Shown in pieces: positions 1-64,000 of a stretch of DNA of 64,000 bases. How positions within the stretch are numbered: position 1 is the first letter of the stretch; each line of letters opens with the position of its first letter. The notes beneath the pieces were generated by a model. That model saw only the letters and a list, made by a program, of their open reading frames with translations. It did not search any database and was not told the DNA's origin. The DNA lies in sequence record SRR2962707_2060, one strand, 5' to 3'. The translations under genes and the position numbers were made by a program.

Positions 1-1
1 A

Positions 2-244
2 GGTAAGAAAATGGCCGGTCATATGGGTGCGACACGCGTAACAACGCAAAACCTAGAAATTGTGTCTACAGACGAAGAACGCGGTTTAATCCTTGTAAAA
101 GGTGCCGTGCCTGGTTCTAAAGGCGCTTGGATTTTGGTTCGTGACGCTGTTAAAGGCGCAACGCCTGACAACGTGCCGATGCCAGCTGGTCTTCGTGCAG
201 CGGCTCCAGTCGCAGCAGCACCGGCAAGTGAGGGAGCGGAATAA
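2..244 (+). CDS. rplC: 50S ribosomal protein L3, 3' part (truncated at window start)
   Basis: GKKMAGHMG...[11 protein letters not shown]-terminal L3 motif; first gene before rplD. Confidence 0.97.
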
Positions 245-861
245 TGGAAATTTCTGTAACAACACTTGCAGGCAAAGAAGCCGGTAAAATTCAGGTTTCA
301 GACGCAGTGTTTGGTCTTGAGCCACGCGCAGACATTCTGCAGCGTATGGTTACATACCAACTTGCTAAGAAACAGCAGGGCACGCACCAGTCAAAAGGTC
401 GTTCTGATATTGCACGTACCGGCGCTCGTATGTATCGCCAAAAAGGTACTGGTAAAGCTCGTCACCACGCCGCATCTGCTCCGCAGTTTCGTGGTGGTGG
501 TAAAGCACACGGTCCAGTTGCTCACGCACATGCGATCGACTTGCCGAAAAAAGTTCGCGCTTTGGCTCTTCGCCACGCGCTTTCTTCAAAGGCAGCGACT
601 TCGTCTATTATCATCCTTGATGATATGGTAGCAGATGGCAAAACTAAAGTTTTGGCTTCTCAGTTGGAAGCTTTGGGCTTGAACAATGCTTTGTTCATTG
701 GCGGCGAAACTGTCGATGCGAACTTTAAAAACGCTGCTTCAAACTTGGCGCAAATTGATGTGTTGCCAATTCAGGGAATCAACGTATATGACATCTTGCG
801 TCGCAACACTTTGGTGTTGTCGAAGGCAGCTGTCGAAGCTCTTGAGGAGCGTTTCAAATGA
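244..861 (+). CDS. rplD: 50S ribosomal protein L4
   Basis: [10 protein letters not shown] loop, FRGGG motif; S10 operon order. Confidence 0.98.
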
Positions 862-1151
862 CAGATCTACGCCACTATGACGTAATCGTATCGCCGGCAA
901 TTACGGAGAAAGCGACCCTTGTGTCTGAACACAATCAGGTTGTTTTCAATGTCGCTCGCGATGCTACCAAACCGGAAATTAAAGCGGCTGTTGAGGCATT
1001 GTTCAATGTCAAAGTTAAAGCAGTCAACACTTTGATCCGTAAGGGTAAAGTAAAGCGCTTCCGCGGTATTATTGGCCGCCAGAGCAATGTTAAAAAAGCC
1101 ATTGTGACACTGGTCGACGGCCAGTCGATCGATGTTGCAACCGGCCTTTAA
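858..1151 (+). CDS. rplW: 50S ribosomal protein L23
   Basis: P.ITEKA, KVKAVNT, KKAIVTL motifs; synteny. Confidence 0.98.
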
Positions 1152-1171
1152 TGGCGACGGGGTAATACACT

Positions 1172-2005
1172 ATGGCATTGAAGAAATTTAATCCGACAAC
1201 ACCTAGCCAACGTCAATTGGTGATTGTCGATCGTTCAGGTCTCCACAAAGGTGGCCCGGTCAAGAAATTGACTGAGGGTTTGCACAAAACTGGTGGCCGT
1301 AACAATACGGGACGCATTACGTCGTACCAAAAAGGTGGTGGCCATAAGCGCACATACCGTATCATTGACTTCAAACGTCGTAAGTTTGATGTTCAGGGTA
1401 CAGTTGAGCGTTTGGAATATGACCCGAACCGCACAGCATTTATCGCGCTTATCAACTATGCTGATGGCGAGCAGGCTTACATTTTGGCGCCGCAGCGTCT
1501 TCAGGCTGGTGATAAAGTTATCGCTGCTGAACGCGCAGACGTGAAGCCTGGTAACGCGATGCCGCTAAGCTCGATGCCTGTTGGTACGATTGTTCACAAT
1601 GTTGAGCTTAAACCAGGTAAAGGTGCGCAGGTTGCGCGTTCTGCTGGTGCTTATGCTCAGCTCGTTGGCCGCGATGCAGGAATGGCGATCCTTCGCCTGA
1701 ACTCTGGCGAACAGCGTCTTGTGTCTGGTACATGTATGGCAACAGTTGGTGCGGTTTCAAACCCGGATCACTCGAACATCAATTTGGGTAAAGCTGGTCG
1801 TAGCCGTTGGCTCGGTCGTCGCCCACACGTTCGCGGTGTTGTTATGAACCCTGTCGATCACCCACACGGTGGTGGTGAGGGTCGTACATCTGGTGGTCGT
1901 CACCCAGTGACACCATGGGGCAAGCCGACTAAGGGCAAACGTACACGCTCTAATAAGTCGACTGATAAATTCATCATGCGCTCACGTCATCAGCGTAAGA
2001 AGTAA
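1172..2005 (+). CDS. rplB: 50S ribosomal protein L2
   Basis: EYDPNR and [13 protein letters not shown] motifs. Confidence 0.99.
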
Positions 2006-2022
2006 GAGAGAGGAATAGCCAA

Positions 2023-2301
2023 ATGGCTCGTTCAGTTTGGAAAGGCCCGTTCGTTGACGGCTATCTTCTCAAGAAAGCTGAGAAGGCACGCGAAAGCGGT
2101 CGTCACGACGTTATTAAAATTTGGAGCCGTCGTTCAACGGTTCTACCACAGTTCGTTGGTTTGACATTCGGTGTCTACAACGGTCAAAAGCACATTCCAG
2201 TGTCCATTTCTGAGGACATGGTTGGCCACAAGTTCGGTGAGTTCGCACCTTCGCGCACTTATTATGGACACGGCGCCGACAAGAAGGCGAAGAGGAAGTA
2301 A
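2023..2301 (+). CDS. rpsS: 30S ribosomal protein S19
   Basis: [10 protein letters not shown] and MVGHKFGEF motifs. Confidence 0.99.
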
Positions 2302-2304
2302 CCG

Positions 2305-2694
2305 ATGGGTAAGCCCAAGGCACCACGCCGTTTGGCGGACAATGAAGCGCGCGCGGTAACACGCACGATCCGCGTAAGCCCGCAGAAACTCAACCTTGTT
2401 GCCGCGCTCATCCGCGGTAAGAAAGTTGCTGCAGCTCTTGCTGATCTAGAGTTTTCTAGCAAGCGTATTTCTGGCACAGTCAAGAAGACGCTTGAATCTG
2501 CGATTGCTAATGCTGAAAACAACCATGATTTGGATGTTGATGCGTTGGTTGTTGCTGAAGCATATGTTGGCAAGTCAATTGTTATGAAACGCTTTATGGC
2601 CCGTGGCCGTGGTAAAGCTAGCCGCATTGTCAAACCGTTTTCGCATTTGACTATTGTTGTTCGTGAAGTGGCTGAAACAGAGGAGGCCGCATAA
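2305..2694 (+). CDS. rplV: 50S ribosomal protein L22
   Basis: [11 protein letters not shown] and SAIANAENN motifs. Confidence 0.98.
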
Positions 2695-3404
2695 TGGGTC
2701 AAAAGATTAACCCAATTGGTTTCCGTCTCGGTATCAACCGCACATGGGATTCACGCTGGTATGCAAATACTGGTGAGTATGGTCAGCTTCTTCATGAAGA
2801 TCTGAAAATTCGCAAGTTTATTGAGAAAGAACTCAAGCAAGCTGCTGTTGCGAAGATCGTCATTGAGCGTCCACACAAAAAATGCCGCGTTACAATTCAT
2901 TCAGCTCGCCCTGGTATCATCATTGGTAAAAAGGGTGCGGACATTGAGAAACTTCGCAAGAAGATTTCTGAATTCACAGATGCAGAAACGCATTTGAACA
3001 TTGTTGAAGTGCGCAAGCCAGAAATTGATGCAACTTTGGTTGCTCAGGCGATTGCACAACAGCTAGAGCGCCGTGTGGCTTTCCGCCGCGCAATGAAGCG
3101 TTCAGTTCAGTCTGCTATGCGTCTTGGCGCTGAAGGCATCAAAATTACATCTGGCGGCCGTCTTGGCGGTGCTGAGATTGCTCGTGTTGAATGGTACCGC
3201 GAAGGTCGCGTGCCGCTACACACTATGCGCGCTGACATTGATTACGGCACATGCGAAGCAACGACTGCTTACGGCATTATCGGTATCAAAGTCTGGATCT
3301 TTAAAGGCGAAATCCTTGAACACGATCCAATGGCTTCTGAACGCCGCGCTATGGAAAATGACAGCCAGGGTGGTAACAATAACCGCCGCCGTGAACACGC
3401 TTAA
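2694..3404 (+). CDS. rpsC: 30S ribosomal protein S3
   Basis: [13 protein letters not shown] start, KH domain, [10 protein letters not shown]. Confidence 0.99.
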
Positions 3405-3428
3405 GCGGCCCTGGATTGGAGATAGACT

Positions 3429-3842
3429 ATGTTGCAACCAAAACGGACTAAGTTCCGCAAACAGTTCAAGGGTAAGATTCACGGCGTCGCTAAAGGCGGA
3501 ACCGATCTTAACTTTGGCGCCTATGGTTTGAAAGCACTTGAGCCTAACCGTGTTAATGCACGTGAAATCGAAGCGGCCCGCCGCGCGATTACGCGTCATA
3601 TGAAACGTGCCGGCCGTGTTTGGATCCGTATTTTCCCTGACCTACCTGTTACTTCAAAACCAACCGAAGTACGTATGGGTAAAGGTAAGGGTTCTGTCGA
3701 TTATTGGGCAGCTCGGGTAAAACCTGGCCGCGTAATGTTTGAAATTGATGGTGTTCCAGAAGATGTGGCACGCGAGGCGCTTCGCCTTGGTTCTGCCAAA
3801 CTTTCTGTGAAGACCCGCTTCGTTCAGCGTATTGGCGAGTAG
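3429..3842 (+). CDS. rplP: 50S ribosomal protein L16
   Basis: [11 protein letters not shown] start, RMGKGKG motif. Confidence 0.99.
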
Positions 3843-3853
3843 GGGACCATATT

Positions 3854-4054
3854 ATGAAAGCTACAGATATCCGTGCGCTTACTGCCGATCAATTGGCGGA
3901 AGAGTTACAAAAGCTAAAGAAAGAGCAGTTTAATCTGCGTTTCCAAGGCGCTACGAACCAACTCGAAAAAACGAGCCGCGTTCGTGAGGTTCGTCGCGAC
4001 ATCGCTCGCATTAAAACAATTGCCGGTCAAATGGCCGACAAAGCAAAAGCTTAA
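3854..4054 (+). CDS. rpmC: 50S ribosomal protein L29
   Basis: KEQFNLRFQ...RRDIARIKT. Confidence 0.98.
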
Positions 4055-4064
4055 GGGACACAAG

Positions 4065-4295
4065 ATGCCAAAACGTATTTTGCAAGGTGTCGTTGTAAGC
4101 GACAAAAACGATAAGACAGTGGTTGTGAAAGTGGAACGTCGTTTCGCACATCCTCTTCTTAAAAAGACGGTTCGCCGCTCGAAGCGCTACCACGCGCATG
4201 ATGAGAGCAACCAGGTTAAAGTTGGTGATGCAGTTTCTATCGAAGAATGCGCTCCAATTTCTAAGAATAAGCGGTGGGCAGTTGTAGCCGGTTAA
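4065..4295 (+). CDS. rpsQ: 30S ribosomal protein S17
   Basis: [18 protein letters not shown]; start set to ATG 4065 after AAGGGA Shine-Dalgarno. Confidence 0.97.
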
Positions 4296-4359
4296 TCCGG
4301 ATACTGTCTGAATAATTAAGTTTCCCGATTAACGGGTAAGAGAACAAAGGCATCCAGTC

Positions 4360-4728
4360 ATGATTCAGATGCAAACAAACCTCGACGTAGCCGATAATTC
4401 CGGCGCTCGTCGTGTTCAGTGCATCAAAGTGCTTGGCGGCTCTAAGCGTAAATACGCTTCTGTGGGCGACATTATTGTCGTTTCTGTTAAAGAAGCTATT
4501 CCGCGTGGACGCGTCAAAAAAGGTGATGTTGTTAAAGCTGTCGTTGTACGTACAGCTAAAGACATCCGCCGCACAGATGGCAGTGTAATTCGCTTTGACG
4601 GCAATGCTGCCGTTTTGGTGGACAATAAATCAGAACCAATGGGTACGCGTATCTTTGGGCCAGTTCCTCGCGAGTTGCGGGCGAAAAGCCACATGAAGAT
4701 CATTTCGCTTGCACCTGAAGTACTGTAG
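4360..4728 (+). CDS. rplN: 50S ribosomal protein L14
   Basis: [15 protein letters not shown] and SLAPEVL motifs. Confidence 0.99.
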
Positions 4729-4740
4729 GAGACCAGAGCG

Positions 4741-5052
4741 ATGCAAAAGATCCGCAAAGGCGACAAAGTTGTCGTATTGACTGGTAAAGACAAAGGCCGT
4801 TCTGGCGACGTCACGAAAGTGATGCCAAAAGACAACAAGGCTTTGGTTGCCGGTATTAACATGGTAAAACGTCACACACGCCAGTCACAGACTAGCGAAG
4901 GTGGCATTATCTCAAAAGAAGCGCCAATCGAATTGTCGAATTTGGCAATCGTCGATCCAAAAGATGGCAAGCCAACTCGCGTTGGTTTCCGCATGGAAGG
5001 CGACAAGAAAGTGCGTTTCGCTAAACGCTCTGGAGATTTGATCGATGGCTGA
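4741..5052 (+). CDS. rplX: 50S ribosomal protein L24
   Basis: KOW motif [14 protein letters not shown]. Confidence 0.98.
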
Positions 5053-5605
5053 AGCAAATTATGAGCCACGGCTACAAGTACAGTACCGTGACGCAATCCG
5101 CGCGCAGATGCAGGAATCGTTCGCTTATAAGAACGTAATGCAGATCCCACAGGTAACGAAAATCGTTATCAATATGGGTGTTGGTGAATCAACAAATGAC
5201 TCTAAGCGCCCACAGGCTGCTGCTGACCATTTGTCTTTGATCGCCGGCCAAAAAGCGCAAGTAACTTTCGCTCGCAATTCAATTGCTGGCTTTAAGGTAC
5301 GTGAAGGGATGCCATTGGGTGCGAAAGTTACCCTACGCGGCCAGCGGATGTATGAATTCATGGACCGTTTGGTCACGATCGCACTACCACGCGTTCGAGA
5401 TTTCCGCGGCCTGAACCCAAAAAGCTTTGACGGCAGAGGAAACTTTGCTATGGGCTTGAAAGAACACATCGTGTTTCCAGAAATCGACTACGATAAAGTC
5501 GAAAATATTCTGGGAATGGACATCATCGTTTGTACGAGTGCGCCTACGAATGCAGAAGCGTTAGCTTTGTTAAAAGCTTTCAACTTCCCATTCCCAGCAA
5601 ACTAA
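5045..5605 (+). CDS. rplE: 50S ribosomal protein L5
   Basis: [19 protein letters not shown] and FDGRGN motifs. Confidence 0.99.
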
Positions 5606-5629
5606 CGGCAAGCATAAGAGGTTAATCGA

Positions 5630-5935
5630 ATGGCTAAAGTTAGCGCAATCGAGAAGAACGAACGTCGCCGCAAACTAGTTAAGCGTGATGCTGCTAAGCG
5701 TGCTGCGTTGAAGGCGATCATTAAAAATCGCGAACTTCCAATTGAAGAACGCTTTAAAGCGACTTTGAAATTGGCAGAAATGCCCCGTAACGGCGCTAAG
5801 ATCCGTATTCGCAATCGTTGCGAAGTTTCTGGTCGTCCGCGCGGTTTCTACCGTAAACTCCGCATGTCTCGTATTGCGCTGCGCGATCTTGGATCGACCG
5901 GCAAAGTGCCTGGCATCGTGAAATCTAGTTGGTAA
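5630..5935 (+). CDS. rpsN: 30S ribosomal protein S14 (101 aa, zinc-independent type)
   Basis: [12 protein letters not shown] and KSSW C-terminus. Confidence 0.98.
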
Positions 5936-5944
5936 GGGGACGTT

Positions 5945-6343
5945 ATGTCAGTTTCAGATCCAGTCGGCGATATGCTGACACGTATCCGGAATGGTTTACA
6001 CCGTTCCAAAAGCAGTGTTTCGACACCTGCTTCTAAACAACGCGCGCGTGTTCTTGATGTGCTTCAGGCTGAGGGTTATATCCGCGGCTACAGCGAAGTT
6101 GAGTATGGCACAGGCAAATCAGAGTTCGTAATCGAACTTAAATATGCTGAAGGCCAGCCGGTTATTCGTAAAATCGAGCGTGTTTCTAAGCCTGGTCGTC
6201 GTGTTTATGTTGGCGTTCGTTCAATTGAACACGTAGCGAATGGTTTGGGCATTTCAATTCTGTCGACACCGTCAGGTGTAATGGCAGATCATGATGCTCG
6301 TGAAAAAAATGTTGGCGGCGAATTGCTCTGCCGCGTATTCTAA
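5945..6343 (+). CDS. rpsH: 30S ribosomal protein S8
   Basis: [16 protein letters not shown] and GGELLC motifs. Confidence 0.99.
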
Positions 6344-6384
6344 CGCAGCTGGCTAGCCCGGTTTAAGAACGGACAGGTAATAAA

Positions 6385-6918
6385 ATGTCTCGTATTGGTA
6401 AAAAAGCGGTTGCGATTCCTGCTGGTGTAACAGCCAGCGTTGAAGGCAACGTCGTTAAGGCTAAAGGCCCTAAAGGCGAGTTGGAATTCGTAGCCAATGA
6501 CGAAGTTATCATCGAAATGACGGATGACGGCATTGCTGTCACACCGCGCGATGGTTCAAAAATATCGCGTTCAAAGTGGGGCATGTCCCGCACAATGATC
6601 CAAAACATCGTAGACGGTGTTGCGAAAGGTTTTGAACGTAAGCTTGAAATCAACGGTGTTGGTTATCGTGCTGCAATGCAGGGCACAAACATTCAGTTGG
6701 CGCTCGGTTATTCACACGATGTAGTGTATCAGGTGCCGGAAGGCGTTTCTGCGACTACACCAAAACCGACTGAAATCGTTTTGACTGGTATTAACAAGCA
6801 GCAGCTTGGCCAGGTAGCGGCTGAAATTCGTAAATTCCGTAAACCAGAGCCTTATAAAGGCAAAGGTATTAAATACGCGGAAGAAACGATCATCCGCAAA
6901 GAAGGTAAGAAGAAGTAA
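6385..6918 (+). CDS. rplF: 50S ribosomal protein L6
   Basis: MSRIGK start, PEPYKGKG motif. Confidence 0.99.
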
Positions 6919-6929
6919 GGATCGCGAAC

Positions 6930-7292
6930 ATGGCATTAAACAAGCAATCATTGCAGCGCCGTGCTCAGCGCGTCCGCCGTCAATTGAAGAAAGTAGGCAA
7001 TGGCCGTCCGCGGTTGTCAGTTTACCGTTCTTCGAAGAATATCTATGCGCAGATTATCGATGATGTAGCGGGCAACACAGTTGCAGCAGCTTCAACATTG
7101 GATGCAGATCTACGCAAAGCCCTAAAAACAGGTTCTGATACAGAAGCTGCAGCGGCAGTTGGCAAATTGGTTGCTGAGCGCGCTTCTAAAGCTGGTATCA
7201 CTGAAGTTGTTTTTGACCGTGGACCGTATATTTTCCACGGCCGTATCAAGGCTTTGGCTGATGCAGCCCGCGAAGGCGGTCTGGCATTCTAA
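6930..7292 (+). CDS. rplR: 50S ribosomal protein L18
   Basis: RPRLSVYRS and FDRG...HGRIKALA motifs. Confidence 0.99.
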
Positions 7293-7397
7293 ATTTTTGC
7301 TTGCTTGTGTAGGCAAAATTGTTAAATACAGCCAGCCCGCACGTCGGGCTGGCTTCATATTAAACCCGTGTCTCCGGAAAAAAATAAGGATTAGGAT

Positions 7398-7961
7398 ATG
7401 GCACAAGATCGTGGTGGTCGTAACGACCGCAACAATCGCGAGGAAGTCGACAGCGAATTCGTCGACAAGCTCGTACATATTAACCGCGTAGCAAAAGTGG
7501 TAAAAGGCGGCCGTCGTTTCGGTTTTGCTGCACTTGTTGTTGTAGGCGACCAAAAAGGCCGTGTTGGCTTCGGTCATGGTAAGGCGCGTGAAGTGCCTGA
7601 AGCGATCCGTAAGGCAACTGAGTCTGCTAAACGCGATATGATTTTCGTACCGCTACGTAGCGGTCGTACTTTGCACCATGATGTTCAGGGCCGTCACGGC
7701 GCTGGTAAAGTGGTTCTTCGTGCGGCGCCAGCTGGTACAGGTATCATCGCAGGCGGTCCAATGCGTGCGGTTTTCGAAACTGTTGGCATGGCTGACGTTG
7801 TTGCTAAGTCTATTGGCTCGTCAAACCCATACAACATGGTTCGTGCGACATTCGATGCGCTGAAAAATCAGATGCATCCTAAAGACATTGCTGCTCAGCG
7901 CGGTGTTAAATACTCAACGCTTCAGGCGCGTCGCCGCGACCTGATTGGTACCGAAGAATAG
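7398..7961 (+). CDS. rpsE: 30S ribosomal protein S5
   Basis: [15 protein letters not shown] and GTGIIAGG motifs. Confidence 0.99.
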
Positions 7962-8013
7962 AAACGGTGAAGTTTGCTGCTTAAGGGCAGGGACTTTCCA
8001 GGAGAATAGAACA

Positions 8014-8208
8014 ATGGCTTCTACTAAAAAAGGCGCTACTGTCACCGTTGAACAGACAGGTAGCCCAATCCGCCGGCCAGCAGAACAGCGTGCAACGCTG
8101 ATCGGCCTCGGCCTGAACAAAATGCACCGTGTACGTACACTGGAAGATACACCAGCTGTTCGTGGCATGATCGCAAAAGTCGCTCACCTCGTTCGCGTCG
8201 TCGAATAA
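8014..8208 (+). CDS. rpmD: 50S ribosomal protein L30
   Basis: [12 protein letters not shown]...[11 protein letters not shown]; start ATG 8014 after AGGAG. Confidence 0.97.
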
Positions 8209-8231
8209 GCTGATAGGCTGGAGTATATATT

Positions 8232-8717
8232 ATGAAATTGAATGAATTAAGCGACAATCAAGGTTCTACGCACTCACGTATGCGCGTTGGCCGTGGTATT
8301 GGCTCTGGTAAGGGCAAAACTGGTGGCCGCGGTGTTAAAGGTCAGAAATCACGTTCAGGCGTGGCGATTAAAGGTTACGAGGGCGGCCAGATGCCGATTT
8401 ACCGTCGTCTCCCTAAACGCGGCTTTACAAACATTTTTGCAAAGAAACTAAATGTTGTTTCACTTGCACGTATCCAGACTGCAATTGATGCAGGCAAAAT
8501 GGATGCGAAGAATACAGTGGATATGGCTGCACTTATCGCAGCTGGTATTATCCGCCGTCCTCTTGATGGCTTCCGTGTTCTTAGCGATGGTGAAATCACA
8601 TCGAAAGTGAACATCCTAGCAAACGGCATTTCACGTGCTGCGCTTGAAAAGCTTGAAAAAGCTGGTGGTAAGTTCGAAGCAATCGTCGTTGCTGCACCTG
8701 CTGAAGACAAAGAATAA
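8232..8717 (+). CDS. rplO: 50S ribosomal protein L15
   Basis: [13 protein letters not shown] and EGGQMP...LPKRGF motifs. Confidence 0.99.
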
Positions 8718-8732
8718 GGGATTTATTCCCGT

Positions 8733-8770
8733 AAAAGCCCGGGCATGTCCCGGGCTTTTTTGTTTGTTTT
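8733..8770 (+). terminator. Rho-independent terminator after rplO
   Basis: AAAAGCCCGGG-CATGT-CCCGGGCTTTT followed by TTGTTTGTTTT. Confidence 0.85.
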
Positions 8771-8834
8771 GACGACTTTTATTCGCGATATGGAAAAACG
8801 GTACGATTTGCTCACCACATTCGCGTGATAGCGG

Positions 8835-8865
8835 CTTGAAATCACACCGCCTTACGGTCCATATA
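8835..8865 (+). promoter_or_regulatory. Putative sigma70-type promoter of secY-adk
   Basis: (C)TTGAAA-N17-CCATAT, resembling the alphaproteobacterial CTTGAC-N17-CTATAT consensus, downstream of the rplO terminator. Confidence 0.45.
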
Positions 8866-8921
8866 CGCATTAAATCGATTTGGAATAGCGTTAGATCAAC
8901 GCTTACATACCGGAGAATTCC

Positions 8922-10262
8922 ATGGCTTCCGCCGCAGAGCAACTCGCATCAAATATGAACTTTGGTTCTTTTTCCAAAGCCACTGAACTCAAACAACGCA
9001 TATGGTTCACACTATTTGCATTGTTGGTTTATCGTTTGGGTACTTATATCCCGCTTCCTGGTTTGGATATGCAGGCGTTCGCGCAAGCATTTGATAGCCA
9101 ATCAAAGGGTATTCTTGGCGTATTCAATATGTTCAGCGGCGGTGCCGTACAGCGTATGGCGATTCTAGCGCTCGGCATCATGCCTTATATTTCAGCGTCG
9201 ATCGCTATTCAGCTGATGACGTCGGTTATTCCGCAATTGGAACAACTGAAGAAAGAAGGCGAGCAGGGCCGCAAAATTATCAATCAATATACGCGCTACG
9301 CGACTGTGTTGCTTGCTACATTGCAAGCTTATGGCATCGCGGTTGGTCTTGAAAATGCCAATGGCATTGTTGCTGAGCCGGGCCTGTTCTTCCGCGTTTC
9401 AGCGGTTGTATCTCTTGTTGGCGGCACAATGTTCCTTATGTGGCTTGGTGAGCAAATCACCAATCGCGGCATCGGTAATGGTATCTCGCTCATCATCTTC
9501 TCAGGTATCGTTGCTGGTATGCCTAGCGCTATTGCGGGTACATTGGAGCTAAGCCGTACTGGTGCGCTATCAAGTGCAATCGTTATTGGTATTATTGTTA
9601 TCGCGATTGCTGTGATTGCATTGATCGTATTTGTTGAGCGTGCGCAGCGCCGTTTGCTTATCCAATATCCTAAGCGCCAAGTCGGCAATCGCATGTTCCA
9701 AGGCGATACATCGCATTTGCCTCTAAAGCTTAACACAGCCGGCGTTATTCCAGCGATTTTTGCTTCCTCTTTGTTGCTCTTGCCAGCAACGCTTGCCGGC
9801 TTCTCTGATACGAGCAATTTGCCCGGCTGGGGAACGGCTATCCTAGCCGCGCTTGGCCACGGCCAGCCACTTTACATGGTGTTTTATGCATCATTGATTG
9901 TGTTCTTCGCATTCTTCTACACAGCGATTGTGTTTAACCCTGAAGAGACTGCGGACAATCTGAAGAACCATTCGGGCTTTATTCCCGGCATTCGCCCAGG
10001 CGCACGTACAGCCGAATATATTGATTATGTGCTTACACGCATCACTGTCGTGGGCGCTCTATATCTTGTTCTGGTGTGTATCTTACCCGAAATACTAATA
10101 TCGCAAACAGGTGTGCCGTTCTATCTAGGTGGTACATCATTGTTGATTGTGGTCAGCGTGACACTGGATACGGTTGCTCAGGTGCAAGGTCACCTTATCG
10201 CCCACCAGTACGAAGGCTTGATTAAGAAGTCTAAATTACGGGGAGGTAAAAAGCGTCGATGA
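8922..10262 (+). CDS. secY: Preprotein translocase subunit SecY
   Basis: LGIMPYISASI, GIGNGISL and FIPGIRPG motifs; polytopic membrane protein. Confidence 0.99.
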   Translation: MASAAEQLASNMNFGSFSKATELKQRIWFTLFALLVYRLGTYIPLPGLDMQAFAQAFDSQSKGILGVFNMFSGGAVQRMAILALGIMPYISASIAIQLMTSVIPQLEQLKKEGEQGRKIINQYTRYATVLLATLQAYGIAVGLENANGIVAEPGLFFRVSAVVSLVGGTMFLMWLGEQITNRGIGNGISLIIFSGIVAGMPSAIAGTLELSRTGALSSAIVIGIIVIAIAVIALIVFVERAQRRLLIQYPKRQVGNRMFQGDTSHLPLKLNTAGVIPAIFASSLLLLPATLAGFSDTSNLPGWGTAILAALGHGQPLYMVFYASLIVFFAFFYTAIVFNPEETADNLKNHSGFIPGIRPGARTAEYIDYVLTRITVVGALYLVLVCILPEILISQTGVPFYLGGTSLLIVVSVTLDTVAQVQGHLIAHQYEGLIKKSKLRGGKKRR

Positions 10263-10909
10263 GATTAATACTTTTAGGACCGCCAGGCGCGGGCAAGGGA
10301 ACACAGGCGCAGAAGCTCGTTGAAGCATATGGCATTCCACAGCTTTCGACAGGTGACATGCTTCGTGCCGCTGTTGCAGCCAAAACTGATGTTGGTGTTA
10401 AAGCCAAAAGCATCATGGAATCAGGTGGTTTGGTTTCTGACGATATCGTGACGGCCATTGTTTCTGAGCGTCTTGATCAGCCTGATTGCGAAAAGGGTTT
10501 TATTCTTGATGGATATCCACGCACTTTGGTTCAGGCCGATAGCGTTGAAGATATGCTCGCAGAAAAAGGTATGCCTCTTGATGTTGTGATTGAAATCGCG
10601 GTTGATGATAAAGTACTCGTAGAGCGCGTATCTGGTCGCTACACCTGTACAACATGCGGCGCTGTCTATCATGACACCATGAAAAAGCCTTCCAAAGATG
10701 GCGTTTGCGACAATTGCGGCGGCACTGAATTTAAACGCCGTGCTGATGATAATGCAGAAACAATGCGCACGCGTTTGCAAGCTTATTATAAAGAAACGTC
10801 GCCTTTGATTGGCTATTACTACGCCAAGGGCATGCTTCGTTCAGTTGATGGTTTGCAGTCAATTGATAAAGTAAGCGAAGACTTTGTGGCAGTAATAGAG
10901 AGCCTATAG
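10259..10909 (+). CDS. adk: Adenylate kinase (long form, CxxC...CxxC metal-binding LID)
   Basis: GPPGAGKGTQA P-loop, LDGYPRT, CTTC...CDNC. Confidence 0.98.
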   Translation: MRLILLGPPGAGKGTQAQKLVEAYGIPQLSTGDMLRAAVAAKTDVGVKAKSIMESGGLVSDDIVTAIVSERLDQPDCEKGFILDGYPRTLVQADSVEDMLAEKGMPLDVVIEIAVDDKVLVERVSGRYTCTTCGAVYHDTMKKPSKDGVCDNCGGTEFKRRADDNAETMRTRLQAYYKETSPLIGYYYAKGMLRSVDGLQSIDKVSEDFVAVIESL

Positions 10910-10930
10910 TCTCTCTATTTGTTATTCTTG
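10894..10930 (+). terminator. Possible weak terminator at the end of adk
   Basis: AATAGAGAG/CTCTCTATT stem around the stop codon, then TGTTATTCTT. Confidence 0.35.
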
Positions 10931-10971
10931 CAAAAAACGGGCCAAGTTTGCCGAAACGGCAAGCTGGACTG

Positions 10972-11000
10972 TTGACTCAATGGGAAGGTGGGCCTATAGC
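10972..11000 (+). promoter_or_regulatory. sigma70 promoter of the rpsM-rpsK-rpoA-rplQ operon
   Basis: TTGACT-N17-TATAGC. Confidence 0.7.
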
Positions 11001-11144
11001 CCACCGACTCTATTGCAAATGCAAAAGAATTGTGACGATTCACAGCAAATCTTTTATTGTTTTAAGAGACCCTCGCAGGGGCCGGCCTCCACCGGACGCG
11101 AGTAAACCTAACGCCGTTAAGCGGCCTACATGGAGTAGATGAGC

Positions 11145-11513
11145 ATGGCTCGTATCGCCGGGGTAAACATCCCAACAGGTAAACGCGTTGTAATCGCGTT
11201 GCAGTATATTCACGGTATCGGCGCGAAATTTGCGCAAGAAATCGTTGAGAAAAACAACATTGCACCTCAAACACGTGTCAACCAGCTATCAGATGCTGAA
11301 GTTTTGGGTATTCGTGAAACTATCGACCGTGACTATCAGGTTGAAGGTGACCTTCGCCGTGAAACTTCTATGAACCTTAAGCGTCTAATGGACCTTGGTT
11401 GCTACCGTGGTCTTCGCCACCGTCGTGGTCTTCCGGTTCGTGGTCAGCGTACGCACACAAATGCGCGCACACGCAAAGGCCCAGCTAAAGCGATTGCTGG
11501 TAAGAAGAAATAA
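11145..11513 (+). CDS. rpsM: 30S ribosomal protein S13
   Basis: [10 protein letters not shown] start, [21 protein letters not shown] 9 nt before ATG 11145. Confidence 0.98.
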
Positions 11514-11578
11514 TTTTTAAATAATAATTAGGTTTAGCCACTGGCATTACGGTGGCGCTTGATATCAAAGGAAATATA

Positions 11579-11968
11579 ATGGCTAAAGAAGCTGGTCGCG
11601 TTAAACGCCGCGAAAAGAAAAACATTTCATCTGGCGTTGCCCATGTGAACTCAACTTTCAACAACACAATGATTACAATCACTGACGCTCAGGGAAATGC
11701 TATTTCTTGGTCTTCTGCTGGTATGCAGGGCTTTAAAGGCTCGCGTAAATCAACTCCATTTGCTGCGCAGATGGCTGCTGAAGATGCTGCGAAAAAAGCA
11801 CAAGAGCACGGCATGAAATCATTGGAAGTAGAAGTAACAGGTCCTGGTTCTGGCCGTGAATCTGCACTTCGTGCTTTGCAAGCTGCTGGCTTCACAATCA
11901 CATCTATCCGTGACGTGACACCAATTCCACACAACGGTTGCCGCCCTAAGAAACGCCGCCGGGTATAA
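11579..11968 (+). CDS. rpsK: 30S ribosomal protein S11
   Basis: STFNNT and [12 protein letters not shown] motifs; start ATG 11579 after AAGGA. Confidence 0.98.
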
Positions 11969-12067
11969 TCACGAAACGTCATTATTTGAGCCGCGCCAAA
12001 TCCAGCGGGCTTAAACAAGGCCGATTGCCACGAATGGATGGTGGCATTGAAGTTGAAGGAATAAACT

Positions 12068-13075
12068 GTGATACAAAAAAACTGGCAAGAGCTAATCAAG
12101 CCTAACAAAGTTGAGTTCAAGGGTTCTGGCAATAAAGTGTCCTTGACCGTTGAACCGCTAGAACGTGGCTTTGGCTTGACTATGGGCAACGCGCTTCGTC
12201 GCGTTTTGCTTTCATCACTTCGTGGTGCTGCTGTTACTGCGGTGCAGATTGATGGCGTTCTTCATGAGTTCTCATCAATTGCTGGTGTGCGCGAAGACGT
12301 AACTGATATTATTTTGAATATTAAAGAAATCGCGATCCGTATGGATGGTGATGGTCCTAAACGTATGGTCGTGCGCAAGCAGGGTCCTGGTGCGGTAATG
12401 GCTAGCGATATTCAGACTGTTGGCGATGTAGAAATTTTGAACCCTGACCACGTGCTTTGCACATTGGATGAGGGCACTGAAATTCGTATGGAATTCACTG
12501 TGGATGCGGGCAAGGGCTACGTGCCAGCTGAACGCAACCGCGCTGAAGATGCGCCAATTGGCCTTATTCCTGTCGACAGCCTTTATTCGCCTGTTCGTAA
12601 AGTGTCTTACAAAGTTGAGAACACACGCGAAGGTCAAGTTTTGGACTATGACAAGCTTACAATGACCGTTGAAACCAACGGCGCTGTATCTGGCGAAGAT
12701 GCTGTTGCTTTTGCAGCGCGTATTCTTCAAGACCAGCTTGGTGTCTTCGTTAACTTTGAAGAGCCAGAAAAAGAAGCTGCAGAAGAACAAGTTCAAGAAC
12801 TTGCCTTCAACCCAGCGCTTCTTAAGAAAGTTGATGAGCTTGAATTGTCTGTTCGTTCTGCAAACTGTTTGAAGAACGACAACATTGTTTACATTGGTGA
12901 TTTGATCCAGAAAAGCGAAGGCGAAATGCTTCGCACGCCTAACTTTGGTCGTAAATCACTTAATGAAATCAAAGAAGTACTCGCATCTATGGGCTTGCAC
13001 CTCGGTATGGAAGTACCAGCATGGCCACCAGAAAATATCGAAGATCTAGCAAAACGCTACGAAGATCATTACTGA
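12068..13075 (+). CDS. rpoA: RNA polymerase alpha subunit
   Basis: [20 protein letters not shown] and [14 protein letters not shown] start. Confidence 0.99.
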
Positions 13076-13110
13076 CACCCGGTTTAACCGGATAACTTTA
13101 GGAGAAGGCC

Positions 13111-13533
13111 ATGCGCCACGGTAAATCAGGCCGCAAGCTGAATCGTACAAGCAGCCACCGCAAAGCGATGTTTGCTAACATGGCGGCATCATTGATTGAG
13201 CACGAGCAGATCGTAACAACTTTGCCAAAAGCAAAGGAATTGCGTCCAATCGTTGAGAAACTCGTAACTCTCGGCAAGCGTGGCGATTTGCACGCACGTC
13301 GTCAGGTTGCGTCTTCAATTCGTGATGAAATTCAGACACGTAAATTGTTCGCTTCATTGGCACCGCGTTATGCGGATCGTCACGGCGGCTACCTTCGCAT
13401 CATGAAAGCTGGTTTCCGCCACGGCGACAATGCGCCAATGGCTGTGATTGAGTTTGTTGATCGCGATATGGATGCACGCGGTTTAGGTGATCGCACTCGT
13501 CTAGAAGCAGAAGAAGCTTCAGCTGACGCATAA
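13111..13533 (+). CDS. rplQ: 50S ribosomal protein L17
   Basis: [12 protein letters not shown] start, TTLPKAKE and GGYLRI motifs. Confidence 0.99.
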
Positions 13534-13563
13534 TATTCTGCAAATAAATGCAGTAACTAAATT

Positions 13564-13595
13564 AAGGGCCCTCATTCGGGCCCTTTTTTGTTTTA
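13564..13595 (+). terminator. Rho-independent terminator after rplQ
   Basis: AAGGGCCC-TCATTC-GGGCCCTT followed by TTTTGTTTT. Confidence 0.9.
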
Positions 13596-13712
13596 GCGCT
13601 CTGCCTAATTGCACTAAGCGGTGCCACATAGCCGCTTTGTGATTGGTTGGTTTCATTGGCTGGCATTAAAGTTCTATACTGGATTTTCGGTGCCTGATTC
13701 ACTTGGGAGTGC

Positions 13713-15176
13713 ATGATGTTTTTTCGTTTGATTTCCGCTTTGCTCATTGTTTTTGCGACCTCATCGGGGGCTGCCTTTGCGCAGGATAATGCTTTGCGCA
13801 GTTTCCTCGGCGATTTAACCAATACAAAGACCAAAGGTGAGGTCGTGCGCCGCGTGCCATTAGGGCAAGGCGAGATCCAGCTGTCATTCGCACCGCTCGT
13901 TAAACAAACAGCGCCTGCTGTTGTGAATGTCTATGCAGCGCGAACCGTTCAGCAAAGCCAATCGCCATTTATGGGTGATCCATTCTTTGAGCAGTTTTTC
14001 GGCGGCCGTTTTGGCCAAGCCCAGCCGCGGGTTCAATCTTCGCTTGGTTCCGGCGTTATCGTTGCGCGTTCAGGGCTTGTGGTGACGAATAATCACGTGA
14101 TCGCCGGTGCGGACGAGATTAAAGTTGCGCTTGCGGATGGCCGTGAATTTGAAAGCAAGGTTGTTCTACGTGATGAACGCTCTGATTTGGCAATTTTGAA
14201 AATTGATGGGAAAGGCGATTTTCCCGTTATGCAGTTTGCTGATTCTGATGGCTTGCAGACCGGTGACTTGGTCTTGGCAATTGGTAATCCGTTCGGCGTC
14301 GGGCAAACGGTGACGTCCGGTATTGTTTCTGCCGTTGCTCGCTCACAGGCTGGTGTATCTGACTCAGGCTTCTTTATTCAAACCGATGCAGCGATTAACC
14401 CGGGCAACTCGGGTGGTGCATTGATAGACATGCAAGGCCGCTTAGTTGGCATCAATTCAGAGATTTATTCCCGGTCCGGCGGTTCTAATGGCATTGGCTT
14501 TGCGATTCCATCAAATATGGTTCATGCGGTTGTTGCGCAAGCAGAAGGTGGCGCCGATGCTTTTGAGCGACCTTATATGGGGGCGTATTTTGATAAGTTG
14601 ACAGCAGCTATGGCTGACGGACTTGGTCTGGATCGGCCCGTTGGCGCTATTATCACCGATATCGACGACAAAAGTCCCGCTGCGATGGCGGGTCTTCGCG
14701 TGGGTGATGTCGTTTTGGCGATTAACGGACAGCCAATTGAAACACCGGATGCGCTCAGCTATCGCCTCGCAACAATGGTTGTTGGTGACACGGTTAAAAT
14801 GGACGTATTTTCACGCGGTCGTAAGGTCAAAGTGCGCCTTAATCTGGAGAAGCAACCCGCAGAGGTAGCGAGTAAAAGTATCGTTCTTGGCGGTCGCGGT
14901 CCTTTTGCGGGCGCAACTGTGATGGCGATAAATCCGCAGATATTGAGAAAGCTGCGCCTAAAGGGCGATGTTCAAGGCGTGGTGATCAGTGAAATTGAAC
15001 GTGGTTCTCCAGCACATCGCGCTGGATTTATGCCAGGCGATATAATTGAGAGCGTCAATGGCACTGAAATCAAATCAGTCGAAACGATGAAGAAGGTCGT
15101 TGATGAGGGAGATCGCTCTTGGCGATTCCGTATCAATCGCGGCGGAAATACCATGCAACAATATTTGCGGTTTTGA
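13713..15176 (+). CDS. DegQ/DegP (HtrA) family periplasmic serine protease with two PDZ domains
   Basis: Signal peptide ending AFA; TNNHV, SDLA, IQTDAAINPGNSGG catalytic motifs; two PDZ-like repeats. Confidence 0.95.
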   Translation: MMFFRLISALLIVFATSSGAAFAQDNALRSFLGDLTNTKTKGEVVRRVPLGQGEIQLSFAPLVKQTAPAVVNVYAARTVQQSQSPFMGDPFFEQFFGGRFGQAQPRVQSSLGSGVIVARSGLVVTNNHVIAGADEIKVALADGREFESKVVLRDERSDLAILKIDGKGDFPVMQFADSDGLQTGDLVLAIGNPFGVGQTVTSGIVSAVARSQAGVSDSGFFIQTDAAINPGNSGGALIDMQGRLVGINSEIYSRSGGSNGIGFAIPSNMVHAVVAQAEGGADAFERPYMGAYFDKLTAAMADGLGLDRPVGAIITDIDDKSPAAMAGLRVGDVVLAINGQPIETPDALSYRLATMVVGDTVKMDVFSRGRKVKVRLNLEKQPAEVASKSIVLGGRGPFAGATVMAINPQILRKLRLKGDVQGVVISEIERGSPAHRAGFMPGDIIESVNGTEIKSVETMKKVVDEGDRSWRFRINRGGNTMQQYLRF

Positions 15177-15178
15177 TC

Positions 15179-16498
15179 TTGAACGGATTATTTGACAATA
15201 AGGACGAGGTGAAAGTCGCCGATAGCGCAACACGGCCGCTTGCTGACCGTTTGCGGCCGACACAATTGGATGAAGTTGTTGGGCAGGAACATCTGACAGG
15301 CGCTGACGGAGTTTTGACACGTCTTATGGCGGGCGGCGAAACGGGCAGCTTGATTCTGTGGGGACCGCCCGGCACAGGCAAAACGACCTTGGCGCGTTTG
15401 ATTGCTGGTAAAACCAATCATCATTTTGAACAATTATCAGCGATATTTAGCGGCGTTGCCGATCTTAAAAAAGTTTTTGAAGCGGCGAAATTGCGCCGGT
15501 CAAATGGCACGCCCACAATTCTCTTTGTAGACGAAATCCATCGCTTCAATCGCTCGCAACAGGATAGTTTTTTGCCTGTCATGGAAGACGGGACGATCAC
15601 CTTGATCGGTGCGACGACAGAAAACCCTTCGTTTGAGCTGAATGCCGCTTTGCTGTCTCGTGCGCGTGTTTTAACGCTAAAGCGCCATGATGAAGAAAGC
15701 TTACTTTCGCTTCTTAAGCGCGGCGAGGAGGCTGTTGGACGCCCTTTGCCGATCGTAGAAGATGCGCGTAACGCGCTTGTTGCAATGGCTGATGGTGATG
15801 GGCGTGCTGTGCTGACACTTGCCGAAGAACTCTATCGCAGCACTATGCCTGATGAGCAATTAGACATAGATGGGCTGCGCCGCATATTACAGCGCCGCGC
15901 GCCGATTTATGACAAGAGCCAAGATGGACATTATAATCTGATTTCTGCGCTGCATAAGTCTGTTCGTGGCTCAGACCCTGACGCAGCACTTTATTATCTG
16001 GCGCGTATGTTAGACGGCGGCGAAGATCCGCTTTATCTGGGGCGGAGGCTTGTGCGCATGGCCAGCGAAGATATTGGTCTTGCTGACCCGCAAGCACTGG
16101 CGATCACTTTGGCTGCGAAAGATGCTTACGACTATCTTGGTTCTCCGGAGGGCGAATTGGCGCTTGCTCAGGCCTGCGTTTATCTTGCGACGGCCCCAAA
16201 ATCCAACGCGGTTTATACGGCCTATAAATCGGCAATGGCGACCGCAAAAGCCAATGGTTCTCTTTTGCCGCCGAAGCATATTCTCAATGCACCAACCAAA
16301 TTGATGGGGCAGGAGGGTTATGGCCAAGGCTATCAATATGACCATGATGCGCCTGACGCGTTTTCGGGGCAGGATTATTTTCCCGAAGAGCTTGGCCGTC
16401 AAAACTTCTATCAACCAGTTGAGCGCGGATTTGAGCGCGATATTTCAAAACGTCTCGAATATTGGCAGCGATTGCGCGCTCAACGGCGTGGTGACTAG
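15179..16498 (+). CDS. rarA: Replication-associated recombination protein A (AAA+ ATPase, MgsA/RarA)
   Basis: PLADRLRP, GPPGTGKTT, DEIHRFN, ISALHKSVRGSDPDA; likely TTG start at 15179, start uncertain. Confidence 0.95.
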   Translation: MNGLFDNKDEVKVADSATRPLADRLRPTQLDEVVGQEHLTGADGVLTRLMAGGETGSLILWGPPGTGKTTLARLIAGKTNHHFEQLSAIFSGVADLKKVFEAAKLRRSNGTPTILFVDEIHRFNRSQQDSFLPVMEDGTITLIGATTENPSFELNAALLSRARVLTLKRHDEESLLSLLKRGEEAVGRPLPIVEDARNALVAMADGDGRAVLTLAEELYRSTMPDEQLDIDGLRRILQRRAPIYDKSQDGHYNLISALHKSVRGSDPDAALYYLARMLDGGEDPLYLGRRLVRMASEDIGLADPQALAITLAAKDAYDYLGSPEGELALAQACVYLATAPKSNAVYTAYKSAMATAKANGSLLPPKHILNAPTKLMGQEGYGQGYQYDHDAPDAFSGQDYFPEELGRQNFYQPVERGFERDISKRLEYWQRLRAQRRGD

Positions 16499-16569
16499 AC
16501 TTAATCAAACTTGCCGTTTTGCGCGCCAACGCGTAGGGAAGGCAAACAATTGATTTGTCGAGAAAGCTC

Positions 16570-17385
16570 ATGGACAGAAAATTCAAAAAATATATTAAGC
16601 GTGGCGCTGTTGCGGCATTCGTTGTTGCGGTGCTTGTTTATTTTATTCCTAAACTGACGCTGTTTTGGTGTATTTGCGGCGGGCTGGATGTTTCGCGCAA
16701 CAAAGATCGCAACTGGTTGATGTTTCAGCGCTATTTCTCTGGCAATGGTATTCTGACTTGGCTTCTTTCGCCCATAAACCTGTTTGTTGATGCTATTTCA
16801 CCCGTGAATAAAGGTGTTCTGAAACTGGAAGATTTGCCCGAAACGCATCGTGGTGAAGTTGCTCAAGTGCTGGATGGGTTTAAGCAAAACAAAACTGAGA
16901 TTATTGCCGATATTGATACGGTTTTTGGCGATAGCCGTCGCGGCATGTATATTTACCGCTGGTTTGGCAAAAAACAGATCGAAAAACGCCCTGAATTTAA
17001 TAGTGATTACAAATATGTAAAAACGATTGCTGTGTCCGTATTTAATGGCAAGGAATCGACGTCATGGCACTATGGGCCGCATCGTTTCAGCTATCGCGTT
17101 TTGCTTAATCTGACGCCTATTGAAACCGATAAGGTGTTTATTGAGTGCCAAGGCAAAAAGCATTTTTGGAATGAAGACCCACTTTATATTTTTGACGATA
17201 CCTTGTTCCATCGCTCGATCAATGATTTGGATGCACGGCGTTATGTTGTCTTCTTAGATGTTGCGCGGCCTTCATATTTTCCAAAGTTTATTGAGGTTGG
17301 TCTTGCGCTTATCGCTTTCTTGGGCGGTAAGCTTAAGGGTGCATTCTATAAGAATTGGAAACTGATTGGGACAGGCGCGAAATAA
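16570..17385 (+). CDS. Aspartyl/asparaginyl beta-hydroxylase-family Fe(II)/2-oxoglutarate dioxygenase (LpxO/OlsC-like lipid hydroxylase candidate)
   Basis: N-terminal hydrophobic helix; WHYGP...R.LLNL, IFDDTLFH and RYVVFLDV.RP motifs of the Asp_Arg_Hydrox family; start may be 16555 (TTG) or 16570 (ATG). Confidence 0.8.
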   Translation: MDRKFKKYIKRGAVAAFVVAVLVYFIPKLTLFWCICGGLDVSRNKDRNWLMFQRYFSGNGILTWLLSPINLFVDAISPVNKGVLKLEDLPETHRGEVAQVLDGFKQNKTEIIADIDTVFGDSRRGMYIYRWFGKKQIEKRPEFNSDYKYVKTIAVSVFNGKESTSWHYGPHRFSYRVLLNLTPIETDKVFIECQGKKHFWNEDPLYIFDDTLFHRSINDLDARRYVVFLDVARPSYFPKFIEVGLALIAFLGGKLKGAFYKNWKLIGTGAK

Positions 17386-17398
17386 GCCTGAAGTATCA

Positions 17399-17776
17399 AT
17401 GTTACAACTGCTTTTAATTGGGCTTGGAAGTGCGATTGGTGCCGTTGGTCGGCACTTGGTTGGGCAGGGCGCCATGCGCGTATTCGGCTTCGGGTTCCCC
17501 TATGGTACAATGGTCGTCAATATTGTTGGCTCATTTGTTATGGGTGCGTTTATTGCTTGGCTCACATCGCGCGCAGTCGTTTCCAATGAGGTAAGATTAT
17601 TTTTTGCCACCGGTTTATTGGGCGGATTTACGACATTTTCTGCATTTTCATTGGATGCAGTTCTGCTTTATGAACGCGGCGAATTAGGACTTGCAGTCCT
17701 CTACGTTGCGGCAAGTGTTTTGGTTTCTATTTTGGCATTGGTCTTTGGCCTGTGGCTCGTTCGCTCTTTAGCGTGA
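17399..17776 (+). CDS. crcB: Fluoride efflux channel CrcB/FluC
   Basis: FPYGT..VN..GSF and GLLGGFTTFSAF motifs; 4 TM helices. Confidence 0.95.
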   Translation: MLQLLLIGLGSAIGAVGRHLVGQGAMRVFGFGFPYGTMVVNIVGSFVMGAFIAWLTSRAVVSNEVRLFFATGLLGGFTTFSAFSLDAVLLYERGELGLAVLYVAASVLVSILALVFGLWLVRSLA

Positions 17777-17787
17777 AAGATTAAATT

Positions 17788-18801
17788 TTGGCTGGTGTTG
17801 AAGCAATAAAAGTTGACGAAGACGAGAATGGGATGCGCTTGGACCGCTGGTTCAAGTCTCATTATCCAGGGCTTGGCTTTGGTGCGCTGCAAAAACTGCT
17901 TCGCTCGGGACAAGTACGCGTAGATGGCGGCCGTGTTAAATCTGACACACGCCTACAAGCAGGTCAGACAGTGCGCATTCCACCGATGCAAGTTGATGTC
18001 GCTGGTGGTGCTGGCAATATGACTGCGCATTCCATCCGCAATACGGGTGATGGTGAAGCGATCCGTAAAATGACACTGTTTGAGGATGATCGTGTTCTCA
18101 TTATCAATAAACCGCCGGGCCTATCCGTTCAGGGTGGCTCCAATGTGCCGCGACATGTGGACGGTATGCTGGAGGCGTTGCGCAATAAAAAGGGCGAAAA
18201 GCCTCGCCTTGTTCACCGCTTAGACCGTGATACATCTGGCGTTTTGATGATTGCGAAAACGCGCAGTGCGGCGCAAAAATTATCTGAATCATTTCGTGCG
18301 CGTGAAACACAAAAGACCTATTGGGCCTTGCTAAAAGGCATGCCGCCAAAAGTGGAAGGCACCATTAAGAGCTTTTTGCTGAAAGAGCAGACTGAAGATG
18401 GCGACCGCATGCGCGTTGTCAGCCATGGCACGAAAGGTGCAGTACAAGCGATTTCCAATTATCGGCTGATTGAGCGCATCGGCCAGCAACTATGTTGGAT
18501 GGAATTGGAGCCGCATACGGGACGTACGCACCAGTTGCGTGTTCACACTTTGCAAATGGGCTGCCCGATCATCGGCGATCCAAAATATTTCGATCCTGAT
18601 CCTAATTGGGATTTCCCCGGCGGCATTCAAAATCGTCTTCACTTGCATGCGCGGCGACTGCGCATTCCGCATCCATCCGGCGGCCTTATCGATGTTAGCG
18701 CACCGATGCCTCAGCATATGGTGCAAAGCTGGAATCTTCTTGGTTTGGAAGAACGCACGGGTGATGAAATCGAAGAAGAATATTCTCAGCGTAGAAACTG
18801 A
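17788..18801 (+). CDS. RluA-family (RluC-like) rRNA pseudouridine synthase with S4 domain
   Basis: RLDRW S4 domain, HRLDRDTSG, GRTHQLRVH, LHLHA; TTG start. Confidence 0.95.
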   Translation: MAGVEAIKVDEDENGMRLDRWFKSHYPGLGFGALQKLLRSGQVRVDGGRVKSDTRLQAGQTVRIPPMQVDVAGGAGNMTAHSIRNTGDGEAIRKMTLFEDDRVLIINKPPGLSVQGGSNVPRHVDGMLEALRNKKGEKPRLVHRLDRDTSGVLMIAKTRSAAQKLSESFRARETQKTYWALLKGMPPKVEGTIKSFLLKEQTEDGDRMRVVSHGTKGAVQAISNYRLIERIGQQLCWMELEPHTGRTHQLRVHTLQMGCPIIGDPKYFDPDPNWDFPGGIQNRLHLHARRLRIPHPSGGLIDVSAPMPQHMVQSWNLLGLEERTGDEIEEEYSQRRN

Positions 18802-18836
18802 GAATATTGCATTATAAACTCACTGGCGTGCTTGGC

Positions 18837-20429
18837 TTAAAGATCGCCAGATAGTTTTGCTAGAATTTCGCGGCGTTCGTGATCGGAACTCGCCGCATTT
18901 AGTCGGCCAGACAAAGCAACGATAAATGCCGCATAATCGTTGTTCCAATCGGTGAGCAATTCTTCATGGCTAATGCGCGGTGGTTTTGCGCCCAGTGATG
19001 TTGCACGACCTTTTGACTCCGCTGTACCTGCAGTCAATTCATAGCTTTCATCAAACTGCGGCATATGAATTTTGTTGGCTTCAATGCCTTTATCAATCAG
19101 CAATCCTTGCAGGATTTCACGCGCATCATCGTCGCCATGATTGAGGAATAGGCCGCCCGCAATCGGCGCGCGCTCAGTTATCCATTCGATCAGTTCACCT
19201 TGGTCTGCGTGCGCAGAATAATTGCCAAGGCGGCGAATATCGGCGTTCACGACATATTCTTGGCCGTGGATTCTCACAGCTGGCGCGCCATCAGTTATCA
19301 CCTGACCAAGGGTGCCCGGTGCCTGATATCCGACAAACAAAATTGTCGCGTTGTGTTTTGAAATGTTGTTCTTGATGTGGTGCTGAACGCGGCCTGCATC
19401 GGCCATGCCAGAAGCTGAAATAATAATGGCGCCGCCGTTAATCTTATTAATGGCTTTGCTTTCATCAACGCTTTCAACAAGTCGAAAATTCTTGTCTCGG
19501 AATAGCTGATTATTGGCGATTTCGATATCATCTAATGTGTTGGCATATTTGATGAACACTTCGGTGACATTTTTCGCCAAGGGTGAATCCAGAAATACGG
19601 TTGCTTGAGGCAATTCGCCATTGGCAATCAAAACGCCAATATCATGAAGCAGCTCTTGGCTACGCTCTACTGCAAACGCAGGGATAACGATATTGCCTCC
19701 GGCGCTTAATCCGCGGACCAATTCGGCTTTGAGCATCTCGCGGCGTTTTTCGAGTGTGTAATCGTCGCGGTCACGGTCGCCATAGGTGCTTTCCGACACA
19801 ATGTAATCAAAACCTGTTTCGCCGCCAGGCTCTGGATGGAATACTTTCTCCTCTGGGCCAATATCGCCTGAGAACAAAATACGCATCGTGTTGCCGGTTT
19901 TGTCTGGAAATTTAATTTCAGCGGATGCCGAACCAAGGATATGTCCTGCATTCCAAAACCGCACATCGATGCCATCTGCCGGTTTAAACCAGTTGTCATA
20001 TTCAAAAGGTTTGAGGAGTTTTAGAACTTCGTCAGCGTCTTTTTCTTCATAGAGTGGTTCTACAGGCTCAAGGCCTTTGCGCTGACGTTTGCGGTTTTCT
20101 CGCATATTGTTTGAAATTTGGATACGCGCCGAATCTTTGAGCATAAATGCAAGGAGATCGACGGTCGGCGGCGTCGCAAAAATTGTGCCGGTGAAACCAT
20201 ATTTGGCGAGTTTGGGTAAAAGGCCTGAATGGTCAATATGGGCATGGGTCAGAATGAGGAAGTCGATGTCAGCCGGATTAAACGGGAAGGGCGCATCGTT
20301 GAGCGCGCGGATGGTTTTGTTGCCCTGAAACATGCCGCAATCGACAAGGAAGCGGATGCCTTGAGTTTCGATCATTGAACAAGAGCCGGTTACAGTGCCG
20401 GCGGCGCCGAAGAATGAAAGCGTTGCCAT
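18837..20429 (-). CDS. Metallo-beta-lactamase/beta-CASP fold ribonuclease (CPSF73/YSH1-like, bacterial)
   Basis: GAAGTVTGS, THAHIDHSG, AGHILGS, ESTYGDR, SAHADQ; SD GAGGGA upstream of ATG 20429. Confidence 0.92.
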   Translation of the reverse strand: MATLSFFGAAGTVTGSCSMIETQGIRFLVDCGMFQGNKTIRALNDAPFPFNPADIDFLILTHAHIDHSGLLPKLAKYGFTGTIFATPPTVDLLAFMLKDSARIQISNNMRENRKRQRKGLEPVEPLYEEKDADEVLKLLKPFEYDNWFKPADGIDVRFWNAGHILGSASAEIKFPDKTGNTMRILFSGDIGPEEKVFHPEPGGETGFDYIVSESTYGDRDRDDYTLEKRREMLKAELVRGLSAGGNIVIPAFAVERSQELLHDIGVLIANGELPQATVFLDSPLAKNVTEVFIKYANTLDDIEIANNQLFRDKNFRLVESVDESKAINKINGGAIIISASGMADAGRVQHHIKNNISKHNATILFVGYQAPGTLGQVITDGAPAVRIHGQEYVVNADIRRLGNYSAHADQGELIEWITERAPIAGGLFLNHGDDDAREILQGLLIDKGIEANKIHMPQFDESYELTAGTAESKGRATSLGAKPPRISHEELLTDWNNDYAAFIVALSGRLNAASSDHERREILAKLSGDL

Positions 20430-20447
20430 ATAATCCCTCAAATGTTG

Positions 20448-20473
20448 TTCCGGCGGTGAAATCACCGCCGGAA
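20448..20473. other. Perfect 12-bp inverted repeat between the FKBP stop codon and the RBS of the beta-CASP gene
   Basis: TTCCGGCGGTGA-AA-TCACCGCCGGAA. Confidence 0.85.
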
Positions 20474-20482
20474 AAATAGTCC

Positions 20483-20911
20483 TTAACCGATAGAAACCAG
20501 TTCTACGTCAAATACAAGATCTTTGCCTGCTAATGGATGATTTGCATCCATTGTGACGGTTGTTTCATCAACAGCGGTCACTGTTAGATTAATCACCTGA
20601 CCATCTTGTCCTGTTGCCTGCAATTGCACGCCAACATCTGTCTGAATTTCAGGCGGCAATTGGCTGCGCTCAATGGTCTGTATGCCTTCAGGATGATGCG
20701 GGCCATAGGCCTCTGCAGCGGGAATTTCGATGGTTTTTTTGTCGCCAACTGTCATCCCACGCAATTCCTTATCAAGGCCAGGGATGACTTGGCCTGAACC
20801 AAGTTCAAATTTTAAAGGGTCGCGACCGTCTGAGCTGTCAAAAACGGTGCCATCTGGGAATTTGCCAGTGTAATGAATATTCACGGTATCGCCGTGCGCT
20901 GCTTCTGTCAT
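20483..20911 (-). CDS. FKBP-type peptidyl-prolyl isomerase with IF domain (SlyD/FkpB-like, no His-rich tail)
   Basis: HYTG...DGTVFDSS, GQVIPGL, AYG, DANHPLAGKDL.FDVE. Confidence 0.95.
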   Translation of the reverse strand: MTEAAHGDTVNIHYTGKFPDGTVFDSSDGRDPLKFELGSGQVIPGLDKELRGMTVGDKKTIEIPAAEAYGPHHPEGIQTIERSQLPPEIQTDVGVQLQATGQDGQVINLTVTAVDETTVTMDANHPLAGKDLVFDVELVSIG

Positions 20912-21032
20912 TATTACCTACTTTTCGGGGTTTTGTTCTGGGTATTTTACCCACTGGACAATCCGCATATCGCATATGCGGGGTGTGGGCGCACACTATA
21001 ATAGTTAGCTCATATGTAAAGAGTGCGCTGGA

Positions 21033-21061
21033 TTGACAAAATTTAAGTGTGGGGATACTGA
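21033..21061 (+). promoter_or_regulatory. Putative sigma70 promoter for the structured leader and the 143-aa gene
   Basis: Perfect TTGACA at 21033-21038, N17, then TACTGA (a -10 lacking the final T, common in Alphaproteobacteria). Confidence 0.55.
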
Positions 21062-21065
21062 GATC

Positions 21066-21170
21066 GCGGCTGAAGACGCCTGCCGCTCGCTGGTTATATC
21101 CATGGTGAAGTCTTCTTTTCGAATATCATCCACCCACTTGTTGTGCGGCTGATGGCAATGCGAGCCCCAT
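21066..21170 (+). ncRNA. Candidate structured RNA element (leader or cis-encoded ncRNA) upstream of the Ble-like N-terminal domain gene
   Basis: Complementary blocks GAAGAC/GTCTTC and GCTCGC/GCGAGC interleave; GCGGCTGA direct repeat; no credible ORF on the + strand. Confidence 0.5.
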
Positions 21171-21203
21171 TTATTATCTGCACGAAATGACAAGAGGTTT
21201 TAA

Positions 21204-21635
21204 ATGGCTGAATATTCGCGCCTTCCCACGATTGAAAAATTAAAAGCCGAGGCGAAAGTCTTGCGCGCAAAACCTGGTTCTACGTTAGGTCATAGTCAGG
21301 CCTTAGAGCGCATTGCACAGCAATATGGTTATAGAGATTGGAATACATTGCATGCTGCTGCTGGCAATGGCCCACCGCCATGTCCCGTTTCATTGGGGCA
21401 AATGGTTGAAGGTCACTACCTGAAACAACCATTTTTAGGAGAGGTTTTAGGGGTCGAATCTCTGAATGGTGGATCGCGTTATCGTGTGACTTTGGATTTT
21501 GCTGAGCCCGTGGACGTTATTACCTTTGAGGGAATGTCAAACTTTCGCAAACGCGTTCACTGCATTGTCGATGGCAATGGTCGAACAGCAGAAAAAACAT
21601 CAGATGGCATTCCGCAATTGGTTCTCAAATTATAA
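21204..21635 (+). CDS. 'Glyoxalase superfamily' protein with Ble-like N-terminal helical domain (Glyoxalase_8-type) and beta-rich C-terminal domain; function unknown
   Basis: K.EAK.LR...GHSQALE.IA..YGYRDWNTL.A signature; AAGAGG Shine-Dalgarno. Confidence 0.8.
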   Translation: MAEYSRLPTIEKLKAEAKVLRAKPGSTLGHSQALERIAQQYGYRDWNTLHAAAGNGPPPCPVSLGQMVEGHYLKQPFLGEVLGVESLNGGSRYRVTLDFAEPVDVITFEGMSNFRKRVHCIVDGNGRTAEKTSDGIPQLVLKL

Positions 21636-21677
21636 CTTGTCGACGGCAATCTAAAAAAACTAACGGCTTGCACGGGT

Positions 21678-23012
21678 TTAACGTGCAAGCGCCTGTTTGA
21701 GGCCATGCCAGCTTTGCTTCGGCGTGCGCTTTAACGTGTCGTAATCGACATGAACGATGCCAAAGCGTTTGTCATATCCAAGTGTCCACTCGTAGTTATC
21801 AAGCAGCGACCAGACCGTGTAACCTTTGACAGGGGCACCTTTGTCCATTGCGGATTTCATGGCCGCAACATGCTGGTTTAAATAGTCGCTGCGCCAAGGA
21901 TCGTCGATTTCACCGTTAGCCAGAACATCTTTGCCTGCCATGCCGTTTTCGGTGACGTAGAGCGGTAAGCCGCCGGTGTAGTTTTCCGAGATCCACGTAA
22001 ACAGCCAGCCGAAGGTGTCAGGCGATATTTCCCAGCCCATATCGGTTAATGGCAATTGGGTTGGCGCTTCTTTAATGCCGGGCCAAATGCCCGAACCATC
22101 ATCTTCGATGATTTTTCGTGTGTAATTATTGATGCCGATCCAATCGAGCGGTCGCGCAATAAGGTCCATGTCGTCCTGCCAGTTTTCAGGCAGGTGAGGC
22201 TCTATGCCTTCGAGCACGAGCGCTGGATATTCCTTCTTAAAGAGCGGTCCAAGAAAACATTCATTATATTGGGCGTGGTAACGCGCTTGCGCACGAATAT
22301 CTTCAGCGCGATCGGACGCTGGAATCGAGGGTTCAAAATTCAGATATATGCCGACATTATCTTGTCCTGCGGCACGGAGCACATCAACGGATTTGCCATG
22401 CGCGACCAAAAGATGATGTACGGCGCGGGCGGCTGCGCGGATATCGCGCATACCGGGCGCATGATAGCCAAGTAAATGGCTTAGCCACGTAACACACCAT
22501 GGTTCGTTAAAGGTGCCGGATGCAAACATGCGATCGCCAATGCGGTCGATTACATGGCTCGTAAAATCGGCAAAACGATCGGTGATGTCTCGGTTTCGCC
22601 ATCCACCCAGATCGGCTAACGCGGCAGGCATATCCCAATGATGCATGGTAAGCATTGGCGCAATATTGCGCGCCAGCATTGCGTCAGTCAGCCGATCATA
22701 AAAATCAAGACCTTCAGGATTGATGTTGATGCCGTCAGGCATTACCCGTGCCCATGAAACTGAAAATCGATAATGGTCAAAATTCGCAGCAGCGATGAGG
22801 TCCAAATCTTCTTCAAAACGGTGATAGTGATCGCACGCAATCGCGCCATCTTCCGCGCGTGCTACATTGCCGAGCACTGGTGCAAATGTGTCCCAATGCG
22901 ATGGGCCGCATCCACCAAAGGATGCACCTTCAATTTGATAGGCAGATGTAGCAACCCCAAATTTGAAGTCTTGCGGAAAATCGGCGCGGGAAAATTTAAT
23001 TGGGTTTTGCAA
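21678..23012 (-). CDS. Glycoside hydrolase family 1 beta-glucosidase
   Basis: FGVATSAYQIEG, YRFSVSWARV, TFNEP acid/base, VTENG nucleophile, WSLLDNYEW; TTG start. Confidence 0.96.
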   Translation of the reverse strand: MQNPIKFSRADFPQDFKFGVATSAYQIEGASFGGCGPSHWDTFAPVLGNVARAEDGAIACDHYHRFEEDLDLIAAANFDHYRFSVSWARVMPDGININPEGLDFYDRLTDAMLARNIAPMLTMHHWDMPAALADLGGWRNRDITDRFADFTSHVIDRIGDRMFASGTFNEPWCVTWLSHLLGYHAPGMRDIRAAARAVHHLLVAHGKSVDVLRAAGQDNVGIYLNFEPSIPASDRAEDIRAQARYHAQYNECFLGPLFKKEYPALVLEGIEPHLPENWQDDMDLIARPLDWIGINNYTRKIIEDDGSGIWPGIKEAPTQLPLTDMGWEISPDTFGWLFTWISENYTGGLPLYVTENGMAGKDVLANGEIDDPWRSDYLNQHVAAMKSAMDKGAPVKGYTVWSLLDNYEWTLGYDKRFGIVHVDYDTLKRTPKQSWHGLKQALAR

Positions 23013-23233
23013 GGGGCGGGCTCTTTTCTGGCTCGTGTTGCTGTTTGGTTCGCCAATAAGAACATTTTTGCTTCTTTGTCGATAGGTGTAGATCAGTCTT
23101 TAAGAGGCAGTTTAATGCGATTTAACATTGTTCATATTCATGGTAGCTGACTTGAAAAAGTGCCACGAGCATTGCAAGTGCTGAATCAAGCTGTAATTAT
23201 CATTCTGAAGATTGAAGCATTGGGGAGAATGGA

Positions 23234-24571
23234 ATGACGGTTCCTACAATATTGTGGATCAACCATGCCAGCTACATAGTTCGCTATGAAGATGTGGTTT
23301 TGCTTGTTGATCCGTGGTTTGATGGCCGCATTTTCAATAATGGATGGGAACTTTTATCCAAAACTCAGATTGATGATTGTGCGCTGGCTTCGGTCACTCA
23401 TATTTGGTTTTCGCATGAGCATCCGGATCATTTTTTCCCTCCCAACTTGATTGGTTTACTGGGCAAAATATCTATTAAGCCCACTATTTTGTTTCAGAAG
23501 ACTCAGGATAAGAGAGTCGCTAACTTTTGCAAAGGGCGCTTGAAGTGCGATGTGGTTGAACTTGAGCGAGGTGAATTGTTCAATCTCAACGAAAGCAGCA
23601 CAATTCAGGTTTATCCGCACGGCCAGCTCGATTCTTATAGTTTATGTCGCTTTGGCGATCATACTATCCTAAATCTAAACGACTGCGTCATTACGAAAAG
23701 CGATGTGGATAATATACTTGATATCCAAAAGCGGTTCGATCTGGTGCTTTACCAATTTAGCTATGCGTCATGGATTTCGAACCGCGATGAAACGGCCAAG
23801 CGTGAAAAGGCTGCTGCCTTGAAACTAGATGTCATAAAAAAACTTTGTGAAGCGCTGGAAATTGACGTGCTGTGTCCCTTCGCCAGCTATGTTTATTTTT
23901 GCCATGAAGAAAATGTTTATATGAATGACGCTGTACCCAAGGTTTGGACAATCGAGAAATTTATTTCGGATAGGACAACAAGCCGCCCCCTCATTTTGTA
24001 TCCGGGAGATGAATGGACTGTTGGCGATGCATTCGACAATAGAGCTTCAATGGAGAAGTATGACGCAGATATGCGTTCGCCAAGACAGCTCGCGTCATCA
24101 GATTGCGTTCCAATTGAGGAAATTCTTACTCAGGGCGAGAGATATTTAGAAGTATTGAATGAGAAGAATGGCCGGATTGCAATGGTTGCAATGGGTCTCC
24201 TATCTTTCCTTATGAGGAAAGTAGGAAAGGTTGGACTTGGGCCTGTTTATATTAAGTTGAGCGACAGCCCGCATAAGTTGAGCTTTGATCTCATTAATGG
24301 ACTTAAGCTTATGCATGAAACCTCGAATGTCGACGTAGAACTGTCGAGCGATAGCCTTAGCTACATTTTGAGATTTGAATGGGGCATGGCGTCGCTAGGC
24401 ATTAATGGCCGTTTCCAGAGCATGCATGCAAAAGGGCATCTTATATTGGCAAGGGCATTTTCAATCGGGCAAATAAACAGCACGGGAAGTACGTTACTTC
24501 GTCATATAAAGAAGCGCGTCACAAGACGTGAAGAATCGCCAATTCACGATCAGGAATCTTCCTTTATGTAA
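23234..24571 (+). CDS. Metallo-beta-lactamase fold protein, UlaG/CMP-Neu5Ac hydroxylase (CMAH)-like
   Basis: NHAS, VDPW..G..F..GW.L, SHEHPDH, ILNLNDC and CPFASY motifs; GGGGAG SD. Confidence 0.75.
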   Translation: MTVPTILWINHASYIVRYEDVVLLVDPWFDGRIFNNGWELLSKTQIDDCALASVTHIWFSHEHPDHFFPPNLIGLLGKISIKPTILFQKTQDKRVANFCKGRLKCDVVELERGELFNLNESSTIQVYPHGQLDSYSLCRFGDHTILNLNDCVITKSDVDNILDIQKRFDLVLYQFSYASWISNRDETAKREKAAALKLDVIKKLCEALEIDVLCPFASYVYFCHEENVYMNDAVPKVWTIEKFISDRTTSRPLILYPGDEWTVGDAFDNRASMEKYDADMRSPRQLASSDCVPIEEILTQGERYLEVLNEKNGRIAMVAMGLLSFLMRKVGKVGLGPVYIKLSDSPHKLSFDLINGLKLMHETSNVDVELSSDSLSYILRFEWGMASLGINGRFQSMHAKGHLILARAFSIGQINSTGSTLLRHIKKRVTRREESPIHDQESSFM

Positions 24572-24620
24572 TCGGCAATCGGGCCCAATATCCCCTTTGA
24601 ATTAAGATGTTATCCTACCT

Positions 24621-24652
24621 AATAAAAACCCGGCGGATCGCTCCGCCGGGTT
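24621..24652 (-). terminator. Rho-independent terminator of glnB-glnA (possibly bidirectional)
   Basis: AACCCGGCGGA-TCGC-TCCGCCGGGTT stem with a T-tract on the minus strand. Confidence 0.88.
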
Positions 24653-24679
24653 AATAATTTCACTGCTAATCAAAGGCGA

Positions 24680-26086
24680 TTAGAGTGAGTAGTACATGTC
24701 AAACTCAACAGGGTGCGGAGTTTGCTCGTAGCGAATGTTTTCTGCCGCTTTCAACTCGATGTAAGCATCGATTTGATCGTCGTCGAATACGCCGCCCGCT
24801 TTCAAATATTCGCGGTCTTCATCAAGTGCAGCCAATGCTTCACGTAGTGAACCACATACTGTTGGAATTTGTGCCAATTCAGCTGGTGGAAGATCGTATA
24901 GATCTTTGTCCATTGGCTCACCTGGGTGAATTTTGTTCTTGATGCCGTCAAGGCCAGCCATAAGAAGCGCAGAGAATGCGAGATATGGATTAGCCATTGG
25001 GTCAGGGAAGCGACATTCCATGCGCTTACCTTTTGGAGACGGTGTGAACGGGATGCGGCATGATGCAGAACGGTTGCGTGCTGAGTATGCCAATAGCACT
25101 GGCGCTTCATAACCTGGGACCAAACGCTTGTATGAGTTGGTTGATGGGTTTGTAAATGCGTTCAATGATTTAGCATGCTTAATGATGCCGCCAATGAAGA
25201 ATAGGCAGTTTTCTGATAGGCCTGCATATTGGTCGCCAGCAAATGTTGGGTTGCCGTCTTTCCAGATTGACATATGCACGTGCATACCTGTGCCGTTATC
25301 GCCGAATACTGGCTTAGGCATGAATGTTGCTGTTTTGCCATAAGCATGAGCAACGTTCTGAACCACATATTTGTAGATCTGCACTTCGTCGGCTTTAGCA
25401 ACCAATGTATTGAAGATCATTGACAATTCGTGCTGAGCTGCAGCCACTTCGTGGTGGTGCTTTTCTGTCTTTACGCCCATTTCGGCCATAACAGTCAGCA
25501 TTTCAGAACGCATGTCCTGCGCGCTGTCGATTGGGTTTACAGGGAAGTAGCCGCCTTTAGTGGTTGGGCGGTGGCCCATATTGCCAGTTTCGTATTCTGT
25601 GCTTGTGTTTGACGGCAATTCGCCATCATCAAGTGAGAAGCCTGTGTTGTATGGGTCTGTGTTGTAACGCACATCATCGAAGATGAAGAATTCAGGCTCT
25701 GGGCCGAAATATGCAGTGTCGCCGAATCCACCTGATTTGACATAGGCTTCAGCGCGTTTTGCAGTCATGCGTGGGTCGCGGTTGTAACCTTCGCCAGAAA
25801 TTGGATCGAGAATGTCACAAATAACAATCATCGTTGATTGTGCGTAGAACGGGTCCATATGTGCAGATGAAACATCTGGCATCAAAACCATGTCAGATTC
25901 GTTGATTGCTTTCCAACCAGCAATTGATGAACCGTCAAACATAACGCCGTCTGTGAACATATCTTCGTCAACAACTGCAACGTCAATTGTTACGTGCTGC
26001 AATTTACCGCGTGGATCAGTGAAGCGTAAATCAACGAACTTAACGTCGTTGTCTTTAATTTGCTTCATAATGTCTTTAGCACTCAT
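24680..26086 (-). CDS. glnA: Glutamine synthetase type I
   Basis: [31 protein letters not shown], and DKDLYDLPP adenylylation site. Confidence 0.99.
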
Positions 26087-26126
26087 TATTAGGTATTCCT
26101 TTTCCCATTTTTAGTTTGCAGTGTTT

Positions 26127-26468
<342 letters not shown>

Positions 26469-26501
26469 TTATACCTCCGATTATGTGGTTACCCTCTTTT
26501 A

Positions 26502-26517
26502 TGCATGACTTATGCCA
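26502..26517 (-). promoter_or_regulatory. sigma54 (-24/-12) promoter of glnB-glnA
   Basis: Minus strand TGGCATAAGTCATGCA = GG-N10-GC. Confidence 0.85.
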
Positions 26518-26619
26518 GTTTTGTGATCTGCTCAAAAATAAATAAGTGCATGAAATTAAATAGCTTATAGATAAAATTTTTGACCGCAACAAATGTCTAC
26601 ATGTCGCAGCCTTTGCATC

Positions 26620-26656
26620 TGCCTGCTTTTTACCCAAGTTGTCTATTTTTTGTGCA
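26620..26656. promoter_or_regulatory. Tandem NtrC-binding enhancer sites upstream of glnB
   Basis: 17-mers TGCCTGCTTTTTACCCA (26620-36) and TGTCTATTTTTTGTGCA (26640-56), about 100-140 bp upstream of the sigma54 promoter. Confidence 0.7.
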
Positions 26657-26679
26657 TATTAGTGTTTGGTTAGACTGGT

Positions 26680-27129
26680 TCACTCCACAAGTCTTGAAAA
26701 TCGGTGTACGATTTCATCGGGTGACAGTTCTTCGATGTTCGTTGAAATATACCATAGATGCCCGAATGGGTCGCGCAATTTTCCGGTTCTATCACCGTGG
26801 ATCTGATCAGTTATGGGCAAAAGCTCATCTGCACCATCCTCAATCATTTGCATAAAGGTATGGTCGCAATTCTCGACATATATATTGAGCGAAACTGGCG
26901 AGCCGTTAAGCGATTTTGGCGATAATACATCCCACTGCGCTACTTCATCGGCGATAATCAATACCATGCCATTTATTTCTATTTCTGCGTAGGCAACCGC
27001 ACCGTCGGGCAGAGGTAGACGATATCGCTCAGCAGCGCCAAAATGTTTGACATAATAATCGATGGCTGCATGCGCATCGCGGCAGACCAGATAGGGCGTT
27101 ATTGGCGCATAGCCTGGCCGCGTTGGCAT
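26680..27129 (-). CDS. VOC/glyoxalase family protein (PhnB-like)
   Basis: ITPYL, AIDYY..FGA.E and G.R.G.L.DPFGHLW motifs. Confidence 0.88.
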   Translation of the reverse strand: MPTRPGYAPITPYLVCRDAHAAIDYYVKHFGAAERYRLPLPDGAVAYAEIEINGMVLIIADEVAQWDVLSPKSLNGSPVSLNIYVENCDHTFMQMIEDGADELLPITDQIHGDRTGKLRDPFGHLWYISTNIEELSPDEIVHRFSRLVE

Positions 27130-27135
27130 AGATTT

Positions 27136-30057
27136 CTACTCCGCAGCTTTTCTCATAGGGCGGCGCACCAATAGTTCTTTCAGGAATTGACCAGTATAGC
27201 TGCGCTCAACTTCTGCGATGTCCTCTGGCGTGCCTTCGGCGACGATTTCTCCACCGCCGTCACCGCCTTCTGGTCCCAAATCGATCACCCAATCTGCTGT
27301 TTTGATGACTTCCAGATTGTGCTCGATGACAACAACCGAATTACCATTATCGACGAGTTCGTGAAGCACTTCGAGCAATTTGGCTATGTCGTGGAAGTGA
27401 AGGCCGGTCGTTGGCTCATCCAATATATAGAGTGTGCGGCCTGTCGCGCGGCGCGATAGTTCTTTTGCCAGCTTAATGCGTTGCGCTTCACCGCCTGATA
27501 GTGTTGTCGCTTGCTGGCCAACCTTCATATAGCCAAGGCCAACGCGGCGTAGCGTTTCCATTTTATCGCGTACAGCGGGCACCGCAGCAAAGAAATCAAC
27601 GCTTTCTTCCACAGTCATATCCAGCACATCAGAAATTGATTTGCCTTTAAATTCGACGGCCAGCGTTTCGCGGTTATATCGTTTGCCGTGACACACGTCG
27701 CAGGTCACATAAACATCGGGCAAGAAGTGCATTTCGATCTTGATAACGCCGTCGCCTTGGCAAGCCTCACAGCGTCCACCTTTGACATTGAAGGAGAAGC
27801 GCCCGGCCTGATAGCCGCGCACTTTTGCTTCTGGCAATTGCGCAAACCATTCGCGGATCGGCGTGAATGCGCCTGTGTAGGTGGCGGGGTTTGAGCGCGG
27901 TGTGCGGCCAATCGGTGATTGGTCAATGTCGATGACTTTATCGATATGTTCAAAGCCTTCGATGCGTGTGTGCTCTGCTGGCACATCGCGTGCGCCATTG
28001 ATGCGCCGTGCGGCAGCTTTATAGAGTGTTTCAATAAGGAAGGTCGATTTGCCACCGCCTGAAACGCCAGTTATCGCGCTAAAAACGCCAAGCGGCAGTG
28101 TAGCGGTTACGTCTTTTAGATTGTTACCTTTGGCGCCAATCACTTTAATGCCGCGTTTTTTGTCAATCTTGCGGCGTTCAGCGGGCATTGGAATTGTCAT
28201 TTCACCGGTAAGATATTTGCCGGTCAATGAATTGGGATTATCCATAATCTCTTGGGGTGTGCCTTTGGCAATAATATTGCCGCCGTGAACACCCGCGGCA
28301 GGGCCTATATCAACGACAAAATCTGCTGTGAGTACCGCGTCTTCATCATGCTCAACCACGATGACTGTGTTACCCAAATCACGCAAATGGCGCAGCGTAT
28401 CAAGCAAGCGCGCATTATCGCGCTGGTGTAGGCCAATGGATGGTTCATCAAGCACATAAAGCACGCCCGTTAAGCCAGAACCAATTTGGCTGGCTAAACG
28501 AATGCGTTGGCTTTCACCGCCCGACAGAGAGCCGGAGCCTCGAGAAAGCGTTAAATAGTCCAAACCTACATCAACAAGGAACTTCAGCCGATCGTGAATT
28601 TCTTTCAAAATTCGTGTCGCAATTTCCATCTGCTTGGGTGTTAACTCGTTTGGTAGATCGCACAGCCAATCGTTCGCCTTGCGGATAGACATTTCTGAGA
28701 CTTGCGAAATATGCAGCTTGTTAATTTTGACCGACAGCGCTTCAGGCTTAAGGCGGTATCCTAAACAATGCGAGCAGGGGCTTTTTGACATGAAACGCTC
28801 GATTTCCTCGCGGATCATTGAGCTGTCCGTTTCGCGCCAGCGGCGTTCAAGGCTTGGTATAACGCCCTCAAATGGTTTGCGCGTTTTATAAGTGCGCAGC
28901 CCATCGTCATATTCAAAGTCAATATTTTGAGTGCCTGTGCCGAAGAGAATAGCGTTCTTGCTTTCTTCGTTGAGCTTTTCCCAAGGATCGCTCATTTTAT
29001 AGCCGTACAGTTTACCAACGGCTTGAAGCGTTTGCGCATAATAGGGCGATGGATTTGTCGACTTTGACCACGGCGCGATGGCGCCTTTTTGGATTGAAAG
29101 GCTGTGATCTGGCACGACAATCGCAGCATCAACGCCTTGCTCTACGCCAAGCCCATCACAATGCGGGCATGCGCCAAAGGGATTGTTGAACGAAAATAGG
29201 CGCGGTTCAATTTCTGGGATTGTAAATCCAGATACCGGACAGGCAAATTTTTCTGAAAACACCAATCGTTCATGGGTTTCATTGGCTGATTTGTTTTTTG
29301 AATCCTTTGCCGTCTCATTGTCCGGCAATGGTTTGTCAGCCAATTCGGCGACGGCTAATCCATCGGTCAGCCGCAAACACTGTTCTAATGAGTCCGCCAG
29401 CCGCGTTTGCATGTCCGCGCGCGCAACGATACGGTCGACAACTACATCAATGTCATGCTTATATTTTTTGTCGAGCTTTGGTGCGTCAGCGATTTCGTAA
29501 AATTCGCCGTCAATTTTCACGCGCTGATAGCCTTTTTTCATAAGCTCAGCGAGTTCTTTGCGGTATTCGCCTTTGCGGCCGCGCACGATTGGCGCAAGAA
29601 TATAAAGGCGCGTGCCTTCTTCTAACGCTAAAACACGGTCCACCATCTGGCTAATCGTTTGGCTTTCAATTGGAAGGCCCGTTGCAGGCGAATATGGCAC
29701 ACCAATGCGCGCAAAGAGCAGGCGTAAATAGTCGTAAATCTCTGTAACCGTACCAACGGTTGAGCGCGGGTTTTTGGATGTTGTCTTTTGTTCAATCGAA
29801 ATGGCCGGAGAAAGTCCGTCAATCTGATCAACATCTGGTTTTTGCATCACTTCAAGGAATTGACGCGCATAGGCCGAAAGGCTTTCCACATAGCGGCGTT
29901 GGCCCTCGGCATAGATTGTATCGAAGGCAAGTGATGATTTGCCTGAGCCTGATAGGCCCGTCATGACAATCAATTTATCGCGGGGCAGGTCGATATCGAT
30001 ATTTTTAAGGTTATGTTCGCGCGCACCGCGCACGGATATAAATTTGCTATCGCTCAT
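27136..30057 (-). CDS. uvrA: Excinuclease ABC subunit A
   Basis: [23 protein letters not shown], two ABC signatures LSGGE, zinc fingers. Confidence 0.99.
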
Positions 30058-30182
30058 AGGGGGGCCGTTATTTCCATCGCGTGAGATTTAGTTCTACATG
30101 TAAGTCAGCGGCGACACTTGTCGAGGCTTTGCGGCAAAATAAGTTGTTTTTGCTGTGCATCGCGGCGAGCCTACTGACACGG

Positions 30183-30223
30183 TTGACAAAATAAGACTCA
30201 CAGATGTAGAACAAATTAGGAAC
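30183..30223 (+). promoter_or_regulatory. ssb promoter overlapped by an alphaproteobacterial LexA (SOS) box in the uvrA/ssb divergent region
   Basis: TTGACA at 30183-88; TAGAAC -10-like element; GAAC-AAATTAG-GAAC (GAAC-N7-GAAC) at 30209-30223. Confidence 0.88.
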
Positions 30224-30317
30224 ATTGGAAAGTGTCTGTGGACAGAATTGTGCGCGCTGTTTTGGAAGGCAAGCTTCCTTTATGGTGCGGCCAAACAAAT
30301 TGAGTGGAGTGGCGGCA

Positions 30318-30818
30318 ATGGCTGGCAGTGTAAATAAAGTAATTCTCGTTGGTAATTTGGGCGCGGACCCTGATGTGAAGCGCATGTCTAGTGGTGATCC
30401 GGTGGTTAATCTATCTATCGCGACTTCTGAATCATGGCGTGACAAGGCCTCTGGCGAACGTAAAGATCGCACCGAATGGCACCGCGTTGTTATTTTCAAT
30501 GAGCAACTTGCAAAAGTGGCTGAGCAATATTTGAAGAAAGGTGCCAAGGTTTATATCGAAGGCCAACTTCAAACGCGTAAATGGCAGGACCAGAACGGCC
30601 AAGACAAATATTCTACCGAAGTTGTTCTTCAGCGTTTCCGCGGCGAATTGCAAATGCTTGATAGCCGCAGTGAAGGCCAAGGTCAGGGCAATTATGGCGG
30701 TGGCCAGCAACGCGTTTCAAATGACAGTGGCTATTCAGGCGGCGGCAATCAAGGATCGCAGTCTTCTGGCGGCGGCGGTGATTTCTCACGCGATATGGAT
30801 GATGAAATTCCGTTCTAA
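30318..30818 (+). CDS. ssb: Single-stranded DNA-binding protein
   Basis: [15 protein letters not shown] start, TEWHRV, DDEIPF C-terminus; GGAG SD before ATG 30318. Confidence 0.99.
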
Positions 30819-30863
30819 ATCCGGAATAATTAGGAGCGGCTTAGAATTAGGTGTTTCCTATTT

Positions 30864-31490
30864 CTAAGCCGCAATCATCGCTTTTATGCCATCGGCAACG
30901 AATTGCACTGAAAGCGCCGATAGAATGACGCCAAGCAAGCGCGTCAGTACCAGACGTCCTGTTTGGCCTAATATCTTGTCAACGCGTTCAGCGACCAAGA
31001 ATACCAGATATGTAAGCAAGATAATCGCACCGATGATGCCGATAAGGCCGATGCGCTCAACAGGCGAATGAAAATCATTAGATAGCAATATCGCCGCTGA
31101 AATTGCGCCAGGGCCGCCAATCAATGGTATCGCCAGCGGAAACACAGCGACAGAACGCACGTGATCAATTGATATGGCTTTTTTAGCCGTGTCTTCTTGG
31201 CGTTCTTGGCGTTTGGCGAAAATCATCTCATAAGAGATTGAAAATAGAAGCAGTCCGCCTGCAATTCTAAAAGCAGGCAGCGTGATGCCAAACAAAGTCA
31301 GAATCCCTGAGCCAGCGATGACGAATGCTGTCAGGATGCAAAAGGCGATCACTGTTGATCTAATCGCTACATTTTTGCGCTGCGCGCTGTCCATGTCGCC
31401 CGTGACGGCGAGGAAGAGCGGCGCTAGTCCAGCAGGGTCAATTGTCACCAACAGCGTGACGACCGCATTTACAATAAGATCTATGGTCAT
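30864..31490 (-). CDS. MarC family integral membrane protein
   Basis: DP.G..PLF, AFRIAGGLLL and PLAIPLIGGPGAI motifs; usual position between ssb and gyrA. Confidence 0.93.
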   Translation of the reverse strand: MTIDLIVNAVVTLLVTIDPAGLAPLFLAVTGDMDSAQRKNVAIRSTVIAFCILTAFVIAGSGILTLFGITLPAFRIAGGLLLFSISYEMIFAKRQERQEDTAKKAISIDHVRSVAVFPLAIPLIGGPGAISAAILLSNDFHSPVERIGLIGIIGAIILLTYLVFLVAERVDKILGQTGRLVLTRLLGVILSALSVQFVADGIKAMIAA

Positions 31491-31676
31491 ATTTTCGCTG
31501 TATCAGCCTATTGATTTGCCCGCAAGCATTCTCAATATTTGCAATTGTCGGCGCTTGTGCACTGTAATGGACAAATGCCTGTGAATGGGAGGCTCTATTT
31601 GGCTGCGAAACTTGGTTTTCTGAGCCGATGGGGCTAGTGTTACTCAATTGATTCTGAACTGAAAAGTGGCACTGCT

Positions 31677-34487
31677 TTGAACGATAAAACACCGATTGAT
31701 GGCGATGGCGGAAAATTCGGCATTGAACCGATTTCAATCATAGACGAAATGCAACGCTCTTACCTCGATTACGCCATGAGCGTGATCGTTTCGCGCGCGC
31801 TTCCTGACGTGCGCGATGGTCTAAAGCCGGTTCATCGACGGATTTTATATGCGATGTATGACAGTGGTTATCATTGGAACCGCAAATTCGTTAAATCTTC
31901 CAAGGTTGTTGGTGATGTGATGGGTAACTTCCACCCACACGGCGATAGCGCGATCTATGATTCCTTGGTTCGTATGGCGCAAGATTGGTCCTTGCGTGTG
32001 CCGCTCGTAAACGGGCAGGGCAACTTTGGTTCTATCGACGGTGATCCACCTGCAGCGATGCGTTATACGGAATCGCGCCTTCAAAAAGTAGCGCATGAGC
32101 TGCTCGAAGACATTGATAAAGACACGGTCGATTTTCAAGATAACTATGATTCATCGCGCGAAGAGCCAAAAGTGCTGCCCGCGCGTTTCCCGAATCTTTT
32201 GGTGAATGGTTCTGGCGGTATTGCCGTTGGTATGGCGACGAATATTCCGCCGCACAATCTGGGTGAGTTGGTTGATGGCTGTATCGCCATGATCGACAAT
32301 CCAGCGATTACCTTGCCTGAAATGATGCAATATGTGCCTGGCCCCGATTTTCCGACTGGTGCGATCGTGCTTGGTCGCAGTGGCATCAAATCTGCCTATG
32401 AGACAGGCCGCGGCTCAATTATTATGCGTGGTCGCGCCGTTATCGAGCAGCGCCCCAATGACCGCGAAGCGATCATCATCACCGAAGTGCCTTATCAGGT
32501 CAATAAGGCGACGATGATTGAAAAGATGGCGGAATTGGTGCGTGATAAGCGCGTTGAAGGCATTTCTGATATTCGCGATGAGTCTGACCGTACGGGTTAC
32601 CGTGTTGTTGTTGAGACTAAACGCGATGCGAATGCTGAGGTCATTCTAAATCAGCTTTATCGGTACACACCGCTTCAGACTTCATTTGGCGCTAATATGG
32701 TGGCGCTCAATGGTGGTAAACCGCTGTTGATGAACTTGATGGAAATGCTGCATGCTTTCGTCGCGTTTCGCGAAGATGTTGTTCAGCGCCGCACGAAGTA
32801 CCTTTTGCGCAAAGCGCGTGAACGGGCCCATGTTTTGGTCGGTTTGGCGATTGCGGTTGCCAATATTGACGAAATTATCAAGCTGATCCGCTCTGCGCCT
32901 GATACAGGCACTGCGCGTGAACAATTGATGGAACGCCGCTGGCCTGCGGGCGATGTTGCGCCATTGGTCGAATTGATTGCGGACCCGCGCCATAAGCTCA
33001 ATGAGGATGGCACTTACTTCCTTTCTGAAGAGCAAGCACGCGCTATTCTTGACCTACGTTTGGCACGTTTGACTGCCCTTGGCCGCGATGAAATTGCCGA
33101 TGAACTCAATACTATTGGCGTGGATATTAAAGAATATTTGGCCATTTTGGCATCGCGCCAACGCATTCAAGACATTGTAAAAAATGAGCTTATTGCCGTT
33201 AAAGAGGAATTTGGTACGCCGCGCCGCTCAGAACTGACTGAGGGCGGCCCAGATATGGACGATGAAGATCTCATCGCCCGCGAAGAGATGGTCGTTACGT
33301 TCAGTCATGAGGGCTATATCAAGCGTGTGCCGCTTGATACGTATCGTGCGCAGCGCCGCGGCGGCAAAGGCCGTTCTGGCATGGCGACAAAAGACGAAGA
33401 CTTTGTCACACGCTTGTTTGTCGCCAACACGCATACGCCGATTTTATTCTTCTCATCACGCGGTATTGTTTACAAAGAAAAAGTGTGGCGTTTGCCGATT
33501 GGAACGCCAACTTCGCGCGGTAAATTCTTACGCAATATGTTGCCTCTCGAAGAAAATGAACGCATTACCTCGATTATGCCATTGCCGGAAAATGAAGAGA
33601 GCTGGGCTGAACTCGATGTTATGTTCGCCACAACGCGCGGGACCGTGCGCCGTAATAAGCTATCAGACTTTGTTCAGGTGAACCGCAACGGCAAAATTGC
33701 AATGAAATTTGAAGAGGGTTCTGGCGACGAAATTCTCGGCGTTCATACCTGTTCTGAGAACGACGACGTGTTGATGACCACGGCGCTTGGACAATGTATT
33801 CGCTTCCCTGTGACGGATATTCGTGTGTTCGCTGGACGCAATTCCACCGGCGTTCGCGGTATGAATATTGCCGATGGAGACCGCGTAATTTCAATGGCGA
33901 TATTGCAGCATGTGGATGCAACTGCTGAAGAACGCGCAGGCTATTTGAAATATGCAACGGCGCTACGCCGCGCCGATGTGGAAGATGAAGATACAGCTGT
34001 AAGCACTTCAGATGATGAAGAAAATACAGTTGCAGCGGCGCTGGCTCAAGACCGTATTGACGAGTTGGCAGCACGCGAGCAATTCGTGCTTACTGTCAGC
34101 GAATTTGGTTATGGCAAACGATCTTCTTCCTATGATTTCCGTGTCTCTGGACGCGGCGGCAAAGGCATCAAAGCCACAGACACTTCTAAGGCTAAAGAGA
34201 TAGGTCAATTGGTGGCGACGTTCTCTGTTGAGAGTGATGACCAGATCATGCTTGTTTCAGACAATGGCCAAGTTATTCGTGTACCGGTCGAAGGTATCCG
34301 CTTTGCAAGTCGCTCAACAAAAGGTGTAACAATCTTCAAGACCCGTGACGGCGAAAAGGTGGTCTCTGTAGAACGCATTTCAGAGCCAGAAGATAATGGT
34401 GAAGATGCTGTCGTCGACGCTCTTGCCGAACCGGTTGAAGGTGACAATGTTCCACCAACTGAAGCTGCTGGAGATGACGAAAATTGA
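31677..34487 (+). CDS. gyrA: DNA gyrase subunit A
   Basis: [29 protein letters not shown], GyrA-box QRRGGKG; TTG start. Confidence 0.99.
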
Positions 34488-35110
34488 TAGAATTAAGCGT
34501 TTTAGCGACGTATGTTTTAGCCTGCACCGCGATCATTATTGTGCCAGGACCAACAGTTACGGTTATTATTGCTAATTCTCTTCGTTCGGGCAGCCGAGCA
34601 GGATTGATGAATATAGCAGGCACGCAGCTTGGTATGTTCATTATGATAGGCATATTGGCTCTTGGCTTGCACACAATTGTGACGATGATGGGCGAGATTT
34701 TCGTCTACGTTAAGCTTTTGGGTGCGGCTTATCTGATTTGGCTTGGTGTTGGACTTTGGCGTTCAAATGGTGCGCTGGCTGATCCCAACAATATGAAAGT
34801 TAAAAAGAAATCGCTGCGCGGTTATTTCTGGCAAGGCTTTTTTGTTGCCCTATCAAACCCAAAAATTTTATTGTTTTTCGGCGCGTTCATCCCGCAGTTT
34901 GTCAATCCTGCAGGCAATTTAACGCAACAAACATTGATGCTTGGCGCGATCTTCATGGTCATCGCCACATTTTTTGACGGCCTATACGCTTTGGCTGCAG
35001 GGCGCGCAGGCGGCCTGTTGAGCCGATCCAATATCCGCATTGTTGAGCGTGTTTCAGGCAGTCTCATTGTTGGTGGCGGTTTATGGCTTGCGCTTTCTCG
35101 TCGCAGCTAA
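34484..35110 (+). CDS. LysE/RhtB family amino-acid exporter
   Basis: PGP motif, [19 protein letters not shown] overlap with the gyrA stop. Confidence 0.92.
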
Positions 35111-35157
35111 GGCGAATTTTGCTTTCAAGATCATCGCAAACCGGTTAAATCGCACTT

Positions 35158-35652
35158 ATGAAAAAACGTATTGGCTTTTATTCCGGTTCTTTTGACCCTA
35201 TCACTTTAGGGCATATTGATGTCGTGCGCGCTGCACTAAATGTATTTGATCAAGTGGTGATCGGTATTGGCGTTCATTCAGCAAAAAAGGGTTTATTCAC
35301 ATTTGAAGAACGCAAAGCGCTGATTTCGGCTTCTCTTGATTCAGAAAATATGGATGCGAGCCGCGTTGAAATTTCTGCATTTTCCAATTTGGTGATTGAT
35401 GCGGCGCGCGCTGCTGGCGCATGCGCCATTATCCGCGGTCTTCGTGATGCCACTGATTTTGCTTATGAAATGCAAATGGCGGGCATGAATGAGCAAATGG
35501 CTGATGATATTCAAACCATTTTTATGCCGGCGAGTGTTGAAACACGCCCGATCAGCGCCACATTGGTGCGGCAAATAGCTTCGATGGGCGGCGATGTGTC
35601 ATCCTTCGTTCCAGCGCCGGTTGTGATAGCGCTGGATAAAATCAACAAATAG
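35158..35652 (+). CDS. coaD: Phosphopantetheine adenylyltransferase
   Basis: [15 protein letters not shown]...DF.YE and [10 protein letters not shown] motifs. Confidence 0.97.
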
Positions 35653-35685
35653 CCAGTTACAAAACGGCATTTAAAGGAAATAAAT

Positions 35686-36276
35686 ATGGGCTTCGCTAAA
35701 TATTTAGGCGGAATTTTCGCTGCGGTAATCATTACTGTTATGAGCATTGTAGGTAATGCCTCTGCAGCGTCGGATCCAGAAAACACAATGATCATCACGC
35801 TAAAAGGCGGTGATGTCACGATTGCACTTCGCCCTGATTTGGCACCAAAGCATGTTGCGCAAGTGAAAGCTTTGGTTCGCGCGGGCGCTTACGACAATGT
35901 TGCGTTTCACCGCGTGATTGATGGCTTCATGGCGCAGACTGGTGATGTTCAGTTTGGCGACATGGAAGATGGCTTTGATCTGCGTCGTGCAGGTACCGGC
36001 AGCTCTGATATGCCTGATATTCCAGCAGAATTTTCTGCAGAACCGTTCAAACGCGGGATCGTAGGTATGGCACGTTCCCAGGATCCAAACTCAGCGAATT
36101 CACAGTTTTTCATCATGTTTGATGATGGTGAGTTTCTCAACAACCAATACACTGTGATTGGCCAAGTCGTCAGCGGCATGGAGCTAGTGGATGCGATCAC
36201 ACGTGGTGATGGTCCCAATGGCACAGTTTCTAGCCCCGATCGCATGATCAAGGTTGTGATTGAGGCCGACAAGTAA
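35686..36276 (+). CDS. Cyclophilin-type peptidyl-prolyl isomerase, exported (signal peptide)
   Basis: Signal peptide ending ASA; FHRVIDGFMAQTGD and SANSQFFI motifs. Confidence 0.95.
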   Translation: MGFAKYLGGIFAAVIITVMSIVGNASAASDPENTMIITLKGGDVTIALRPDLAPKHVAQVKALVRAGAYDNVAFHRVIDGFMAQTGDVQFGDMEDGFDLRRAGTGSSDMPDIPAEFSAEPFKRGIVGMARSQDPNSANSQFFIMFDDGEFLNNQYTVIGQVVSGMELVDAITRGDGPNGTVSSPDRMIKVVIEADK

Positions 36277-36324
36277 TAATTAGAAGACGAATAAAGCCTA
36301 CGGGCGTGAACAGAGGAAAATAAA

Positions 36325-36831
36325 TTGGCATATAAAGACCCAGAAAATACGCTCATTCTTGACACAACGAAGGGTGAAGTCGTTATCGAAATGCGCCCAG
36401 ACCTAGCGCCGGACCATGTTGCGCGCATTAAAGAGTTGGTGCGTGCCGGTGAATATGACGGTGTTGTTTTTCACCGTGTGCTTGATGGCTTCATGGCGCA
36501 AACAGGCGACGTGAAATTTGGTAAACAGGGCGGAACGCACTTTGATGCAAACCGTGCTGGTATGGGTGGCTCAAACAAGCCTGATCTTAAAGCTGAATTT
36601 TCTGACGAAAATCACGCCCGTGGCACATGTTCAATGGCGCGTGCGCAGAACCCAAATTCTGCAAACTCTCAGTTCTTTATTTGCTTTGAAGATGCGGGCT
36701 TTTTGAACAAGCAATATACTGTTTGGGGCCAAGTGATCGAAGGCATGGAAAATGTGGATCAGCTAAAGCGCGGCGAACCAGTGCAAATGCCTGATTCGAT
36801 TACGACAGCTAAAGTTGCCGCTGACATTTAA
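36325..36831 (+). CDS. Cyclophilin-type peptidyl-prolyl isomerase, cytoplasmic
   Basis: FHRVLDGFMAQTGD and SANSQFFI motifs; TTG start after GAGG. Confidence 0.95.
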   Translation: MAYKDPENTLILDTTKGEVVIEMRPDLAPDHVARIKELVRAGEYDGVVFHRVLDGFMAQTGDVKFGKQGGTHFDANRAGMGGSNKPDLKAEFSDENHARGTCSMARAQNPNSANSQFFICFEDAGFLNKQYTVWGQVIEGMENVDQLKRGEPVQMPDSITTAKVAADI

Positions 36832-36850
36832 GGTTCTAAAAAATCAATTT

Positions 36851-36889
36851 CAGGCAGGCTTTCACACCCGAAAGCCTGCCTGTTTTATT
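36851..36889 (+). terminator. Rho-independent terminator after the cyclophilin pair
   Basis: CAGGCAGGCTTTC-ACACCC-GAAAGCCTGCCTG followed by TTTTATT. Confidence 0.88.
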
Positions 36890-36904
36890 GTGAAATGAGT
36901 GCGA

Positions 36905-37963
36905 ATGCGCGTTGATGATTTTGATTTTGAACTGCCGGAAAAGCATATCGCGCTGCGTCCTGCTGATCCGCGTGACAGCGCTAAAATGCTCGTCGTCAAC
37001 GGCGACCTGCTAACCGATGCAACCGTCAGCGACTTGCCAAATTATTTGCGGCGCGGCGATGTTCTGGTCTTCAACGATACCAAAGTTATACCGGCGCAAT
37101 TAAACGGTACGCGGCTGCGCGAAGGTTCAGAAGGCGCGGAAGTCGGCTTTACCCTGCATATGCGTTCGGCGCCAGATCAATGGAATGCATTTGCCAAAGG
37201 CGCAAAGAAGCTCAAAATTGGCGATCAAATTCGTTTTAGTGCCGATTTTACCGCGCAAATTGTCGACAAGTTAGATGGCGGCGAGGTTGTTCTGCGCTTT
37301 GATCGCACCGGCCCGGCGCTTGACGAATCCATCATGCGTGTTGGTCATGTGCCGTTGCCTCCATATATCGTAGCTAAGCGCGGCGATGACGCGCAGGATC
37401 TAAAAGATTATCAGACCATCTATGCGCGCGAAGATGGCGCGGTTGCTGCGCCAACGGCAGGCCTGCACTTTACTGAAGAATTATTTGCCAAACTTGATGC
37501 CGCTGGCATTGGCCGTGAGTTCGTAACACTTCATGTTGGCGCAGGCACATTTTTGCCAGTGAAGGTTGATGATACGGATAATCATAAAATGCATTCGGAA
37601 ATTGGCGTCGTGACGGATGAAGTCGCAACGCGATTAAATGCAGTGAAGGCGAAGGGCGGGCGTATCGTTTGCGTTGGTACAACGTCAACGCGGTTGATTG
37701 AAAGCGCGGCAGATGCCCATGGCATTTTGTCTGCTTGGCGCGGGCCAACTGATATTTTTATTACGCCTGGCTACCGCTTTAAGTTTGTTGACGTGTTGAT
37801 GACTAATTTCCACTTGCCACGTTCAACATTGATGATGTTGGTCAGTGCATTTGCAGGCTATTATGCGATGCGCGACGCTTATACGCATGCCAAAGCGCAT
37901 GATTACCGGTTTTATTCCTATGGCGATTCAAGCCTGCTTTTTTCTCAAAAGAATGATGAATAA
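36905..37963 (+). CDS. queA: S-adenosylmethionine:tRNA ribosyltransferase-isomerase
   Basis: [31 protein letters not shown] and YRFYSYGD motifs. Confidence 0.98.
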
Positions 37964-39093
37964 TGACACAGAATTTTGGTTTCACACTGCATAATAGCGA
38001 CGGTAAAGCGCGGCGCGGCACGGTTCACACGGGGCGGGGCGATATTCAAACGCCGACCTTTATGCCGGTTGGTACTGTGGGTACGATTAAAGGGCTTTAC
38101 CTTAATCAAGTCAAAGATGCTGGCGCAGACATCATTTTGGGTAACACCTATCACTTGATGTTGCGGCCTGGCCCAGAGCGCATGGAGCGGCTGGGCGGAT
38201 TGCATAAATTTATTGGTTGGGACGGCCCAATTTTGACAGATAGCGGTGGCTTCCAAGTGATGAGCCTATCTGCTTTGCGCAAAATGAGTGAGCAGGGCGT
38301 TACGTTCAAAAGCCATGTTGATGGTTCTATCTATGAAATGTCGCCAGAGCGTTCAATTGAAATTCAGGGCATGCTTGGTTCGGATATCCAAATGCAGCTT
38401 GATGAATGCGTTGCGCTGCCGGCCGACCACGAAACAATGCTCAAAGCGATGGAATTGTCTTTGCGCTGGGCGGAGCGATGCAAGGTGGCCTTTGGCGATC
38501 AGCCGGGCAAAGCGATGTTTGGTATTGTGCAAGGCGGCGATAATGTTGCGCTGCGCGAAGCGTCTGCAAAAGCTTTGGTTGAGATGGACTTAAAGGGCTA
38601 TTCCATTGGCGGTTTGGCGGTTGGTGAACCCCAAGAGGTCATGCTTGCCATGCTCGATGTGGTTTGTCCTATTTTGCCTACCTCGAAGCCGCGCTATTTG
38701 ATGGGTGTTGGTACGCCTGAAGATCTGCTGCGTTCAGTGGCAAAAGGCGTTGATATGTTTGACTGCGTGATGCCAACGCGCTCTGGGCGCCACGGGCAAG
38801 CTTTTACAACGCGCGGCAAGGTCAATTTGAAAAACGCCCGCCATGCAGAAGATATGCGACCACTCGATGAAGGCATTGTTTGCGAAGCCTCAAACACCTA
38901 TTCGCGCGCCTATTTACATCATCTGATGCGGTCTAATGAAATGCTTGGTATGATGCTTCTTTCTTGGCACAATATTGCCTATTATCAGCACTTAATGGCG
39001 GGTATGCGCGAAGCAATATCAGAGAATAGATTTGCGCAATTTGCTTCCGAGACCGAAGCAATGTGGGCGGCTGGCGATATTGATCCGGTTTAG
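37963..39093 (+). CDS. tgt: Queuine tRNA-guanine transglycosylase
   Basis: TPTFMPVGT, LTDSGGFQV, GIVQGG and DMFDCVMPTR motifs. Confidence 0.98.
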   Translation: MTQNFGFTLHNSDGKARRGTVHTGRGDIQTPTFMPVGTVGTIKGLYLNQVKDAGADIILGNTYHLMLRPGPERMERLGGLHKFIGWDGPILTDSGGFQVMSLSALRKMSEQGVTFKSHVDGSIYEMSPERSIEIQGMLGSDIQMQLDECVALPADHETMLKAMELSLRWAERCKVAFGDQPGKAMFGIVQGGDNVALREASAKALVEMDLKGYSIGGLAVGEPQEVMLAMLDVVCPILPTSKPRYLMGVGTPEDLLRSVAKGVDMFDCVMPTRSGRHGQAFTTRGKVNLKNARHAEDMRPLDEGIVCEASNTYSRAYLHHLMRSNEMLGMMLLSWHNIAYYQHLMAGMREAISENRFAQFASETEAMWAAGDIDPV

Positions 39094-39177
39094 GCACATC
39101 TCATAGTTCATCAGCGCGCTTGCTAGCCGACTGGAAATCGGGCAGATGTTGCCCATAAAAATTGGATTGGTTTAATC

Positions 39178-40059
39178 ATGCCCCGTAAATTTGATCATGC
39201 TGTTTTACCTGTTGAAAGCCTAGAAATCGCGCGTGACCGCTATGTGGTGCTTGGATTTACAGTCGCGGGCGATGCGCAGCATCCATTCGGCACTGAAAAT
39301 GCCTGTGTTTTCTTTGCCGACGGCACATATTTGGAGCCATTGGCCGTAGGTCAACGCGAAGATTGCGAGCGCACAGCGATGGAAGGCAATGTGTTTACGG
39401 CAGCTGACCAAGCCTATCGCTTTCGCGTTGGTGAAAATGGATTTTCTGGCTTGGCATTCGGTTCAGACCACGCGAAAAAAGACCATAAGACTTTTAAAAG
39501 TCTAGGTATTTCTGCTGGCAAAAAGCTGTCCTTTAGCCGTGAATTTGTTGATGGTAAGGGCAAAAAGGGCACTGCATCCTTTAAGCTTGCTTTTGCGAAA
39601 GATGACCGCGCACCTGACGCTATGCTGTTTACGTGCGAGCGGGTTAATGTCCCTGTTGTTGATCGTTCTTCTTTGACCGGTCATGAAAATGGTGTGACGG
39701 GCATTAAAGAAATTGTTCTTAGCGAGCAAAACCCTACAGATTTCCAATATTTCATTCAGCCCGTCATTGGTAATCGCGAAACGCATTCGCATTCCTTTGG
39801 CATGGAAATTCTTGCCGAAAATGTCAGCTTGAATGTTCTGACGCCAGAGGGAATGACAACTCTATTTGGCGTGAAGCGCCAGTCTTCGGAACGCGGTCTG
39901 CGCTGTGAAGGCATCGTCTACAAAGTGAGCGATGTTGAAAAACTCAAAACTGTTTTGGCGCTAAATGGCATCGCTGTGCGAGAAATGGGCCGCTATCTGG
40001 TGGTTGATAGCGCCGCTGGGCAGGGCGCATTTTTTGCATTTGAAATAGAAGGCGAATAG
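39178..40059 (+). CDS. VOC family protein (glyoxalase-like domain)
   Basis: DHAVL, HPFGT.N...F.DGTYLE and H.NGVTGI motifs; commonly found upstream of kdsA in rhizobia. Confidence 0.85.
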   Translation: MPRKFDHAVLPVESLEIARDRYVVLGFTVAGDAQHPFGTENACVFFADGTYLEPLAVGQREDCERTAMEGNVFTAADQAYRFRVGENGFSGLAFGSDHAKKDHKTFKSLGISAGKKLSFSREFVDGKGKKGTASFKLAFAKDDRAPDAMLFTCERVNVPVVDRSSLTGHENGVTGIKEIVLSEQNPTDFQYFIQPVIGNRETHSHSFGMEILAENVSLNVLTPEGMTTLFGVKRQSSERGLRCEGIVYKVSDVEKLKTVLALNGIAVREMGRYLVVDSAAGQGAFFAFEIEGE

Positions 40060-40065
40060 GAACCT

Positions 40066-40905
40066 ATGGTCAATTCAGTCAATAAAACCATTTCTGCGGG
40101 TGCCGTTTCCTTTGGTAATCATCTGCCTTTGTCGCTCATAGCCGGTCCGTGCCAAATGGAGAGCCGTGAGCATGCGCTCGAAATGGCATCTGCCTTGAAA
40201 GAGATTTGCGCTGAGCTTGGCATCGGGCTTATATATAAAACATCTTACGACAAGGCTAATCGCACATCTTTGTCTGGCAAGCGTGGACTTGGTATTGATA
40301 AAGCCATGGCTGTATTTGCTGAAGTCAAAGAGAGCCTTAATCTGCCCGTACTGACCGACGTGCATACAGCAGAGCAATGCGGTCCTGTGGGCGAAGTTTG
40401 TGATGTCTTGCAAATTCCGGCATTTTTGTGCCGTCAGACTGATCTTTTGATCGCGGCTGCCAATACAGGCAAAGTGGTCAATGTAAAAAAAGGCCAATTT
40501 CTCGCGCCTTGGGACATGACAAATGTGCTCAAAAAGGTCGTCGATAGCGGCAATTCAAATGTTATGTTGACTGAACGCGGTGCAAGCTTTGGCTATAATA
40601 CGCTGGTCTCTGATATGCGCGCATTGCCCATAATGGCTGAAACCGGCGCGCCTGTTATATTTGATGCAACCCATTCTGTTCAGCAACCAGGTGGTAATGG
40701 CGGATCTTCCGGCGGTGACCGGCGCATGGTGCCTTATTTGGCGAGCGCAGCAGTTGCTGTTGGCGTTGCAGGCGTGTTCATTGAAACGCACCAAGACCCT
40801 GACAATGCGCCCTCTGATGGCCCAAACATGGTGCATTTGAAAGACATGAAAGCCTTGCTTGCGCGTTTAATGGCCTTTGATAAGGTTTCTAAAGGCGCGC
40901 TATAG
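40066..40905 (+). CDS. kdsA: 3-deoxy-D-manno-octulosonate 8-phosphate synthase
   Basis: AGPC, DKANRTS, QIPAFLCRQTD, DATHSVQ and SDGP motifs. Confidence 0.98.
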   Translation: MVNSVNKTISAGAVSFGNHLPLSLIAGPCQMESREHALEMASALKEICAELGIGLIYKTSYDKANRTSLSGKRGLGIDKAMAVFAEVKESLNLPVLTDVHTAEQCGPVGEVCDVLQIPAFLCRQTDLLIAAANTGKVVNVKKGQFLAPWDMTNVLKKVVDSGNSNVMLTERGASFGYNTLVSDMRALPIMAETGAPVIFDATHSVQQPGGNGGSSGGDRRMVPYLASAAVAVGVAGVFIETHQDPDNAPSDGPNMVHLKDMKALLARLMAFDKVSKGAL

Positions 40906-40913
40906 GCGATTAA

Positions 40914-42290
<1,377 letters not shown>

Positions 42291-42291
42291 A

Positions 42292-42310
42292 TTTACCGTT
42301 CATTAACCAT
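42292..42310. promoter_or_regulatory. Putative CtrA-binding site upstream of ftsB
   Basis: TTTA-N7-TTAAC (one mismatch to TTAA-N7-TTAAC), including the TTAACCAT half-site. Confidence 0.5.
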
Positions 42311-42378
42311 ACTTGTTTGAGCGGGTTTAACTAAGATTCATGTACCAAGGTGTATTCAGTTACACCTTGGTATTTAGT

Positions 42379-42696
42379 ATGTGGACACGGCAACATAAAA
42401 AATCGAAACTTCGCTTCGCGATCTTTCCAATATTTGCTTTCTCATTGCTTGGTTATTTCGGTTTTCACACCGTCAATGGTTCGCTTGGCATGAACTCCAG
42501 CGACCAGTACGATTTGCGTATTTCGGAATTGCGCATAGAGCTTGCGGCATTGGAAGAAAAGAGCGCAGATTATTCTAAACGGACAACTCTGTTGCGCGAT
42601 GGTAATTTGGAACGTGATTTGATTGACGAGCAGGCGAGGGCTTCTTTGGGCCTGACTCGCTCCAACGAGATTGTGTTATTCAACGATACTAAATAA
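42379..42696 (+). CDS. ftsB: Septum formation initiator FtsB/DivIC family protein
   Basis: MWTR start, single TM helix, coiled coil, DLIDEQAR..LG; eno-ftsB-pdhA synteny. Confidence 0.88.
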   Translation: MWTRQHKKSKLRFAIFPIFAFSLLGYFGFHTVNGSLGMNSSDQYDLRISELRIELAALEEKSADYSKRTTLLRDGNLERDLIDEQARASLGLTRSNEIVLFNDTK

Positions 42697-42833
42697 CCTA
42701 TTATCAGTTAATTGATTACATTTAGGTATTCCACAGTAACTTAACCTACTTTTGGTTATTTATTTTTACATCTTGCCAAACTGTCCACTTGCGGTACATT
42801 CCCTACTATAAAAGTAAAACGGGAACCATCTTC

Positions 42834-43892
42834 ATGGCGACAACTCCACGCAAAGCTGCTGCGGCTAAAGCAGCGTCAAGCAAAGCAGTCGAGCACGTTT
42901 TGTTAGGCTCTATACCAGCCCCAAAACCAGCGAAATTTTCAAAAGAAGAAGAACTTCAAGCGTATCGCGACATGATGTTGATTCGCCGCTTTGAAGAAAA
43001 AGCCGGCCAGCTATACGGCATGGGCGCTATCGGCGGTTTCTGTCACCTGTATATTGGACAAGAAGCTGTTGTGACTGGCATTCAGATGTGTCTGAGCGAT
43101 GGGGATCAAATGATTACCGCTTACCGCGATCATGGCCACATGCTTGCTATGGGCATGGAGAGCCGCGGCGTGATGGCTGAGCTGACTGGTCGCATTGATG
43201 GCTACTCGCGCGGCAAAGGCGGTTCTATGCACATGTTCAGCCGCGAAAAGAACTTCTACGGCGGCCATGGTATTGTTGGCGCGCAAGTTTCGCTTGGTAC
43301 AGGTCTGGCTTTTGCCAACCAATATCGCGAAAATGGCAATGTTTCTGTTTCTTATTGCGGTGATGGCGCTGCAAACCAAGGCCAAGTCTATGAGAGCTTC
43401 AATATGGCGGCTCTTTGGAAACTGCCTACAATCTACGTGATTGAAAATAACCGTTATGCGATGGGCACATCAACTAAGCGCCATGCTGCGCAGCTTGATT
43501 TTTCTATGCGCGGCGTTTCCTTCGGTATTCCAGGCGTTCAGGTTGACGGCATGGATGTGCGCGCGGTTAAGTCTTCTGCTGAATATGCTGTTGAACACGC
43601 AAAAAGCGGCAAGGGTCCAATCATTCTTGAAATGATGACTTATCGTTACCGTGGCCACTCCATGTCTGACCCTGCTAAATATCGTTCAAAAGATGAAGTG
43701 CAGAAAATGCGCTCTGAGCAAGACCCGATCGAACAGGTTAAACAGCGTATCTTGAATGAGAAAATGGCGTCTGAGGACGATTTGAAAGCGATTGACAAAG
43801 AAATTCGCGATATCGTTATCGACGCTGCTGAATTCGCTCAGAAGAGCCCAGAGCCAGAAGCTTCTGAACTCTACACAGACATCTTGCTTTAA
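42834..43892 (+). CDS. pdhA: Pyruvate dehydrogenase E1 alpha subunit
   Basis: GGFCHLYIGQEA, GDGAANQGQ TPP motif, YRYRGHSMSDP. Confidence 0.98.
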   Translation: MATTPRKAAAAKAASSKAVEHVLLGSIPAPKPAKFSKEEELQAYRDMMLIRRFEEKAGQLYGMGAIGGFCHLYIGQEAVVTGIQMCLSDGDQMITAYRDHGHMLAMGMESRGVMAELTGRIDGYSRGKGGSMHMFSREKNFYGGHGIVGAQVSLGTGLAFANQYRENGNVSVSYCGDGAANQGQVYESFNMAALWKLPTIYVIENNRYAMGTSTKRHAAQLDFSMRGVSFGIPGVQVDGMDVRAVKSSAEYAVEHAKSGKGPIILEMMTYRYRGHSMSDPAKYRSKDEVQKMRSEQDPIEQVKQRILNEKMASEDDLKAIDKEIRDIVIDAAEFAQKSPEPEASELYTDILL

Positions 43893-43905
43893 GGGAGAAT
43901 GAGCA

Positions 43906-45330
43906 ATGCCTATTGATATTCTTATGCCTGCGCTTTCTCCAACAATGGAAGAAGGCAATCTGTCTAAATGGCTTAAAGCCGAAGGCGACAAGGTAGCGCC
44001 CGGCGATGTGATCGCTGAAATTGAAACCGACAAAGCGACAATGGAAGTTGAAGCGGTCGATGAGGGCACGATTGGTAAAATCGTAGTCGCTGAAGGCACC
44101 GAAGGTGTTAAAGTGAACGCAGTAATTGCTGTGTTGCTAGAAGAAGGCGAAAGCGAATCTGACATTGGTTCTGCGCCGAAAGCTGATGTCCCTGCGAAAA
44201 AAGAAGAAGCCAAATCATCATCTAACGAGGAAGATAAGTCTTCTGCTGATTCTGATGAGAAAGAAAAGCCAGCGAAAACTGCCGCAGCGCCAAAACCTGT
44301 TGCCGTAGAAGTTGCTGCTGATCCTGATTTTCCTGAAGGCACGAAAATGGTGCCGACAACGGTTCGCGTAGCGCTCCGTGATGCGATGGCTGAAGAAATG
44401 CGCGCTGACGGCAAAGTCTTCGTCATGGGCGAAGAAGTGGCTGAATATCAGGGTGCTTATAAAGTGACGCAGGGCTTGCTTGATGAGTTTGGTCCAAAAC
44501 GCGTTGTCGATACGCCAATCACTGAGCATGGCTTTGCCGGTGTCGGCGTTGGTGCTGCGATGAGCGGCCTTCGTCCAATCGTCGAGTTTATGACTTTTAA
44601 CTTTGCCATGCAGGCGATGGACCAAATCGTCAACTCTGCGGCCAAAACGCTCTATATGTCTGGCGGTCAGATGGGGGCGCCGATGGTTTTCCGCGGTCCC
44701 AATGGCGCTGCTGCCCGTGTGGGTGCGCAGCACTCGCAGTGTTATGCGGCTTGGTATTCGCACATTCCGGGCTTGAAGGTTGTTATGCCTTACACTGCGG
44801 CTGACGCTAAAGGCCTGCTTAAAGCGGCTATTCGCGATCCAAACCCTGTGATCTTCCTAGAAAACGAAGTGCTTTACGGTCAGACATTTGATGTGCCTGA
44901 CATGGATGATTTTGTTTTGCCAATCGGCAAAGCGCGTATCCATAAAGAAGGCACGGATTGTACGATCGTTTCGTTCGGTATTGGCATGACCTATGCGATT
45001 AAAGCGGTTGAAGCTTTGGCTGAAGACGGCATTAATTGCGAACTGATCGATTTGCGCACAATCCGTCCGATGGATATGCCTGCGATTATCAAAAGCGTGA
45101 AGAAAACAGGCCGTCTTGTCACTGTTGAAGAAGGTTTCCCGCAATCATCTGTTGGTGATTTCATTGCAAACCGCGTTCAACGCGAAGCTTTTGATTATCT
45201 TGATGCGCCGATCCTTTCTGTAACGGGTAAAGATGTGCCAATGCCTTACGCGGCAAATCTTGAGAAACTCGCTCTGCCAAATGTGGATGAAGTGATCGAC
45301 GCGGTTAAAGCTGTAACTTACGCCGGTTAA
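43906..45330 (+). CDS. pdhB: Pyruvate dehydrogenase E1 beta subunit with N-terminal lipoyl domain
   Basis: MPALSPTM...ETDKATME lipoyl domain; DTPITEHGF and AQHSQ motifs. Confidence 0.98.
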
Positions 45331-45575
45331 GGGAGGCATTATGCCAATTAACATCACGATGCCTGCGCTTTCTCCGACAATGGAAGAAGGCAATCTGGCC
45401 AAATGGCTTGTTAAAGAGGGCGATAAAGTCGCCCCCGGTGACGTTATTGCTGAAATCGAGACTGATAAAGCCACGATGGAAGTTGAAGCTGTCGATGAAG
45501 GCACAATTGCCAAGCTCTTGGTCTCAGAAGGCTCTGAGGGCGTGAAGGTCAACGCTGTTATCGCAATTTTGGCTG
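43906..45575 (+). repeat. Paralogous lipoyl-domain coding repeat (about 43906-44140 and 45341-45575)
   Basis: Near-identical ATGCCTGCGCTTTCTCC.ACAATGGAAGAAGGCAATCTG... at the starts of pdhB and pdhC. Confidence 0.85.
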
Positions 45576-46804
45576 AAGAAGGCGAAGACGTTGCTGAAGC
45601 TGCCAAGGGTGGTGACGCTGCTGGCAAAAGCGACGAGAAGCCCAAAGCTGCCGCTTCTGAAGAGACTAAAACCTCAGAACCTGCCAACGATGACACTGAA
45701 AAATCAGATGAAAAGTCTTCGTCGTCTGATGTAAAAGCGACGCCGCTTGCAAAGCGCGTTGCTGGTCAGGAAAATATTGACCTTGGATCTGTCAAAGGCA
45801 CAGGCGCTAAAGGCAAGATAACGCTTAGCGATCTTTCATCAGGCAAAGCAAACGCTGGGTCGCCGGATAAAGGCGACCGCGTATTTGCGTCACCATTGGC
45901 GCGCAGCATTGCCAAAGAAGCTGGTTTTGATGTGGCGCTTGTCGACGGTACAGGCCCTAATGGCCGAATTATTGCGCAAAATGTCAAAGAGTTCGTTGAA
46001 GCTGGCGGTCCGCAGGAAAAAGGCGCGGAACCAGATAAAGTGGAAAGCGTAGCTAAAGAATTGAGCAAAGCTGACGCTAAAATTCTTGGTATGTTTGAAG
46101 AGGGTGATTACAAACTTCTTCCGCACGATGGTATGCGCCGCGTGATTGCGGAGCGTTTGACAGAGAGTGCGCAGACAATACCATCCTATTTCGTCACAAT
46201 GCAGTGCGAATTGGATGCGTTGCTCGCTCTTCGTAGCCAAATGAACTCTGCAGCCCGCTATGTTGATGACAAGCCTGCTTACAAAATTTCGGTCAATGAT
46301 TTTATTGTAAAAGCAATGGCTATGGCTTTGCAGGCTGTTCCAATGGCCAACGCGGCTTGGTCTGCCGATAATCGTATCTTGCACAAGCATTCTGATGTCG
46401 GTGTTGCGGTTGCAGTTCCAGATGGTTTGTTTACGCCGATTGTACGTAAAGCGGAATTGAAAACGCTTAGCCAGATATCCGAAGAAATTAAGGATATGGC
46501 TGGCCGTGCAAAGAAGAAGAAGCTTGCGCCGCATGAATATCAGGGTGGTTCGACAGCTGTGTCTAATCTGGGTATGTTTGGCGTTGATAATTTCACCTCG
46601 ATCATTAACCCACCGCATGCTTCTATCGTTTCTATTGGTGCCGGCTCTCAGCAGGCAGTCGTTAAAAATAATGAGATCGTTATTGCGAATGTGATGAGCG
46701 CTACTTTTGCGTTTGATCACCGTGTTATTGATGGCGCATTGGGTGCTCAACTTGCTAAAGCGTTCAAAGAATATATTGAAAAACCAGCAGGGATGTTGGC
46801 TTAG
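45341..46804 (+). CDS. pdhC: Pyruvate dehydrogenase E2 dihydrolipoamide acetyltransferase
   Basis: Lipoyl domain, two peripheral-subunit-binding-like repeats, SNLGM, DHRVIDG catalytic motif. Confidence 0.97.
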
Positions 46805-46812
46805 GGGACAAA

Positions 46813-47466
46813 ATGGCCAATTTGAAAACTGTTCTTTGTTATGGGGACTCGCTGACTTGGGGATCAAACCCTTATGGCGGTACCCGTCATCCAGCCAGTC
46901 ACCGCTGGTCAGATGTTTTGTCGGAGGCTTTAGGCGATAAGGCTGAGGTTCTCACTGATGGTCTTCGCGGCCGCACTACGGCTTATGACGAACACTTAGC
47001 CGATTGCGATCGTAACGGCGCTCGTTGTTTGCCAACGGCACTTTATAGCCATGCGCCGGTTGATTTATTGATCTTGATGCTCGGTACAAATGATATGAAG
47101 CCGCATATTGCGGGCACAGCTATTGCCGCTATTCAGGGTATGCGCCGCTTGGTTCAAATTGCGCAACAGCATAGCCAAGGCATGACAGATGGGCACAAAG
47201 CTAAGGTCTTGATTGTGGCGCCGCCGGCACTTGTGCCGACAAATAACCGCGAATTAAGCGCCATGTTTGCAGGCGGCATCGAAGAAAGCGAAAAGCTTGC
47301 TTCGCTTTATGCCAATCTCGCCGCTGAAATGGGCACTGCTTTCTTTGATGCAGGGCGCGTTGCAAAAGCTTCTCCCCTCGATGGCGTTCATTTGGATGCT
47401 GAAAATACAAAAGCAATCGGTACTGCATTAGCACCTATTGTTCACGACATAATCTCAGCTTTGTAA
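46813..47466 (+). CDS. SGNH/GDSL hydrolase (arylesterase-like)
   Basis: GDSLTWG block I, GL.GRTT, LGTND, DGVH. Confidence 0.93.
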   Translation: MANLKTVLCYGDSLTWGSNPYGGTRHPASHRWSDVLSEALGDKAEVLTDGLRGRTTAYDEHLADCDRNGARCLPTALYSHAPVDLLILMLGTNDMKPHIAGTAIAAIQGMRRLVQIAQQHSQGMTDGHKAKVLIVAPPALVPTNNRELSAMFAGGIEESEKLASLYANLAAEMGTAFFDAGRVAKASPLDGVHLDAENTKAIGTALAPIVHDIISAL

Positions 47467-47488
47467 AAGCAGAAATAGGAGTGCCGAT

Positions 47489-48937
47489 ATGGCTGACAAT
47501 AATTATGATGTGATCATCATTGGTTCTGGCCCGGGCGGCTATGTAACCGCCATTCGGTCTGCCCAACTGGGTTTGAAAACAGCAATTGTGGAGCGTGAAC
47601 ATCTCGGCGGTATTTGTCTTAATTGGGGTTGTATCCCAACAAAGGCGCTACTCCGTTCGGGTGAAATGCTCGATTTCGCTAAACGCTCGTCTGAATATGG
47701 TCTAAAGCTTGAAGGGACAATCACTGCTGATATTAGCGCAGTTGTTGAGCGCTCGCGCGGTGTTTCTAAACGTCTTAATGGCGGCGTTGCCATGTTGATG
47801 AAGAAGAACAAAATTGATGTGATTTGGGGCGAAGCCAAACTTGCAGGCAAAGGCAAAATCACCGTTGGCGCATCGTCTAAAAAGGCAATGGAGCCACAAA
47901 ATCCAGTTCCTAAAAATATTTTGGGTGAGGGCGAGTATTCGGCCAAGCATATTATCGTTGCAACAGGCGCACGTCCGCGCGCTTTGCCGGGCATCGAGCC
48001 TGATGGCAAATTGATCTGGACTTATTTCGAGGCGATGGTGCCGAAAGAATTGCCGAAAAAGCTGATCGTGATGGGTTCTGGCGCCATTGGCATTGAATTC
48101 GCATCGTTTTACCATTCGATGGGCTGTGATGTCACGGTTGTTGAATTGATGCCGAACATTATGCCTGTTGAAGATGTTGAAGTTTCAACGATTGCGCATA
48201 AAGCCATGAAGAAGCATGGGCTTAACATCATCACCGAAGCTAAGATCGTTAAGGTTGAGAAAAAGGATAATTCTATCGTTGCCCATATTGAAGGCAAGGA
48301 CGGCAAGGTCACTGAAATGGAAGCAGATCGAATGATCTCTGCGGTCGGCGTTCAGGGCAATATCGAAAATCTCGGTCTTGAAGATCTCGGCATAAAAACA
48401 GATCGCGGTTGTATCGTGATCGATGGTTACGGCAAGACAAATGTTGAAGGCATTTATGCCATTGGCGATGTTGCAGGTCCTCCAATGCTAGCCCATAAGG
48501 CTGAGCATGAAGGCGTTATCTGCGTTGAAAAAATTGCTGGTTTGCCCGGCGTTCATCCGATGGAACGAGATAAGATTCCTGGTTGTACTTATTGCCACCC
48601 GCAGGTTGCCTCTGTTGGCATGACTGAAGCCAAAGCCAAAGAAGCAGGCATCGATATTCGGGTCGGCCGCTATCCGTTCCTCGCCAATGGCAAAGCGATT
48701 GCACTTGGCGAAGACAATGGGTTGATCAAGGTGATCTTTAACAAGAAAACAGGTGAGTTGATTGGCGCTCATATGGTTGGCGCTGAGGTGACTGAACTCA
48801 TACAAGGCTTTGTTGTCGCAATGAATTTGGAGACAACCGAAGAAGAATTAATGCACACCGTATTCCCGCATCCGACTTTGTCTGAAATGATGAAGGAAAG
48901 TGTGCTTGATGCATATGGGCGTGTATTGAATGCCTAA
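47489..48937 (+). CDS. lpdA: Dihydrolipoamide dehydrogenase (E3)
   Basis: GSGPGGY, GGICLNWGCIPTK redox disulfide, HPTLSE. Confidence 0.99.
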   Translation: MADNNYDVIIIGSGPGGYVTAIRSAQLGLKTAIVEREHLGGICLNWGCIPTKALLRSGEMLDFAKRSSEYGLKLEGTITADISAVVERSRGVSKRLNGGVAMLMKKNKIDVIWGEAKLAGKGKITVGASSKKAMEPQNPVPKNILGEGEYSAKHIIVATGARPRALPGIEPDGKLIWTYFEAMVPKELPKKLIVMGSGAIGIEFASFYHSMGCDVTVVELMPNIMPVEDVEVSTIAHKAMKKHGLNIITEAKIVKVEKKDNSIVAHIEGKDGKVTEMEADRMISAVGVQGNIENLGLEDLGIKTDRGCIVIDGYGKTNVEGIYAIGDVAGPPMLAHKAEHEGVICVEKIAGLPGVHPMERDKIPGCTYCHPQVASVGMTEAKAKEAGIDIRVGRYPFLANGKAIALGEDNGLIKVIFNKKTGELIGAHMVGAEVTELIQGFVVAMNLETTEEELMHTVFPHPTLSEMMKESVLDAYGRVLNA

Positions 48938-49220
48938 TGGCCGCCGCAAAGGAATTGTGCTTTTATCGCGCAATTCCAAGCTGTGGCAAACTGCAGGCTG
49001 GAAAACCCTAAAAAGAAGCACTATTTGGTTCATTGTGCTGGGATTTGTTGGCTCTGCATCTTCTATGCTCGGCGAAGGCGGTGTTACCTTCAATGGAATG
49101 CTGATAAGCGGCTGGAAAGGCGTTTGGTACACCACACTCATTATGGCAGTTGCCGGCTTTGCATTTGGCTGTATTTGGCTGCTTTTGTTTCGGGCGCTAG
49201 CGCTGGCGTCAAAAAATTAA
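48930..49220 (+). CDS. Small hypothetical membrane protein (two predicted TM segments)
   Basis: Fills the lpdA-lipA gap, overlaps the lpdA stop, two hydrophobic stretches; start uncertain. Confidence 0.5.
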
Positions 49221-49231
49221 GGTCTACTACT

Positions 49232-50200
49232 ATGGTAACCATTCTTGATACATCGCGTCCTTCTGGTAAAGCGCGCCACCCTGAAAAGGCACATCGTCCC
49301 GATCAGCCGGTGCAAAAGCGCAAGCCTGATTGGATTCGCGTTAAAGCACCGACTTCAAAAGGCTTTCACGAGACCAATGAAATCGTAAAGTCACATAATC
49401 TTGTGACGGTTTGCGGCGAGGCGGGTTGTCCAAATATTGGCGAATGCTGGTCACAGAAGCACGCGTCTTTCATGATTATGGGCGATATCTGCACACGCGC
49501 TTGCGCCTTTTGTAATGTGGCGACTGGTATGCCTGGCTCGCTGGATAAGGAAGAGCCGGTAAACGTTGCCAAAGCCGTTAAAAAAATGGGCTTGAAGCAT
49601 GTCGTGATCACATCAGTTGACCGCGATGATCTAGATGATGGCGGCGCACAGCATTTCGTAGAGACGATTGAAGCTATTCGCCTCATTTCTCCTGAAACAA
49701 CGATTGAGATTTTGACGCCGGACTTTTTGCGCAAAGAGGGCGCTTTGGAAAAAGTAGTCGCGGCAAAGCCTGACGTGTTCAACCACAATTTGGAAACAGT
49801 ACCATCGAATTATCTCAAGGTTCGTCCGGGCGCGCGTTATTTCCATTCAATTCGCCTGCTGCAGCGGGTTAAAGAGCTTGATCCGACGATCTTCACAAAA
49901 TCTGGCATTATGGTTGGACTTGGCGAAGAGCGTAACGAAGTGCTGCAACTGATGGATGATCTGCGCACTGGTGATGTCGATTTCTTGACTATTGGCCAAT
50001 ATTTGCAGCCGACGAAAAAGCACCATGAAGTGGTGCGCTTTGTGACGCCTGATGAATTTAAGTCCTATGAGACAGTAGCTTATACCAAAGGTTTCTTGAT
50101 GGTATCTGCGAGCCCGCTCACACGCTCTTCGCATCATGCCGGTTCTGACTTTGAACAATTGCGTGCAAACCGTCAGGCGAAACTTCAAGCGGTAGGTTAA
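49232..50200 (+). CDS. lipA: Lipoyl synthase
   Basis: MVTILD start; CxxxxCPNxxEC and CTRACAFC clusters; RSSH motif. Confidence 0.98.
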
Positions 50201-50202
50201 AA

Positions 50203-50646
50203 ATGCCTCGCTTTGAGACGACGCGCATCGTCAATCACTCTGCAGCAAATATGTTTGCGCTGATTGCGGATATTGAAAAATATCCGCAATTTGTGCCGCT
50301 GTGCGAAAATATCAATATTCGCCAGACGTTAGAACGCGATGAGAAGACAATGCTTATCGCTGATATGACAGTCGGCTATAAGGCAATTCGTGAGAGCTTT
50401 ACATCTAAAGTGCTGCTGATCGAGCCGGAAAAGCGCATCAATGTTTCCTATGTCGACGGGCCTTTTAAGTTTCTGGATAATCGCTGGACATTTAGCGATT
50501 TAGAAAATGGGCGCTGCGAAGTTCATTTCTTCATCGAATATGAATTTAAAAGCAAAATGCTCGCGATTTTAATGGGCGGCATGTTTGACCGCGCATTTCG
50601 TGTTTTCGCTGAAGCATTTGAAAAACGAGCAGACGAAATCTACTGA
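50203..50646 (+). CDS. RatA/PasT/Coq10-family START-domain protein
   Basis: DIEKYPQFVPLC, ESFTS.V, GPFK.L.N.W.F and AFEKRA motifs; follows lipA. Confidence 0.93.
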   Translation: MPRFETTRIVNHSAANMFALIADIEKYPQFVPLCENINIRQTLERDEKTMLIADMTVGYKAIRESFTSKVLLIEPEKRINVSYVDGPFKFLDNRWTFSDLENGRCEVHFFIEYEFKSKMLAILMGGMFDRAFRVFAEAFEKRADEIY

Positions 50647-51200
50647 AGTCTGTCTGCTTCTTCCTCTTCATCGTCGTCTGTTTTATCCGGCGCTTCTTTG
50701 AGCGTTTCAATCAAAATCATCAATGCCGTCATAACCGTCTGCATACGGATTGCATCGCGGCCATGATCTTCAAATTGGCGGCTAATGGTGAATGTTGGCG
50801 CCCAATCGCAAGCACAGCCAAACCAGACGAGACCAACGGGTTTTTCTTCGGTGCCGCCACCAGGACCAGCAATGCCCGTTACAGAAATGGCAATGTCGGC
50901 AGGGCTTTTTTGAAGTGCGCCTTTTGCCATTGCTTCGGCAACTTCTTGCGATACAGCGCCTGGTCCACCTTCTTCAAAATACTCAGCTGGTACGTCCAGC
51001 ATTTCGTTTTTCGCATCGTTGGAATAGGTGATGTAACCACGGTCGAGGACCGCGCTTGCGCCGGGAATATCCGTGATGATGCCTGCAATTAGGCCGCCTG
51101 TGCAGCTTTCTGCCGTTGCAACCGTAAAGCCACGCGCTGCGAAGGATTCCACCGTTTCAATTGCTAGCGCGGTGAGGGGATTTTCTTGCATATCGCTCAT
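50640..51200 (-). CDS. CinA C-terminal domain protein (NMN deamidase PncC-like)
   Basis: TAESCTGG, TYSN.AK and TGIAGPGGG...KPVGLV motifs. Confidence 0.93.
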   Translation of the reverse strand: MSDMQENPLTALAIETVESFAARGFTVATAESCTGGLIAGIITDIPGASAVLDRGYITYSNDAKNEMLDVPAEYFEEGGPGAVSQEVAEAMAKGALQKSPADIAISVTGIAGPGGGTEEKPVGLVWFGCACDWAPTFTISRQFEDHGRDAIRMQTVMTALMILIETLKEAPDKTDDDEEEEADRLQ

Positions 51201-52420
51201 TTTGATACTCCATAGGCAACACTTGCGGTGGCAATCGCTGCAATTCCTTCTTCGCGACCAATAAAGCCCATTCGTTCATTCGTCGTGGCTTTTACCGAAC
51301 AGCGAACCAGATCAATGCCCAAAAGGCTCGATAGGTTTTCACGCATCGCTAATCGGTGTGGCGCGATCTTTGGTGCTTCGCACACCAGTGTAACATCTGC
51401 ATTCATGATTGTCCCGCCATTGTCACGCACAATTTCTACAGCTCGGGTTAGAAAAACGTGGCTGGCCATGCCTTTCCACTGTGGGTCAGTAGGTGGAAAA
51501 TGATCGCCAATATCGCCTGCGCCGCAGGTGGCGAGCAGCGCATCGGTTAAAGCGTGCAGACCAACATCCGCATCGGAATGGCCAGACAGCGCGCGCGTAA
51601 ACGGTATATCTATGCCGCAAAGGATTACCTTATCTCCATCGCCAAACCGGTGGACGTCATAACCGTTGCCGGTGCGAATATCTGGCATTTGATAGATCAT
51701 GCGCGATGTATCCTCCTGAGGAAAGTCAGCCTTGTAGGTCAATTTTATATTGGCAGGATCGCCCTCAACGATGCGAACCGGCAAGCCAATCCATTCAAAC
51801 AATGCCGCGTCATCGGTAAACTTGCTCATGCCTTGGTTGGCGGCTTTTTGGTGCGCCTCAAATATCGCGGTCATTGGAAATGTCTGCGGTGTTTGTGCGC
51901 GATGCATGTTGCTGCGCGAAGCCGTGCCCGTTACCAAATCATCATCGACGGTTTTGAGCGTTTCGGTGACCGCGATTGTCGGCAGTACACCGTATTCGGG
52001 ATAGGCACCCGCAGTTTCCAATATACGCCAAAGCAGCTCTTCTGTGACAAAGGGACGTGCTGCATCATGGATCATTACGTGGCTGATATGCGGCGCGGCA
52101 GATTTAAGTGCTTTCAGGCCTTCAAAAACAGATTCTTGCCTGCTCGGTCCGCCATCAACGATGTGACAGTTCTTGGTATCGATTTTGTCGGTCGCTTGCT
52201 TAAACAGTTCATGGTCATCGGGATGAATAACGATTGCAATATTGTTCTGCGGTATGATGTTTGCGAATGCGGTAATGCTCTGACCAACTACTGTGCTATT
52301 GGCCAGTTTTCGATATTGCTTTGGCCCATTTTCCATGCCAGCACGCTCACCACGACCGGCGGCCACGATTATCAAGCCAATTGAATTTTGCAGTGTTTGA
52401 GACAATATCCCGTGACCCAT
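51197..52420 (-). CDS. ispDF: Bifunctional IspD/IspF
   Basis: AAGRGER..PKQY, IHDAARP, QTPQ; GNGYDVH, HSDADVGLHA, KATTNE. Confidence 0.97.
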   Translation of the reverse strand: MGHGILSQTLQNSIGLIIVAAGRGERAGMENGPKQYRKLANSTVVGQSITAFANIIPQNNIAIVIHPDDHELFKQATDKIDTKNCHIVDGGPSRQESVFEGLKALKSAAPHISHVMIHDAARPFVTEELLWRILETAGAYPEYGVLPTIAVTETLKTVDDDLVTGTASRSNMHRAQTPQTFPMTAIFEAHQKAANQGMSKFTDDAALFEWIGLPVRIVEGDPANIKLTYKADFPQEDTSRMIYQMPDIRTGNGYDVHRFGDGDKVILCGIDIPFTRALSGHSDADVGLHALTDALLATCGAGDIGDHFPPTDPQWKGMASHVFLTRAVEIVRDNGGTIMNADVTLVCEAPKIAPHRLAMRENLSSLLGIDLVRCSVKATTNERMGFIGREEGIAAIATASVAYGVSK

Positions 52421-52478
52421 TTTGTTTAACTTTAATGCCGGTTTAACACAGGACTATCATTGCGCAATTGAGAAGTTA

Positions 52479-52524
52479 TGTATAAAGATTGGGCAATTAA
52501 TATTAGATGCTTAAAAAATAGACA
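52479..52524. promoter_or_regulatory. Tandem NtrC-type boxes immediately upstream of dusB-ntrBC
   Basis: TGTATAAAGATTGGGCA (52479-95) and TGCTTAAAAAATAGACA (52508-24); the latter matches the glnB box at 15/17 positions. Confidence 0.75.
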
Positions 52525-52528
52525 TTAG

Positions 52529-53557
52529 ATGGCGCGTTTGAATGAAAAATTACAGGTAGGGCCGGTTACTTTGCGTAATCGCGTGATTGCCGCGCCATTA
52601 TCAGGTGTGAGTGATTTGCCTTTTCGTCAGCGTACTTGGGATGGTGGTGCCGGTCTTGTGGTCAGTGAGATGATCGCCAGCCGTGAATTTTGCACGACGT
52701 CAAAAGAATCCGCAAAGCGCGCTTTATGTGAGAACAACGGTCCAAAAATGCTTCAATTGGCTGGCCGCGAAGCGCACTGGATGGGTGAGGCGGCGAGAAT
52801 TGCTGAAGATGGCGGCGCTGATATTATCGACATCAATATGGGGTGTCCCGCACGCAAGGTGACTGGCGGCGTATCTGGTTCAGCGTTGATGCGTGATTTG
52901 GACCATGCAATGACGCTCATCGAAGCAACTGTTAAGGCAGTCAAACTGCCCGTGACCCTTAAAATGCGCCTCGGCTGGGATGAAGAATCAATCAACGCAC
53001 CGGAGCTTGCGCGCCGTGCTGTCGATGCCGGTGTTCAGATGATTACCGTGCATGGTCGTACCCGATGTCAGTTTTACGAAGGTAGCGCCGATTGGAATGC
53101 CATTGCGGCAGTGCGCGATGTCATCGATGTACCGCTGGTCGTTAATGGCGATATTGTTGATCTTGCGTCTGCGGAAAAGGCTATAAAGCTCTCCGGTGCT
53201 GATGCGGTGATGGTTGGTCGTATTGCCTATGGCGCACCGTGGGTCGTGGGTGACTTAGTTCGTGCCGCCGCAGGTGAAGCGCCGTTGCTCGAAAGTGGGA
53301 TTGATTTATCTGCCTATATTATCAGCCATTATCACGACATGCTGGCGCACTATGGTGAACGGGTCGGCATCCGTCATGCGCGCAAACATCTTGGTTGGTA
53401 TATGGATCGGCATGCGGCACTGGTCGATGGCGAAATCCGCCAGAAAATCATGCAGTCGCACGACCCCATTAAAGTAGAAGAATTACTGGTTGCGCTTTTT
53501 GAAGGCAATTCAACAACACAAATCGTTCGCGATATTGCAAATCAGGAGGCCGCATAG
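52529..53557 (+). CDS. dusB: tRNA-dihydrouridine synthase B (NifR3)
   Basis: [20 protein letters not shown] and NGDI motifs; upstream of ntrBC. Confidence 0.96.
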
Positions 53558-53558
53558 G

Positions 53559-54668
53559 GTGGGCAAATCCAGCAAAGAACTTTCGATGGCCGGACGTGCG
53601 CGCCGTGTATTAGATACGCTCAGTGATCCAATCATCATGATCGATATTGATAATGTAATCACGTTTGCGAATTTGGATGCTGAGTATTTTTTCTCATCCT
53701 CGTTCTCCTTAATGTCACGTCAGAAGATCGACGATTATGTTTCATTTTCAAGCCCCTTACTGGCACTTATTGAACAAGTACGTTCAGAAAGTTCGGCCAT
53801 CAATGAATACCGCGTAGACCTTTCTTCGCCGCGCATTGGTTCAGACAAAATCGTAGATATACATGTCACGCCGACACCTGAAGAAAAGGGAGCGATGGTC
53901 ATTGTGTTTCGTGAACGCTCAATGGCCGATAAGATGGACCGTCAAATGACCCATCGCGGTGCGGCGCGCTCCGTCACTGGACTTGCTGCGATGCTCGGCC
54001 ATGAAATTAAAAATCCATTGTCTGGCATACGCGGCGCGGCGCAGTTGTTGGAAACAGTTGTCAGCGATGAAGACCGTCCACTGGCGCAGCTTATCCGCGA
54101 TGAAAGCGACCGCATTGTTCAGCTGGTTGACCGGATGGAAGTGTTCTCCGACGAGCGCCCGATCGATCCTGATCCAGTGAATATTCACGTTGTGTTGGAC
54201 CGCGTATACCAGATTGCGAAATCTGGGTTTGGCAGCGATGTGCAGTTCACGAAAGATTTTGACCCTTCGCTACCGTTTGTCGGCGGCAATCAAGATCAGT
54301 TGATCCAAGTGTTTTTGAACTTGGTGAAAAACGCCTGTGAAGCTGTCGCAGAAGTTGAACGTCCGCGCATTAAGCTGAAAACGGCTTACCGTCCAGGTGT
54401 ACGTCTTTCCATTCCTGGCCTGACGGAACGTGTTTCGTTGCCGCTTGAATTTAGCGTTGAAGATAATGGCACGGGCGTTCCTGAAGAAATTCAAAACTAT
54501 ATGTTTGATGCTTTCATCACGACGAAGACCAATGGTTCAGGGTTAGGCCTAGCGCTGGTTGCTAAATTTGTTGGCGATCATGGTGGTGTCATCGAGTGCG
54601 ATAGCCAGCCGGGCAAAACCATTTTTAGAATTCTAATGCCAGCAATTGCCAAAGAGCTGGAACAATGA
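53559..54668 (+). CDS. ntrB: Nitrogen regulation sensor histidine kinase NtrB
   Basis: PAS-like N-terminus, [38 protein letters not shown] start 9 nt after AGGAGG. Confidence 0.96.
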
Positions 54669-54690
54669 TTTTTGAAGGAATGAACGCGTA

Positions 54691-56139
54691 ATGAGTGAAA
54701 CAATTCTTATTGCTGATGATGATGCGGCCATTCGCACAGTGCTAAGCCAAGCGCTTTCGCGCGCAGGATATGATGTGCGCGTCACATCAAACGCCTCTAC
54801 GCTGTGGCGCTGGGTGGCGGCCGGTGATGGTGACTGTGTTGTCAGCGATGTTGTTATGCCGGACGAAAACATATTCGATCTTCTGCCGCGTATGAAGAAG
54901 ATTCGCCCTGAATTGCCAATTATTGTGATGAGCGCGCAAAATACGTTCATGACAGCCATTCGCGCCTCGGAGAAGGGCGCCTATGAATATTTGCCAAAGC
55001 CTTTTGATCTGGTGGAACTGACCACCATTGTTGGACGCGCACTTCAAGAATCGCGCCGCAAGCCAAGCGCAAATGACAAGGCTGATGATCAGGGCGACGA
55101 GGCGATGCCGCTTGTCGGTCGGTCTGCTGCTATGCAGGATATTTACCGTGTCCTAGCGCGCATGATTCAATCGGATCTCACCGTGCTGATCAACGGTGAA
55201 TCCGGAACGGGCAAAGAGCTTGTTGCGCGCGCGCTGCATGAATATGGCAAGCGCAAGAAAGGTCCATTTGTTGCGATCAACATGGCCGCTATTCCGCGCG
55301 ATCTCATTGAGTCTGAATTGTTTGGTCACGAAAAGGGCGCTTTTACTGGTGCCTTGTCGCGCTCAACTGGTCGTTTTGAGCAAGCCGGAAATGGTACATT
55401 ATTTCTTGATGAAATCGGCGATATGCCGATGGAGGCGCAAACGCGTTTGCTGCGTGTTCTTCAACAGGGCGAGTACACCACAGTCGGTGGACGTACGCCG
55501 ATCAAAACCAATGTTCGGATTGTTGCGGCGTCAAATAAAGACCTTCGCAATTTGATTAATCAGGGGCTTTTCCGTGAGGATCTCTATTATCGTTTGAATG
55601 TGGTACCGCTGCGAATCCCGCCATTGCGCGAACGCATCAACGATATACCAGACCTTGTTGCGCATTTTCTAAAACAAGTGCAGCAAGAAGGCCTTGAAGA
55701 GAAACGACTTTTGCCTGAGGCCATTGATGCTTTGATGTCCTATTCGTGGCCAGGCAATGTGCGCGAGCTTGAAAACCTTATCCGTCGCCTTGCTGCGCTA
55801 TATCCGCAGGATGAAATCTCAGCGGAAACGGTATTGAATGAGCTGCAATCAGCCGATGTAACGCTCCCAGAAATGGGCACTGTCGCTGGTTCATCAGAGG
55901 TGACGATATCTGATGCGGTGGAACGCAATATGCAAAAGTATTTCAACACCTTTGATGATGATTTGCCGCCATCTGGGCTTTACCACCGTGTTCTTGCTGA
56001 GCTTGAATATCCACTCATTTTGGCGACATTAACCGCCACACGGGGCAACCAAATTAAAGCGGCGGAAGTGCTAGGGCTTAATCGAAATACGCTTCGGAAG
56101 AAAATTCGCGACTTAGGCGTGAATGTTTTTAAAGGCTAA
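54691..56139 (+). CDS. ntrC: Nitrogen regulation response regulator NtrC (sigma54 activator)
   Basis: Receiver domain, GESGTGKE, intact GAFTGA, Fis-type [14 protein letters not shown]. Confidence 0.98.
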
Positions 56140-56181
56140 TGCCAAATATTTGTGCTTGAATTTGTCAATTGTGTCTAGCGG

Positions 56182-56221
56182 CTGTTGTAAAATGGCCACA
56201 TTCTGTTGCAAGATGGTGACA
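56182..56221. promoter_or_regulatory. Two phased TGT-N12-ACA palindromes upstream of ntrY (candidate operator)
   Basis: CTGTTGTAAAATGGCCACA and CTGTTGCAAGATGGTGACA, 15/19 identical, 21-bp period. Confidence 0.6.
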
Positions 56222-56247
56222 GAAATTGAGGCAGGTTTTGCACATTC

Positions 56248-58587
56248 ATGACGTCATTGATCGATAAAATCTCGAATTCTGGACCGGCTGTCAGTTTGAC
56301 GCCTGCACGCGGAAATTTGCGCCGCGGATTTCTTATCATTGGCCTTGCGCTAGTTACCGCGATTGCTTCCTTTGTTATTTTGATTGGTCTTACGCCGATT
56401 ACACCCGACTATTCAGTCACTGTAGCCGCTATTGTCATCAATGGCGTTTTCGCTGCTGCGCTTTTTGCGCTGATCATTGTTGAACTTAGGCGGATAACCG
56501 AAGCGGGTAAAATTGGTCGTGCAGGCGCACGTCTTCATATTCGAATTGTCAGTCTATTTTCGATTATTGCTATCGCTCCGGCGATTGCTGTTGCCATTGT
56601 AGCTGCGGTCACTTTGGATCTCGGGCTCGACCGGTGGTTTGATATTCGTACGCGCACGATTGTTGAATCATCTCAGCAGGTTGCTCAAAGTTACATTAAT
56701 GAGAACGCGATTAACTTGCGCGATTCCTCGATTAATATGTCGTTTGCGCTTAGTTCGCAGCGTGTACTTTACAGATTAGATCGCAATGGATTTCGCGCCT
56801 ACTTAACTCAGCAGGCCAAGGGGCGCGGCATGCTGGGTGCCTCGGTCATTCGCTCCGATGGATCCGTCATACATAGTGCCGATATAGCAACGGATCAGCC
56901 GCTGCCGCTCCCACCACCGGTTGCTTTGGAAGCTGCAACAGATGGCAATCCGGTGGCTATTCCGCCTGAGCGCACCAATTTGGTGGGATCGATCATCAAA
57001 ATTCCAGATTTAGACGATGCTTATCTTTATACGGTTCGTTCGGTTGATGCGAATGTCTTGGACGCGGTACGCTTAATGAAGCAAAACCGCGAAGAATATA
57101 GCAGTCTCGATAAGAACCGTCCCGTCGTTCAACTCGCTTTTGCGCTTCTTTATCTTGGTTTGACCCTCATTGTTGTATTGTCTGCTATTTGGACTGGTAT
57201 TGCAGTAACCAATCGCTTGGTTCGGCCGATACGCCAGCTCATAAATGCATCTGATGAAGTAGCAGGGGGCAATTTGGCGGTTCGGGTTCCAATTCGGCGT
57301 GTTGATGGCGATTTGGCTCAATTGGGTGAAACCTTCAACGATATGCTGGTTCAGCTTAAAACACAGCGCGATGAAATTTTGATGGCGAAGGACACGATTG
57401 ATGAGCGGCGGCGCTTTTCGGAAGCTGTCCTTTCGGGTGTTTCCGCTGGCGTTTTAGGCATCGATGAAACAGGCAATGTATCTGTTTCAAACAAATCAAC
57501 CGCGCAAATTTTGGGTTACCCTGATGGATTGCCCTCTGGCATTTCGCTTCATGAATTATCACCCCAATTGGGCGATGCGTTCTTAGAGATGAAAAATAAT
57601 GAGCGTGATGATTTGCGACGCCAAATTACATTTACGGATCGCTCGGGCCGTGAGCGGGTGCTCAATGTTCAGTTGACTTTGGACAAATCCGAAATTCTAG
57701 ATGTTGATAGCGAAGCAGATGATGAAGTCGTTTGCCAGATAGCCGCCGGCCGCAAAACGCATGTTTTGACGATCGATGATATTTCAGATCTCATGGATGC
57801 GCAGCGCACGAGCGCTTGGGCTGATGTCGCGCGGCGCATCGCACACGAAATCAAAAACCCACTGACGCCAATCCAGCTTTCTGCCGAACGCATTCGCCGC
57901 CGCTACGGCAAACAAATTGCTGATGATGATCGAGCGGTGTTTGATCAGTGTACGGATACAATTATTCGTCAGGTGGGCGATATTGGCCGGATGGTCGACG
58001 AGTTCTCGTCTTTTGCGCGCATGCCTAAACCTGTTATTGAATTGCGCGATCTGAAATCGACAATAAAGGAAGCAGCGTTCCTCGTTGAGGTTAGTAATAA
58101 TGCGATTGTATTCGAACGCGAGTTTCCAGAAGAGCCGCTGAATTGCTATTTTGATGATCGTTTGGTCGGGCAAGCCGTTGGAAACATTATCAAAAATGCT
58201 TCTGAATCAGTTGAGGCGTGGCTTGCTGAAAATCACGAGAGCCAAGAAACAGGTAAGGTTTCGATAAAGGGCTATAAGTCATCAGACGGCGCGATCGTTA
58301 TTGATATTTTGGACAATGGCCGTGGTTTTCCGAAAGCCAATCGCCAGCGACTCTTAGAGCCCTATATGACGACACGTGAAAAAGGCACCGGCCTTGGCTT
58401 AGCAATCGTGCGAAAAATCATGGAAGATCACAAAGGCATATTAGAGCTGCACGATGCGCCTGAAGATTACAGCAATGGGCACGGGGCGATGGTTCGCATG
58501 ATTTTTCCTTCAGCCCAATCGAATGAGACTCTAAAAGGTAGCAATAGCGGTAAAGAGAAAAATACTGCAGCGGAGGTAACAAGTTGA
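56248..58587 (+). CDS. ntrY: Sensor histidine kinase NtrY
   Basis: TM helices, HAMP, PAS, AWADVARRIAHEIKNPLTPIQLSAER. Confidence 0.96.
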   Translation: MTSLIDKISNSGPAVSLTPARGNLRRGFLIIGLALVTAIASFVILIGLTPITPDYSVTVAAIVINGVFAAALFALIIVELRRITEAGKIGRAGARLHIRIVSLFSIIAIAPAIAVAIVAAVTLDLGLDRWFDIRTRTIVESSQQVAQSYINENAINLRDSSINMSFALSSQRVLYRLDRNGFRAYLTQQAKGRGMLGASVIRSDGSVIHSADIATDQPLPLPPPVALEAATDGNPVAIPPERTNLVGSIIKIPDLDDAYLYTVRSVDANVLDAVRLMKQNREEYSSLDKNRPVVQLAFALLYLGLTLIVVLSAIWTGIAVTNRLVRPIRQLINASDEVAGGNLAVRVPIRRVDGDLAQLGETFNDMLVQLKTQRDEILMAKDTIDERRRFSEAVLSGVSAGVLGIDETGNVSVSNKSTAQILGYPDGLPSGISLHELSPQLGDAFLEMKNNERDDLRRQITFTDRSGRERVLNVQLTLDKSEILDVDSEADDEVVCQIAAGRKTHVLTIDDISDLMDAQRTSAWADVARRIAHEIKNPLTPIQLSAERIRRRYGKQIADDDRAVFDQCTDTIIRQVGDIGRMVDEFSSFARMPKPVIELRDLKSTIKEAAFLVEVSNNAIVFEREFPEEPLNCYFDDRLVGQAVGNIIKNASESVEAWLAENHESQETGKVSIKGYKSSDGAIVIDILDNGRGFPKANRQRLLEPYMTTREKGTGLGLAIVRKIMEDHKGILELHDAPEDYSNGHGAMVRMIFPSAQSNETLKGSNSGKEKNTAAEVTS

Positions 58588-59945
58588 AAGCAGACATACT
58601 AATCGTTGATGACGAGGACGATATTCGCGAAATTGTTGCTGGTATTCTCTCTGACGAGGGTCATGAGACGCGCACCGCGCACGATAGTGACAGCGCGCTT
58701 GCCGCGATTTCGGATCGTGTTCCGCGTCTCATTTTCCTAGATATTTGGATGCAGGGCAGTAAACTTGATGGGCTTGGTTTGCTTGATGAAATTCAAGCGA
58801 TGCATCCAGGCTTGCCTGTTGTCATGATATCCGGACACGGCAATATTGAAACCGCCGTTTCGGCTATCCGCCGCGGTGCTTATGATTATATTGAAAAACC
58901 TTTTAAAGCAGATCGTTTGGTGTTGATTGCAGAGCGAGCGTTAGAGACAAGCTCCATGCGCCGCGAAATTACGGAGCTAAAGCGCCGTTCAACTGATTCC
59001 TATGAACTGATTGGTAATTCATCGGCAATGATGAATCTGCGCCAAGCGATAGAGCGCGTTGGCCCAACCAACAGCCGTGTGTTGATCACAGGACCATCGG
59101 GATCAGGCAAAGAGTTGGTTGCTCGCGCAATCCACAAAGCGTCTGAGCGATGCAATGGACCCTTCGTTACGATGAATGCGGCCGCGATTACGCCAAGCCG
59201 GATGGAAGTCGAACTTTTTGGGATTGAGGCAAAGGGCAACGACCGTAAAGTCGGCGCTCTAGAGCAGGCTCATGGCGGCATTTTATATCTTGATGAAATT
59301 GCGGATATGCCGCTTGAAACGCAATCCAAAATTCTCCGCGTTTTGGTCGAGCAGGAATTTGAGCGGGTAGGCGGTGTACGGCGCGTAAAAGTGGATGTAC
59401 GGATTATATCGTCGACGGCTTTTGATTTGGAGGCCTTGATCGAGGCAGGGCGCTTTAGGCGCGATCTATATAGTCGTCTAGCCGTGGTTCCCTTGGACGT
59501 GCCGCCACTTTCTGGGCGCCGTGAAGATATTGCCGGACTGGTGCAGGTTTTCATGAAGCAAATTTCTGCTCAGACGGGCATTCGCGCGAAGATTGTTGAT
59601 TCGGATGCGATGGCTGTTCTTCAAGCTCATGCTTGGCCTGGAAATATTCGCCAATTGCGGAATACGATTGAGCGCCTCATGATCCTCACACGCGGTGAAA
59701 ATGATGAAGTACCGATTACCGTTTCTATGTTGCCGCCAGAATTGAGCGAAAACTTACCCAAAGCGCCAACGGAATCAGATACGCACATCATGTCTCTACC
59801 GCTTCGTGAAGCGCGAGAACGCTTTGAACGTGATTATCTTTTGGCTCAAATTTCCAGATTTGGCGGAAATATTTCACGCACGGCTGAATTTATTGGTATG
59901 GAGCGCTCAGCGCTTCATCGTAAATTGAAATCATTGGGGGTCTAA
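58584..59945 (+). CDS. ntrX: Response regulator NtrX
   Basis: Receiver domain, AAA+ without GAFTGA, IGMERSALHRKLK HTH; TTG start overlapping the ntrY stop. Confidence 0.96.
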   Translation: MKADILIVDDEDDIREIVAGILSDEGHETRTAHDSDSALAAISDRVPRLIFLDIWMQGSKLDGLGLLDEIQAMHPGLPVVMISGHGNIETAVSAIRRGAYDYIEKPFKADRLVLIAERALETSSMRREITELKRRSTDSYELIGNSSAMMNLRQAIERVGPTNSRVLITGPSGSGKELVARAIHKASERCNGPFVTMNAAAITPSRMEVELFGIEAKGNDRKVGALEQAHGGILYLDEIADMPLETQSKILRVLVEQEFERVGGVRRVKVDVRIISSTAFDLEALIEAGRFRRDLYSRLAVVPLDVPPLSGRREDIAGLVQVFMKQISAQTGIRAKIVDSDAMAVLQAHAWPGNIRQLRNTIERLMILTRGENDEVPITVSMLPPELSENLPKAPTESDTHIMSLPLREARERFERDYLLAQISRFGGNISRTAEFIGMERSALHRKLKSLGV

Positions 59946-59951
59946 CAGGGC

Positions 59952-61328
59952 ATGCGCGTTATTATTTGTGGTGCTGGCCAAGTAGGCTACGGGATTGCTG
60001 AACGCCTAGCGGCGGAGGACAATGATGTATCTGTAATCGATACATCGGCGAAGCTCATTCAACGGGTTCGTGATACGCTTGATGTGCGCGGATTTGTTGG
60101 CCATGGCAGCCATCCGGATGTCTTGGCGGCGGCTGGGGCGAATGATGCCGATATGATTATTGCGCTTACGCTTTATGATGAAGTGAACATGACCGCCTGT
60201 CAGGTGGCGCATTCGCTGTTTGAAGTGCCAACTAAGATTGCGCGTGTGCGTTCACAGTCCTATTTGCAATCACATTACCGCAATCTGTTTTCTCGTGATC
60301 ATCTACCTATCGATGTGATTATTTCACCGGAGCGCGAAGTGGGTGAGGTTGTTCTCAAACGCATTGCATTGCCCGGTGCAACCGATGTGGTTCAATTTGC
60401 CGATGATAATGTAACGATGATGGCTATTGAGTGTCGTGAAGACTGCCCTGTTATAAACACGCCGCTTAATCAGCTCAGCGATTTGTTCCCCGATTTGGGT
60501 GCGACAGTGACGGCTGTTCGGCGCAACGATAATTTGTTCGTTGTGAAGTCTGGCGACCAACTGCTCGCCGGCGATTTGGCCTATGTTGTGGCGGTGAAGG
60601 GCCAAGTTCGACGTACGCTTGGCTTGTTTGGTCATGAAGAAACACAAGCGCGTCGTATCGTGATTGCAGGCGGTGGTAATATCGGTCTTTATGTGGCCTC
60701 TGAGCTTGAACGTCGTGGCTCGAAAGCAAATTTGAAAATTATTGAGTCTAATCGCGGACGCGCCGTTGAGGTTGCAGACCAGTTGCTGCGAACGATTGTC
60801 CTTCACGGCAGCGCTTTGGATCAGCAAATTCTTCAAGAAGCCGATATTCAAGACGCTGAATTGATGGTTGCATTGACCAATGATGACCAAGTGAATGTGT
60901 TGTCGTCCGTCATGGCCAAAAAACTTGGCTGTCAATCAACGATGACGCTCATCAATGACTTGGCCTATCAAAGTTTTACCGATGTTTTGGGCTTGGACGC
61001 ACAAATTAATCCAAGGGCAGTGACAATTTCACGCGTATTGCAGCATATGCGCCGCGGCCTTATTCGGCAGGTGCATTCGGTGCAAAAAGGACAAGCGGAA
61101 GTCATCGAAGCGCAAGCGCTTGAGACGTCTCCTTTGGTTGGCAAACCACTGCGTCATCAAGAGTTGCCCGAGGATGTTCGCATTGGTGCCGTTTACCGCG
61201 ATGGTAAAGTGATTAGACCCAATGGCGACACCATCATCAAAGCGAATGACCGCGTTGTCATGTTTGCTAAAACGTCTGCCATTAAAAGTGTGGAACAACT
61301 GTTCCGCGTTAGCCTCGAATTCTTCTAG
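59952..61328 (+). CDS. trkA: Trk potassium uptake system NAD-binding subunit
   Basis: Two RCK domains, GAGQVG and GGGNIG. Confidence 0.96.
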   Translation: MRVIICGAGQVGYGIAERLAAEDNDVSVIDTSAKLIQRVRDTLDVRGFVGHGSHPDVLAAAGANDADMIIALTLYDEVNMTACQVAHSLFEVPTKIARVRSQSYLQSHYRNLFSRDHLPIDVIISPEREVGEVVLKRIALPGATDVVQFADDNVTMMAIECREDCPVINTPLNQLSDLFPDLGATVTAVRRNDNLFVVKSGDQLLAGDLAYVVAVKGQVRRTLGLFGHEETQARRIVIAGGGNIGLYVASELERRGSKANLKIIESNRGRAVEVADQLLRTIVLHGSALDQQILQEADIQDAELMVALTNDDQVNVLSSVMAKKLGCQSTMTLINDLAYQSFTDVLGLDAQINPRAVTISRVLQHMRRGLIRQVHSVQKGQAEVIEAQALETSPLVGKPLRHQELPEDVRIGAVYRDGKVIRPNGDTIIKANDRVVMFAKTSAIKSVEQLFRVSLEFF

Positions 61329-61344
61329 GAATAGGATGAACTGA

Positions 61345-62223
61345 ATGTCGCGTATTGCCTATGTAAATGGTTCTTATGTGCCGCACAGCGAAGCGGCGGT
61401 GCATGTTGAAGACCGCGGTTATCAATTTGCTGATGGCGTGTACGAAGTGTGCGAGGTGGCCAATGGCTGCATCATTGATCGCACGCGCCATCTAGATCGG
61501 CTTGATCGTTCGCTAAGTGAGTTACAAATCGCGTGGCCTGTTAAAAGGCAAGCTCTTGAACATATTATGAGCGAAGTGGTGATGCGCAACAGGGTCCACA
61601 ATGGCCTTGTTTACTTGCAGGTCACACGCGGTGTCGCAAAGCGCGACCATGTTTTCCCGAATGCCCATACACCAAGTGCGTTGGTTGTTACCGCAAAACA
61701 TACTTATCCTGCAGTTTCGGCAAAAAAATATGATGCAGGCATCGGCGTCATCACAGTTCCAGAAAATCGTTGGGCCCGCGTAGATATTAAGTCCGTTGGC
61801 TTGTTGCCGAATGTTATGGCGCGGCAATTGGCGAAAGAGCAGGGCTGCGGCGAAGCGTGGTTTGTGGATACTGATGGCTATGTAACTGAAGGTGGCGCAA
61901 CCAACGCTTGGATCGTGACCGCTGACGGAACATTGGTAACACGTCCGGCTGAAAGCGGTATCTTGCGCGGCATTACCCGAACGGGCGCTATCGAAACAGC
62001 CAAGCGACTAGGGATCAAGTTTGAAGAACGCGCGTTCACAGTTGAAGAAGCGCAATCCGCGCGTGAAGCGTTTATCACTGCGGCAACAACCTTGGTAATG
62101 CCGGTGGTATCGATTGACGGTGTAGCGGTTGCCAACGGGCATCCAGGGTCAATCGTGTCTCAGCTTCGTGACGGGTTTATCCATGATGCGGAAAAAACGC
62201 CCGTCTATGGCAAATTTCGTTGA
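61345..62223 (+). CDS. dat: D-amino-acid transaminase (PLP class IV)
   Basis: DRGYQFADGVYEV, YLQVTRG, DIKS..LLPN and ILRGITR motifs. Confidence 0.9.
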   Translation: MSRIAYVNGSYVPHSEAAVHVEDRGYQFADGVYEVCEVANGCIIDRTRHLDRLDRSLSELQIAWPVKRQALEHIMSEVVMRNRVHNGLVYLQVTRGVAKRDHVFPNAHTPSALVVTAKHTYPAVSAKKYDAGIGVITVPENRWARVDIKSVGLLPNVMARQLAKEQGCGEAWFVDTDGYVTEGGATNAWIVTADGTLVTRPAESGILRGITRTGAIETAKRLGIKFEERAFTVEEAQSAREAFITAATTLVMPVVSIDGVAVANGHPGSIVSQLRDGFIHDAEKTPVYGKFR

Positions 62224-62353
62224 CGGAATTTACAAAAATAAGCAGTTTTCTTTCCTGTGCCACTAGAAGACTGCTTAGTTTTACTTATATATTGATATCT
62301 AACAGGAAATTATGCCCGTCAATTCGGGCGCAATTGGATTAATGGCAATTAAA

Positions 62354-62605
62354 ATGGCAGAACGAGCACAGAACTTGCAGGACCAATTCTTAAATGCGGT
62401 CCGGAAACAAAAGATTTCGCTGACTATTTTTCTCGTTAATGGCGTTAAATTGACCGGTGTTGTTACCTCATTTGATAATTTCTGTGTGTTGTTGCGCCGT
62501 GATGGACACGCGCAACTGGTTTACAAACATGCGATTTCGACAATTATGCCTGGTGAGCCAGTGCAGATGTTTGAAGTCGAAACGACAGCTGCGGCCAACG
62601 ATTGA
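62354..62605 (+). CDS. hfq: RNA chaperone Hfq
   Basis: [14 protein letters not shown] start, [20 protein letters not shown]. Confidence 0.99.
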
Positions 62606-64000
62606 CCGATAAACCATTCGACTTAGAGTCTTCTGACATCTTTGATGAAAAAGGACCGCATGGATCCTATGATCTTGCTGTGGAGCCAACGCGCGCAATC
62701 GTGATTGCGCCGGAGATTGGTCGTCGCTCGGTTGTTAAAGCGACATTTGCGAGCGGAACTATTGAACGTAGCGCCCAAGAGCGTCTTGTCGAAGCTGAAG
62801 GCCTAGCGCTCGCCATTGATTTGGTGATTGCATACTCGGCTATCGTGACGGTTTCTAATCCACGTCCTGCGACTTTGCTTGGCTCTGGCAAGGTAAAAGA
62901 GCTTGCTGAAATTGTTAAAGCTGAACATGCGGAGCTTGTGGTTATTGACCATGCGCTAACGCCCGTGCAGCAGCGTAATTTAGAAAAAGAACTCAACGCC
63001 AAAGTTGTCGACCGGACCGGCCTAATTTTGGAAATTTTCGGCCGCCGTGCGCGCACCAAAGAGGGTGCGCTTCAGGTTGAGTTGGCGCATCTGAATTATC
63101 AACGCGGACGCCTTGTGCGCTCATGGACACACTTGGAGCGCCAGCGCGGCGGTGCGGGTTTCCTTGGTGGTCCGGGTGAAACGCAGATTGAGGCCGATCG
63201 GCGCATGCTGCGCGATAAGATTAAGAGCCTCGAAGTTCAGCTTGAGGCTGTTCGGCGCACGCGCACGCTTCACCGTGCAAAACGCAAGAAAATTCCGCTG
63301 CCTGTGGTCGCTTTTGTTGGTTATACCAATGCGGGCAAATCAACACTCTTTAATCGGCTAACCGGCGCGACCGTTCACGCTGAAGATATGCTTTTTGCCA
63401 CCTTGGACCCGACACTGCGCCGCGTTCAATTGCCCGGCGGCACTTGGATTATCTTATCTGATACGGTTGGCTTTATCTCTGATCTGCCTACGCATCTGGT
63501 TGCCGCGTTCCGTGCGACTTTGGAAGAGGTTCAAGAGGCAAATCTTGTGCTTCATGTCCATGATGCCTCTGATAGCGCCAGTGCAGCACAGGCAGACGAT
63601 GTGCATCAAGTATTAAAAGACCTCGACATTGATCCTGAAGATCGTAGCCACATTATTGAAGTGTGGAATAAAGCAGATGCTTTGAGCGCAGAAGAACGCG
63701 CGGGGCTGGAAAAGCGTTTGATGCCGCTAAAAGGCGAAAAGGCCAATGCGGTTGCTACCAGCGCAATAAATGGCGACGGTATTAATGCGTTGCTTTCATT
63801 GATTGAGCAAAAAATTGCAGGTTCATTGGTCTCTCGCACTTTGCGCATAACACCAGATCATTTCGCTGATGTGGCATGGCTTTATGAGAATGCCATTGTT
63901 CGGCGCAGAAATGCAGAAGAAGATGGCACGTTAGTTATCGATGCAGACTTGACGCCTGAAAATTCTGAGGCCTATGACCGAAGGGTTGGAGAAATTAGTT
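62602..64000 (+). CDS. hflX: Ribosome-splitting GTPase HflX (3' truncated by window end; absent from the ORF track because it has no stop in the window)
   Basis: In frame from TTG 62602: [57 protein letters not shown]. Confidence 0.96.

Follow-up and report, generated by a model that had tools for sequence, protein, structure and literature searches.

What does the long, potentially structured leader in front of a small gene do, when the gene itself is recorded only as a 'glyoxalase superfamily protein'? The question arises in a stretch of 64,000 nucleotides (record SRR2962707_2060, hereafter the window), where a 143-aa open reading frame (21204-21635, plus strand, ATG at 21204) is preceded on the same strand by a leader spanning 21066-21203. 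An initial annotation had suggested that leader and protein form a module, namely an autoregulatory switch, a riboswitch-like element or an RNA-antitoxin-type system. The comparative analysis confirms the observation and partly supports the interpretation. The leader is a real, conserved RNA with five covarying helices, which we read as an aptamer-like domain followed by an expression platform. We consider it an undescribed class of cis-regulatory RNA and, with a probability of about 0.55, a riboswitch that responds to an ion or a small molecule; the riboswitch-like element is the best reading among the options named, as a candidate.

The leader lies just downstream of what its sequence and its conservation mark as a sigma-70-type promoter. 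The proposed -35 hexamer TTGACA is present at 21033-21038 on the plus strand and is followed, with a spacer of 16, by the weak -10 element ATACTG (21055-21060), together the best site in the window with a score of 8/12. GATACT (21054-21059) forms an alternative -10 register. A generic promoter scan does not list the TTGACA site, the -10 element being too weak for the rule applied there. Promoters of the relatives were scored for a TTGACA-like hexamer, a spacer of 16-18 nt and a -10 element, with a threshold of at least 9/12. A promoter of this type was found within 70 nt upstream at 96 of 111 loci, compared with 4 of 111 shuffled controls, and at 93 of the 96 its -10 element ends 6-12 nt ahead of the GG of helix P1. 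This conserved geometry agrees with the start near 21068 that had been predicted, and transcription in the window probably begins at about 21066-21068. Terminator-like sites on the plus strand of the window leader were not listed. Behind the gene, a hairpin between the convergent genes (21666-21690) is terminator-like on the minus strand; it is possibly a two-way terminator and might also serve the plus-strand gene.

The pairings first noticed by eye are present in the window. GAAGAC (21072-21077) is able to pair with GTCTTC (21110-21115), and GCTCGC (21085-21090) with GCGAGC (21160-21165), the two pairs being interleaved. From this sequence alone they are at chance level. Folding of the RNA 21066-21215 did not differ from shuffles (z = 0.10; 101 of 200 shuffles at least as stable), so that single-sequence folding of the window leader is evidence neither way and the support is comparative. 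The octamer GCGGCTGA does occur twice on the plus strand, as had been pointed out (21066-21073 and 21145-21152), but in an alignment inspected by eye the repeat is not maintained in other leaders.

Homologous loci provide this support. Three sequence blocks, always in the same order, precede the gene at 80 of 80 homologous loci, even though the encoded proteins are just 50-62% identical, which bears out the earlier suggestion that such blocks recur in front of genes with this N-terminal domain (N-domain). A search with a covariance model (R1) gave 81 matches in 557,261 bases, exactly one per locus; in the window it matched 21060-21184 (93.9 bits, E 3e-21), the sole match within 64 kb. In a sample of 41 genomes the RNA stands at all 19 genes that match PF20066, 14 of them full-length and 5 with the N-domain only. 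Another 34 matches comprise 21 in front of G8 genes, 8 in front of MATE efflux genes, 3 in front of genes for the N-domain fused to a Ble-like VOC domain (N+Glyoxalase_7), one at an N-domain cut by a contig end and one without a gene, which at 25.5 bits is probably false. A downstream gene is present for 33 of these 34 matches and for all 81 of the first set. By these matches, the leader RNA occurs across many alphaproteobacteria and would control several gene families, i.e., G8, N+Glyoxalase_7 and MATE efflux genes.

In the alignments, five helices covary and define a multiple pseudoknot. The first, P1 (21068-21080), is a hairpin with GGC (21068-21070) opposite GCC (21078-21080) and a core of 4 bp; its outer pair varies among 80 sequences (CG 29, AU 24, GU 6, GC 5, UA 1), and it is 84% paired in the second set of leaders although it is absent from the model. 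The loop of P1 is itself the 5' strand of P2 (21072-21077), whose 3' strand is at 21110-21115. P2 shows two-sided changes at 6 of 6 pairs, and with the register taken into account 113 of 114 leaders retain 5 or 6 of its 6 pairs despite 51 distinct 5' strands, on average 5.77 pairs compared with 4.60 for permuted partners. The P3 hairpin (21091-21102, TGG and CCA in the window) varies on both sides at 4 of 4 pairs, and in relatives its loop is often, by eye, a GNRA-type tetraloop. P4 is formed by 21085-21090 and 21160-21165. Each of the 81 leaders keeps it paired, and two of its positions carry compensatory double changes, in 31 and 35 sequences; as a share of cells it is 100% and 98% paired in the two sets, again without being part of the model. 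In P5 (TGTGCG, 21142-21147, with CTGCACG, 21178-21184) two-sided changes are found at 7 of 7 pairs and about 90% of the cells are paired, while the sequence differs widely among variants (e.g., CAUUUCG/CGAAAUG and GGCGAAG/CUUCGCC). Positions 21145-21147, which belonged to one of the competing pairings considered before, thus lie within the 5' strand of P5 and covary with 21178-21184. P1 and P2 together make an H-type pseudoknot, and with P4, which interleaves with P2 as well as with P5, the predicted topology has three crossings. The two interleaved helices from which a pseudoknot had originally been proposed are P2 and P4, and both of them covary across the leaders.

At the junctions between the helices about 18 unpaired bases are invariant, distributed over three segments that were delimited in the A3 alignment. 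CC.GCC (21079-21084), between P1 and P4, is near-invariant, with columns C20, C21, G23, C24 and C25 unchanged in 64 sequences. In the unpaired UGGUGAA (21103-21109) G, G, U, A and A are invariant, with few changes in the MATE- and VOC-linked variants, and in the unpaired GGCAAU (21154-21159) the bases G, G, A and A.

The covariation was compared with two kinds of controls, shuffled ones, which ignore relatedness, and ones with slid partners, which account for it. In the first set of 81 leaders 82.1% of the helix cells are paired compared with 74.2% after shuffling, a value that 0 of 500 shuffles reached, and the covariation score is 0.324 against at most 0.146 with slid partners. The 33 further leaders gave 89.4% paired cells (67.6% shuffled) and a score of 0.604, compared with 0.204 for shuffles (0 of 500) and at most 0.142 for slid partners. 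Minimum-energy folds of 107 leaders, calculated with nested pairs only, show P1, P2 and P4 in just 26, 13 and 10 cases; this scarcity may reflect the blindness of the program to pseudoknots.

How could such an RNA act on the gene behind it? The segment V (21116-21141), between P2 and P5, appears to be an anti-RBS that co-evolves with the ribosome-binding region GACAAGAGGT (21189-21198, with the Shine-Dalgarno sequence AGAGG at 21194-21198). In the window CCCACTTGT (21133-21141) can pair with 21189-21198 in a duplex of -6.5 kcal/mol. Over all leaders the native V-RBS duplex reaches -11.66 kcal/mol, compared with -8.47 kcal/mol when V was shuffled and -8.90 kcal/mol when V was taken from other leaders, and it is more stable than these two alternatives in 96 and 99 of 107 leaders, respectively (p ~1e-16). 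The effect is seen for each gene class (G8 85/96, MATE 6/7, VOC-linked 3/3). In the nested-only minimum-energy folds the Shine-Dalgarno bases are paired in 86 of 107 leaders, and their partner is mostly V (mean probability 0.455). Since V co-evolves with the ribosome-binding site, control would be translational. Segment X (21166-21177, right after P4) was rejected as an anti-Shine-Dalgarno, as its duplex energy of -6.82 kcal/mol does not stand out from the controls (-6.61 and -6.64 kcal/mol; p = 0.11 and 0.84). For P6a, a candidate helix by which V would be retained in the ligand-bound form (CNRUC of V with GRUGG before CAAU), 80.2% pairing compared with 78.1% in shuffles lends no support over the controls and the changes are mostly one-sided; the duplex energy of V with W showed no significance either.

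The encoded protein belongs to a family whose name misleads. It is a full-length member of PF20066 (Glyoxalase_8; Pfam E 1.4e-53), scoring 181.3 bits against a cut-off of 23.7, with residues 5-142 aligned to positions 3-142 of the 143 in the profile. The family counts 511 protein clusters and occurs in at least 473 species genomes. An AlphaFold2 model (pLDDT 84.6) consists of three helices followed by strands only, i.e., an N-terminal three-helix domain (residues ~10-54) and a small C-terminal beta-barrel (~57-143). The best fold matches of the barrel, with middling Z scores of 5.0-6.5, are Tudor, chromo, UvrD C-terminal, EF-P domain I and CarD domains, and the C-terminal half is predicted to be a Tudor/SH3-like barrel, probably not a VOC fold with its paired beta-alpha-beta-beta-beta arrangement. 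This is in line with the missing VOC motif and the beta-rich C-terminal domain noticed earlier: with E up to 1 as the limit, PF20066 is the only profile matched by the window protein, and VOC-domain profiles (PF00903, PF19581 and the like) are not among its matches, whereas PF19581 and PF00903 are both matched by the N+VOC relatives. Only the first ~55 residues are common to the window protein and the VOC fusions (Glyoxalase_7, weakly BLMA-like). The description of the N-domain as 'Ble-like' was imprecise, as it is a separate three-helix module that elsewhere is fused to a Ble-like VOC domain, and for the architecture of N-domain plus barrel both the name Glyoxalase_8 and the 'glyoxalase superfamily protein' of NCBI records are misleading.

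Other searches gave little further information. For the N-domain modelled alone (pLDDT 73.8), the best fold match has an uninformative Z of 4.1, and sequence relatives in the PDB were not found (best E 0.97). Foldseek returned no match against the PDB at E up to 0.001, and PHROGs and PADLOC contain no family for the window protein. Among NCBIfam models, residues 10-55 resemble the N-terminus of PRK05973 'DNA helicase' below threshold (18.7 bits against a cut-off of 156), and none of 45 candidates for longer fused forms of the N-domain scored, which is weak evidence.

The other two gene classes carry diverged copies of the RNA. None of the MATE genes behind the 8 copies encodes an N-domain; all 8 genomes with such a copy also possess a G8 gene with its own copy, and in one genome leader, MATE and G8 genes form an operon. 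Besides the three N-domain and Ble-like VOC fusions, 4 more such fusions were observed as weak matches. The common theme of the three classes would be the handling of toxic compounds.

Taken together, the leader has several of the features by which riboswitches are generally recognised: a covarying structure with invariant junction bases, a position in the 5' leader behind a promoter, an expression platform and several gene families downstream. In the mechanism that we propose, 21066-21203 would be the 5' leader of the mRNA of the PF20066 gene, the RNA beginning at the first helix. Without signal, V would pair with the ribosome-binding site, the V-RBS helix would stack on P5 and translation would be off. 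A ligand, probably a toxic compound, would bind the pseudoknotted core, made up of P1 to P4 together with the invariant bases, and thereby keep V or the core in a conformation that leaves the ribosome-binding site accessible. Judged by nested-only folding and by gene content, the leader is probably an ON switch, and regulated genes that resemble a set for export, sequestration and tolerance of a toxic compound would fit this direction.

A different partner for the RNA has to be weighed, namely the N-domain itself. PF20066 and N+VOC proteins might bind the leader, repress or activate their own mRNA and act in trans on the MATE leaders, the RNA then marking a small regulon under the control of one RNA-binding protein. 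The RNA and the N-domain are coupled near-perfectly, at all 80 homologous loci and all 19 PF20066-matching genes in the 41 genomes; proteins with two different C-terminal domains have just the N-domain and the RNA in common; every genome with a MATE-linked copy encodes a G8 protein; and the basic residues K14 and R21 of the N-domain are conserved. Such coupling is likewise expected if the domain is the partner of the RNA, as the N-domain occurs in all gene classes but one. That one class weighs against it: 8 of the 34 further matches precede MATE genes without N-domain, and thus autoregulation by the own protein in its simple cis form, one of the options in the initial annotation, is not a general rule. 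In addition, the N-domain matched no known RNA-binding fold in a search with a best Z of 4.1 and has no sequence relative in the PDB, and an efflux pump and a Ble-like binder rather suggest a small toxic ligand. Some 18 invariant unpaired bases and a multiple pseudoknot kept over distant alphaproteobacteria are typical of metabolite aptamers more than of protein-binding leaders. We regard a protein partner as unlikely, though as the most serious competitor of the riboswitch.

Somewhat less probable still is a structured leader that answers another trans factor (an sRNA, a tRNA, a global RNA-binding protein or an RNase), temperature or co-transcriptional folding, or that simply fixes low translation and mRNA stability. 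Structure and masking of the ribosome-binding site are supported and the Shine-Dalgarno sequence is paired in most predicted ground states, as such a leader would predict; but invariant junction bases and three crossings exceed the needs of a mask or thermometer, and the tie to three particular gene classes points to a specific signal. That the conservation lies not in RNA at all, but in an operator or a promoter architecture at the level of DNA or in a short upstream reading frame, is very improbable. Some blocks are invariant and hence carry no covariation signal, and open frames are many at high G+C. Against this stand the compensatory changes in five helices, with many G-U pairs (232 G-U compared with 111 A-C cells, an excess that also speaks for the strand of the gene), strands that are 40-75 nt apart and interleaved, and a co-evolution with the ribosome-binding site that is sensible only in RNA. 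Start codon and frame are unconserved: of 112 leaders just 19 have an ATG at the only recurrent site, and the lengths of the leaders modulo 3 are distributed as 33/37/44. A type III toxin-antitoxin system, the RNA-antitoxin-type option, is not supported, as the tandem direct repeats that define its RNA antitoxin are absent from 20900-21700 at a score of at least 30.

Returning to the riboswitch, a more specific version is conceivable, which we put forward tentatively. The aptamer with its three crossings would sense a foreign toxicant, e.g., a DNA-damaging or cationic natural product, and switch on a three-part tolerance set of MATE exporter, Ble-like binder and N-domain plus Tudor-like protein, the last of which would be an unrecognised resistance or repair factor. 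The alphaproteobacteria with the proposed set include Rhizobium, Agrobacterium and Sinorhizobium. In a bolder variant, the ligand-sensing RNA and the N-domain would act jointly, the protein reading or resetting the switch. If the riboswitch holds, it is a well-defined orphan class with clear boundaries, five covarying helices, an expression platform and three gene classes, in hosts that matter in soil and sea and can readily be worked with in the laboratory. It would give a direct handle on the function of the mislabelled PF20066 and point to a chemical signal or stress that the host bacteria monitor and pump out, and its ligand would make testable what the small proteins and the MATE pump defend against. 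An H-type pseudoknot of P1 and P2 with two more crossings and an anti-RBS buried in the aptamer would make the fold interesting structurally as well.

We found no literature on PF20066/Glyoxalase_8 or on a matching MATE- or bleomycin-linked riboswitch candidate of alphaproteobacteria. Papers retrieved for orphan riboswitches, MATE and Alphaproteobacteria are unrelated by title and abstract. The main texts of the motif-discovery papers PMC11109978, PMC8632094, PMC5737381 and PMC6429828, the motif lists of which are placed in supplements and might include this RNA, do not mention glyoxalase, bleomycin, multidrug, MATE, Alphaproteobacteria or Rhizob-. The guanidine-IV (mepA motif) riboswitch is the subject of a preprint (bioRxiv 10.1101/2020.10.21.349134). 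A search of 20500-22000 of the window with Rfam 15 (4227 models, E up to 10) gave three rows at chance level (15-17 bits), and the leader core was covered by none of them; at the gathering score 12 of the 80 loci had no match, and for 6 variant loci nothing was found at the leaders at E up to 1. By these searches the leader is in no Rfam 15 family. Motifs of published motif-discovery studies are reportedly deposited in Rfam.

Several known systems resemble the leader in part. In ribosomal-protein autoregulatory leaders, too, RNA and downstream domain are coupled one-to-one and the ribosome-binding site is masked; the RNA described here also precedes MATE genes without the domain and is far more conserved and complex. 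The yjdF (azaaromatic) riboswitch probably answers foreign toxic compounds, and its aptamer is likewise tied almost wholly to one small uncharacterised gene family, but sequence and structure are unrelated (no Rfam match) and the leader has two more gene classes, MATE and N+VOC. Guanidine-IV, which acts on transcription by means of two hairpins in Firmicutes and related bacteria, is linked to MATE-type mepA genes. It shares with our leader the position ahead of MATE efflux genes and, as the likely logic, a response to a toxic compound, whereas the leader has no Rfam match to that family, is alphaproteobacterial and by prediction translational, and mostly stands before N-domain proteins. Further parallels are SAM-II, preQ1-II and ZTP/pfl, translational riboswitches with pseudoknotted aptamers. 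Like them, the leader lies 5' on the strand of the gene, is compact and pseudoknotted in its core, keeps invariant bases at the junctions and would act via access to the ribosome-binding site; with ZTP it also shares two sub-domains, a variable linker and a UGGCGAA-like stretch. Unlike these three, it is without Rfam match, has five helices and three crossings, and carries its putative anti-RBS inside the aptamer domain, between P2 and P5.

The G8 gene (PF20066; 21204..21635, + strand) stands alone, with a divergent FKBP-type isomerase gene (20483-20911, - strand) on one side and a convergent family-1 glycosidase gene (21678-23012, - strand) on the other. The sequence features reported for this locus in the initial annotation are all correct: the TTGACA -35 on the + strand (21033-38), GAAGAC (21072-77) with its partner GTCTTC (21110-15), GCTCGC (21085-90) with GCGAGC (21160-65), interleaved with the former pair, two copies of GCGGCTGA at 21066 and 21145, and the 143-aa ORF from the ATG at 21204 to 21635. 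Taken alone, the window sequence shows nothing above chance, as the leader (21066-21203) does not fold better than shuffles (z = 0.10) and a generic promoter scan does not list the TTGACA site. The remaining evidence is comparative.

Three other features were observed. The divergent intergenic region contains a perfect inverted repeat, CCGCATAT-CGC-ATATGCGG (20963-20981), which begins to appear some 50-70 nt before the FKBP start, has no second copy in the window (chance expectation 0.04) and is followed by a perfect TATAAT (20997-21002); they may serve the FKBP gene as operator or promoter, or represent a second promoter. Between the convergent genes a 9-bp G+C-rich hairpin (21666-21690) shares bases with the stop codon of the glycosidase gene; the scan reports it as a - strand terminator, and it may serve both genes. 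For a 445-aa ORF at 23234-24571 (+), Pfam gave no match at E of 1e-5 or below.

Scanning one genome per species yielded at least 473 genomes that encode a relative, and the best 80 loci were retained (proteins 50-62% identical; record titles all alphaproteobacteria or unclassified MAGs). The window intergenic DNA matches the upstream regions of these loci in nhmmer and blastn, with exact blocks of up to 23/23 bases. In 80/80 loci the blocks GCCGyyyGC, GGTGAA and GGCAAyGCG follow one another in this order, 117-174 nt ahead of the start codon, as the initial annotation had suggested for recurring upstream blocks. A TTGACA-N16-18-CTATAT/TATAAT-like site scoring at least 9/12 was found in 96 of 111 distinct upstream stretches, compared to 4/111 after shuffling, and in 93 of these 96 the -10 ends 6-12 nt before the GG of helix P1. 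Since this spacing is conserved and in the window the -35 is perfect and the -10 (ATACTG, 21055-60) weak, transcription probably starts near 21066-21068, in agreement with the start near 21068 proposed before.

When all 81 leaders (alignment A2) were folded with RNAalifold, the long-range helix obtained was GCTCGC/GCGAGC of the window (P4), paired in 81/81 sequences; at two of its positions, 31 and 35 sequences carry compensatory changes of both bases. The covariance model R1 was built from 64 leaders, after removal of 13 that shared 90% identity or more with another leader and of four with large insertions, and contains only the nested helices P2 (GAAGAC/GTCTTC), P3 and P5. In a search of 557,261 bases every one of the 81 sources gave exactly one match, and no others occurred; the window match covers 21060-21184 (93.9 bits). 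On the R1 alignment the five-helix structure has 82.1% of cells paired versus 74.2% in shuffles (reached by 0/500) and 34-46% with slid partners, and its covariation score is 0.324 versus at most 0.146 when slid. P4, which is outside the model, is 100% paired, and changes on both sides were found in 6/6 pairs of P2, 4/4 of P3 and 7/7 of P5. P2 is under-counted in this alignment because about one leader in four carries a one-base bulge; counted register-aware, at least five of its six pairs are kept in 113/114 leaders with 51 different 5' strands (mean 5.77 pairs versus 4.60 with permuted partners). P1, a hairpin of 4 bp, has the P2 5' strand as its loop, which makes an H-type pseudoknot whose first loop is one base long. 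P4 in turn crosses P2, and P5 crosses P4. In the 64-sequence alignment A3 about 18 positions do not vary, most of them unpaired (CC.GCC, GGU.AA, GG.AA.G). The helix cells contain more G-U (232) than A-C (111), which fits the + strand. No conserved upstream reading frame was found, with ATG at the sole recurrent site in 19/112 leaders and leader lengths modulo 3 of 33/37/44. The two helices and the pseudoknot proposed from the window alone are correct.

R1 gave nine matches in five whole genomes, matches in 11 genomes of a 151-genome sample drawn from the class to which one of the five belongs, and 23 matches in 16 of 41 genomes of that genome's family, adding 34 loci (L086-L119). Downstream of these lie G8-type genes (21), MATE efflux genes (PF01554, TIGR00797; eight), fusions of the three-helix N-terminal part of G8 (N-domain, PF20066 positions ~7-59) with Glyoxalase_7 (three), an N-domain cut by the contig end (one) and, behind a probably false match of 25.5 bits, nothing (one). 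The RNA is not exclusive to the G8 gene. The Glyoxalase_7 part is a VOC domain that resembles the bleomycin-binding proteins BLMA/ZbmA weakly, below threshold. The 41 genomes contain 19 genes matched by PF20066, of which 14 match over the full length and five in the N-domain only, and the RNA lies upstream of 19/19; the five N-domain-only genes have diverged copies (16-42 bits) detected with filters off. In 33 further matches (without L114; about three identical to leaders of the first set) 89.4% of cells are paired versus 67.6% shuffled, with covariation of 0.604 versus 0.204 shuffled (0/500) and at most 0.142 slid. P1 and P4, both outside the model, are paired in 84% and 98%, and P5 differs wholly in sequence among variants (e.g., CAUUUCG/CGAAAUG, GGCGAAG/CUUCGCC). 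The leader element is real, and it is larger and more widespread than first described.

Single loci showed further arrangements. In L131 (G191:C66) one leader precedes a MATE gene (190-1584) followed directly by G8 (~1584-1991), the only such operon seen. In L105 and L120 (G176:C1) about 130-150 nt separate the end of the leader from the G8 start, versus the usual 10-30 nt. L087 carries at 1151-1271 (-) a strong match to the Rhizobiales sRNA Atu_C8 (121 bits, E 7.8e-27), which lies on the strand opposite to the MATE-linked leader and ~230 nt upstream of it.

An anti-Shine-Dalgarno directly after P4, the first idea, failed its controls. In nested-only ensemble folding the Shine-Dalgarno pairs mainly with V, the segment between P2 and P5 (21116-41; mean probability 0.455), whose conserved 'C..C' pairs with the Shine-Dalgarno bases themselves. 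For 107 of 114 leaders (four duplicates and three without a recognisable Shine-Dalgarno dropped) the native duplex of V and ribosome-binding site has -11.66 kcal/mol, versus -8.47 with shuffled V (native lower in 96/107) and -8.90 with V from other leaders (99/107; p about 1e-16 for both). The effect is present in G8-, MATE- and VOC-linked leaders alike. In the window CCCACTTGT (21133-41) pairs with GACAAGAGGT (21189-98); this helix encloses P5, stacks on it and crosses P4. Minimum-energy folds pair the Shine-Dalgarno bases in 86/107 leaders and contain P1, P2 and P4 in 26, 13 and 10. From these pairings and folds we infer that the default state would be off, with the ribosome-binding site masked by V, and that a signal stabilising the pseudoknotted core would release it. 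P6a, a helix that would hold V in the 'on' state, had no support beyond controls.

The window protein is a full-length Pfam PF20066 'Glyoxalase_8' (E 1.4e-53; residues 5-142 align to positions 3-142 of the 143 in the profile), and the Pfam profile search gave no VOC match. Its relatives are numerous: of 524 candidates, 511 clusters reach an E of 0.001 or lower (best 85% identity). AlphaFold2, run with 28 sequences (the window protein and 27 of 120 listed relatives), predicts three helices (residues 10-54) followed by a small beta-barrel (57-143; pLDDT 84.6), in line with the beta-rich C-terminal domain and missing VOC motif noted in the initial annotation. As the VOC match is absent and the predicted fold is helices plus barrel, 'glyoxalase superfamily' is a name inherited from the fusions and no description of this protein. 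Foldseek gave no match at E up to 0.001; in a wide structural search the barrel resembled Tudor, chromo, UvrD/PcrA C-terminal, EF-P domain I and CarD folds at middling Z (5.0-6.5). The N-domain modelled alone (pLDDT 73.8) had no informative fold match (best Z 4.1) and no sequence relative in the PDB. Residues 10-55 (window 21204-21368) show a sub-threshold NCBIfam match to the PRK05973 'DNA helicase' N-terminus (E 7.1e-4; 18.7 bits versus a cut-off of 156), which hints that the N-domain module occurs on other proteins too; a search for longer fused forms, weak evidence, found none.

The regulon found here consists of an efflux pump, a Ble-like binding protein and a protein of unknown role, and in this it resembles toxic-compound riboswitches. 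Because of this make-up and the metabolite-aptamer hallmarks of the RNA, we favour the leader as a candidate class of small-ligand riboswitch (probability roughly 0.55). The almost perfect coupling of RNA and N-domain, and the presence of G8 in all eight genomes with a MATE-linked copy, speak for the earlier idea that the N-domain itself binds the leader, which we consider less likely. Control by some other trans factor, or a leader that is structural and fixed, is less probable still, and an explanation without any RNA is very improbable.

None of the Rfam 15 families matches the leader of the window, any of 12 loci taken from the 80, or any of six variant loci; the RNA belongs to no described family among those tested. 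Full-text literature searches with the gene-family names, or for riboswitches with MATE, bleomycin, Rhizobium or alphaproteobacteria, returned nothing relevant, and these genes and taxa are absent from the main texts of the large motif-discovery papers. The element appears to be an unreported class of riboswitch candidate, and in its working it resembles translational riboswitches whose aptamer is pseudoknotted.
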